Assembly (NCBI GenBank): GCA_036785375.1
Contig: JAWMAR010000024.1
Span: forward strand, 5,270,001 to 5,334,000
Reading direction: 5' to 3'
Origin: Leucoraja ocellata
Taxonomy: Eukaryota
Length of the DNA: 64,000 nt
Within the stretch, counting starts at the first letter, position 1, and each line of letters starts with the position of its first letter. Both the position numbers and the translations under genes were made by a program. Of the stretch, positions 1-64,000 are shown in pieces. The notes beneath the pieces were generated by a model, which worked only from the letters and a program-made list of their open reading frames with translations, had not been told where the DNA came from and made no database searches.

Positions 1-3000
1 TACACCACATTTATGCATTGGTTTTCAGTATTATAATATATTTTTCTATTTTCAATAACCATGGGACACAGATTCACAAAGGTTGGTAGGGATGCTATTG
101 CATTTTTGATTAATCATATTATATGACAGAACAGACTAAGATGAACATGCATTGTATTTATCAAAGAGTATTATTCTTGGGTTTTTTTTCTTCATGTAGC
201 TGGTAATCTCTTTCCATGATCGTGTTCAGTGTAGACAGTTTCAGAAGCATGGGTGCCGGATATAGATCAATGGGACCTTCCCTTCAGAATCAAATGCAGT
301 TAGGACCTCAATTCTGGGGATGTTGATCAGGGATAGGATGCTGACATTGGATTGTTTCACATGCCAGTGAAGTTTGACAAGACAGCATTGATGGTATCTT
401 CGGTACCTGCTATAGATATCCATATCTTAAAACCACTCAGGAGGACAGATCACTGCTGTCTTCTAGGCTATAGGTTTTGTGCTTGCTTAGAGGTCTTAAA
501 CCTCAAACACTCCTCTCCTTATTTGGCCAAAAGCAATGTGAGGGCACTGTTTGTCATCAGTGTCTGAAATCATTGGGAAAAGACTCCTACGATATGGGAA
601 GTGTATTTTCAGGGTTTTAGTATGCACCTATATTATTGAAGGGCAATGTTCTACAAATAGGCAGTTCAGTAGAATATCTTTGTTTTACATATGTTAAGTA
701 TAGGACTTATTCTTCTGTATGTTTCAGTGATCCAATTGACAATAACTTGAAGTTTGTGCATAATCCTGCTTTACCTACTCGCTGCACTTCAGTGACTGAA
801 GTTGGAGTGACCATGGTTCCGGAGGATAAGTGTTGCAAGGTGAATAGTTTCATGCTAGTCCTCCTCTAAATGGGTTGATTCCCTCCCAACACCTACCCCC
901 ACCTTAATATTGTAATTTCCAGATATCAGTACTCAGGCTCAACTCCACTTGATCTCTTGATTTGATTTTCTAATTGGTTAACAGTTTTAAAATAATGATT
1001 ATCTAATCTAAAGAACCTCAGGATTCGTAACTTGCATTTATTACTTAGCACAGGCTTATTGTACAGTGCAAACCAAGACTTTTGGCACGGTATTTTTAGA
1101 TCAATTTGAATTGACACTTAAGTTTTCATAACCAAACTGCAGTGGCTGTTCTTTTCTGATCAGACCTCATCTCAATGAAATTTTCACAGGTAATTGGAAT
1201 GTTAGTTATCGTTTGGGTAAATGGAGGTGAAAACATAAACTTCTCAATGATTGATGTTTTTTTCTTGTAAATCCGTTTGAAACATTGCAGCATTATTGTG
1301 TCCCTTATGCTCACCTTGGGTCTGTTAATCTTAGTAATACCATCAACTTTTGATATCTGCTTGATGAGTGTGAAGAAGATTGGGGGAGAACATCATTGCC
1401 AAGCGAAGGAAAGAGCAGATTTATTTTCCAAGTATGATAAGAGCTAAGCAAACATTTCTGTTATTTCCATATGTTACATGTTACTAACATAGCCTAAACA
1501 TGTTCACTATTTTCTCTATCCACACATTTGAAGGTTTTAAGTTTCTCTTCACTTCAAAAGAAATGGATAGTTCTTGGGACCTGGAACTGACAAAAATATA
1601 ATTTAAATTTATGAATGTTAAATTTGTGCCTTTTGTCTGAGCTATTTAATCATTTAGTTACCAATATATATATATATATTCATTTCATTTACTGTGTTCT
1701 ATTTAGCATAGATTCTTTGTTTTACACTTTAAAACAATGTGTCATATGACATTTGTCATTTATTTTATACATCAGGTTATAACATGTATGTTGTTTAACT
1801 TTATACATCTATAATTTTGGAGCATATTTTTCTCCATTTATGTAAATTTTTGTTCCGTTGGCCTTCACCTGGATGTAGTTTAAAATGGATATTTGCATGT
1901 CACTCTATTTTAATTTTCTTGACTAGAACAATAACATATTTTGGCACAAACAAGTTTATTATTGATGGGGGAAAAAAACATTTTGCAAAATGTTTTTATT
2001 AAAATTACAAATTTTCAACAAGATAAGCTCAGGTGACTAGGACTTTGATCAGGTGTGCTTGCTGTGGCAGTTCATTAACGATATGTTAATTAATCTATGA
2101 TTTAACACAGAAATGCTGTAGTGGTTTCATCTTTTAAGTTGCTTCATTAAATCATTAATTTTCTAGGAGGTAAGTGAGCCTGACATAATTAAGGCATCCT
2201 TGTCTCTGCAGAATATCCCTTTCATATGGTGTCAGGTCACTGAGGTAGTTAATACAAGCGAATGAATGCTGCCTCCCAGGGTGCATTTTATTTATATGGC
2301 TGTGCTGTGAACTCAATTTATTAGTTCGGTTTATTTTTCACTTAAGCAGTTTAGAATGAAATTAAGATTTTGCTCTGGCTTGGGACCACTGATTATAAAT
2401 AGAACTAGTACTGCAGAAACCTGATGTAAGGCAAAAGACATGTATTTTGTATTGCACTAAAATCTGAGCACTCCCAATTTAGGCAAATCTTCGTAATTAG
2501 TCCGCAAGTTAAATAAAAAACACTCCGGCTAGTTTTTCATTTGTTTTTAACAAATCTGTAATAGATTCATATTGGGTCCACGCAAAGTATACCCTCATTT
2601 GCATCTAATGGATTGGTGGTTTTCCAATTATAATTGTAACCCAAAGCAAAATATTAATAAAATATTAATAATGTTATGTGCTTATCATAAGTCAGCTATA
2701 TTGGCATTGAACTGAAAGTTTCTCAGTTTGGATAAATGAAATTCTTCTGGACTAATGTAGACAGGGTAAAGATCACAATTTTCCTTCAGGTTGTTTTGGA
2801 GTAAAGACATGCACTTTGATATTAGAGTCATAGAGAGATATGGAACAAAAACAGGCCCTTCAGCCCATTGAATCCACGCCAACCGTCAATCACCCAAACG
2901 CACTAATTCTACATTAATCTCATTTTTTTTCTCCCCACATTCTCATCAACTTCCCCCCAGATTCTGTCAATAGAGAATGGCCATGTACAAAGTAGTGGAT

Positions 3001-3093
3001 TGAGTCCCATCGTTCATTAGCATAAAACTACCAACAGGGTGCTAAAGTGATGTTTTAAATTTGTGACTTCCTTTTCACACTTTTTTTTGATAG

Positions 3094-3178
3094 TAACATG
3101 AACTTGGGTTACGTCAAGCTGCTTCGAGCCATACAGAGAGTCATCCGTGAGGAAGGATTTGATGGATCCAGTCCCCAG
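3094..3178 (+). CDS. ELP4: ELP4 internal coding exon (human exon 6 equivalent), 85 nt
   Basis: Acceptor ttttttttgatag|, donor |gtatgg. After 1 nt it reads NMNLGYVKLLRAIQRVIREEGFDGSSPQ, similar to human ELP4 '[24 protein letters not shown]' (from memory). Ends in phase 0, matching the next exon. Not in the supplied ORF track. Confidence 0.93.
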
Positions 3179-3882
3179 GTATGGTGCACAAGCCCTTCGT
3201 GTCTTCTGTAATCAAGTAACTAATGTTGTTTTCATAGCGCTCTCCAGGGTGCAGCCGGAAGGGCTTGGAATAATCAACAATGAACAAGCTGTTTCTAAGC
3301 ATAGATGAAGTAAACAAGCATTGCAAAGACAGAGTATGGGTCATATGTTAATATGCATTTGCCTCACGTTTTGAGCTTTCCTCAACTCTATTGGGTACAA
3401 GCATTGATGTGCATAAGCAGTGTGCTCTGGCATCATTAGTCACTGAGCACCTAAAAAGGAGCTGTCCATTCGAGAAAGTGGCTTAGCCTGACTTCACATT
3501 AAGCTACATTGGGCGTTTTTCATTGATATAATGAAAATATCCATGTTGTAAAACTTGTAGCCTTGACAAAACCATGACCAAGAACATCTTTGTTTTGTTA
3601 CAGAGAAAAATCTGATAATTTAAGTTTGTAGGAGGCTGTTCAGTCACCATTTCATCAAAATGTTAACTAAATTGGCTGAGCCCAAGCTTCTGACTGAAGA
3701 AAAACTTCATAGCAACTTTAGCTTTACTAATACTTGTGTCTTAATTTAGCTTGTTATTGCTCAGCTCGCAATCTCTACTGAGATTTCGACACAGATCTGG
3801 ACAGGCTGCCTTTCCCTGTGGAGGCAAAACCCCTTTGGGGAAGTAAATTGGTCCCTGACAGACACCTCTCCCCTTCCCAGTA

Positions 3883-3896
3883 GTAACCATGGCAAC
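3883..3896. promoter_or_regulatory. RFX X-box
   Basis: GTAACCATGGCAAC fully matches GTNRCC-N(0-3)-RGYAAC, in unique intronic sequence. Confidence 0.45.
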
Positions 3897-3994
3897 AGGC
3901 ATGTCTTAACAGTTCCCACAGTACAGTGTGCCGAGCTGTTTCTGTAGCAAGATGACAGGTTTTCCAAAGCAGGGAATGTCAAAAACGGACAGCA

Positions 3995-4129
3995 NNNNNN
4001 NNNNNNNNNNNNNNNNNNNNNNNNNNNNNNNNNNNNNNNNNNNNNNNNNNNNNNNNNNNNNNNNNNNNNNNNNNNNNNNNNNNNNNNNNNNNNNNNNNNN
4101 NNNNNNNNNNNNNNNNNNNNNNNNNNNNN
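3995..4129. other. Assembly gap (135 N)
   Basis: Run of N. Confidence 1.
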
Positions 4130-4696
4130 TTTCTCAATTATGTGTATTTTATTGGATATATTTTTCAGCAATATGTGCACATTTCCTTCTGATTTTTATC
4201 TCAGTTTGACTCTTTGTCACAACCAGTCACTTATGATCAAACAAAAATTTGCACAATGCTTTTTGTGTGTCTAGGCAACTGGTCTCACCATGTAAGTAAA
4301 AGTGTAGAATAAGCTATCCTTTTTGGTAGCATGAATCGTTTGTGATACCACAGGCAGCTTTTGTTAACAGAATCCTAGCCCAAACCAGCTGGAAGTCTAG
4401 CATACGCTGATCCTTTCTTGGCACTTTGCTAGCAGCTATGTAGGCTTTTGCAAAAGTACAGCTCTTATTAAGGTTCTACTGGTATCCTTCCCTGTTGATA
4501 TGCCAAGGAAACAAGCTGTTTTATGAGCCGTTAGGCAGCTGGAAAGCAAGTCCAGACAGAAATTTCAAAGACTCGTCACCTGTCCAGTAGCTGTTGTAGA
4601 TCTTGTAAGTTAGAATGCAAACTGGGTAGGAAGGGTGTCATTTATAAGCAACCCCCTGCTGTTTTGTCACATTCATTTGCACCTCTCTTCCTGCAG

Positions 4697-4885
4697 ACTA
4701 AACAGAGGAACATCCTGCGAATAGGAATCCACTCACTTGGCTCAGTGTTATGGGGAGACGATGTTGGCCTTAATGAAAACCCAGAATCTGCATACAGTCT
4801 CACGAGATTTCTCTATGCACTCCGTGGACTTCTCAGAACATCTCTTTCTGCCTGTATGATTACTGTGCCAGCATACCTTATTCAG
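4697..4885 (+). CDS. ELP4: ELP4 internal coding exon (exon 7 equivalent), 189 nt
   Basis: Acceptor ctctcttcctgcag|, donor cag|gttaga. Reads [22 protein letters not shown]...[26 protein letters not shown], the conserved ELP4 'NILRIGI..LGS.LWGDD' and '[12 protein letters not shown]' blocks. Phase 0-0. Confidence 0.97.
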
Positions 4886-5638
4886 GTTAGACTCCTTAAG
4901 TGGAATAGTTATTCAAATTATCTTTTCTGTTTAGTAGGAGTGATAAGACCATATTTCCTTCGAGCAAACTTGCTTATTTCATTTTGAGATTTCTCAGCAT
5001 GGTTTTCCAGCAACAATGCCTGAGAAAAAGCTAATTATTTCTAGTTTTTTTTTAAGTTTTATTACCCTGCCGTTTCAAACTGCAAGAAAATGTTGTCACC
5101 ATTTCATATACTGAATATGTTTCTCAGCAGGGTACGGTGCAAAGACTGAATGTCACTGTTACTGCACAGGATGATGGTGGGACGAGATGAGTCATGTCTG
5201 GGGAAAAAAAGGGTAGTTTGAACCAGAGTTGTGAATAAACTTCTGGTCATAATAAACCAGAGTAAACCATGTCCTGCATGGACATTGGTCGAGCAACAAA
5301 GTGTGCACTTTATATTTGATACAGTGGAGTAGCTGTAAATTGTTTTTAAATGAACTTTGAAATTAGGGTGATAAAATAAATACACAAAATGCTGGAAGCT
5401 CTTAGAGTGCCAGGTCACATCTGTCAGGAGAAACACAAAGTTACAGTTTCAGGCCTAAGACCCTTTGTCAGAACTTTATCATTTTTCCAGCATCTGCAAT
5501 TTTTTTTAATTTTCACTTTGGAATTGGAGGTTTGTTTGCACTGTCCCAAAACTGTTTTTGTGATGATTTAGTGATGTTCGGTGGATGTCTGATAACAAAG
5601 CCTGATTTAAATTGACATTATGGACAAGTGATCTCTTA

Positions 5639-5829
5639 AGGGCCGGTCCCACTTACGCGACCTTTTGCAGACGACTGCCGGCACATGTCGCTGTATGGTC
5701 GTGAGAGGTCTCTAAAGAGTCGTAGCGTCTTCCTGGTCGTCGCTGAATTTTCAACATGTTGAAAAATTCGGCGACCTATGACGGGTGCCGGCAGTCGCCT
5801 GTAAAGGTCACGTAAGTAGGACAGGCCCT
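5639..5829. mobile_element. PIF/Harbinger-type MITE
   Basis: TIR AGGGCCGGTCCCACTTACG...CGTAAGTAGGACAGGCCCT; TTA TSD at 5636-5638 and 5830-5832; palindromic, CpG-rich interior. Confidence 0.85.
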
Positions 5830-6469
5830 TTATGTTCTCAACCAGGAATGGCACCATTTCCCTGACTTTCTTGCAGCAATAATAAATCAGCATATCAAAA
5901 TATCTTTTAAAAAGAAGATACAAATAAGGTGGCTATAATTTTACATTTTCTGTGGTGGATAACTTGGCTTGGCAATGGCTTCAGAATAGAATAACTTTTT
6001 TATGAATTCTATTAACGCATTAATAAGGGAATATGCACTTATAGCCACCACATTTAATTGTTACAAAGGCTTAATGTAGCAGATAATTATTGAGTATATT
6101 CATTTATTTAAAGTCCAGTATGTTCTGGCAGTAAATGTTTTTCAGCTGTCTTTTAAGGTAAATGAACTGTTCAGAAAGTGGAGCACCACCTGATCATTTT
6201 TGAGGTGAATTAAAAAAAATCATTCACTTTAAATACTTTGAAAAACACAACAATGTCTTTACTTTGATTGATAGCATTTTATTTTGTCTGTTTTCCATTG
6301 AGACAATTTGTTCAAAATATAGACAATACTGATAAGCTCTCATTACTGCTCATCCCTAGTTCTCTGAGAAAGAGCCACCTCTGGAGCCTCAAAGGAACCG
6401 CTGTATACACATCTCTTGGTTCTCAATTACATGCTGCCCCTGAACAACATCATCCAACAATAATACGAC

Positions 6470-6787
6470 AGGATGGCTCAGTGGCGCAGTGGTAGAGTTA
6501 CTGCCTAACAGTGCCAAAAACCCAGGTTCGATCCTGACTACAGGTGCTGTCTGTATGAAATTTGTACATTCTCCCCATGACCTGCATGGATTTTCTCCGG
6601 GTACTCCGGTTTCCTCCCACACTCCAAAGACGCACAGGTTTGTAGGTTAATTGGCTTGATATAATTGTAAAGTGTCCCCAGTGAGTGTAGGATAACGTTA
6701 ATGTGCGGGGATTACTGGCTGGCACGGACTCGATGAGCTGAAGGGCCTGTTTCTGCACTGTATCTCTAAACTAAACTAAAAAAACTA
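6470..6787 (+). mobile_element. HE1-like tRNA-derived V-SINE, full length
   Basis: A box TGGCGCAGTGG (6482), B box GGTTCGATCC (6525), V-domain (ttctccccatgacctgcatgg...ccggtttcctcccaca), CR1-type tail ending in (CTAAA)n, and 11-bp TSD AATAATACGAC (6459-6469, 6788-6798). Confidence 0.88.
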
Positions 6788-7478
6788 AATAATACGACTT
6801 GACACTTCAGTTGAGTGCCTGACCCAAAATGTTTACTCCTGAAACCACCAGTTTCCATGGTTAAAATATAAGGAGGATGTGGTGGGGCAGAAGGGCATTT
6901 ACTGGCGTATAGGAATCTCAGAGTAATTGAGTGTGGAAATAGGCCCTTTGGTCTAACTAGTCATCCCAGCCAAGATGCCTTATCTAAACTTTGCCCAAAT
7001 ATGGCCCATATCCCTCTAAACCTTTCCTGTCCATTTAACTGTCCAAGTATCTTTTAAATGCTGTTATATACAGTGAATCGCTGGAATTATCTATGCTAGA
7101 GTATTGTGGAGGAAAGCTCATTGGCAATTTTCAAAGAAGAAATAAATACATTTCAGGGAATTCCAGCATATGAGGAACTGGCCCAGAAAGTGTATGCCAT
7201 TCACTCTTCATGCCTGCTTTGATATTCATTGTGATTGTGACACAATTCTCCTGAATTATCCCTTGGTTTCTTTAATATCTAAAAAATTATCAATCTTGTC
7301 CATGAGCATATGCAGCAACTTGGCCTCCTCAGTCATCTCAGCCAGAGATTTCTAAAGATTTATTTCTCCCGGGATAAAAAAAATATTTTACTGATAAAGA
7401 AACTGGTAATCCCAGATTTAGATGCCCTGATCAGTGTAAACATCATTGCCAGTCAAGCTTCCTTTTATAACTAACATG

Positions 7479-8350
7479 CATAGAGTCATAGAGTGGGTAC
7501 ATTGTGGAAACAGGCCTTCGGCCCAACTTGCCCATACCGGCCAACAATGTCCCAGCTACCCTAGTCCCACTTGCCTACGCTTGATCCATGTACCTGTCCA
7601 ACTGTTTCTTAAACAATGGGATAGTCCCAGCCTCAACAACCTCTTCTGGCAGCTTGTTCCATACACCCACCACCCTCTGTCTGAAAAAGTTACCCCTCGG
7701 ATTCCTATTAAATCTTTTCCCCTTCACCTTGAACCTATGTCCTCTGGTCCTCGATTCTCCTACTCTGGGTAAAAGACTCTGTGCATCTACCCGATCTATT
7801 CCCCTCATGATTTTGTATACGTCTATACAATCTCCCCTCATCCTCCTACGATCCATGGAATAGAGACCAGGCCTACTCAACCTCTCCCTATAGCTCACAC
7901 CCTCTAGTCCTGGCAACATCCTCGTAAATCATTTCTGAACCCTTTCAAGCTTGATAATATCTTTCCTATAACATGGTGCCCAGAACTGAACATAATATTC
8001 TAAATGCGGTCTCATCAACATCTTATACAACTGCAACATGACCTCCTAACTTCTATACTCAATACTCTGTCTGATGAAGGCCAAAGTGCCAAAAGCCTTT
8101 TTGACCACCTTAGCTCGACTTTCAAGGAACCATGCACTAGATCCCTCTGCTCTACCACACTACCCAGAGGCCTACCATTTACTGTGTAGGTCCTGCCCTT
8201 GTTCGACATCCCAAAATGCAACACCTCACACTTCTCTGTATTAAATTCCATCAACCATTCCTCCACCCACCTGGCCAATCGATCCAGATCCTGCTGCAAT
8301 CGTTCACAACCTTCTTCACTATCTGCAAAACCACTAACGTTTGTATCATC
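7479..8350 (-). mobile_element. CR1/HER1 LINE, 5'-truncated
   Basis: Minus-strand frames read QQDLDRLARWVEEWLMEFNTEKCEVLHFG and MLPGLEGVSYRERL...RRRMRGD.I.VYKI...SRTRGH.FKV...FF.QRVVGVWNKLPEEVVEA. The 3' UTR ends in a (catagagt)-type repeat tail. Confidence 0.9.
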
Positions 8351-8607
8351 ATCATAATGGCACCAAAGGTCTAATTTCCAAAGCTGCCATGATACGAAGA
8401 AGGAAAATAAGCTGGGACATAAGGAAGCTGTGGAAGAATATAGTTAAGTAAACAAAAATCTGAAAAAATGACTGTAATGTGAGCATAGTAAATTGTCAAT
8501 TTTTACATGAATTATTAGAAACAAAAGACATATTCAAATTGAGGAAACATAAAGAGCTCTGAGATAAAGTATAGCATAATTAGAAAACAAGCCAAATCCA
8601 GTCCTGT

Positions 8608-8786
8608 GTGTAGGAAAGAACTGCAGTTGCTGGTTAAATTCGAAGATAGATACAAAATGCTGGAGTAACTCAGCAGGACAGGCAGCATCTCCGGAGAGAA
8701 GGAATTCGACCTGAAACATCACCAGAGACTCTCCAGCGACGCTGCCTATCCTGCTGAATTACTCCAGCATATTGTGTCTATCTTCC
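8608..8786. repeat. Fold-back pair of Penelope-type terminal repeats
   Basis: gaagatagatacaaaatgctggagtaactcagcaggacaggcagc is inverted against gctgcctatcctgctgaattactccagcatattgtgtctatcttc. Confidence 0.75.
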
Positions 8787-9196
8787 AAATGCAGTCCTTG
8801 CACATATTATTTTCAGACATTGGTCTCACCAAGGTTATATCCAATAGGAACAATATATTTTTGTACTAAAATCCTTTTATGTAAAGCCCAGCATTCATTT
8901 TGACCTTGATTCTTTGCTACACATGTGAATTTGCATACAATTTTATACAAAAATACCTATGTCACCTGAATTCAAACTCAGTTCGAACTCTATAGTATGC
9001 TTTGGCCACTAATTCCAGTGTAGACTACAACATTTATCTTACAACTAATATCAAGTGAACTTGTGTATAGAATCTTGTTTTTAATCTACATCTTTCCTTA
9101 AATTGTGGTGTTACATTTGCTGTCTTGCAAGCTGCAGAAGCCAATCTAGATTCATTCATTAGCCATGCTGGATCATTTGAATATGACACTGACCAC

Positions 9197-10075
9197 AGTT
9201 TGCTGATGACACTGTGGTGGTGGGCCTGATCTCAGACAACGACAAGAAGGCCTACCGGGAGGAGGTGGCTGGTCTAGCACTCTGGTGCCAGGATAACAGC
9301 CTCCTCTTGAACATCAAAAAAACGAAGGAGCTGATCATGGACTTTAGGAGGGCACATCATCCGACGACGTACACTCCATTGGGGATAAATGGGGATCCTG
9401 TGGATAGGGTGAACTGTTTTAAATATCTGGGAGTCCACATCTCCGAGGATATGACATGGACATCACACGCTTCAGCACTCGTGAGTAAGGCAAGGCAGCG
9501 CCTTTACCACCTCAGGCAATTGAGGAAATTCAGAGTGTCTTCGAGGTTCCTCCAGTGTTTCTACGCAGCGGCGGTGGAAAGCATCTTCTCCGGGAATATT
9601 ACCATCTGGTTTGGGAATTGCTCTGCCAAGGACAAGAAGGCTCTGCAGAGAGTAGTGCGTTCGGCCAAACGCACTATGGGAACTTCACTTGCCCCCCTGC
9701 AGGAACTATACATCAGGAGGTGCAACTCCAGAGCCAACAATATCATGAGAGACCCCTTCCACCCCTGCAACGGACTGTTCCAGCTGCTACGGTCAGGCAA
9801 ACGCCTCCATTGCCATACGGTGAGAACGGAGAGATTGAGAAGGAGTTTCTTCCCAGAGGTCATTCGGACTGTAAACGCATATCTCACCAGGGACTAACTC
9901 TACTGAACGTTTTTCCTTCCATTATTTATTATGTAAAAGAATATGTGTGTTATGATTGTGTTTATAGTTTGTTTGGTTGTTTGTCTTTTGCACAAAAGTC
10001 TGCGAGCATTGCCACTTTCATTTCACTGCACATCTCGTATGTGTATGTGACAAATAAACTTGACTTGACTTGACT
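9197..10075 (+). mobile_element. Rex1/Babar-type LINE, 5'-truncated, ORF end intact
   Basis: Frame is open from FADDTVVVGLISDND..AYREEV through NIKKTKELIMDFRR and FKYLGVHIS to the stop at 9897. It is followed by a 3' UTR, AATAAA and a (CTTGA)n tail. Confidence 0.85.
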
Positions 10076-10586
10076 AATGCATTTACTATCTCCTTAAACA
10101 CCATCTCCTTCAAAATCCGAGGATAAATGCGTCAGGTTTTAATATAATTGAATGGCATTAATTGTCCTTATTGATAAATTTTGAATTTATTTTATTTCCT
10201 CATTCCAGAGCTGCTGTTCTCCAGTATTTCCCGGACATTTGTAATGCTGCATTTAAAACCAGACACAAAATATTTGTTTTATTTCTCAACCATCTACTTG
10301 TTCCCCAATAGACCGAACAAAATCACTTTCAATTTTTGTAGTAAATTCTGATCATTTTATGATCACGGTGCTTTAAAGGCTCCTTAAATCCATGAATACT
10401 AATAAATCCTTGTTCATTATGCTACTCGATTTGAAATAACCCTTTCCTGCATTGGTAACTAACTGTACTGATCTAGAAAATCAGCTCTTTAACAATGATT
10501 GAAATTATTCTTCACAATTTTACTGTTCGTTTGGTTTGCCCGATCTAAATTAAAGTCCCCTCTGATTATTGTGTTGGGTTATATGA

Positions 10587-10956
10587 CAAAATTCTTAAGG
10601 GGTTGGACAGGCTAGATGCAGGAAGATTGTTCCCGATGTTAGGGAAGTCCAGGACAAGGGGTCACAGCTTAAGGATAAGGGGGAAATCCTTTAAAACCGA
10701 GATGAGAAGAACTTTTTTCACACAGAGAGTGGTGAATCTCTGGAACTCTCTGCCACAGAGGGTAGTTGAGGCCAGTTCATTGGCTATATTTAAGAGGGAG
10801 TTAGATGTGGCCCTTGTGGCTAAGAGGATCAGGGGGTATGGAGAGAAGGCAGGCACGGGATACTGAGTTGTATGATCAGCCATGATCATATTGAATGGCG
10901 GTGCAGGCTCGAAGGGCCGAATGGCCTACTCCTGCACCTAATTTCTATGTTTCTAT
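10587..10956 (+). mobile_element. CR1 LINE 3' fragment (young subfamily)
   Basis: LDRLDAGRLFPMLGKSRTRGHSL...GYGEKAGTGY*, with a (TTCTATGT)n tail. Nearly identical to 53922-54293. Confidence 0.9.
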
Positions 10957-13344
10957 GCACCTTTAGTTTCTTGATTTATGGTATACTCTGCATTTACACT
11001 TTCTTTGGGCCCATATACAACTCCTCTTGCTTCTTCTTGGCTACCAGCAAAGTGATACTTCCTCTTAAATGCCTTTATCTCTTTCATAAATATTTGGGCT
11101 ATTTCATCTTGCCTGTGCTTTTAAAATGCACTTTTCTGGCCTTTCACTATGCATACAAGTAAACCTGAGCTGTTAGCAAACTCTGCCCATGTAGAGTACA
11201 ACAAATCATTGTGTTCACTGTAAAATCAACACGTTGATTTTAAAGTTCTCCTATCTGTTTTCAAATTCTTCGGTTGCCCTGTTATCCTTTCTCTGTAACT
11301 GAATCCACCCCCACAAATCTTTCTAATTTTGTTTGATCCTCCAGGTTGACCTAGCGCATTCCTAATGCCTTTGGCTGCCTAGCTAAATTAGAAATCCCTT
11401 CCCTAAACATCTGCATGTCTCACTTTCAATACCTGAAGGCAGAAACCCTTATCACATTTACAAAAGTATATCTATGAGCACCTATGGTCATGAGTAATAG
11501 GAGCAGAATTAGGACATTCAATCATGGCGGAAATATCTCTCCCTCCTAACCCCATTCCCCACTCTTGATGTGCTTATAGGGCTGGTGTCAGAAACTAATG
11601 AGCAAATCTAATTTAATTTTCAGTCAGCATCGTTACAATGGTCTAAATTGCCCCTTTCTGAGCAGCGTCTCCATAGTTCCTGTTCTCCTTAACACCAATT
11701 GCTTTCTCTCTTCCTCAGTTCTGACGAATACTCTTCAATGTAAACCGTTAAATGGCTTCTCTTTTCTCAGGACGAGCATGGGTAGGGCATCTTGATTGGC
11801 ATTGACGAGTTGAGCCAAAGGGCCTGTTTTGTGCAGTATGACAGAAATGCTGCTTAACTGGCTGTGTTTATCCAGAATTTCTGTTTCAAATTCCAGTATT
11901 TAAGAGTTTTATTTTTTCTATCACTGTTAAATTCACTGTGGCTTCTCTTCCAGGCATGTCTCCCTTAACGAAGATGTCTTCCTTGCTCCAATGACATTTT
12001 TTTTTCTCTTTCCACAGATGCTGAGATCTTCAAACATTTCTGTAATTGTCTCCCTTAAAACCCACCTCTTTTACAAAGGTCTTCGTGCTTTGTGTCAAAT
12101 TTGTCCTGATAAATCTTTCATGAATTGTTTTGATGCCTTGTTAACTTACTGCTTCATGCTAACTGCTATGTACATCCACATTATTGTTGCTGCTGTTTCA
12201 ATGCTTCTGATGATGATGATGACCCCTTGATGGTATTAGTTCAGAAGTTTCAAGGCATGATGTGTACGTTTCGTAATTGATAGCAATCCAGTGAAATTGG
12301 GATTATTGGCATTCTTGATGGGAGATGGGACTGGGATCTGCAATAAAAGGAGGGCTAAGCGTCGATGAACATCACTTTTTTAGTATAGAATCTGGCCACC
12401 CAATTTGAGTCACGTTGGACATGATCCGAGTTGGTGGACTCAGTCAGATTAGTATAAGGTCTGATAGAACGTTCAGGATTGGATTGGATTTCATTGGTCT
12501 ATCTGGGACATATGACAATAAAACACTCTTGACTCTTGACTGAGCTGTTAAATATACCTTGTTTGACAGATTGGGATGATTTGCTGAGTATTACCACATG
12601 TAACCTGCTTTTAATCAATATTTGGTATTTCATCCTCCTACTGATCAATACAATGTTTGAGATTGTTATTTTTACATTTCAAATGCTCCTTTTCAATAAA
12701 TCAAGGGCCCAACCGGGTAATTTGCCATAACAGGGCATGCAATAGATTGTCTGTTTCAGGAGTTGAATGACACAGCCAGCCCAACATTGCCGACAAAGAA
12801 TAATTAAGGTTTTTAATGCTAGGGACATTAACCAAGGAGAAGATAGTGATTTTCATTTGATTATGTATGTAAATGGTTCATATTTTCCAAGATCTAGCTG
12901 TGATTTTTTTTTTAATTGTCAGAGGGCAGTGTGGTACAGTGGGAATTGGTTGCTCTCACAGCTGTTGGGTCTAAGGCCCATCGCCTCATATGCGTTAATT
13001 AATAATTGGTGAGGATTTTCCTCATTTTTTCACCTCAGTGTTGCATCTTACCTCCAACAAACTTCCCCTTGGGATTTGAACTGATTTTTCAGAACTATTG
13101 GAAACTGTTCAACCAATAGCAACTGCATTCCAGTGCCATGGTCATTTGAACCTCGGTAGTCAAAGTGTGATATATAGATGATGTATTTCATCATCTTGTG
13201 CATAACTTATTAATAACTCAACGGGTAAACCACCAGGTCTTCTGTGCTATATGGTATGGGATTAAGAGGCTTTTGGATAAGCACAAGGATATGCAGAGAA
13301 TGTAGCAATATAGATCACATAGGCAGATGAGATTAGTTTAACTT

Positions 13345-14122
13345 TATTTATTTATTTTATTATTTATTTCGAACAGAATAAAAAAATAAAAAGCAAGTGT
13401 GAAACAGCATACAAAAAACAAAAACAAAAATATTTATAAAGTGTCATAAACAATATCTATAAATAAATGAAATCATATGTGTCTGAAAAGGAGCAGGAAG
13501 AAGCCAAAGCTTATTAATTCCCATCCCTTATTCAACTGCTTGTAATTATCTTATACAAATTTAGCAGCTATATGTACACCATATGTACACCGAATTATTT
13601 ACATTTATACACTAATCAAATATTTACAAAGCCATACAACAAATAAAAAAATTAAAAGAAAAGAAAAAACCCTCATATTCTATACAGTATCTTAGTCATA
13701 TATACAACTCATCACTCTATAATCACCATTCCCAATACAATCAGTATAACAAATATCCCACTCACAATCACCTATCCTCATCCCAATATCCTTTTAAACA
13801 AGTGTTTTTGTACATCTTTTTAAACTGAATTATGCTTGTGCTAAGTTTTATCTCCTGTTCCAGACCATTCCACAAATTCACACCACAGATTGCTATGCAC
13901 ATACTTTTAAGAGTTGTTCTGACATTGAGTTTTTTTTAAATTATGTTCCCCTCTCAAATTATACCCACCCTGTCTTTCCATAAACAGTTTTTGTATATTT
14001 CTTGGAAGTAAATTATTTCTTGCTTTGTACATGATTTGCGCAGTCTTAAATTTAACCAGATCGGTGAACTTCAGTGTATGTGACTTTAAGAATAATAAAT
14101 TGGTATGTTCAAGATATCCAAC
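13345..14122 (-). mobile_element. Crack/Daphne/L2-like LINE 3' end nested in an old CR1 3' UTR
   Basis: Minus strand reads VGYLEHTNLLFLKSHTLKFTDLVKFKTAQIMYKARNNLLP...GYNLRG, then after a frameshift RTTLKSMCIAICGVNLWNGL. The long AT-rich UTR ends in (TAAA)n. 9-bp TSD GTTTAACTT at 13336-13344 and 14123-14131. Confidence 0.75.
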
Positions 14123-15204
14123 GTTTAACTTGGCATCATGTTTGGCCTGTTCCTGTGTTGTACTGTTCTATGTTCTCTCATGTCAAGAGTCACAGTTGCG
14201 GTTTACCATTTCATCCTTTTTACCAATGTTCATAAGGCTATTCGGCCAATCAAGTCTACTCCACCATTCAATCTTTCCCTCACAACCCTGTTCTACTGCC
14301 TTTGCCCCGTAACCCCTGACACCCTTACTGATCAAGAATTAATGCTGACATCCCAGATGCTGATTGGTGCTCAAAGAACCATTTGGCAAATACCAAATAT
14401 GAATGTTAATATTTATACAGTTCATGTTCCTTCCACACTTATTTCGGGATGCTATTGTTGCTTTGCCTCGGTGCAGTTATAAGCAGCTACGTTCTGTAAC
14501 TTTCTGGGATAATCTACTTTTTCCCCTATAGATGCTTGCCTCCATAGCATTCTGGAAATTTTTGGCGAGAATTGAGACCTGTGCCTGGTGTAGCTAACAT
14601 TTTAACCAATTACCCTTACATAAACTTAAACTCAGAAGCCAGAACTCATCATTTTCATCTGTTAACACTAATATGAAGATTATTCAAAACATGTCTGAAT
14701 TAAAATGAGGTTCTGAGAATATTCTCCAATAATATTTAACAATGTCATTTTCAATTCATGTCTGCTTCTGAATGTATTAAATCAGCGGTGCATTTGTAAA
14801 GGACAAGACTTCAGATTGAAGTCTTTTCCGTAAAATAACATGCCATCTATTAATGTGACATTAGCAATAAGGTGATGTATTTCCTTGCGGCACTGCACTT
14901 CACAACAGTCTTCAAGTCAGCCTCTGGGTTCACATTTCTTTCACTGTAAAACAACAACTATGACTTGGGAGATTTTCTATTTTTTTGCATTATCAATTAC
15001 CAATGTTCATAAACTATTTCCGAGCAGTGAATGAGTCTTTGTTCAATTGCAGAATTTACTGGAATTTATAATAGGGCTAATGTGATACTCTTTGACATTC
15101 AATGGAAGTTTCATTATCATCACTTTCCAGTTATCCACCAGAATTTTTATGAAACAATGAGATAATTACATATAATACTACCTTGTCTTTTGGCTCTCAT
15201 AATT

Positions 15205-15790
15205 TTATACGTTTATATTAGGTCTCCGTTCAGCCTCTGATGTTCCAGAGAAAACAATCCAAGATTGTCCAATCCCTCCTTAGAGCTAATACCTTCAAAT
15301 CCAGGCAGCATTCTGGTAAACTTCTCCTGCACCCTCTCCAATGCCTCCACATCCTCCCTGTAAAGGATCGGCCAGAACTGCAGACAATCCAAATACAGCT
15401 TAACCACAGATGTATAAAGTTCTCATTGCATTATGACTTCCTGACTTTAAACTCAATGCCCCTACCGATGATACTGTACGCCTTCTTTTCCACTCCATCT
15501 ACTTGTGTTGCTACATTTAGGAAGCTATTATGGACTTAGACCCCAAGATCCCTGTCACAGTCAGTGCTGTTAAGGGTCCTGCTATCAACTGTATACTTTC
15601 CTTTTACATCTGACCTCACAAAGTGCAACATCTCATACCTGCCTGTACTTGAACTATATCTACCATTCTGTGTGTCCCCCCCCATATCTTTAACTGATCT
15701 ATATTCTGCTGTATCCTTTGACTGCCTTCTTCATTGTCCACAATTCCAATTTTTGTTTCTTCTGCAAACAAGCAAACCAACCCATTTAAG
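15205..15790 (-). mobile_element. Decayed CR1 LINE fragment
   Basis: LDCLQFWP..YREDVEALERVQEKFTRMLPG...LGLFSLEHQRLNGDLI. Confidence 0.8.
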
Positions 15791-16807
15791 CAGTAATCAT
15801 AAACCCAGTTAAGGAGAAATACTTTGTGATGTATTCTTTTTTTCTCTTCAGCAAATAGAACTCTAAATAGTTTACGTCTGCCACGCTAGGAAATAACTCA
15901 GCAAATTAGTGATTTTTATTTCATAATCTTCTAACATATACCAAGAGGTGACAGTTTTAGATTTGTTCAAGAAAGCACAGTTTCTGTTTCTGCCTTTATT
16001 TTGGTATATTTCCATTGTTTCACTGTTATTTTTTTTTAAAAGAAGTTTACATATTTGAAAATTTATTGGGATGGATGATTGGAATTTACATTGAAGTGCA
16101 GTCTGTATCTGGGTAAAAGGCTTTAGGAGGAGTTTGGTTTGCAAGGTTGGAATTACATTTCTTTGGATAGGGTAGATGGAATGGCCAAGGTTTCAAATTT
16201 ACAGGGCAGTCATAACATGAATGAGAAATTTCTTCAAAGGAAAAAAAAAAAACCATGAGGATTGTGGAGGCTCAGTAATCCAGTATACCCTGGGAAAAGA
16301 TTAGTATATTTGTTTAACATTAAAGGAATCAAGAGGTACAAATTTAGAATGGGAAAATGTCAATGACATAAAAGATCAACCCTAATTTATTGAATGGTGA
16401 AGCAGGAAACGGGACCTAAATGCCAGACACACACACATAGACACAGACACAGGCACACGCACACACACACACGCATGCAACAAGTCATGAACTCTACCTG
16501 AAATGATTAAATGATTATTTTCGATTGATTGAATTGTTTATATAAATGTAGTCCGCTTCACAGAGCTATTTTTTCCAGCAACAATGCAACAACTATTTTC
16601 TTGGATAGACAGCATGATCTGTGAACAATTTCTGCCTATTCCGTAATCCAAAAGCAAAACATTGCAGATGTTAGGAATCCGAAATAAAAACAAAATTTTG
16701 AAAATATTCAGCAGATCATTTCTGATGAAAGACAAAATATTGAATTTGATTTTCATTCACTGTTGTCTATTCTTGTGCATTCCAAGAAAATGGTTCTGTA
16801 ATAAAAA

Positions 16808-16975
16808 GAAACTGCAGATGCTGGTTCATACCAAAGACAGACACAAAATACTGGAGTAACTATGTGGGTCAAGCAGTGTCTCTGGAGAAAATGGATAGGT
16901 GACGTGTCAGGTTGGGATCCTTCTTCAGACTCTGACCCAAAACGTCACCTGTCCATTTTCTCCAGAGATGCTCTC
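16808..16975. repeat. Fold-back pair of Penelope-type terminal repeats
   Basis: tctctggagaaaatggataggtgacgt is inverted against acgtcacctgtccattttctccagaga. Confidence 0.75.
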
Positions 16976-19900
16976 AAAATAATTGAAAAACATTGCAAGT
17001 CAGCTAAACGATGTCCCAAGTCTTTGATGACTATGAAACATGTCAAGAGCTTTAAAGAATCTGAACACCCTCAAACACTGGGGGGAAAAAAACAATAAAA
17101 TACAATTAACAAGAGCACAAAAATCCAATTAATAAGAAGTAGAAAAATGTATTAAAATCCTGGTTCTCATCGGCCATTCTTCTTCATTGGAATTAATGGG
17201 CTGTTCCTGCTTCAGGTTTATTAAGCAGATTTCCCAGCATCGCCACGAGGCTATAGCCTCAAGGTTACGCTCCACTGCTGGACCCTGTGGCCAATGTCAA
17301 GAGTGCAGTCAAGAGAAACCTTAGCAGAGACTGGAAGCCTTCAATGGCTTACAAGGGTAATTGCCAACTATTTTGGCATTACACTTTCTAATATTTTACA
17401 ACCTGCCCTGGCCTTTCATTATGATGTATGCTCAAAATCTGTACAAAATAATTAGTAATTAAAGTAAAAAACACCTTAACTTGATGGCTGCTTAGCTTAA
17501 TATATATATACACAAATAAAGTACATCGGAATTGGACGGTGTTATTTGGTAGTTTCTAAGTTGTGTTCCAATCCTCTCTAAAATTAACTTCGATTCACTT
17601 AAGATTCAGTTGATACTACTGTTTGAGTGGCAGTGACTGCACTAATCCTAAGACGTTGAACTGTTTTGGTTCTCATGGGGTTTCTTAGAAATTCAGAGGA
17701 AGTGCTCTAATGTTCCTTATGAAGGGAAAAGACATATTGGAGACATGCCAAGCAAATATTGTGAACATTTAATGAGTTCTTTAAGGAGTTTTATTCTATC
17801 TGCAAATTATCAAGTTCCTTTTAAAAAAAAAGTCAAGAATTCAAAGTATTGTCAAAGTGACTACCTGTATTGGCAAAGTCAGTGAGAAATTGATGTCCTG
17901 GTTACTTGGAGAAATTTGTAACAAATCAAGAAACTACAAGAGTGAATAACCAAATCAAATCCATATAAAGGGACTGTTGATGGGCATTCAAATTTACTTT
18001 TGAAAATACGATGGTTGCAGGAACATTCTACATCAAATAATCCATAAACGTTAAGCTAATTTAAATGCACCAAAAATTGAATACTTCAGACTCCAGCTGT
18101 GCTCACTATTGGTTGCATGGACAGCTGTTAATGTTGCTGTAAATGTAGATACATTATTAGCCTCAGTAAAAATAACTATTTCTGCATTCCACTGTTGTAT
18201 CAATGTTTTGAAAGGGCAGATGTATTTGTTAAGAATTACTGTGTTTAGTTTTACAAGCAGAAGTTTCTGATAGGCAGACCTGTTTTGTAAAAAATGGTTA
18301 AATTTTCTGACCGTCTCAATCAAACACTAAACTGCAGAGTGAGCTGTCATTAAGTGGAGTGAAGCTGGCAAGAATTTTCATGCAGTCAGTGCTACTCAGT
18401 TCCCAGAGTCCCTGCTGTGCAGTTGTTTAACTCTCCAAGAAGCCTGTTAAAGAGTCCCTGAGAGCATGTGTAAAGCCCTCCATGTTAATAGTTAATTGGA
18501 TAGGATGGCAAGATGAGAGGACAGCTGAACATGTGGGCCTCTCAGTCTCAAGCACTGGTGGACTTTTAGTTTAATAATAGCAGCTGTTCACATTGTTGAA
18601 CAACTTTGTTTTCTTCAGTTCCACAAATGATGAAAAGAAGAACGATTCCTCAGAAACTTGCCTTTTTATTGGAAAGTAGAGAGCTCCCCTGCTGCTCCTG
18701 CTCTGCCACAGCTTCAAACAACATCACGTGCTGCTAATTCTCCAATCATTGGAGACAGTGTGGGATCTCATAACCGTACATCTAGCATACTGTTTTATTT
18801 CCTTTGCAATGATTATGACAGAAAAAAGAAAACATGTAGGGAAGGCGCTATCAGTGTCAACATTATTTGTCATGGAACGTTACTTGAATATAAATGGGAA
18901 ATTAGTTAAAATAAGTATACCCTTTCAACAGATAGCTTTCTTTATTGCTGGTTACAAGACTAAGCATCTATATCTGGTACACAAAGGGAATTCGCATAAC
19001 ATGAAGTATAGGATTGTTCATTCAAGTACTTACTTCAAAGTGTTGAGAGAGATATAGATTCCATATTCAACTCTCTTTTGGAACCTGATGGGTGCCCATA
19101 GAACTGACAGCAGCAGTTTTGAATGGAATTACTTATCCGAATGGGGTCAGAGTTAAATTGCAAGTGTCTGGGACTGATTTCAACCCATGTTTATTTAATA
19201 TTATTTATTCTGAAGTAACATGCGGATCAAGTAAATGCAACAACATTATGCTCACTAGATATTGTGTTACTATTATTCAGTCATTTATTAATTCTTTGAA
19301 ATTTCCACAATGTTAAAAGTGCAGACATTTTTAGAAGCACCTGTAAAAGATTCCCCGGGATTAAACTTCGTTGTGCAACATCATCCAATTAATTTGTCTA
19401 AATATACATAAGTGAAATAGAGTTGGACAAAACATATCTGGGAACAAGGCCTGGTGTTTTAAGGTCCACAACTAAATGATGTAAGCCTGAGTCAGTCAAC
19501 TTCTCATCATGGTGTGGGAATAGTCATCTGTTCAGGCATATGGAATCTTTGGCTTCCATACTCTACAGTCGGTAATTACACAGAATCTCGGTCATTGGTA
19601 AACGATTCAGAACAAAGGGGACAAAACAACCTCTGGATTTGCCCCATTTAGAAACGCAGCCACAAGGCATGTATATGAAATTGTATACATATGGCACTGA
19701 CTTTCAAGTATTAGGTTTGTTGATTGTGTCTTGTCCGTGTCACCATTATACAACATAATATGGACATACAAATTTTGTTTCTACTGGATATTTGCTTAAC
19801 CATGAATTGAAAGTCCTGATAGATAGGAGCAGGATGAAAATTCTATTTTCTTTGTTTTGCCTGTTTCCATTTTTAACTTTCATTTTAGTATTTTTACTGC

Positions 19901-21035
19901 ACAACCATGTGGCTTTTTTCACAGGCTGGAGTGTGTATTGCAATATAGAACTCTTGAAATGTGCTTTAGAACGTTTCTCCCCCATCTGAAAGAGAAGAAA
20001 GAGCCTGAAAGCTCTTATCTACAAATGCACCACTTTATATTAATATTTAATTAGCAGGCAAATTGTACTGTGTGTCTGAAAGCTTCTGAAGAGTTGTTAG
20101 TGCCACAATTGACCTAAAAGTTTAATAATAACTCACTCCATAGAGCAAATGCCAGTTCAACATCGGGAAACACTGCAAGCCAATTCCTTTGAGATGAGAA
20201 AGCAAACCAAATGGCAGGCGAGAGTTCCTGGGATGGAACCTTCTGGAAAGCAAGGAGCTGGAGTAACTTTGAAGCCAGGCTTTATATGAAAACAGTGGGG
20301 AAAAAGCTGATCCCTCCTGCTCTGGGAGATGCTGGTTTAAGGCCAAAATCTCATGAAACAGAAGTGCAGTTAGATCCTGTAACAGAAGGCACTGGTAGCC
20401 CTAATAACCTGGCAAGCAAAGGAGGGGGCAAAGAAAAAGGCTGCTTCTGGGAACAAAAATCAAAGAAATGCTTCATTGTAGCTGTAATTAAGAGCACTCA
20501 CTTGTATTTTCCTGTGTCCAATATGCTCTTTGTATCCATCAAAATACAGAAAACTTGCATTACTGTCACATCTGTGTATTATTAGTTTTCACATTCGGCT
20601 GACTTGGATGTCTTAATTATCATGCTCATCACTGAATTGGTATAAATCATTGTGGATAATAACATATTACTTAAAGAATTCTTGTGCAGAGATGAAATGA
20701 TTTATTTAGAAAGTAGTGAATGAGCATCACGGTGGTATTAATGCCCTTTTTAACTTAATTAATAGCAACTTTATCATTTCACATATTGCTGGTAATTAAT
20801 CCCTAGAAACAGAACATTGACTTAAATGTTAGGTTGATTGAAGGAGTGAAGTGGATGTTTCCACTACAGTAAAGGGCTGTTTTTATCTGAAAGCCTAAAG
20901 GAAATATTTTTTTAAAAATTCCTTCAGACTGGGAGGGGGATGGGCAGTGCAGAATATTATTTAAGGAATCGTAGAATACTAATATTACTCATGTCAGTGT
21001 ACACAAGGCTGCTCAAATCATAACAGGTGACAATC

Positions 21036-21054
21036 TGGCCAGCAGAGGGAGTAG
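21036..21054 (+). promoter_or_regulatory. Candidate CTCF site
   Basis: TGGCCAGCAGAGGGAGTAG closely follows the CTCF core CCASYAGRKGGCR, with one core mismatch. Confidence 0.45.
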
Positions 21055-23958
21055 TCTTCTGTATACCAGCACATTCCCATCATTCTTCCCACCTGCCCCC
21101 TCTTCCAGCCAGTCTCCCATCTGGACCGAGGCCTGCCTGTCTGCTTCTGATGACAGGCTATAATTTTTCTCCCATCAACGTGCGAACACTTGGTACAGGA
21201 TTAGTATAAGCTCATTTGGAAGTTTCAGTATCTGTAGCCAGCACCTTCATTACAGGAGTCAGCTGTTTTTATTGCCTCCTAAATTTTGAACAGCTTTTGT
21301 GTATTTACTTGCTTACGTTAGTCTGAATATTTTCATCTCACCCTGTTTTGTTTTAACAGTCTTGAGTTTACAAGGTTTAAATAATTGATTTGTCTGTTTA
21401 TTGACCCATGGTCCATTTAGAGTTATACACTGATGGTACCATCTTGATGGTAATTTTCTGTACATTCACTTAGATCTTGATAACACGGGGAATTGATGAC
21501 ATTAAATTGAAGATGGCATCATCGACTATCTTCATGTTAAGTCATTTCACATAGTTTGATAACATTATTTATGGAGGAACTTTTCCACAGCCCAAGCATA
21601 GACTGACAATAAAAAATCGCTAATCATCGTTGCAAAAGTGGGAAATGTGAAAAGACTCAACCAATTAATTCAGTTGGGAGATTTTGACAATATGAACCCA
21701 GAAAATGAATTGTATCTTTTATCATAATTGGTTATCAAGTCAGAGATTTATTGATGACAAATATTCTTCTACTGAATAAATAGAATGTTGATGGTGCATA
21801 ATATTGGCACTGTGATTGTAAGACTGTAAATCACCTGGGTACCTACAATCTGAAGAGTGTCATAGGATTCACAGATTTATTATGGGGGGTTTTTCTCTAT
21901 TGACTTTTGAATTATGAATCATTTGTGTAAACTATAGATTTTTTTAAACACCAAAGTATAAAGTTTTATTTATTTTCAATGCTTGTGCAACACCCTGAAT
22001 ATTGTCATTTATTGCTAACTCTGCTTTCACCTAAGTACATTAGAGCACGTTAGAATTTTTTTCCCTAAAGAAAAACAACTGCATAATTTTGACTAGCCTT
22101 TCAAACAATTAATTTATTTTGGAACATATGATATCCCTCAATAATTTTTGATCTCTCTTAATATAAACCAGAATAAAGGGTAAACTATGTCCTCTTAAAA
22201 GGCGATGTAACACTGCCTTTGGGCATGAACTTATTAATAAGGATAGTACGGTATTTTCTGGTAATACAAAATGGTGATTAAGTGAGTAGAATTACATGTA
22301 TTGCAAGTTGATTATTTTACAAATTGACTTATCAATGTACATGTCTTATCTCCCATCATAATGCACATCCAGCTTTAAGCTATCTTTGTAAATGATGTCC
22401 ATTTGTACAGCTTTACAGCTTAATGTAGTTGCAGCACTGGATTATGTCAAATACTATAATTCATGACTAACAAAATGTTGTATGTGCCAATATTATATCA
22501 GGAATGTGCATTGAAAACATTGTGATTTCCGTTACAAAGTACTAGATGATTATATAACAGAAAAATTAGCTAAACCCATTTTATAACCAAGAATCATTTA
22601 TCTGCAGACAATTTAAAACCTTGAAAAATTATTGGCTGTGTGAATCTCTTTATATTGAATAAAGCAGATGTTATTTTCCTTTTTTTCGTTTTTTCGATCA
22701 CCTATATAAATGAAATAGTTTTGTGCATACCTCCTTTTAATGTTCTCGTGTTGACAATATGACCCTAAATTATACTTTAAATTATCTTCTTTAACCATGA
22801 TAGCCTTGGTCTTTTTGTTAATCAACTCAATGCATAATCTTTCAATACCTCCAACAGCTTTTTCCTGTGCAGGCCTTCCCTCTCTCGGGGACCTTAAGCT
22901 TGCCTTCTGCTGTATTCCTGGAGCTCTCACCCTTCAGCTGGGCCTTGCCTACCAATATATTTTGCACATGAGGCACCTCAGTACTGGTTGCCAGCACTGC
23001 TGCCTCCAGCCCAGCCTCAGCAATACCATGTCCAGTTAGTTCTCTTATTTCCCTACTTCCCCCAACCTGAGCCAACAGCAACTCAAAAGTCCAGTGTATA
23101 AAATCAAATCATGCTGAAACAATAAAAAAATAAAAAAGATAGGAGCCAAGGCTCAAACAACTTAAATGGAAATAGTATAAGAAATGGGAAACGTTTCGTA
23201 AAAACCGAAATAATATAAAGTAGCCTAAAATGTGGTCTGTCTTAATAGATAAAAGGCAGGCACGGCATAAAACAAAAAGGACACAGTAAGAAACAAAACA
23301 AGAAACGAATCCTGCGAAATTAAGTTATATTTTAAGATGTCAGCTTTCGTAGAGCCTGCAATTATTTGTACATTTTCTTCCTAATACATAGCATTACAGG
23401 AGAGATAATTTTACATGAACATGAAGATCTTTAGAGATAGATTAGCAATAGCAATCCATCCTAAACAGTAATAATTTAATGCAGGACACTTTGTACGCTT
23501 TGTGTTTTCTTTTATTAAAATGCACCAAGAAACGATGCATTGAAGGGCAATGACTTTGCAGCTTTGAAGCTGTTTTCCATTTACAATTGGTGTATAGCAG
23601 ATGAATTGGCATGAAAGAAAGCATTATGCAGTCCATAAAATCTACTCAATGGAAGCTAACAGTGAAAAAAAACTAACAGCAGTAATGTGACTTTTAATGC
23701 AATTGAAATATTTAAGTGTAAAATAATAACTAAGTATTCACTTAATTTCATTACTTCACATAAATCAACATACTATGTATTTGTAACTAAAATATTTTTA
23801 CCACTAAAATTTTAATCTAAACAAAGATGAATTCGGGAACTATCTAATCATTGATAAGCTTTAAGTTACCTTTATTTATTTATGGGGTTAGCCTCAACTT
23901 ATTCTGTTCTTCTCCTTTTTTAAAATTCTTTAAATCTATTTTCTTCTATCCTCTACAG

Positions 23959-24067
23959 AACAAAGCAGTTATAGACCGTGTGGTAAAATTATCAGATACT
24001 GTGATTGGTCTTGAATCATTTAATGCTTCTGAGAGAGAAACCAATCCAATCTACAAGGACTATCATG
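23959..24067 (+). CDS. ELP4: ELP4 internal coding exon (exon 8 equivalent), 109 nt
   Basis: Acceptor ttcttctatcctctacag|, donor g|gtaagt. Reads [36 protein letters not shown]+G (ELP4 'SD.V.GLESF.GSERETNP.YKDYHG'). Phase 0-1. Confidence 0.97.
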
Positions 24068-24239
24068 GTAAGTCTAATTGTGTCCAAAGTACCCAAGTGA
24101 TTTATAGATATTTAACAGTTTGCTCTTTAATTAGTTTGTCTGCCATAAGGTAGTAATTGATTTCATTTCAGAATCTGCATTTTGACTGTCTCCCAATGTA
24201 GCAATCTATTGGTCAGACTGTTTATCTTTTACTGTGCAT

Positions 24240-24560
24240 TAGGACTGTGAAAGTAACATGGCAACTACTCGCATGTTGTCAAGCCAAATTACCAAGACAG
24301 TGCTCAATCAGATGTGCATCATTGTAGGCAGGCTTTTGGGAATACTCACGCAGAGGAAGCCAGGCAGCCACTCGGCCAGTGAGCTTACCAATTCCCTTAA
24401 CCATGACTAGACTGCACCAACTCAGCCAATGTTCCTGTCACAAAAGATCAGCTTAGATTTGAGCTCACACCGCTCGAAGCTAAAAGCAGACCTCATGTAT
24501 ACACCAGTTCCTAACGGTCATAAATGAGCTTCATTTCCAAATATTCATTTATTTTACACA
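24240..24560. promoter_or_regulatory. Candidate conserved enhancer in the short intron between exons 8 and 9
   Basis: Unique, more GC-balanced sequence with an RFX-like GTAACATGGCAAC (24253-24265), GTCATAAA (24517-24524) and TGACA motifs. It lies in the DRR hypersensitive-site neighbourhood (inference). Confidence 0.45.
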
Positions 24561-25092
24561 TCCATTCTGAATTTTGTGCCCCTTTTAAGGGCTATTTACC
24601 ACAACAACATGTGACAATTTGTCAATGGCTGAAGCCTCAAAATACATTTAATTTATAAAAGCTGCAGTCAGTCAAGGTTTCCAACCCATAAGCCATGTTT
24701 TTGTGGCTGCTTACTGGTGCATTTAATAAAATAAAGATCATTCAGCAATGCTTTTGGGCAGCAAGCAAGGTGATAGCCACATTTGCTTACTGTAAATATA
24801 AGAGAAAATATCACAAATGGGCCTCCGTTTTGACAACCGTCAGAATTCTTTTTGTGGATGTCATATCTGTACCTAAATATAATTAGTTTTACTTGAACAA
24901 GGATTTTTGTTTATCTTATTCTGCTTGATTACTTGGGCATAATCACACTGCTTGCTTCATTGCTTCTGATGGCGATCCCTGGTTTAAAAAGGGACAGTGA
25001 GGAATGTAATTGTGGAGAGTTCTGCTATCAGCTTGTTTAATTTATGCAGCTGCATGATAGCATGTTTTTTCTTAATTTAAATTTTCCTTAAG

Positions 25093-25199
25093 GTTTATTC
25101 CATGTTCGTCAGCTTCCTCGGCTTAATTGTTTAATCTCTGATGTGCCTGATACAAAGGATCTTGCATTCAAATTGAAACGAAAATTGTTCACTATTGAG
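25093..25199 (+). CDS. ELP4: ELP4 internal coding exon (exon 9 equivalent), 107 nt
   Basis: Acceptor attttccttaag|, donor gag|gtagga. Completes the split Gly codon and reads [35 protein letters not shown] (ELP4 '[14 protein letters not shown]'). Phase 1-0. Not in the ORF track. Confidence 0.97.
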
Positions 25200-26059
25200 G
25201 TAGGAAACACTGAGGTTTACTTTATTTTATAAATCTACCAAAGAATAAGTTGTTTTGCAAGGTAATAACAAAATGAGCTATGTCTTACATTTGACTGTGC
25301 AGAAAGTTATTTTTCATAGAAGCTATTATCTTCTCAAAAGGAAGAAGCGTTTGGGGTGGGGGAGGGCAAAGAACTCTTTGCTACACTTTCAGTTTGTGGG
25401 TCAAGAATTTTTCTGTAACTTTTGTGAATAAACTAAGGCAAGGATGTGCACTATTATATGTCTGCGGGTCATTTGTCAAATTAATTGCTTAGATTGGCTG
25501 GTACTTTATTCCATTTCTTTGCTGTAGATCTGAATTAAAATATCTTTGCAACAAAATACAGTCTGGCATCATTAATAATTTTTGCTATTCATCATTTGCA
25601 ATACCTAGCATATGTTGTATTGAACGAAAATAATAGAAATCGCAATGTAGTACTTAACGTTAATATTTACAAATTCCTACTACTGATCACATGCTTGCAT
25701 TAACTAGGGCATTACACCAGCACTTTGTGTCTTTTTTTGTAAAGCAGCATCTGCAATTCCTCATGTCTACATTCGTTTTTAGAAAATAGTTTAACATGCA
25801 TTGTGAGCTGAATGATAACAGACATAATATACTGTGAACATATTTTCTGCTGTAAATGCCGCTACAATTATTTTCCTCCGTATTATTAACCTAAATGTGG
25901 CTGGCCTGGGAATATTTAAAAAATGATTATAGAGGTTAATTCTCCTGTTCTACCGGATTCAAACTTCAGCAGTGATCCAAGATATTTGTAGTGTTTGTAA
26001 TCCTGACGTGTTAGGAGTGAAATGAATCCATTCCCTCTTTCCTCTGTTACTAAATAGCA

Positions 26060-26860
26060 AATGCATACAACTGTTAACCAATTAAGGCTGAAGTATTAAT
26101 TAACTAAGCATGAAAAGGTGAGTGCGTATTTGAGGAGTGGCTTTTTGTGATGTGATAATTATTTCTTCTCTAGTCCTTGTGTAGAGTCTTCACTGGAGAT
26201 AAAATAAGTGGGCAGCCCTGACAAACCATATTATTTAATCTCCTGTCAAGTGGAAAGCATTTAAGCAGGCCACTTGTCTTGGCTATTTCAGCTTATACAA
26301 GGGAATGCAGCACAAATAAATTAGCATATTTTGTCTTATTCACTCGCTGCTGGTCAATTTGGGTTGGCATCGCTTTGGTGTTTGGTACTTCACCCTGGAG
26401 TGACCACTGTGGCCCTTCAATGACCCTCTGGCCTCTTAACTAACCACTTGATAAGGCAACTGTTGTCACCATCCCTCTTTTTCTTTCAGTTTTTCTATCC
26501 TTTTTTGCTTTCTATGCTCCCACCTCTACAACCACCCAATCCACCCTTTAAAAAAAATCTATTAATCATTAAATACTCAGTCCACTGACAATTAGGATGC
26601 CCTTTTCTTAATTAATGGTCATCAGTGGTTTTCATTATTTAATTGCATTGAGAATGGTTAATAGTTAATCGGGTGGGCAATTGTCTGATTGGGTCACTTT
26701 GGGAGCAGTGCTGAAGATGTTTTGATTGGGATTCCTCTCTGTTATACCCACTTAGCAACTCACGTAGCAGTCATAAAATTAAGTGTCTGTCAGGGATAAC
26801 TCTTTTATTTCTTAACGCATTAATGTAATTTTCCATAAAATTAGGATTCTTAAAGAGTTT
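26060..26860. promoter_or_regulatory. Candidate conserved enhancer just downstream of exon 9 (HS5-like position)
   Basis: NK2-type sites at 26205, 26246, 26271 and 26444; GATA sites at 26197 and 26450; Meis sites at 26219 and 26243; octamer-like ATTAGCAT at 26320; Pax-like TTTCATGCTTAGTT on the - strand at ~26102-26115; dense TAAT. Confidence 0.5.
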
Positions 26861-27795
26861 CATGTTGAATAACATACATGGGATTTTTTTTTAAGTTGTA
26901 ACGTGCATTTACCCAGCTTAGTTGAGGTACTGTATTGAATTCATTTATAAAGTTCAAATCAAACATTTGGCTTCTACCTTTATGTCCTACTTGCAAAATT
27001 GAATAAAAAAATGCATTTAGGATACTTTAAGGAGTATTTTAAATCTACTTTTTCAGATTTGTTGACATTGCTGAATCTTTATTGTCAGTTTAAATTCCAG
27101 TTAAATTATTTAAACAAGACCCCCCCCCCCCCCCAAATCATGTGGTTGCCTCAATAAATTTGGTAGGACCAAAAACAAAGGTGACCTAAAGCAAACAGTT
27201 GATTAGTCTCTGCATACATCCCAAATGTTGCTGAGTGCAAGTTAATCAGCTACTCTGCTGCACTTCCCTAAACTTACTTTCAATGGAGATATTTCACGCT
27301 CAGCAATAAAAATGTTGAAGCATGCTGGTGTTCTCCAGAGGAAAAGGTAAATATTTGAAAGTGTTAATTTATTCTGAATTCCTTTACAAAAATTGCAAAT
27401 ACAATTTGATTATTCATTTCTTTCGCATAAACTGCAATCTAGATCAAATAAAACTGAATGCTAAAATGCATCCCTCAGTTTACCAATACAAATACAGTTT
27501 CCCAACATACTTATTATTCTATCCATGTCGATTTAAACCTATGGCAAAATACTAAAAGGGAGTTGTTGACTCATACAGGCCAAAAAAAATCATGTATTAT
27601 AAGAGATGTATCTTATGTTTGTCATTTACGATATCAGGAACCAAAGCGTATTACAGAATCAATTTGTGATGTAGAAAATGAGGCAACCAGTTTGTGCTTA
27701 GCAAGTTCCACGACTATAATGCAAATGTAACCAGATAATAGAGCTTTTATTATGAATTTTTTGGGTAGCATCTTAAATAGCCATTAACACTCCAC

Positions 27796-28594
27796 TATTA
27801 ACAATAACACTCCGTTAACAAATAATCCTCCAACATTTTCGCCCAACAAATAATCCTCCGACATTTTTGCCACCTCCAACGGGATCCCACCACTGGCCAC
27901 ATCTTCCCATCTCCTCCCCTTTCAGCTTTCCGCAGAAACCGCTCCCTCCGTAACTCCCTGGTCAATTAGTCCCTTCCCACCTGAACCATCCCCTCTCCTG
28001 GCATTTTCCCTTGCAACCACAGGAAATGCTACACTTGTCGCTTTACCTCCCCCCCTTGACTCCATCCAAGGACCCAAGCAGTCTTTCCAGGTGCGGCAGA
28101 GGTTCACCTGCACCTCATCCAGTCTCATCTGTTGCATCCCCTGCTCTAGGTGTCAGCTGCTCTACATCGGTGAGACCAAGCGTAGGCTTGGCGATCGCTT
28201 CGCCCAACACCTCCGCTCGATTTGCAATAACCAACCTGATCTCCCGGTGGTTCAGCACTTCAACTGCCCCTCCCATTCCGAATCCGACCGTTCTGTCCTG
28301 GGCCTCCTCCATGGCTAGAGTGAGGCCTACCGTAAATTGGAGGAGCAGCACCTCATGTTTCGCTTGGGTAGTTTACACCCCAGCGGTATGAACATTGACT
28401 TCTCCAATTTTAGGTAGTCCTTGCTTTCTCCTTTCCCCTCCCCTTCCCAGCCCACTGTCTCTGCCTCGTCCTTTCTTATTAACGCCCCCACCCCCACATC
28501 AGTCTGAAGAAGGGTCTCAACCCAAAACGTCGCCTATTTTCTTCGCTCCATAGATGCTACCTCACCCCCTGAGTTTCTCCAGCATTTTTGTCGA
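27796..28594 (+). mobile_element. Penelope-like retroelement, 5'-truncated, with GIY-YIG endonuclease and terminal repeat
   Basis: QRFTCTSSSLICCIPCSRCQLLYIGETKRRLGDRFAQHLRSI...PVVQHFN. Terminal repeat with hammerhead-like CTGAAGA...AAACGTC at ~28504-28531. 15-bp TSD CCATTAACACTCCAC (27781-27795, 28595-28609). Confidence 0.88.
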
Positions 28595-28979
28595 CCATTA
28601 ACACTCCACGTGTCTTTAAAAACCTATAAATGTTTGCACATTCAACACAGAAGTGCAGTTTGACTTTAGAGAGCTATGCATTACCTCTTTCCATACATTC
28701 CACCACATACACTGAAGGCATGTTACTAAAAGGTCCATTTTGTGACTAATGAGCTTTTGTTGCATAACGTTATAAGATCACTGCAAACTAGTTTATTTCA
28801 CAAGTTTCTATTGCAGACTGCTGTTTTACTAAACATAAGGTTATTAAGGGATTATGCAAGTAGTGCATTTGCATGACGAGAGAAAAGTTTTTGTAAGTTT
28901 ATTAAAAAAGGGGAATGAAATGTTGAACTAAACATACATAAGTGAACAGAGTATTAAAAGACCGAGGGAAAAACAACAA

Positions 28980-29420
28980 AAAAGTCTGCCTGTCTAATCC
29001 TATTTCTTTCCACTTTGGAATCTTAATTAGGAGGAGATAAAAACCATCATTTGACTAAATTATTGTCTTGAATCTGTAGCAAAAGGTATAATCCGCAATT
29101 GGGCCAATTAGTGCACCCTGTAGTTAGCCATGCTGAGGCAGGCAATGTGATTAGAGCTGACACCAGCCTAGTTCCCACTGCTGCTTTGCCAGGTATGATG
29201 GTCAGACTTCAAAGGGCTTGAGGCATCAGCAGGGCAAGGTTTGGAGGCCAACTTTTGGTCCGTCTGTTAATCTCCCTGCTAAACTGCAATGCCCCTCGCA
29301 CAAAACGAGCTTACACGACACAATCATGCGGCATTAAAGTTTCAGTTGAGTTATGCCAATTGCCTTTGATTTTCTGATGATTGACCAAAGGATGCCTATA
29401 CAGCTAGACACATACTCAAA
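28980..29420. promoter_or_regulatory. Candidate retinal-type enhancer (HS234-like position)
   Basis: Otx/Crx TAATCC at 28995 and 29089, TAATTA/CAATTA homeodomain sites and TCF-like TTCAAAG/CTTTGAT, all in unique sequence. Confidence 0.45.
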
Positions 29421-31369
29421 CTTTCCCGATTAGGTAAGCTGAACGCTATCTAAAACATTTTTGCTTTTTTTTTATTATGAAGGCCAAGATAATAGGTTTT
29501 ACTTGACATCTGTGATGAGATCATCAGGATCCGACTTACCACATTTTTCTTATGATCTTCTAATAATGTTATGGAATACCTTTGGAACTCCTCCTGCCTA
29601 GGTTGCTTAATTGTCTCTCACTTTTGTATTTTGTTTCCTGTTTAGTTATTGGTTGGTAATGTCACAATGTTTCCATTTTAAGAACAGCCTACAGCAGCAC
29701 TGGTGTTGATGTGAACAAGAAAAACTGCCATTCCAATGACTTTCCCTAAGGCTGCTGCAGGCTTCCCTAACTTGTGTCTCTTACACATTCCAACTGGCTT
29801 TAAACGGAGCAGAACATGGAAGCTTCTGACACAACCTGACAAAGTAGTCACTGCCATATTACTAATAGAGATTGAATTGTATATATACAGCTATACAAAT
29901 TTTTGGTGGTAATGAATTTTAGCTGAAAACTTCAAAAAATTGGGCCTTAACCCACAGCTTTGTTCTGATTCGTAATTTAGCTACTTGTATCAATCAGCAT
30001 ATTTGTCACATAACCTTTAATATTTAGAATCCTATTCAAAATCTCCAATGTGGTTTTGTTTGAGACAAAGAGAGCGCAAGCGTGTTAGCTTTATTGAAGT
30101 TTTATTGAAAGTTTCTTGAGTTATCAGATGATATGCATAATCTCAGCGTGTTTGCTGGTACGTTTCCTGACATAATGCATATTATTTGATGGACCAAAGG
30201 ACTTTTGATGCCACAAATAATGCAAACAAACATACCACTCTCCTTCATGCATAAGCACATACTCGCTCTCTAACTCCTTTGCTTACGTGCGCATGCACAC
30301 ATGCCACATTCTCAGGCGTGTTATTGACTTTTTGACTGAGGTTATAAGTATCCAAGATAATGTGGCACATGTTTGTTGTATTATATCCACAGAATCCTGC
30401 CTTCCTCTAAACTCCTCAATATAAACTGGAGTGTTTAGCTATGACGTATGCCATTGTATGTTTTCTAATTACAGAATAGTTAACACATTAGCATCATTCA
30501 AGTATCTTCAGAGATCCTGATATAATTTAGGCTGAGCTGCCTATACCACAACTCAGCACCCTTAAGCAGAAGGGGGAGGGTAGTGGAATTGTACCAATTT
30601 ATAACAGCTCCTTTCTCAGTTTTGTTCACCTATAATTAAGGAAAGAATAGTCATCTTAATAAGGTAACTTTTCTTTTTCTGTATTTTGGTTATTTTATCT
30701 TCTGTCATTCATTAGCAGCAAGAGTATATGTATGCCTGCATAAATGTTCCAAGCTTAAACAGTCATCGCAACACAAAGAATGAGGGAGCAGAATGAGTCA
30801 GAAAATGATGGGAGAGTTTGGAAAAATACAGCTATAAACAAAGAGCAGGAAAGTGAACAAACAAAAGAGACGAAGGCAGATAAATAGTTGGATTGAAGTA
30901 AGAAACAAGAGTTTAAAGTTTGTAACCAAAAATAAATTCAAGTGACATCTACTCTCAGGTACACATTGACTTTTTATCACTGATTTGCAGAGGAAACATC
31001 TGAAATGGCATAAAATTGAAAACAAAAATCCTAAAAAAGATTATTTGCCGTACCCCATGCCATCTTTTTCTCAAGTGCAGGATCTTATCCCTTGTTCCTA
31101 GTCCTGTAAAATTCTGTCTCTGCTGAGGGCCAGATATACCGAAGATACGCATATTCATTCCTGCTTTGACTCTGTTCCCACAGCAGCAAATGTTACTGTA
31201 TTTTCCCACTTTAGTATTCTAGTTTGCATTTCTATCATGGAGAACCACTGCATTTAATAAGAAAGAAAGATTTTCATTCATTATAGAACCTTTCATCACA
31301 TTTACCACCAATTAGTTACAGTACATATTCAGGTCCTACTCTTTGGAGGCACTGTGTACCATCAACAAA

Positions 31370-31800
31370 ACATTGTTATGGGAGATGGCAATATCTTCCA
31401 AACTCCATCTGCACTTCACACAGCTTGAAAAAAACAGCCACCATCGCCATCCTTGATGGTGGCTTTTTTTTTCAACTTGTGTGTCGATCCGGTCATTCCC
31501 TCTTCTCCCCTCTCCCGTCAGGCAGAAGATATAAAAGCTTGAAAGCACATACCACCAGATTCAGGAACAGCTTCTTGCCTGTTATTGAATGGTCCTCCCA
31601 TAAATTAATCTTCCAACCTACCTGAGTGTGGACCTTGCACTTTTTCTTTGGAACTGTAACGCTTTAATGCTTTGTGTTCTGGTATTTTTCTCTTCACAAT
31701 ACCTGTGATACTTGTGTACAGCTTGATTTTACCGTGTATGATATGATTTGCTTGGATAGCATGCAAACAAATCTTTTCACTATATCTTGGTACATGCTAA
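31370..31800 (+). mobile_element. Decayed Rex1/Babar-type LINE 3' fragment
   Basis: GHSLFSPLPSGRRYKSLKAHTTRFRNSFLP, the same C-terminal motif as the 9197-10075 element, followed by a 3' UTR remnant. Confidence 0.75.
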
Positions 31801-32383
31801 CTCGAGCAGAAACACAGCAGCATTGGATGAGAAATGGTAGACACAAAATGCTGGAGTAACTCAGCGGGACAGGCGGCATCTCTGGAGAGAAGGAATGGGT
31901 GAAGTTTCGGGTCGAGACCCTGGATGAGAAATGAGTGAAATAGGGCACAGTGAACAGACTGAACTTCTAGATGAATTTGGACATTATTATGTTTGAGGTC
32001 AATGGCATGAGTTGAAATGCAATGGCGTTTGCTAGCCAATAAACATGTGAATCACCACCACTTGATATTTCCAATAATAAGTCTGCGTTGAAATTACACA
32101 GCATTATATTTTGGTATCAATTCGGTATGTAGATTGTAAAGAGCCAAGGATAACGTACCTGAAAATGTACACCTGATCTAGCATGTGTTGTTGACAGCAG
32201 AGTGAGAGGTGATTATCATGATCAATATCACTTTTTTTCCAGTAAAGGAAAGGATAAAATAAAGTGGAGAAATAAAGTTCAGATTTCAGCCCAATATGTA
32301 TTGTTAGGACTGGAAAATGTTAAAGAAGTAGCAACCAAGTATAGATGCAGGGAAAGTGGTGATGAAGGAGTGGGTAAGAGTAA

Positions 32384-32589
32384 TGCCCCTGCCCCACTTA
32401 GGAAACCTGAACGGAAACCTCTGGAGACTTTGCGCCCCACTCAAGGTTTCCGTGCGGTTCCCGGAGGTTTTTGTCAGTCTCCCTACCTGCTTCCACTACC
32501 TGCAATCTCTGGGAACCGCACGGAAACCTTGGGTGGGGCGGAAAGTCTCCAGAGGTTTCCGTTCAGGTTTCCTAAGTGGGACAGGGGCA
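32384..32589. mobile_element. PIF/Harbinger-type fold-back MITE
   Basis: Arms of ~85 bp starting TGCCCCTG(C/T)CCCACTTAGGAAACC with few mismatches; TAA TSD at 32381-32383 and 32590-32592. Confidence 0.88.
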
Positions 32590-33774
32590 TAATAAGGAAA
32601 GAATAAAACCTAAGATTTGTATTGCAATAAAACTCAACATTGGTGATTCTAGACTAGCAAACTTTCCAGATTATTGGATGTTACTCCAAATAATAGCCTC
32701 TATTTTACACAGCCATACAACAAATTTCCCAATGAATCCAATGAACTAAACTGGAGTGATAAATGTACAAGCAGTCGAGTCCCTGGCTGTATTTGTAACT
32801 AATGGTAGGCCAGAACCAACCCAGCTCCACCCACACACCTTATCCCCAGCCCTGGCTACCCTCCAGACCATTGGCTTTGGCTATAGACCCTATGCATTCT
32901 ATGCTTTGGCTTTGGCCATATTCTACCCTATGGCTTTGGCCATAGACCCCATGCAAACCCTATGCATGTATATGCATTCTAGAACCCCAGCTCCATGAGT
33001 GAACCAGATGATGGACCATTAGGATTTCCGAATAATCAGATGCCAGATTATCTGATTTCTACTGTAACATGGAAGGTAGGAAAGACGAAAAGGACTTTGT
33101 TATTGTTGGGATCTTACTGCCAAGGATCATCATTTATTGCCTATCACCAATTGCCCTGGAAAAAGTTCTGAAGTAAGTTGCAATCTTGAACAATTGGGCT
33201 GATTCTAATTTAATCACTTTATTTCTATTTATTTTAAACCTGAATGATGTCAAAAATGCTCTCAAACTAAAACTCATTCCATGTATCCAACCATTTCCTA
33301 GAAACTAAAGCCAGAATTTCCCCTCGTTACTCCTCTAGTTAGTCTTGCTTGGTAATTGGTTTAAAGGGTTCTTCTGTAATCTGCAGCTTCTTGAAACTGT
33401 TTACACAGACAGTATCCTGGTTAATATTACGATAAATTAAATTCCCACATGTTACTACCCTAATGTTTTTGCATTTATCAGAAATGTGTTTATAATTTTG
33501 TTTTTTTATTTCCTTCAGACTGCTTGCGGTCTGTGGTGCATCTTTATTGTTTCGTTTTTCTTGATGGTCGTTGTAACATTCCTGAGATTTGAGATTCTTT
33601 ATGCAGCCTGGCCTATAGATCACTCTTGACCTGGAGCAATGTGGTTGACTCTTAAAGGTCCTTTGAAATAACCAGCAAGTGACTCTGTTGGAGGACATTT
33701 AAGGTTGAGCAGTACATGCTGACCTTGCCAACGGTACATAGGTCCGGAAAAAAGCATTAAACAAAAATAAAAAT

Positions 33775-34216
33775 TGGTCGGCATTCTTTTGAACTCGTAG
33801 TGCAGTGGAGTGGGGTCGCTATGTACTTATAGGCAGTTGAGGGCAGCCGTAGGCAATCTCCTTCGCTGACCGTGCATTTTAATTGGCTCATTGGAGTTTT
33901 CAGGAACATGGAAAACCGACCGGTAATTTAAATGCCCACTAAACTTTATTATGTTGTCTGGCTTCTTAAAAGTGTCTCCACTCCTTCTCTCCCCCCTTCT
34001 CCCACCCTACTCTCCCCTTCTCTCCCCCTCTCTTTCCTTCTCATCCCCCCCCCCCCTCCCCCGCGCCCGCTCCGTGCTCTCTAAAGGACTTGTGTGCTCG
34101 CTCGCTCGCTGTTTCATCGCTGACTGTCGATCCAGCTCGAGGTTTTCCAGGCGAGTGCCCTCGAGCTTGAAGGTCGAAGACAGTCGCTGTAAATCCGCGT
34201 CAGGGGGACGGGCCCT
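33775..34216. mobile_element. Harbinger-type MITE, right end intact and left TIR not found, abutting a SINE tail
   Basis: Ends GGGGGACGGGCCCT followed by TTA. Shares caggcgagtgccctcgagcttgaaggtcgaagacagtcgctg with the 46389-46593 element. An HE1 SINE 3' end follows at ~34217-34300. Confidence 0.65.
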
Positions 34217-34437
34217 TTAATGTGCGGCGACCTCTGGTTGGTGCGGTCGGTGGACCAAAGGGCCTGTTTCCGCACGGTGTCTCTAAAACTTAACTAAAAC
34301 AAAAATATTGGCATTAAGCAGATTAGCAATCTTTTTTGTTCCTTTTCATTTAAAAATATCGCTTTAGTTTTCAACCTTCCATTTGAATCTTTGCTCAGCT
34401 TTCGAATTCCCTTCCCTTTAAATCCAACGTAGCAGTA

Positions 34438-35519
34438 CAGGTGCACAACCTTTTATCCGAAAGCCTTGGGACCAGACACTTGTCGGATTTCGGAATTTTT
34501 CGGATTTCCGAATGGAAGATTTTTAGCGTAGATTAGGTAGGTAGCGCGGGCGGCTTGAAAAGTCTGGAGCGGCTGCCTCCTCCCCGGAGACCGGGGAATC
34601 ATTGTAAATCATTGCTTAAATGTTAGTCAGTTAGTTTGGAGGGATTTTATGTGGGGGGGGGGGGGGAAGGGGGAAACTTTAATTCTTAGTCGCCTACCTG
34701 GTCGGAGAGGCGGGGAGCGGGCAATGCCTTACCATAGCTCCGGAGCGCTATGGCCGCCGACTCCCAACATTGTGGAGCTGGGGGCTGCGGGCGTCCGGCC
34801 GCGGGCGCCGCCGGTTGGAGCTCCGACCCCGGCAACTCTACCCCTGGCTGCGCGGCGCTCTAAATCCAGCACCGCTCGCGGCCGGTCGCCCGCTGCCCCA
34901 GCTCCACGATGTTGGGAATCGGCGGCGTCACAGCGCTGGGATACCAGCGGGGAGCGGGCAATGCCTTACCGGGTCGCCGTGCGGTAAGCTCCGGAGCGCT
35001 GTGGCCGCCGACACACAACATCGCGGAGCTGGGGCTGCGGGCGTCGGGCCGCGATGGATTTGGAGCGCTGCGCAGCCAGAGGTAGAGTTGCCGGGGTCGG
35101 AGCTACAACCGGCGCCGCCCGTTGCCGGACGCCCGCAGCCCCAGCTGGGAGTTGGCGGCCACAGCGCTGCGGAGCTTACTGCACGGCGACCCAGTAAGGC
35201 ATTGACCGCTCCCCGCCTCTCCGACCAGGTAGCGGACTAAGAATTAAAGTTTCCCCCTTCACCCCCCCCCTTCACATAGAAGCCCTCCAAACTAACTGAC
35301 TAACATTTAAGCAATGATTTACAGATGTTTAAGTGTCTCCCCGGTCTCCGGGGAGGAGGCAGCCGCTACAGTAGTACAGACCTGGGTTGACCGTGGGTCG
35401 TTTCGGGTCAAGTTTGGCGCCAAATGCGAGCTTTGGTGTGCAGACGACATCCTGGAAAAAATGGCCGGTTTTCGGAGTTTTTCGGTTTCCGGAACTCCGG
35501 ATAAAAGGTTGTGCACCTG
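34438..35519. mobile_element. Non-autonomous Tc1/mariner (pogo/Tigger-like) DNA transposon with CpG-rich palindromic interior
   Basis: Perfect TIR CAGGTGCACAACCTTTTATCCG/CGGATAAAAGGTTGTGCACCTG, flanked by TA at 34436-34437 and 35520-35521. Large internal inverted repeats; no transposase ORF. Confidence 0.85.
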
Positions 35520-35884
35520 TACTGGTAAGATGACTTGTGATGACATTGGCTCTTACTGGCCTGTACAGATTCCACGTTCCACAGCGCTGGTTCCATTGTC
35601 TGGGAATGCGTTTCCTTAGCTGTCTGGTTTATTGGGACAAAGCTGTTTCTAAACCAAAAACAGACTGAATTGTTATTAAACATAGATTTTAAATGTGAGC
35701 TTTTGTACAACTGTATTAATTCTCTAGCTATCTGTGTTATTCACCTTCTTTGGTCAAGGCTGGTGCATGGATCTAGGACTACCTTTAAATTGCAACTTCT
35801 AAATCTCTTTACAAACTCTTTTTTTACCATTGTTTTCAGTATTGATGACAACCCTCACAGCTTAGTCTTCTCCTCCAGAATGAA

Positions 35885-36800
35885 CGTAGAATATAGAATT
35901 GTGTGACACAAGATAAGACCCATCTGCCCACAATGTCTGTGCCAAACATGATGCCAAGTTAAACTAATCTTATCTGCCTGCACATGATCCATATCTCTCA
36001 ATTCCCTATGTGAGGGAAAGAGCTGCAGATGCTGGTTTAAATCGAAGGTAGACACAAAATGCTGGAGTAACTCAGTGGGACAGGCAGCATCTCTGGAGAA
36101 AAGGAATGGGTGACATTTCAGGCTGAGACCCTTCTTCAAACTGCATGACTTTGTGCCTATTTAAAAAGCCCCTATCACCTGCCTTCACCCCTGGCAGCAT
36201 GTCCCAGGCACCCGCCACTCTGTGTAATGCCCCACACATCCCCTTTAAACTTTATCCTTCCCGCCTTAAATCAATAGTCTTTGACATTTCACCCTGGAGA
36301 AAAATGTTCTGACTGTCTTCCTATCTATGGCTCTTGTAAATTTATATATTTCTATCTGTTCTCCCCTCATCTTCCAATGCTCCAGAACAAACAATCCAAG
36401 TCTGTCCAATCTCTCCTTGTAGCTAATACCCCCTAATCCAGGCAGCATTCTAGTAAACCTCTTCTGTAATCTCCAAAGTCTCTTCATCCTGTAATGGGGC
36501 GACCACAACAGCACGCAATATTCCAAATGTAGCCAAACCAGTCTTATAGAGCTGCATCACAACATCCTGACTTATACTCAATATCTCAACTGATCAAGGC
36601 AAGCATACCATTCACCTTTTGTACCACTCTATCTACTTCTGTTGTCACTTTCAGGAAGCTATGGACTTGAACCCCAAGATACCTCTGCATGTCAATGCTT
36701 TTAATAATCTTTAATACTTTCCCCTTGCATTCGACCTCCCGAACTGCAATACCTCAGACTTGCTCGGATTAAACTCCATCTGCCATTTCTCCACCTCCAT
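35885..36800 (-). mobile_element. Decayed CR1 LINE with a nested Penelope-type terminal repeat (~36008-36143)
   Basis: EYCVLLWSPHYR...LQKRFTRMLPGLGGISYKERLDRLGLF. The 3' UTR is interrupted by the gacacaaaatgctggagtaactcag repeat. Confidence 0.82.
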
Positions 36801-39429
36801 CTGCCATTTCTCCGCCCCATCTACGATTTCTTTGCCATAAAGCCATAATGTTCAACAGATGTGCTGTGATATCCTGATCCTGACATTAAGCAGAAATGCA
36901 TCATTGTAAAATAACTTGAGCTATTGCAGAAATGCCTGCCTACACCTCCAAGTGCAAAATCCCGTTAACTATTGCTTTCTTGACCTTTTACTTTGCTCCC
37001 TGTACAACCGATCCACCCATGGCATTATGGCCTTGGCCCTGGCTACATTCCCCAAGGGAATCCTCTCCCCCATCATTATTCATAACTGATTACTGGTTAG
37101 AGAGCAAGATGCCCTCAAGGGTCTCCTGAACAACCTGCCTGCTCTTTTTTTTTGTCTGTGGTTGACCACGTATTATTCTGTTTATTCAATGAAAAGGCAG
37201 GTGTAGTCAAGAGAGGTGTCAACACGAGTTGTTCAACATAAGATCAAATTCAGCCAGGCTGCGCAGGAAGTGAGTGGTGATGGATGCAAGCTAGTCATGC
37301 CTTTGTTTGTGGAAAACACATAAACTGTCCTGTTCTGAATGAGGGAAACTGTTGGAGGAGATTATTACTTCTCAGAAACATTATTTTTTAATGCACGTGG
37401 AAGGCATCAGAAAGTTTCAGGCTGGAAGGAACTGAACAAGAGGAGTAAAAATAGTTAAGGCGGGAATAATTAAATTCTGTAATTTAAAAGCAGGCTGACA
37501 CATTGTGTTTTCCATAGCAACACTTTTGGTGAATTATCAAAAAAATTAAACTTCAATGTTTGTGGGGTGGGAAAGGAGAGGGGTGGTTGCAGGGACAATG
37601 ATGTTTGAGGCCTTGACAACCAGATTTGCTAGAGTAGGTGAAGTCTGACAAAACGATGGCTTAAAGTTCAGTGACCAGAGAATATTAGTGTGTGGTGTTG
37701 GGTGTTGGTATTCAGCCTGCTCAACAGATATCTGCTCAACAAATATCAATGTCTTTGTCTGTAATTTTAACAACAGTGTCAAGATTGAACCAGAAAGGAT
37801 ATGAAGTATAGCTAATTCAGATGAAATCTGGTCAGAGAGAGGAGGGCACCAAAAAAATTCAAATGGTCAATACCACAGCAGTGTTCCTCGCAGAATGGCA
37901 TAGAGCATGCACTTGGTATCCTAGTAATGATTAGAAATGTGACTCTATAAATGAAATAATTGGAATGACTACTGGAACATTCTATGTTGAGTGGTTCACT
38001 TCCTGGTGAATGTTACCTGTTGCTCAGCTAACTCCCTAAAGCCATTTCACCATGTACAAAGCTTAGACTACACCAGACTGAACCAGTTTGGCATATCAAG
38101 GTCAAAGCAGTTTGGCACATCAGGAGTCCAGCTAATATTCAGCATAATGTTAGTTAGCTAACACTGGCTAAAATTTGATATCATCCATCACTGATGTGCT
38201 GTTAATACATACTGTACCATATAGTATGTACCCCAGCAAAGAGCATGCAAATGCAAGCTTTGAAAATTGTTAGGGAGCTGATGGGACTCTGTGTTACTGA
38301 TGGTGGTCATCCCCTGGCACTTAAGAAGTAAGGATATTATCTGCCACATTTCAGGCCAGAACTTGCTTCATTAATAGAGGATTTGCAACTGGATAAACAC
38401 TCATTACAACATAGAAGAAGGCTATTAGTTCCATGCCATCAGTTCCTGCAGAGCGATTTGCTCTTCTCCATGCCATCCTCGACACTTCTCCTTCATTTTA
38501 CTCCTTCGCAGATGGTTAAAGGCTGAACTGTTGCAATGCAGGCTGCAATTAACTTCATCAGCTCCATCCGTATTTGTTGAGCAGAGGGTCCTGTGCTGTC
38601 CACAGTTTCCAAGATCTTTATTTTTGGACAATGTTGTACAGCACCAACAGATTACATAGAGCAAACAAACTGATCCAGGAGTTTTTGAGCATTTCAGTTC
38701 AGACATGTCTCAATATTCCATAGAGCAAATCAACTTGGCTGAAGACTAGCATGTAGGAGGTGAGGAGGTCAATTGGAAGACAATATGGATTATCTATCCA
38801 TTCTGGTTCTGGATGAACTTGGTTACAAACTTGTATCCATTCTTTTATTTTCTCAATCATTATTTGAAATTCTTTAAGTTGTTGCAGACCAGGAATATTG
38901 TCAGTTCCATTCTGAGATTTCTATCTATTGGCAGTGATAGAGGACATACTTTATCCCAGAATATCTTTGTAATGAGGATATAGCTGTTATCAAATATAAC
39001 TAGGATTCTTATACTTGATAACCATATAAGGACCCTGAATGTCAACCTGAACAAACCATTCATGTCAAGGAAGTTGGTGACCAGATTCAGCCATTATGCT
39101 GCAAGGATGATGTATTATTGATGGATAGTCCACAACATTTGGAAGAAGTGAATGCAACTGAAGAAGAGAAAAGCAAATGTAATTTAAAATCTCGTTCATT
39201 CTAAAGTGGACCAATAGTTTTTCGGAAACTTAATTTACAGTGGGATGCTGTCAAAATTGCCTAAGAAATGTCATTGTCTCTCGCCCTTAGCTAAGAAATA
39301 AATGTAATTAAAGTATGCAAAACAGACAGAATATTTTATAATTGTACATAGAATTCAGGAAACTTTAAAGTTCTTTGTATTGTGAGCTTCCACTGCATTT
39401 CATTTTAACACTCCTTACCACTTCCACTT

Positions 39430-39830
39430 TGACCTGTCTAACCTTGGCCTTCTCTACCGAGAGGCCAAATTGGAAGAAAACTTCATTTTTCATTTGTGCA
39501 GCCTATAATCCAATGGTATGAATATTGAATTTTACAATTTCAGGACACCCAGTAGTTCTATTCAACCTTTGATCATCTCTCCCGTTCTCCTACCTGACTG
39601 GTTCCATTTACCCATCATCCCTTCTCCATCTTGTTCTATCTATCACCTACATTACCTCTGCCCCAACCTCCATTCTCATAGTGCTACCTACCAGCAATAT
39701 TTTCTCTTCCATTCAGTCCTGATGCATGATCTTCACCTTAATGTCAATTTACACCTCATGCTTCCATGGATACAGCCTAGCCAACTCAGATCTTCCATTG
39801 TTCTATTTTATTTAAATTCCACATAGCATG
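39430..39830 (+). mobile_element. Old Penelope 3' remnant
   Basis: aaattggaagaaaacttcatttttcatttg...aatggtatgaatattgaatt resembles 28335-28405, and a degenerate terminal repeat follows. Confidence 0.55.
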
Positions 39831-40639
39831 GCCTCTGCAAAAATATTATTGGTTTTGTAGTCCGTGGATCTCAGGGAGGAAACAATGAGCTGTTGTTACC
39901 CCTTCCTTTTGCTTGCAATTCCAAGTGGAAAATGTATTTGAGTGTTAAAGTTAGCATTACTATGGAAGCTTCTGATATTTGGTGCCTGTTGAATGAAAAA
40001 GGACCACTTGGAGGAGGTAATGCAAGATATCAGGAGGCTGTGGGGCATGATTCTGAAAGAAATTTATGCCTTCAGGAAAATGGGAAGTGTGCAGCGACGT
40101 GAATGCTGAATTAGCGTGCTAGAGGGAGTCATGAAAATGTAGCATTAACTTTACTCCCTATTGCACATGTTGATTGAGATTCAAGTAACATTGTGACGAG
40201 GATCCATTGCAATGTAGGTTGAGTGTTTGAGATATTGTTTGGTACCTGTTTCAAATATTTCAGTTGATTACTGCTTCATATGTTGAATCTTACGATTTAT
40301 TTGCAAAAGTCTACATTGACTGATGTTCATATTGTGAGCATGTTAGATTTTTTTTGAGGCTTGAAAATTCATCACCCAACCAAAATGAATAACTAGTAAT
40401 TCTATCATGCCTAGCAAAAGCCCAGTTCTTTGCAGATGATTTCAAACAAGTGCAATTACTGTAGAGCTGTTTAATTATCTGGGCTGGGCTGATACATGGA
40501 GGAATGTTCATCCATTCTGTTACAACACTGTAGCCACAGGCTATCTCTGCTTGTCTGCGTTTACATCTGCACAAAAACTATGGCTAGAAATAACTTTCCC
40601 ACACCTTCGATCTGGGTGTTTCTTTTACTACATTAGAAA

Positions 40640-40970
40640 TTATTTTTGCTGTCAGTCACAAATCAATAATGAATGTTTCATTAAAAAATATGAAACCCAA
40701 GAAGTTCAAATTTTAACATGCAATGTGATTTAGACATTATATCTGCCAAAAGTGATTTTGTTGTGGAAGTTGTTCCCGCCTTCTGTTTTGTAGGAGATTT
40801 CATGCTCCCCTTGTAAACAGTAGATGATTTAAAACCTGTTTCTAAGATAAACTTTCCCATTGTCATTAATGAGGATGGATAATACTGAGTGACAAGTGCA
40901 TTTGGAAAAGCACAGAAAGAGCTGCTAGGTTTGTCAAAGCATTTTGCTTCAGGCATTGGACTTAAGGCCT
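40640..40970. promoter_or_regulatory. Candidate orthologue of the PAX6 SIMO (EI) lens enhancer
   Basis: Meis motifs TGACAG(-) at 40649, TGACAA(-) at 40860, TGACAA(+) at 40890 and TGACAA(-) at 40931. These are followed by a Pax6 paired-domain-like site TTCAGGCATTGG at 40948-40959. The block is ~15.7 kb into the last ELP4 intron; the human SIMO variant is ELP4 c.1143+14176 (from memory). The context is repeat-free. Confidence 0.7.
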
Positions 40971-43900
40971 TCTCTGCTTTTGTTAATTTTTAATATGTTT
41001 TATTTTTAGAAGACCGAATGCAAAGAGAAAAGAACAATTATTCTGCACAAGCATTTTTTAACCTCATGCAAGAAATATGATTTTTAAAGTGGCAGATGAA
41101 TTCTGCAGTTGCTTTATTGAAGGATTTTTGTTTTTGAATGAGTAATATAGTACACACTGCTTACTGCATCCATCCTGCCCCTTTGCAACTTCTAGGATCA
41201 AGGTGAAAAGAATTAGGGCACTAATGCACTTAATTTACATTCACTCAGTCTAACATCAGTGAGGGGCATTAAAATTGAATGAGTAAAATATTCAACATTT
41301 ATTATTTTATTTTCCCTCTGAAACAATTCCAAATAACAACATCACTATCCATTTCCTTTTTTAAAACTGCAATTGGTCACTTCTTTTTCGGCATGATTCA
41401 ACGTTGCCTGGCTGGCAACCAAATTGTGTCTCCGTATGGCTTCTTGACACTAATAATGACTGAGTTTCTGTTCGTTTGCGTGCAAGATTTCCCAAGCGGC
41501 AGTTTGGGGCTGGGATAAACTATCTATCATGATTGCATACGACTAATCTGCTTCATCCAACCCACCCAATGATTGAAATTGCATTTGACAAGTCACCTCT
41601 CCTTGGCGTGCCTGTGGTGCGCATAGCTGCAGACCATCCCCGGAAGGACATAGCAACTACTCCATATGCTGGGATCGTTTTATTTTTATCAAGAGACCTT
41701 TAGCCAACAGAGGCAGAGAAGGAAAAAAAGCAGCCCCATTTGTGGTGCATCATGTCTTTATATTTAAAAAAAAAAGTCACTTGCCCACATGTCACTATAA
41801 AATGCCATAAATAAATTCTGAAAGCTGGTTCCAGATTACTGAATCAGAATGTTTAAGGAGGTGACGAAAATCACCCAAATTAGTTTTAGCCTATTAAACC
41901 TTTCATGTTCTATATCAGAAGATATAATGTGAAGTGCTGTCTTAGGTTTGCAATACAGAACATGCAAGAATAATTCAGTTTTAAAAGCTTGCAAAGTAAA
42001 TATTTAGGAAAATGACAAAAAAATGTTCATCCAAGTCTGCCGATTGTAACATGAACTCTAGAATGGTTAGATCACTTGTAGAAATAATTTTTAATGAAAC
42101 AGTGATATAACAAGTGAAAGCTTGCCCCAAACAAAATGCTGTCAGCAGTTTGACTGGCAGTGCATTGTGTTTTTAATTTACTTGATAAAATGAATAAGCT
42201 TTGTTTTACATGCATTGAGACTTTAATTTTAACATTGGTTCGAATGCTACTGCTGTGTATTATTCCATAGAGAGCTTGAAATTTCATTATCTATTATATG
42301 TTAAAGCATAGTTTTCTCAGTTGTTAACACACACATGTTGAAGCATCATGAAAATAAGAGCAACCTTCTTTATTTTCACTGTTAGTATCATGTTCACCTA
42401 TGATAATTATGCACGTGTATAGAGTAGAAAATAAAACTGTCATTTAGTGTACTTCAAGATCGCTAAATTAATAGTAACCAGATTACACCGCATCTGTAGG
42501 TTGAGAAACATTGCTAACAATTCAGATTTATGATCTTTTATCAACATTTTAATCATTGTGATGAAAAGTCTTCATCTGGAAAGATCGACAACGTTTCTCT
42601 CTTCACAGATGCTGCCTGGACTGCTGAAAACTTACAATTTTCAGTTGTCTGTTGCATCTCCATCATTCGCAATGTTTTACATTTTAATGTCCAATTAATT
42701 TATTTGTTGTGAAACCCATGCATCTGTCAGCTATTTCTGATGGATCAAAGGTAAAAAAGATTGTTTTATTCTCCAAACATTATCCTCCCTTTTCATAGAG
42801 TGATAAATTACAATTGGCCTGACTGAGATTGATCTATTTTTGTAAAGTGAAGGATGCTAAGAGCTATGGATCAAGGCAGTGTATATAATTAAATGGTAGA
42901 ATAAGGTCAAGGAGGCAGAATGGCTCAATTTCTATCTTTCTGGAACCTGGTTTTAGGAAACCTGTTTCCAAAGTAGATTTTTATTTGGCTTTGCAAGCCT
43001 CGAGCTATTAGTTGATCTACCTGATTCAGGCATCACTGAACCAATAGAAAATCAGTTTTAATCCTAATCCATGTGCACTCTTTCCTCAATCAGCATAATA
43101 GATGTTTTACATTCCTTTTCAGTCAGCGGTGATCAATATAATGAAGTCATAATAACAGAAATAGTTATGCATATTAGCGACGCAGAAGTAGCAAGTTTCT
43201 AAAATGTAAAACAATTGTTAAAGATGAAATGTATCCCAATGGTTGTGACCTGGATTTAGTAATTATCTTGAAATTGTAGGAAATTGAAATCAACACCTTT
43301 ATTACCAAAGATAGATACAAAAAGATGGAGTAACTCTTCGAGTTTGGCAGCATCTCTGGAGAAAAGGAATAGGTGGTGTTTCAGGTTTGAACCCTTCTTC
43401 CAAAGATGGTTCTACCTTCTACCAAATGGGGAGGATTCTCTGAATGGTTTTTCATTAAGCAGATGGTAGATAAGTAATAATGTTACTGCTTTTAGTTGTA
43501 AGGATATAGAGAAAGAAGGAACTGGCAATGATATAGCAACAATACATTATCAAGATGTTCCAAGGCTCTTGAATTTTCCTTGGAAAGTGGTTATTGTTCT
43601 GATGTCCAGAATCAATTTGACCAAATTGACCAAAACATAAACAGGATTAAAATAAAATGCTTTCCTCGGACGTATAGAGAATTGCTGTTCTGTTTCTCAA
43701 ATAGTGCCATGTCCACTTGAGAAGAAAGGAATCCAGTTTTATTTTCATATGGAACTGGAACCTACAATATGCATATTGATTGATATACACTTGGTCCTAT
43801 TACATTCTTTCTCCGAGCTGCAAATGCCATCTTGGGGCCAAAACTACCCTGACACTTGCACCGACAGATCACCATGATCTACTTATGGATGTATCCCTTA

Positions 43901-44269
43901 TTGAGGCTAGAAAATTATGAATATACATTTCTGTATATTAACATATATTACCCCATATTTGTGTACAAAACTCAAAATTATGCATTAATCAGGAAAATGT
44001 ATGAACACAAATGTGAAGATTCTTATTATTGCCTCAATACTGAAACCAAGAGTGTTTTGGGATTTGTATGTGCTTATGATCAGATGTTTGGACAATCATA
44101 TAAGTGGTAGTATTCTAACTGGACAAGCATTATGAGACTTGCCAGTGTTCTGAAATGTTAGGATTATGCATGTGGATTGCAATATGGAATTTAGCTTGTT
44201 AAACAGCAAGAGTATCCATGCAAACAATTAATGTTCCTGTACCATCAACTTATGCCTAAAGAAGTGGCA

Positions 44270-45125
44270 TCTTGTGAGTACAGAAGAAGATGTAGAGAGG
44301 CATCAAGGAAAAATAGCCAGGCTGACTAATTACGAAGGAACATGCAGATGCAATACAATGTGGAACAACTGCAGTTATCCGTTTTGATGCTTGAACAAGA
44401 AAGTAGAGTATTTGTTTTAATGGAGAATGATTGGTTAATTTGATGTTCAAAGGGATTGATATGGTTGTATACAAGTCACTGAAAGAAAACATGTAGCTTC
44501 AGCATGCAATCGGAAATACAGATAGTATGTTGGCTTTTTTTAAAAGAGGATTTGAATGCCGGAATACATCAATTTGCAGCCTTTGTGAGACTGCATCACG
44601 ATGTGTATAGCGTTGGTCTCCTTATCTAAAAAAGGACAACTAGTGCATTGACAGAGCTTACTGGGTGATGTTATTGTCATGTTATGAGACATCGATTAGA
44701 CTAGACATGTATTCTCTACAGGCACAAGAAACTGCAGATGCTGGAAACTTGAGCAAACCAATGGTTGAGGAACTCAGCGGGTCAGTCAGAATCTGGGGAG
44801 GGAATGGACAGCTGATGTTTTTGGTCTGGACCCTTCTCCAGACTCCTGAAGAAGAAGGGTCTGAAGAAGGGTCCTAATCTGAAATGTCACCTGCCCCTTC
44901 CCTCGCTGCTGCCGCTGCTTGTCCTACTGAGTTATTCTAACATTGAATTTTGTTGATATATTCTTTGTGTAGACTTGGAACAATGAGGGATCTCATTGAA
45001 ATTTACAAAATGCTTACTGCAGCAAAATTGTGTTGTCTAAGAAGATCAGGAGTGATCTTGTTACATTTGGGATTTAAAGGCTCAAAGGAGCAGATGGCCA
45101 ACTCTTGCCCTATTTCCTATGTTGT
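44270..45125 (+). mobile_element. Heavily decayed CR1 with nested fold-back Penelope-type repeat (~44720-44950)
   Basis: CR1-like remnants (aagaggatttgaat..., tggtctccttatctaaaaaagga, agggatctcattgaaatttacaaaatgctta). Confidence 0.6.
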
Positions 45126-46388
45126 TACTTTCTCCCAGTGGGAATATAAGAGAACATGCATTTTATATTAGTCTAACAAAAATGGACCTTAGATTATTTT
45201 TTTGGGGGGGCACTTAAATATCCTGAGGTTTTGTGTTTGTCAGTCACCAGCATCATTTGTATTAGGTAGAATGGTGCTCATCTCTTGCTGGAGGTTCCAT
45301 TGGAAACCATCAGCTATCTCTTCCTTTCTGCTCAGCTTGTTTAGATGTTCAAAGCTAGTGCGATGAAAAACAAAATTCAGAGATGAGTTGCAGGTTGGGG
45401 ATCCAGTGTCAGATTTACCACTGAGTATAGGGACAGAACACATAGACCATGCATAGCCACTATGCACTTTGGTCTTGCAGGCATACATAGGCAGTCAAAT
45501 CCATTTGAATAGTATAGCCGACCCTGAGTGAAAAGGTGAGTGCAGGTAAGTGATGTTCTACAGAATTTGCTTTAACATGTGGGGTTTGTTGGAACCATAG
45601 CTTTGCAAGATAACAACATAAAATTTTGATATGTGTTGATGTGATATCTAGAAATATCCATTGTGGTTTAAGTGAATGGGGAGATTATTTCAGCTTGAAT
45701 AGTAACATTTCTATTGGCTCCCAGGAGCCAGAATATTGTTGAACTGACATCAGCTCAGTTGACTAGAAGCCACTTAGATGTTGAGCCAATCCCCCGACAC
45801 TGCTTCCTTGCATGACAATAGCGATAATTATGAAGGTATTTTTACATTTGTGATCAATATTTCTTCTGTGAATCTAGCTTGCCGGTTTTCTTCCAAATAA
45901 AATTGCTTTATATTGTATGATATCCATGATGATATTCATTCTTTGCCAGGCTATGGTAGGTTGAATAGCTTTATCAGGTTGCTGCCAACTATGCAAGACT
46001 TGTGCGTCAGAACAGCAGCACAGCACTTTACCCAATATAAAAACTACTGTGTGTTCCAGGTGTAATAAATTCTTAATGGATATTCTGTAGAACTTCACTT
46101 AAACAATGAATATTTTTCATTTCATGCCTTTGGATGCAAGATATTTTGATCATTTTGCTAATTCACATGATAATCTGGGAATCTCTTTTGCACAAATCAC
46201 AAAAAGTCCACCAGATATTGCAACGTTGTTGATATGTCAAGTGGCATATTGACTATTACTGCAAGAGAGGTTCGAGTTTAGAAATAGGGAAGTATTGCAT
46301 TTGGAAACTCAAATGTACTTATTATTTTTTTTCTCATAGGTACAAAAAAGTGGAAACGTGTGGGACCACTGTTTTGCTCTCTTAGTAA

Positions 46389-46444
46389 AGGGGCTGTCCC
46401 ACTAACGCGACCCTTTCAGCGACCGACACACACACAGTGGGACC

Positions 46445-46497
<53 letters not shown>

Positions 46498-46593
46498 TGG
46501 GCGTCCGTCCCGCTGGAGCTTTTTCAGGCGAGTGCCCTCGAGCTTGAAGGTCGAAGACAGTCGCTGAGAAGTCGCGCTAGTGGAATGGGCCCT
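46389..46593. mobile_element. Harbinger-type MITE containing a (GT)n microsatellite, inside a decayed CR1 (~46240-47060)
   Basis: AGGGGCTGTCCCACTAACGCGAC...GTCGCGCTAGTGGAATGGGCCCT, flanked by TAA/TTA; (GT)n at ~46448-46493. Confidence 0.78.
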
Positions 46594-48309
46594 TTAGTGG
46601 TATTGAAGGCATTCTGATAAGATTTACCAGGCTAATGTCTGGGATAAGTGCATTGTTCTTTCACAAGCATCAAATCAAATTTTATCTAATTTTGGAATTT
46701 AGAAGATGACAGGTGATCTTATTGAAATATGTACAATCCTAACGAGGCATAACAAGATTGATGTCAAGATGTCTCCATTAGTGATAAAATCTTGAATAAG
46801 GGGACATGGTTGTAAGTTTAAGAAGCCTCTTTTAAAACAGTGATGTGGGTTATCTCTGTTCCAGGAGATTTGTGGGAGGTAAATCTCAAAGTTATGTAAA
46901 GAGGAAGTAGACATTTTTGAAAGGTTAGGGAATCAAGGTCCAATATGAGGAACTGACACAGATGTGGAGATGAGCCTTGGGGTAGAACAACCATAATCAG
47001 ATTGAATGGTGGGTTTGGCTAGAATGGCTGAGTAGCCTGCTCTTATTTTCTTATGTCTTCTTATTGTTAATGATTCTGTTATTTTACAGCCTAGCTGGTT
47101 ACACCTATAATGAGCAGAATTTAAAGTTGTTTACATGAAATTCCGAATGTAATCTAAAAACATGTATCAGTCGTTGTAAATGGGAGTTTCCTGCAATTCC
47201 AGATATTATTTGTTTGCCACCAAAGGGTACTCAAAGTAAAAAGTGCCTATTTTGAACTCCTGGCGTTCCTATAGGAAAAGTTTAATAAATATGTTTCCAG
47301 ATGCAATAGTTTAGTATTGAAGTGGAATGGGCCCTTTAGTGGGAAGCTATTCCCTGGGAAACGTCTTTTCATTTTGCACTGTACAACTGTTGCTTGCAAG
47401 ATGACAATAAAGGTTGATTGATTGATTGAATATGGCAACTTAATGACTGGATGCAAGGATAAGTTTTCTTCTTGTTAGGATGTCTAGAATGACGGATTAA
47501 AGTCTCAGGATATGGGGTAAGACAAAGAGGTGAGTAGAGGAAAGAAAAATTCATGGACAGTTGACAAACCTACACAATGTACTGTCATAGAGAGGTCTGG
47601 AAGCCATGTCGCTTATATTTAAGGAGGCAATTAAATTTCTTAACACAAAAAGCGTGAATGGGTATGAAAAAAGATTGGCAACCGAGGTTGGGATAGATGA
47701 TCTGCCATGATTGCATTGAATGATAGACCAGGATTGAAAGACCTATCCCTCCTATTTTTCATTGTGCAAATGTTGAAAAGGAGTAAGGCTTACCTTTGGG
47801 AAAACATGTTTCATGTACCAGTGACATAAACTCATCATAAACCAACAATTAGTCACAAGTGTTGCAATCAAGTGGACCACCTGATGGTCTCTGCAAGATC
47901 TCCCAGATCAAAGTTTTATGATTGTATCGCAGCTTGAAAATAATCAAAACCTTTTTATTTTGTGCATTATTAATTAGTCATCAGTCTAAATAATACATGA
48001 AATGCTGACTTCCTTAATTTAACTGAGTGTCTCAATCTCGCACATGATCAACTCAATTTTATTTGTTTCAATCTTATTTGTTTCATTAGCTAAATAGTAA
48101 TTACTGGAAGCAGCAGAGGATCTGGAATTTTTTATATATTTGTGTTTCCTATGATAGATTTAATCTTAGAGTGAGCACTGCATCGAGGTATAGCAGGTCT
48201 TCTGATTCAGATTGCCAGTTTAGTGTCACAAAAGAGCACTTTTCCAGGAAATAGTTTAATTTGTCTTGGGGCAGTGACAGAAAAGGGATATCAGATTGTC
48301 AGTCTCGAT

Positions 48310-48467
48310 CAGTGGTTCTCAACCCACAACTCCACCAGCATACAACAACAGCCCAAGTGACATCCTGTTAAAAACATTTTTTAAGTTGTGTGTGTATGTG
48401 TGTGCCCTGCATTACGCATTGAGAGTTGATAGTGTGACTCTCTATTTAAATTGATTGAGAGCCACTG
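48310..48467. mobile_element. Old hAT (Charlie-like) MITE
   Basis: TIR CAGTGGTTCTCAA/TTGAGAGCCACTG; degenerate 8-bp flanks GTCTCGAT/GTATAGGT, resembling the NTCTAGAN target. Confidence 0.55.
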
Positions 48468-48914
48468 GTATAGGTGAAACAATCAGACTCGCTAAAACAA
48501 AACAATGTTAATTTGACAATGATCCAGTCATGGATTTTTATGCCTTGAAATACTATTTTACTATCCCTCTCACTTTCCTCCCCCATTCACCCAAACTCTG
48601 TGACCTTCCATTCTGCCTAAATTACTTCTAAGTTATTTAACTTTTTCTCCAGAAAAAATAAATTGGGGATGCAAGATTACGGTAACAACAAAAAATGTAT
48701 AAAATATATATTAATGGGCCTATGTATTTTTCTGTCAGGAGTAAGCTGTGCATAGTCATCACTGATCTCTGAATTAATTCAAAGTTATCTTTGCTTCCCA
48801 CAGCGAGAACCTATGAAGAAAGGTACCTAGTTCCCGGTGGCAAACATACATTCCATTATGGGAAAGAAGACTAAAAAAAATGCATATTTACAGCTGGCTG
48901 TAAATATTTTGAAT

Positions 48915-51010
48915 CAGAACATAAGAAATAGGAGCAGGAGTAGACCATTTCAAAATTCATCAATTCTTGCTGATATTCTCCCTCAATGCCATATTCCGGC
49001 ACTATCAAAAAATCCCCTGATTCATTCAAGATTCCTACAGCGGTCTTGAATGAATTCAATGTGAGAACAATTGGTTTAGAGACTTCCAAAGATTCACCAT
49101 CCTCTGCATGAAGACATTTCTTTCAAATCAGCCCTGGCTGGTCTAACCCTCGATCTGACACTGAGTCCCCTGAATCCATTTGTGCGATGTAGGAATTGTG
49201 TTTATTTTAGTGAGTTCTCTTCTCAATCTTTTAAAGTCTCAAGAACAAAAGCCTAGACTACTCAATCTCTATCATATGGTAAATCCACTATCCCAGGAAT
49301 CAATCTAATGAATCTTAACTGCTCTCCCACTTGCGCAATAGTTTTTCTAAAATAAGGAGACCAAACTGTACATACTACTTCAGGTACAGTTTTACCAAGA
49401 CTCTATATAACAACTATAACTGCGGCCTTAAATTATTCTGTAATAAAGACCAACCTGTCATTTGTGTTTCCAACAACTTGCGATTACTGAATGTTTATAA
49501 CATTCAGAAAAATTCTAAAAAGGATCCAAACTATTAATTAGACCAAAAAATTGTGAGAAACAGAATGAAGAGAGCTACTCGGCGACATTCTACAGAAGAT
49601 ATGAATCTGAAATAAAAACAAAAAATTATATAAGTCCGCAGCAATACAGGCAGCGTGTGTGGTGAGAGAAACACAGCATTTCAGGTCAACAGAGAAAGCA
49701 GAAGGCCACCATTAAACATTTTTGAATAAGCTCCTAGAGTAATATAGCATCAAAACGGGCTCTACAGCTGAACTTGTCAATGCCAGCCAAGATGCCCATC
49801 TAAGCTAGTCCCATTTGCCCACATTAGACCAATATACCTCTTTGCTTTTTGCATCAATGTACCTGCTCAAATGTATTTTCAAAGTTGTTATGGTACCCAG
49901 GTCAACCACCTTCTCTGACAGTTTGTTCCATATATGCACCACCACCATGTGAAGAAGTTGACCCTCAGGTCCCTTTAAAATCTTTCCCTTCTCACACTAA
50001 CCTATACTCTTTAGTTTTGGATTGCCCTTCGCTGAGGAAGGGACTGTATGCATTCCCCTTACCCATGCCACTTATAATGTTATGCACCTCTATAATGTCA
50101 CCCCTCAATCTCCTACATTTCAAGGACTAAGGCCCTAACCTGGCGAACATCTCCCTACATCTCAGACCCTTGAATCTTGGCAGCATTCTTGTAAATCTTT
50201 GCACTCTTTCCAGATTAATGACATCTTCTAGCAGGGTAACTCACTGTGCACAATATTCCAAGTGTGCCTAACCCACTTGTACAACTGCAACATAACTTCA
50301 CAACTGTACTCAATGCCCTGATTGATGAAGGCCAACACCTTCACCACCCTGTCTACATGTGATGCCACTTTCAGCAATCGTGTGCTCATACTTCCAGATC
50401 CCTCTGATCTGCAACATTCCCCAGGATCTTACCATTCATTCACTGTGAAAGTCCTCACTGCGAAAGTCCTATCCTAGTTTGACTTCACATAACGAACCAA
50501 CTTTCCATTCCTTGGCACACCCACCCATCTAATCAAGACTATGCTATAATTTTTTTGTCAATCATCGTCACCGTCTATGATACCTCCAATCTGTGTTATC
50601 TGCAAACTTACTAATCATGCCTTGTACATTTTCATCTAAATGGTCTAAATAATTGAGGTTCAACAAAGGGCCACAGAGCAATCTCTGGGACACCACTAGT
50701 CACAGGTCTCCAATCCTAAAAGCATTCTTCTACCATCACCATCGCCCATTCATCTACCATCACCTTCAAGCCAATTTTCCCTGGATACCTTGTAATCTAA
50801 CATTCTTGACTAGCCTACCATACAGGAACATGTCAAAGGCCTTGCTAATGTCCATATAGATATTGTTCCTTGCTCTGCCTCAATCCTCTTCGCTACCTCA
50901 ACAAAAAACTCTAATACAACTGAGACGTGATTACCTACACACAATATGACTGTCCCTAGTTAGTCCTTGTTTATCCAAATGCTGGCAGGTCCTGCCCCTC
51001 AGAATCCCCA
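48915..51010 (-). mobile_element. Cluster of decayed CR1 LINE fragments (~48915-49470 and ~49740-51010)
   Basis: 3' UTR starts (cataagaaataggagcaggagtag) and RT-region remnants (aaggccttgctaatgtccatataga = YMDISKAFD-like on the - strand). Confidence 0.7.
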
Positions 51011-51507
51011 TACTGATCTAAGTGGACCGATTCTCTTCCTTAAGAGGATCTGTAATCTCCCTTTATGGGAACTTAATTGACCATACATGCCCACATTCAT
51101 TTAAACAAGTGAAGGAAAAGGATGAACTTGTTGGCAAAATTATACTAATAAACTTGGGGTTCACCTGTTTTAGCAATATTATTTGAAAACTAAATATTGG
51201 CTACATCATCAGGGGCAATTGTACCACATTTCAAATGGTGAGCATTCAATTGTTAAAATATGAATGTTTATTTACCAATCAGTCTGAAGAAGGATCCTGA
51301 CCCAAAACATCATCTGTCCATTATGTCCACAGATGCTGCGTGACCCAGTGTTTCTCCACCACTTTGTGTTTTGCGCAGGATTCCAGCATTTGCATTTTCT
51401 TGTGTCTCCAATTATTTACGATTACTTGATTCCATGAAGAGGCCTGTAATTTTAACCCTCCTCCAATCGTGCATTATCTGTTACTTTCACCCATTAAAGG
51501 AATCATC

Positions 51508-51596
51508 TCTCTCCCTCTCCCTCTCCCTCTCCCTCTCCCTCTCCCTCTCCCTCTCCCTCTCCCTCTCCCCCTCCCCCTCCCCCTCCCCCTCTCCCT
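51508..51596. repeat. (CTCTCC)n/(CCCTCC)n microsatellite
   Basis: Direct hexamer tandem repeat. Confidence 0.95.
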
Positions 51597-52653
51597 AGAA
51601 ATTCTGTAGTCAAATGCAAGGCCGATGAATAGATGGAGCCTTCATTTGCAGCAAAGAGCAAAGGCCAGTCCAATATAATTAGGATTTCATTAGCAGAGAT
51701 TAATGGAGGATTGGTCATGCTGGAACAAACTCATGGAACTTTCTGAAGAAGTAATAGGATATATAAAGGAAATATAGTTTGTGTGGATTTTTAAGACATG
51801 ACAATGTTCAAACATCATATCTTCAATTCTTGACTGAAATTGACTCATGGACGTCCTAATGCAAGAAACCTGACCATCCCTTTGTCTCTACAAATGTTGC
51901 TTAGCCCACTGAGTTCCTCCAGCTGTTGTTTTATGCGAACTGGTAAAAGAGATTGACCAGATATTATAGAACTTTGCTTTATTTCCTATGAAATCAGTAA
52001 AAATAAACAAAACACGAGATTATGCAAGTTGATTGAATATTTGCGAGGATCTATTGAACATACTCTCAAACAAACGATTTGTTGGGTTTGCTGGTTTCGT
52101 CAGTTTCTTGAAGAGTGAAATGAATTCATCCACATCTCTGGTTCAATATTGTCATATAATCTCGTTGGGAGAAAATTGCAGATTTTCTGGCGTTTGTAAT
52201 ATTATAAATAGACTGCTACTTTAAATGCATGTTGAAAGGTATTAGACCCTAAAAACTATTCATTGTTACATAAAGCCATATATGCTGCAAATGTACTGCA
52301 TTTACTGCAGTATGTACTGCATTTACTCTTGTGTATTAGTGAGTTTTTGCAATGCCACATCACCAAGCACAACATTGTTATCAATCCTTCTAAAATCTGT
52401 TGTTAGATGATTTGTGAGATAAAGTAAGATGTCTAATTGATAGCAAAGACAGTTATTGCTAATTTTCCCAAAGGAATCTGTCATGAATAACATTACAGAT
52501 ATAATTATGCATTATGATATTAAACAGGAAGATTATCAATGAAAGCAGGCTTTATCTTTGCAACGAACTGGATCAGTAGCACAATTAAGGAGGAATTATC
52601 CTTTGCCTATTGAACAAAATCTTATTCTGTGATGGGCAAAGCTTCCTTCAGCA

Positions 52654-53645
52654 TCTAAATATAATTAAAACTCTCATCTTGTTTGATTTGCATGTGTGTG
52701 GGGTTGTCCCCGAAACAACGCCAAAACAGTACATGATGGCGCTACAATTTTTGGCCCACCTTACTCACCAATGTCCTGTGATGAAAATGAAACGAGTTTC
52801 TTTCAGATTTATGTTATATTTTACAGGTTATAGAAATTTTAAACTTTAAACTTTACAAAAAACACTTTTCCACTTGCCCTGTCCATCAGCTGCGTTACAA
52901 CGACGTCACAATAGGATCCTGAATCTCAGTTACATTAAAAAACGTGATTCTCAAAAAAACCCTCAGTTTTAATCAAATTCTTCCGTTTTCATTAACAGCT
53001 AACATTGGGTTAAGGTTATTTTAAAGAAAAAACACGATTTTCATTGAGAATGCCATTTTTTTTATTGCAATTTTCATTGTGGGGTGGGGGGAGCTTAAAT
53101 TTTTTTTAAACGTGGTTTTCATTGTGGGGGGGGTGGGATAGTGGGGGGGGGTTTCATTATTTAAAAATTGCGATTTTCATTGGGGTGGGATTGGGGAGGT
53201 GGGGGAGCAGGGGGGTAGAGGGAGAGGAGGGGTGAAGAGGGGATAGAGGGAGATGAGGAGGGTAAGGAGTGGGGGGTAGAGGGAGAGGAGGGCAATGGGG
53301 GAGGTGAGGAAGGAGAGTGGGATAGGGGGGAGGAGAAGGGAAGGAAGAAGGGGAGTGAAGAGGAGGGGGAGGGAGTGCTGGGGATGAGGGGGAATGGAGA
53401 TGGATAGGGGTAGAAAGAAGGATGGCCAGGTAATGGAGGTGGAGGGAGGGGGTGATATTTTACAAGTTATTGCCATTTTGAACTTTAAAAACGTCGCAGT
53501 TGCGCTCCCACTTGCCGGCCGCGCCTGCACAGTTGGAGGAGAGTTTGCCGTGACTCGCGTCACAACGGGGATCTCTGGCGTCACAATAGGAATCCGTCAG
53601 CCACGCCTGAGCAGTTGACGGGCAATAGCGTTGCCACCACATGAA
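52654..53645 (+). mobile_element. Helitron-like non-autonomous element, 3' end not found
   Basis: Starts A|TCTAAATATAATTAAAACTCTCATCTTG. The 5' ~170 bp resemble the reverse complement of 63380-63549. Contains a G/purine-rich tract at 53180-53455. Confidence 0.45.
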
Positions 53646-53657
53646 CAATGCCAATGA

Positions 53658-54293
53658 CTTTCATTGCAAAAGGATTTGAGTATAGGAGCAGAGAGGTTCT
53701 ACTGCAGTTGTACAGGGTCTTGGTGAGACCACACCTGGAGTATTGCGTACAGTTTTGGTCTCCAAATCTGAGGAAGGACATTATTGCCATAGAGGGAGTG
53801 CAGAGACGGTTCACCAGACTGATTCCTGGGATGTCAGGACTGTCTTATGAAGAAAGACTGGATAGACTTGGTTTATACTCTCTAGAATTTAGAAGATTGA
53901 GAGGGGATCTTATAGAAACTTACAAAATTCTTAAGGGGTTGGACAGGCTAGATGCAGGAAGATTGTTCCCGATGTTGGGGAAGTCCAGGACCAGGGGTTA
54001 CAGCTTAAGGATAAAGGGGAAATCCTTTAAAACCGAGATGAGAAGAACTTTTTTCACACAGAGAGTGGTGAATCTCTGGAATTCTCTGCCACAGAGGGTA
54101 GTTGAGGCCAGTTCATTGGCTATATTTAAGAGGGAGTTAGATGTGGTCCTTGTGGCTAAGGGGATCAGGGGGTATGGAGAGAAGGCAGGTACGGGATACT
54201 GAGTTGGATGATCTGCCATGATCATATTGAATGGCGGTGCAGGGCCGAATGGCCTACTCCTGCACCTAATTTCTATGTTTCTATGTTTCTATG
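53658..54293 (+). mobile_element. CR1 LINE 3' fragment with uninterrupted ORF2 C-terminus
   Basis: FIAKGFEYRSREVLLQLYRVLVRPHLEYCVQFWSP...RRLRGDLIETYKILKG...GTGY*, with a (TTTCTATG)3 tail. Confidence 0.93.
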
Positions 54294-56320
54294 ACTTCAG
54301 TCATGATTCATATTACATGGGTATAGCAACTTTTTGAATTCATTCACAGGATGTGAGTAATGTTTGTAAAACATACAAAAAAGTGGAACTCAGCCAGACA
54401 AGCATCATCTGTGGAGGTTAAAGGTGTCTGTCAATGTTTTGAGATGCAGTGATTCAGCCCAAAATGTTGATCTTGAACTTTTGCCTCCACAGATGCTGAT
54501 AGACCCATTGAGCTCTTCTAACGTTGCTTTTTGTTCAAGATTCCAGCATTTTCTGTCTCGTTTATCTCTTTTATATTGCCTGACCTGAGTTGCTGCTCAA
54601 CCTTGTAAGTGGACAGTGAAGTGTCAACATTTTTGTGGATCTGGAGTCACACCTAAGCCAGATTTCTTATCGGTGGCTGATATATTAATAGCATGGCAGG
54701 TTTTATTCCCCTCAGGACATCGACAAGGTGCGATTAATTAACTGATTTTGAAATCTCAGCTTCTGTGGTGGGATTTGAAGTCTGCCTTGGGATCATTTAT
54801 TCAGAAAATCATAAAAACTGCATATGCAGCAAATGCAGAGTAACAAAATATGCTGGAATCACACAGCAGGTCAAGCAGCATCTGGAAGGAGAAGAGGTAT
54901 TAAAAGGTTCAGTCCATCCCTGTGTATCCTCAGCCTTCTCTAGTTTTATTTTACTAAATTAAGCAATATGTTATTGTACCCTGGGTGATAGGCAGTTTCA
55001 ACCAAACAAGATATCTTGTTATCAGCATTATATGATATTATAGGTACTGTATAGAAGCCCATTGTTTCCATCACTATATGAGTTCTTAAAGTCACAATGT
55101 GCTGAACCTGCTTAAGGTCCTCTGAAATCGCAAAGTTTACATCAAGAATATAAATCAGAAAAATCCTAGTGGTTCTGTTAACTCATCAATCCGAGGGAAA
55201 ACATGGTGAATGGGGTGGAGGAAGAAAAAGGCTGCGGTTTGACAGGAATGATCAACTGATGAACATGACCAAAAGCGAGGTTCTACGGTATCATTGTGAA
55301 ATGATTTCTATCACGCCACAGGCAAAATTCAGGGAGGGTAGGGAGGACTGTCAAATAATATTTACAGCTGAGTGATAGGTCATTAGTTAATTAAAGAGGC
55401 TAGTTCATAGTTGCCTCATGAGTTTAAGTGTCAATATGTTTTAGCAAAGAATCCAAAGCCAGTTAGATCAGTAATATGTAGGAAAGAGTGCACTAGAAAA
55501 CAAGCTCCAGCTTTGGATTTAAATGTCCCTCCCAGAGTAAATGTTCTTGGTCAATGCTAAAGTGAAACCCATCTTGGAAGTTCAGCTTCTATATCTGGAA
55601 TGTAGAATCATGAGGTTCATTGCCACCATCAGACAGAAAACAATAATCTGTCATTTCAAACACTGCCAAAAGTTTGTCACTGGCATCCTGTCATTTATGG
55701 TTTGATTTGTGAGCTGATGAGAGGCGGAAGGGAAGGCGTTCACTACCTTACAAACTACCGATCCACCTGTCTTACCAGTAATCTTGTCCCCTTCTGTGCA
55801 AAAGTCTGCCTTTCCCACATTGATCTCATTAGCCCTGACAATCCTTGAACCTGGAGAGAGATCACGTCATCCTCTATCTTGAGAGACCTCCAAATAAAGA
55901 ATTACGTTGAATGATGTCAACAGTGGCTATAGGCAATTGCAATATTTTCATAAATTTGAAAAAGAGTTTGGCTTGGCACTGCAAAATAGTCTATATCCTT
56001 CCCTTTGAATATATGACCAAAAATCTTATGTTTGAGATATTATTGCCACTGCTGTGATCAAGCAAACAAAATAATCTTCCCAATTTTACTGATTATACAT
56101 GAAACTTTATTAATAGTCAATCCCTTCATGTAATTTAGAATCTGCAAAATGATGTTGTTTATTCGATATTAAAAGGTGAATAAGTGACAGTATTTTCTCG
56201 GTTTATTAGCCGCCCTGATTTAAATGCACTGTTCAAATAATTTCCAGAAAAATGCTTGAATATTTCGTGAATATATATAGCGTGAAAATGATCTTCAGAC
56301 GAGCTAACATAATGACCTAT

Positions 56321-56640
56321 GGCCAGCACAGTGGCACTGCTGGTAGAGACCCAGGTTCGATCCTGACCACGGGTGCGGTCTGTGTGGAGTTTGTACTTTC
56401 TCACTCTGGCTTCATAGGTTTCCTCTGGGTGCTCTGGTCCCACCCCCCACCCCTCCACATCCTAAAGATGAGGCATATGTAAGTTAATTAGCCTCTGGAA
56501 AAAAAGTTCTCAGTGTGCGGGGAGCGGATGGGAAAGTATGATAACGTAGAACTAGTGTGTGCAAGTGATCAATGGTCGGCATGGACTCAGTGGGCCAAAG
56601 AGCCTGTTTTTATGCTGTACCTCCAAACTCTAAATAAAAG
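56321..56640 (+). mobile_element. HE1-like V-SINE, diverged
   Basis: B box GGTTCGATCC, a V-domain and a gggccaaagagcctgttt tail, homologous to 6470-6787. Confidence 0.8.
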
Positions 56641-58292
56641 TAAATAAGAAAAGCATTTTTGAACTAGAATTGTTAATAGTAAAAATTCTGGAAACAAAAG
56701 AAAATGGGGAGACAAGGCAGAGAATAAGATTTGACTGAAACGAAAACATGGAGCTGAAATGGGGTTTTTATATTATTAATATCTATAAGGTTGTGATTAT
56801 TCACCAGGAGAAAATAATAGAGACAGTGGCATCTAGTAACAGATTTTTTACTGTTACCCTTCCGATGTTAGACTTCTCTGAATAATATAAAAAAGACACT
56901 CCTGGCTAAAACTAAAGGTAGAAACTTATGATTCTGCAAATTTACTCGTTATTGTTGAAACTTATGAAATCCTGATGATGAGTCTTGAGAAAACACTTAC
57001 TCTTGCGGGACGGCGTGGAACAAGGAACCACCTACCTAAGACACAGATAAGATTAATTTATTTCTCAGAATGTCATGATCCTTTTGGACTCTGCTTCCCC
57101 CAACCTTCAAGGGAGAGAGTCATTAAATATTTTAAAGTTAGAGGTAGATAGATTCCTGATAAGCAAATGGTTCAACGTTTTGTGGGGGGCACATGAATGC
57201 AGTATTTAGGTTACAGATAAATCAGGCGAGATCAAATTGAATGGCAAGGCTGGCTTGGAGGACTGAGTAGCCAACTATTGTTCCTAATTTGCATGTTTGT
57301 ATATAACAGAGTTCTGCAGCACAGAAATAGGCCCTTCATCCCACCACTTACATGCCAGACTTTTTGCCCATCTATATTAAACCCATTTGCCTTTATTTGT
57401 ACCATTTCCTTTTAGCCTTTACTTCAATGGCTTCAATGCTTTCTTTGTTATCACATGTGCCAAAGTACAGTGAGATTCTTTTTTTTGCATACAGATCAGT
57501 GAGATTATTGGCATACATAAGTACAATTCCTGGTTAGTACATAATGCAAATTAAATAGCTAACTATGTCTGTATGCAATTATCACCATGTTTTGGCACCA
57601 TTTCACAGCCCCACCTGCAGCTGGCAAGAAAGGTATGTTGCAGATGTCACCTCCATTCGGTCATCCCACAAACAGTCGTCCTTCTCCTTGCCCAGCCACC
57701 TTCAACCTTCATGCCCTGAGGGGTGCCTTCCGCAGCAAACCTTGAAGGCACAGGAGATAAGACCCCCCCCCCCCATAGTTCTTCCAACCATCCCTTGTCT
57801 AGCGTCCGCTATTGTCACTGACTACCTCCAACTCTTCTCCAGTTCCAGGGTGTACAGGCGCCGGGCTCGGTGGCTTCCCTCTCCCGGTTCCACGGCAGGC
57901 AAGCCAGGCCAGCTGTCGGAGTATGACTGTGCTCACTAAGGCCTTCAGCGGGCTATCAGCTTATCTATTACATGTCTGTCCAAATTCCTCGTAAATATAG
58001 TAATTGCATGAGAATACATCACCTCTTCCGGCAGTGCGTTCCAGATATTGTCCACTCCCTGTGTAACATGCTTACAGTTCAGATCCCTTTTAAATCTCCT
58101 ACCTCTTATTGTAAACCTGTGCCCTCTTGTATATCATATGCTATTCAAATTGTTTTGAAATTTTAAAACTCCAAGTGATTTCCTCTGCATTTTAAACAAG
58201 AATCGTTAACTATACTGCTCTTATAAAAGGTTTTCACATAATTTTTTCTTACTAATTTCACCCTAGCTCATGTAAAGGTTGTGATCGATTTA

Positions 58293-59191
58293 AGTTAGAA
58301 GGAACTACTGATGCTGGTTTAAACCGAAAATAGACTCAAAAAGCTGGAGTAACTCACGGGTTAGGCAGCATCTCTGGAGAGAAAGAATGGGTGACGTTTC
58401 GGGTTGAGATCCTTCTTAAGACTGGTTAGGGATAAGGGAAACGAGAGATATGGATGGTGATGTGGAGAGATAAAGAACAATGAATGAAACGTATGCAAAA
58501 AAGTAACCGGGAGGTCAGGTTGGTTCATGCGGGCTGAGCGGAGGTGTTCCGCGAAATGATCGCCCAGTCTGCATTTGGTCTCGCCAATGTATAAGAGTCC
58601 ATATTTTGAACAACGGATACAGTAGATGAGGTTGGAGGGAGTGCAAGTGAACCTCTGTCTAGCCTGAAAGGACTGTCAGGTTCCCTGACCAGAGTAGAGG
58701 GAGGAGGTATAGTGACAGGTGTTGCATCTTCTGCAGTTGCAGGGGAAAGTACCTGGGGATGGGGTGGTTTGGGTGGGAAGGGATGAGTTAATCAGGGAAT
58801 TGCGGAGGGAACAGTCTCTGCGGAAGGGGGAAACAGGTGGGGATGGGGAAATGTGGCTAGTGGACAGGATCCCATTGGATGAATATTTGTTGTGTGCGAC
58901 AGCTGATGGGATGGAAGATAAGGACCAGGAGGACTCTGTCTCTGTTGCGACCAGGGGGAGAGGTAGCAAGGGCGTTGCTGCAGGGTACCAAGGAGACACG
59001 AGTGAGGGCCTCATCTATGATGGGAGAGAGGAACCCCTGTTCCCTAAAGAATGAGGCCATCTCAGATGTTCTAGTATGGAACATTTCATCTTGAGTGCAG
59101 ATGCGGGGTAGACGGAGGAACTGGGAATAGGGGATAGACTCTTTGCAGGAAGCAGGGTGGGAAGAAGTGTAGTCGAGATAGTTGTGGGGTA
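58293..59191 (-). mobile_element. Penelope-like retroelement, 5'-truncated and internally deleted
   Basis: Minus strand reads FHTRTSEMASFFREQGF, PGTFPCNCRRCNTC and RFTCT..NLIYCIRCSKYGLLYIGETK. Terminal repeat at 58298-58422. 15-bp TSD GTTGTGATC(G/A)ATTTA at 58278-58292 and 59192-59206. Confidence 0.88.
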
Positions 59192-61373
59192 GTTGTGATC
59201 AATTTACTTCTGTTGTTCGTAACTCTTAAAATTACTTGTTTCCTTCCAAATCTACACAGAAGTAACTTTAGAAATGATTGAATCTCATGAAGAAAAGTGT
59301 TTCAGTGACAAACGCAATGCATCATGCTAAATCCTTTATATTACTAAATAGATAGTTTTGTCAAAACAGAAGTGCTTCGCTGCAGATTGAAGCATATCAT
59401 CACTAGAGGCTGTTTAATACAGTAAGGATGTCATCATGCTGAATGTTTCTAACCAATTTATTAATAGAATATTCCTACTTTACCATTGACTGTATCACCA
59501 ACGAGCACTGTCTCAAGTCCATTGAGCCATAGGATTGTTGAGGAAGGTATCTCAGTTATCTAATTGTCGTTAGATTACAGCGATACCATGGAAAATTACA
59601 AACTTCTACAGTACCCTGTGGCATTTTGAAAGAAGGCTCAATGATAGGGATCATTTGTGGTACCATATCATTATGATGCCACAAAAAGCTAACCTTTTGA
59701 AATGGATATCTATGGATTTGACTTCCTTGACTTATTTAAAGTACTTCTTATACTTGAACTGCACCGGCAGTTTGGCAGTGTTGAGTACAGGTGATTGGTG
59801 ATGTTGAACTTCTGCAGAAGGAAGTCAGCAAATGCACTTATACAGAGAAAGAAAATCCTATTTACTCTTGATTGAAATATGGGCCGTGCAGTCTTAAACG
59901 CCAGAAAATGAAACATTGAGGCACAAATTTTGTTTATTTTTAATTAAAAGAAAGGTTTCAATTTGTTGCCGTTGAATATAAATAACAATGCATAAAATAT
60001 AAATGCACAAATTCTAAATCTGTGTATATGTTGAATTACCTCATCTTTCACCGGCTCCTTGTTGTGCCGAATCACATGGGATTTGACTTTGAGTTCTTGT
60101 ATGATTGCTATTGTTTAGGGACTGATTATTTCAAAGTCATTCATTGGATGCTTAATACAATATTTGACATTTTGAGTCAGCCACCTGTGTACAGTCTTTA
60201 TAATGAGTGTAATAAATGCCTTCATTCAAACTGATTGGAAATATAAATGATGATTGTTGGTGATGGGACTTTTCTACATTCCATCTAAATCCTACTGCTA
60301 AAGAAAAGACTACGCTTTCCAGACTCGACCCAACAACCTTATGATTTAGGTAACACATTTCCCTTGTACACAGGAACCCACTTACATGCTGTATCGATTT
60401 TAAGAAACAAGTAATTTAAAAAATAATAATTCCTTCCCTAATAAAGGTTTTCGCATGTGAACTCAGGAGACGTGAGCATTGCTGGAAAAGAACGCAAATA
60501 GCGCCCATGAAAGTAAATAAAATCTGCAGGTGCTGGAAATCTGAAATAAAAATAGAAATACTGGAAGGATTCAGCAGGTCAGGCAATATTTCAATTCACG
60601 ACCCTTTATCTGATTTGGGAAAGTTTTGTCAAAATACAAGGTCTTGATCTGAATTGTTATCTTTACAAATGAGTTGTCTAACCTGCTGGATATTTACAAC
60701 ATTTCTGTTTTCATTATTTACCCAATGTCTATGGTGAATTGCCTCCTGCATTGCTGTCAGTTGTGATGTTTCTGGGGCAATAAACAGTGATACGTTTCTA
60801 ACTCAGATAGTGAGTGAGTGAATTGGATGGATACCCGAAGATGGTCGGAGATTTTGCTGAGTAGCCTTGATCAGTTGCTAATGTGCAACTTTACCAGTAT
60901 ACAACCAAACTTGATCCTAATCGCTCGTAAATTCTATGTGTGAATAATTGCTGCATTGCCGTCATAATGGAATCCCCTTTCTGAGCCTGAAGATCAGAAC
61001 CATCTTTAACCTGCTGTAGGCTTTGCAGATCAGAAATGGAGAGTACTTATCTTCCACTATTAATATGCTCAAAATATCATAGTTTTCAAAATACGATTGC
61101 AGAAACAAACTCTGTAAACCACGGTGAAGCAGCTAAATGAAATGCTATTTGGTTGACAGTCGACCTTTAATACAGTATCAGTTTTATTTTTGACGTAGCC
61201 TTTATGTAAGAAGAAAAGTGGAAGCTAGGTAAAGTTTCATAAGTAGAACCTTTCTAAACACTCCTGTGCTGAAGAATAATCAGTGATCTGGGAATCTGAC
61301 ATTGAGCTGCTGGTTGGTCCTGTCCATTTAAGGACATTGCTGGAGTATGATCGAAAAGGGAGATCGCCTAAAT

Positions 61374-61732
61374 CAGTGGTTCCCAACCTTTTTTAGCTCA
61401 TGGCCCCCTTGGGATCTTTTAATTTTTCTGTGGCCTCCCCTGACATTATTAGCGGAAAAAAGTACTTCAATATTATAATACCTTCCATAAAAATATCAGT
61501 GTCTATTAATTGTACATATATTCTCTTTTATTCTATTCCACAAACATCAAAAATATTTCAACTATGTAGATTTAAATTTATTAAAACTGAAATTTAGGAG
61601 GCAACAGGGTGGTACCTCTGTGGCCCCCTTCATTGAACCTGTGGCCCCCTAAATCCCAATTTTTTTCTGTGGCCACCCTGAAATTTGCCATGGCCCCTTT
61701 AGGGCCATATGGCCCCAGGTTGGGAATCACTG
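61374..61732. mobile_element. hAT (Charlie-like) MITE
   Basis: TIR CAGTG(G/A)TTCCCAACCT; perfect 8-bp TSD GCCTAAAT (61366-61373, 61733-61740); repeated subterminal TGGCCCC motifs. Confidence 0.9.
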
Positions 61733-62907
61733 GCCTAAATCAGTGCGAAAGTCAGTTTATGGTTTGCCAGATTCTACAAAAGAGGCAAATGTTTTTGCTA
61801 GAAAAAAAAGACACAATTAACGTTTTTGCCTCCTATATATTTTTGTCAACAAGATGGGAGAAATAGAGATCTTAGTAAATTTCTAAAAACATTAAAATAA
61901 ATGTTGTAATTTAGTTGAAGGCAGGCCTATTCATGTGATTTGGAAATCAGAAAAACTGATTTTGTTAGGGTAGTGTTCGGTTGGAATGCAATTATATATT
62001 ATTATTATTATTATTATTATTGTGGTAACATTTGTTCTGTCCTATTACAAACAGTGCATCTGTCCAATTTTACAAGTATTTCATTGCATGGTGCAACATA
62101 CTGCTACTGAATATATATACAGAAAGGATTTCCTTGTAAAACTCAATTCAGTTGTTGAAATTTATACCGTTTTCCGCATTATAAAATCGTATTTTATGTA
62201 ATTAGATTAAAGGATGCCTTCTTGGATTGACTTGGAAAGGTTTTTTTTGATATTTGTTTGCATGCTTAATGCAGGCCTGTCATTAATCCCTAGTTTAATG
62301 GTGAAATATATTGTATTGGCTAACAGTTCTGATTATTTTATTATGCAGTTTCACACAAGATAGTCCATTTGTCTTGCACAGTTTAGTTAGTGATATATAG
62401 TAAGCTTTAAATATTTATAGTGAAGCTATCATCGGCTATGTGCAGTGAGATATAACATTTATTGACCTTTTCAACAAAGAATAATGATGGGAAGGATCAG
62501 TTTCACTGATTATGGCTCATTTAGCTTGTGGTCTCTGTCGGATAATGGTTTGGAAATGAGTTTTAAAGTGAAATATTAATGGTATGCAGTGTATTAAGCT
62601 GATTTAGAAACTTCCTCCCCCTACCTTTTCTTAAATGTCATTGTTCATACTTAATTTAAGCTGCAGTCAGTCCCTTGGCTTTGGTAACTGAGTTCAACAG
62701 TTGAGTGTAGTCTTACCCTGAAGGGGAAAAAGATTGAATCACAGAAACCAGAGTTGAATCAGTGGGCAGAAAAGTGGTTATTGAGTTGTAGTTTTTATTT
62801 CAATTATTAATAATTACCTGTGTTATTACTCATTGACAAGAAAAAATATTTCTGTAAGCAATGATCTCTGAGGCAGAGTTATTACTCGGGAAATTCTAAT
62901 TTTCTAA

Positions 62908-63134
62908 AGGACCTGTCCCACTTTCACGACCTAATTCAATACCTTTTTTACTCGTGGACATTTTTCATCAGGCTAGAAAAAGGCCCCGACCTACTTGATG
63001 TTACGAGTACCTACGACCAGCATCACGGCCTACCTACGACCTCCTACGACCTCGTGACGACCATGCTGCGAGTATGAGTCAAGGGCAAACTTGGCAGATG
63101 TCATGAATTAGGTCGTGAAAGTGGGACAGGCCCT
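62908..63134. mobile_element. PIF/Harbinger-type MITE
   Basis: 31-bp TIR AGG(A/G)CCTGTCCCACTTTCACGACCTAATTCA; TAA TSD at 62905-62907 and 63135-63137; internal (CCTACGA) repeats. Confidence 0.88.
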
Positions 63135-63220
63135 TAAATAACTCCAAAGAATCGCTACACTCATTGCACGCCTGGTGGAGATAAATAATTTGTAAGTTTA
63201 GAACAAGTGTTAAAGATACA

Positions 63221-63549
63221 CTAGACTAGTCACACGGGAGGCCTGTTCCCCCAACGCGAGGTGGGGTTGTGGGGGTGGGGCGGGGGGTTGTGGGGGGTGG
63301 TTGTGGTGGCATGGGGGAGGTGGTGACAGGGGGGTGGGGGGGGTGTGGAGGCGGGGGGGGGGGGGGTTTAAACCTCGCTAACTTTTACGACATTCAACCG
63401 ATCGGAATGAAACTCGGTTCAATCGCAGCATGGGAGAACGGTGAGTGAACTGGTGAAAGATTGTAGTGCTATCGCGAACTGTTTTTGCACAAATAGAAGG
63501 ACCACACAAACTGGAAGATAACAAGATCAGAGTTTTAGTTATGTATAGA
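63221..63549 (-). mobile_element. Helitron-like non-autonomous element
   Basis: On the - strand it begins A|TCTATACATAACTAAAACTCTGATCTTG and ends ...GACTAGTCTAG|T (TC start, CTAG end, AT target, no TSD). G-rich interior. Confidence 0.55.
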
Positions 63550-64000
63550 TAGATAGAGCTGTACAGCATGGAAACTCCCCCTTTGGCCCACCTTTTCCAT
63601 GCTAACCAAATTGGCATATTGGGCTAGTCCCATTTGGCCCTCTCTGTCCCTATATCTGTACAAGGCTATGGATTTAATTATTATTCTGTTCATTTTTTGA
63701 CCAATTATGTCAGCTGTTTACATTTAAATCTATTCGGTAGTCTGTTCCTGTTAAAAATTATCATTGGCTGGGTAACTCGGATGACTTTACCACTGAGTGT
63801 AAGATATCACGAACATACCTAACAATACGTTGACATATTTAATTGGTTTTAATGCGAGCCAGCAGCAAGTTACAACAGACCAGATGCAGCAATGTTTGTA
63901 ATTTAAGGAAAGGCAGATTCTGTGATTAAAAAAGAGATTTTGCAAGTAAAAATGTCATGCTTTTTGAATTGTTACAATTGCATTACCTGTCGAACAACAG

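Follow-up and report, generated by a model that had tools for sequence, protein, structure and literature searches.

A probable orthologue of the PAX6 enhancer SIMO in Leucoraja ocellata carries T at the column of a human aniridia variant

Introduction

SIMO is an enhancer of PAX6 that was reportedly described in human and mouse by Bhatia et al. in 2013, a study known here through the papers that cite it. Five Meis sites, A to E, are described in the element; B, C and D each read TGACAA and lie within 77 bp (PMC5137874). In mouse, Meis1/2 occupy these three sites, which are of medium affinity, and the activity of lens reporters is lost in chick on changing two or three Meis sites and in zebrafish on changing Meis sites (PMC5137874). 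A SIMO probe is reported to be bound by the PAX6 paired domain, and the human mutant allele to drive no lens expression in zebrafish. Deletion of the SIMO core alone is reported to cause no major lens defect in mouse; it matters only when the PAX6 dose is reduced or the ectoderm enhancer (EE) is also reduced. EE, a lens enhancer that depends on Meis and receives PAX6 feedback, is alike in mode (PMC5137874), but lies upstream of PAX6, has another sequence and is distinct from SIMO.

A published alignment includes SIMO orthologues of the elephant shark and the whale shark (PMC8042745), while the element is reported to have gone undetected in medaka, stickleback and pufferfish. Both SIMO and its mechanism are already known, as are orthologues from cartilaginous fishes, and the L. 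ocellata orthologue presented here adds one species to a known element. Our literature search brought up no study in which a cartilaginous-fish SIMO was tested for function; Bhatia 2013/2014 or published figures may contain such a test.

Results and discussion

Gene context

The window, that is the whole stretch of DNA analysed (64 kb, contig C24:5270001-5334000), contains three exons of ELP4 on the plus strand. Two of the seven open reading frames that were scanned, out of 47 listed, match PF05625 (ELP4/PAXNEB family). An exon of 189 bp (4697-4885), an exon of 109 bp (23959-24067) and the last-but-one exon of 107 bp (25093-25199, in frame, PF05625 positions 293-331) all have AG/GT ends. The last exon begins at C24:5376151, where matching phase, a stop and the sole match of a short motif were found. 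With exon joins taken from the sequence, the last ELP4 intron measures about 81 kb, and T40945, the base discussed below, lies 15,746 bases into it.

Past the end of ELP4, the minus strand carries a paired-box gene (C24:5399240-5417757). The best match of its first paired exon is PAX6 (6pax, E 8.8e-25), and the later exons, down to about C24:5399240, were placed by motif matches. The block described below is situated as SIMO is: it lies inside the last intron of ELP4 and downstream of PAX6, and the two genes are on opposite strands. Its distance from the PAX6 paired box is 107 kb, compared with a quoted distance of about 150 kb in human. The second PAX6 paired-box exon (C24:5416831-5417063), of which there is a single assembled copy, shows a frame change at a short run of C, likely a sequencing slip.

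A counterpart of human cre21 (hg19 11:31676830-31677382) was recognised by eye at about 28990-29290, between the exon and SIMO as in human. Judged by its distance from SIMO, it may correspond to the retina enhancer region HS2/HS3. Elsewhere in the window, the open frames at 9193-9897 and 53645-54202 resemble pieces of LINE retroelements, and the first of them matches PF09004.

The Meis motifs and the SIMO core

The first-pass annotation, made from the sequence of the window, had reported one TGACAG and three TGACAA motifs, the last three within 77 bp, and a further site adjoining them. A hexamer scan of the 64-kb window found all of these in place. The TGACAG lies on the minus strand at 40649-40654, the TGACAA sites lie at 40860-40865 (minus), 40890-40895 (plus) and 40931-40936 (minus), and the three span exactly 77 bp (40860-40936). 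The adjoining 19-mer begins at 40941, 4 bases past the last Meis site, and position 40954 is indeed C.

As a pattern, the cluster is unremarkable. The window holds 109 hexamers of the TGACAG/TGACAA type and two clusters of three sites in at most 77 bp, and dinucleotide shuffles yielded at least one such cluster in 68 of 200 cases and four sites in 331 bp in 128 of 200. The bare Meis-motif cluster shows no excess over chance, and since shuffles reproduce it this readily, motif clustering was dropped as proof of SIMO. The other cluster in the window starts at 55648 (three sites in 46 bp, 55648-55693; four in 194 bp, 55648-55841).

These shuffles would suit a chance cluster of short motifs within neutral intron DNA, a reading that is refuted by alignment and to which we give practically no weight. 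The block at 40845-40958 aligns without gaps to the published human SIMO (hg38 11:31664297-31664410, as printed in the dbCNS supplement of PMC8042745), at the syntenic place, with 103 of 114 bases identical, including the first 58 in succession. Compared with the mouse minSIMO oligonucleotide (PMC5137874 S1 Table), the minus strand of 40849-40962 is identical at 96 of 114 positions, also without a gap. The elephant shark and whale shark rows of the dbCNS alignment (PMC8042745) agree with 40845-40958 at 111 and 109 of 114 positions, respectively, which by itself points to a probable cartilaginous-fish genome, as the first-pass annotation had supposed. All these identities to published sequences were counted by eye and not computed.

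The alignment also gives each Meis site a name. The TGACAA at 40931-40936 (minus) falls on the Meis site of the gel-shift oligonucleotide published for SIMO_B, that at 40890-40895 (plus) is the middle site of minSIMO, SIMO_C, and that at 40860-40865 (minus) is its last site, SIMO_D. The earlier attribution of the three motifs to the Meis sites of SIMO is borne out by these alignments. Like human and mouse SIMO (PMC5137874), the L. ocellata block lies in the last ELP4 intron and has three TGACAA sites within 77 bp in the same orientations, and it carries the GCTC box common to both (here at 40919-40922).

Conservation extends into a flank at 40768-40826 (plus), where two mouse SIMO primers match. 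The SIMO_B/C/D primer agrees at 20 of 23 bases at 40804-40826, which none of 100 shuffles reached, and another primer at 18 of 21 bases at 40768-40788 (by eye). Genome-wide, the block matched only this locus and its mirror copy, described below. A minus-strand open reading frame of 102 codons overlaps the block (40681-40989) and lacks a start-to-stop gene context, and Rfam gave no matches at gathering score in 39500-43000.

Because of this sequence identity and of its position, and not because of the motif cluster, we regard the block at 40845-40958 as the SIMO orthologue in the last ELP4 intron (probability about 0.9), as the first-pass annotation had proposed. Its B, C and D sites stand at the published spacing, and it probably works in the way described in mouse and zebrafish. 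Relative to the elephant shark and whale shark rows, it represents one further species, and no other difference was found.

The first-pass annotation had also pointed to 41280-41700 as a block to which human SIMO might align instead. This region probably belongs, as the SIMO_A part, to the conserved fragment of about 1.4 kb that also includes the core, on weaker evidence than the core itself. A mouse SIMO_A primer matches 16 of 18 bases at 41493-41510, as did 5 of 100 shuffles, and the partner SIMO_A primer has no match within 3 mismatches. The conserved block that begins with the primer match (41493-41591, plus strand) ends in a TGACAA at 41586-41591. On the other side of the core, the TGACAG at 40649-40654 is possibly SIMO_E, a candidate named by order alone.

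Predicted function

Because all three Meis sites are intact at the same spacing, the element likely drives lens expression through them, as it does in the species studied. Meis1/2 bound to the medium-affinity B, C and D sites would switch PAX6 on in the lens. The element would act on PAX6 promoters more than 107 kb away, through looping of the kind inferred from other species, and EE would be its redundant partner. PAX6 protein would in turn bind the adjoining site, perhaps at a different strength since TG stands here in place of human CA, and expression would be maintained in this way. Binding, looping, lens activity and feedback are in this way carried over from other species to an element observed in L. 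ocellata as sequence, position, order and motifs. Since deletion of the core is mild in mouse and the element was not found in medaka, stickleback and pufferfish, conservation is no proof of need.

The aniridia column

The aniridia variant rs606231388 (C>A) is marked at position 101 of the dbCNS query (PMC8042745) and is also given as chr11:31,685,945G>T (PMC6947179). In the ungapped alignment, position 101 falls on T40945 (plus strand). This T is no sequencing slip, because the second copy of the block in the assembly has it as well. The very base at which a change silences the human element in the lens therefore differs in L. ocellata, which speaks against simply carrying lens activity over from human. 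According to the published alignment, T is also found at this column in the elephant shark, the whale shark and the coelacanth.

The first-pass annotation had instead placed the disease base at C40954. This C is shared with human, and C stands at its column in 26 of 31 alignment rows (G in 3, a gap in 2). It corresponds, however, to query position 110 (human 11:31664406), nine bases from T40945. Provided that the coordinate given in PMC8042745 is correct, position 101 rules out C40954 as the disease base, and we consider that mapping extremely improbable. The substitution C40954A, which had been put forward for a lens reporter, would not model the aniridia allele, since the disease base is at T40945.

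The corrected mapping is a useful result, as it shows that the aniridia column is not invariant among the vertebrates aligned. We counted 31 rows of the alignment block of PMC8042745, leaving out two non-human primate rows. The column holds C in 22 rows, A in 5 (all snakes), T in 3 and a gap in 1; counting the base that follows as well, 21 rows read CA, 5 AA, 2 TG, 1 TA and 1 CG. The natural TG, TA, AA and CG versions are a ready series for the tolerance of a disease-critical PAX6 site, and this series could help to judge how well conservation predicts the effects of non-coding variants. The A of the snakes is discussed in PMC8042745; no comment on T at this column was found in the accessible parts of that paper. 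In each of the five snakes, Meis site D is disrupted as well, with TTGTCC for TTGTCA at the column of 40865 (PMC8042745, supplementary fig. S4A).

The putative PAX6 feedback site

At the disease column and its neighbour, human SIMO has C-A and L. ocellata has T-G. The elephant shark and whale shark rows read T-G here too and likewise have a gap of one base after the site (PMC8042745, supplementary fig. S4A). Our literature search found no comment on the T-G version; Bhatia 2013/2014 or published figures may contain one.

Using the P6CON consensus (PMC2612750), the best register over the putative feedback site covers 40938-40957 (plus strand) with 6 mismatches in 16 positions. An equal or better score is reached at 1999 of 127654 positions in the window, and so the PAX6 site is recognised by orthology only. 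A scan with P6PHD gave no site over 40945 among the 8 best local matches. In the same register, the human site also has 6 mismatches in 16 (by eye). At positions 8-9, where the consensus is C-G, human C-A gives a match and a mismatch and L. ocellata T-G a mismatch and a match. In this inferred register, the human disease base would occupy consensus position 8 (C), which fits the reported loss of binding by C>A. The 12 supplements of PMC7056646 that were searched contain no probe sequence. The T-A of the coelacanth in the published alignment matches the consensus at neither position, which means that the column pair can be lost outright.

Two readings of the T-G pair can be weighed. When a CpG decays, it usually becomes CA or TG. 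The feedback site might have turned over by compensation, with bony vertebrates mostly keeping the C (CA) and cartilaginous fishes the G (TG), both derived by decay from an ancestral CpG. We put this forward tentatively, as a reading of the sequences that is more doubtful than probable. If it is true, PAX6 feedback persists in sharks and rays although they lack the base that, when lost in human, causes aniridia, and the mutation seen in the patient matters only on a CA background.

Another, rather unlikely reading is that the SIMO orthologue of cartilaginous fishes has weak or absent PAX6 feedback and runs on Meis alone, the feedback having been gained or strengthened in bony vertebrates. It would account for the T in place of C at the disease column, here and in both published cartilaginous fishes, and for four differences from human at 40937-40946 plus one at 40943. 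It would also suit the six of the 13 bases at 40934-40946 which, with the Meis site region set aside, differ little (both comparisons by eye). In the chick assays, moreover, activity is reported to be abolished only by changes to the Meis sites (PMC5137874). Weak feedback is opposed by the mismatches to the consensus, which equal those of the human site (6 of 16 each), with G40946 gaining a match, and by the 3' half of the site (40947-40958), which is the same as in human.

A second, inverted copy in the assembly

An identical copy of the SIMO block lies 207 kb away on the minus strand (C24:5518010-5518220). It belongs to a mirrored region, C24:5110787-5405000 and 5424090-5720000, of at least 295 kb, about 1% different between its two arms and with outer ends that lie beyond. 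The mirror covers every stretch compared in C24:5110787-5405000, and 5210001-5270000 by matches of ELP4 exons alone. The second copy starts directly behind a run of 200 N (C24:5423890-5424089), carries ELP4 and the 3' half of PAX6, and ends inside a PAX6 intron.

Within the window, 61484 bases were aligned between the copies, and the 581 differences among them, 505 substitutions and 76 indels, are distributed patchily. About 1.7 kb around 7922-9682 is absent from the second copy. There is no difference at 40232-42510, the third-longest such tract in the window. This tract is weak support for the conservation of SIMO, given that two more tracts equal or exceed it in length. The two longest difference-free tracts are at 12458-15638 and 16697-18986, in an ELP4 intron; they could be further PAX6 downstream enhancers or a shared haplotype.

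Sequencing runs over 37100-40000 were compared as contigs, from which copy number is not derivable. At some of the variant clusters, both versions are present among the contigs of X15 and X16, with roughly half the depth of the flanks for each, and these two runs may come from the assembled individual. A close relative (run X1) has one contig across the same clusters and paired variants of its own elsewhere. In run X3, 4 of 30 bins were covered.

We take the inverted second copy to be, with high probability, an uncollapsed haplotype. The alternative is a genuine duplication, inverted, recent and at least 295 kb long; the species would then have SIMO, ELP4, the enhancers downstream and the 3' half of PAX6 in duplicate. 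An identical SIMO copy on the other strand is what such a duplication predicts, and the presence of both variant versions in X15 and X16, two samples of one study, is compatible with it. We nevertheless consider a duplication improbable. The second copy starts behind exactly 200 N and stops within a PAX6 intron, and its identity to the first is patchy, from 96 to 99.97%, as between two haplotypes. The single contig of the relative at the clusters, with its own paired variants elsewhere, points the same way, as does a PAX exon pair on C343 that is mirrored likewise.

This exon pair (C343, 264388 and 1207183) is one of several cases in which paired-box exons are doubled with near-equal scores, the others being on C5 and C992, which suggests further doubled regions in the assembly.
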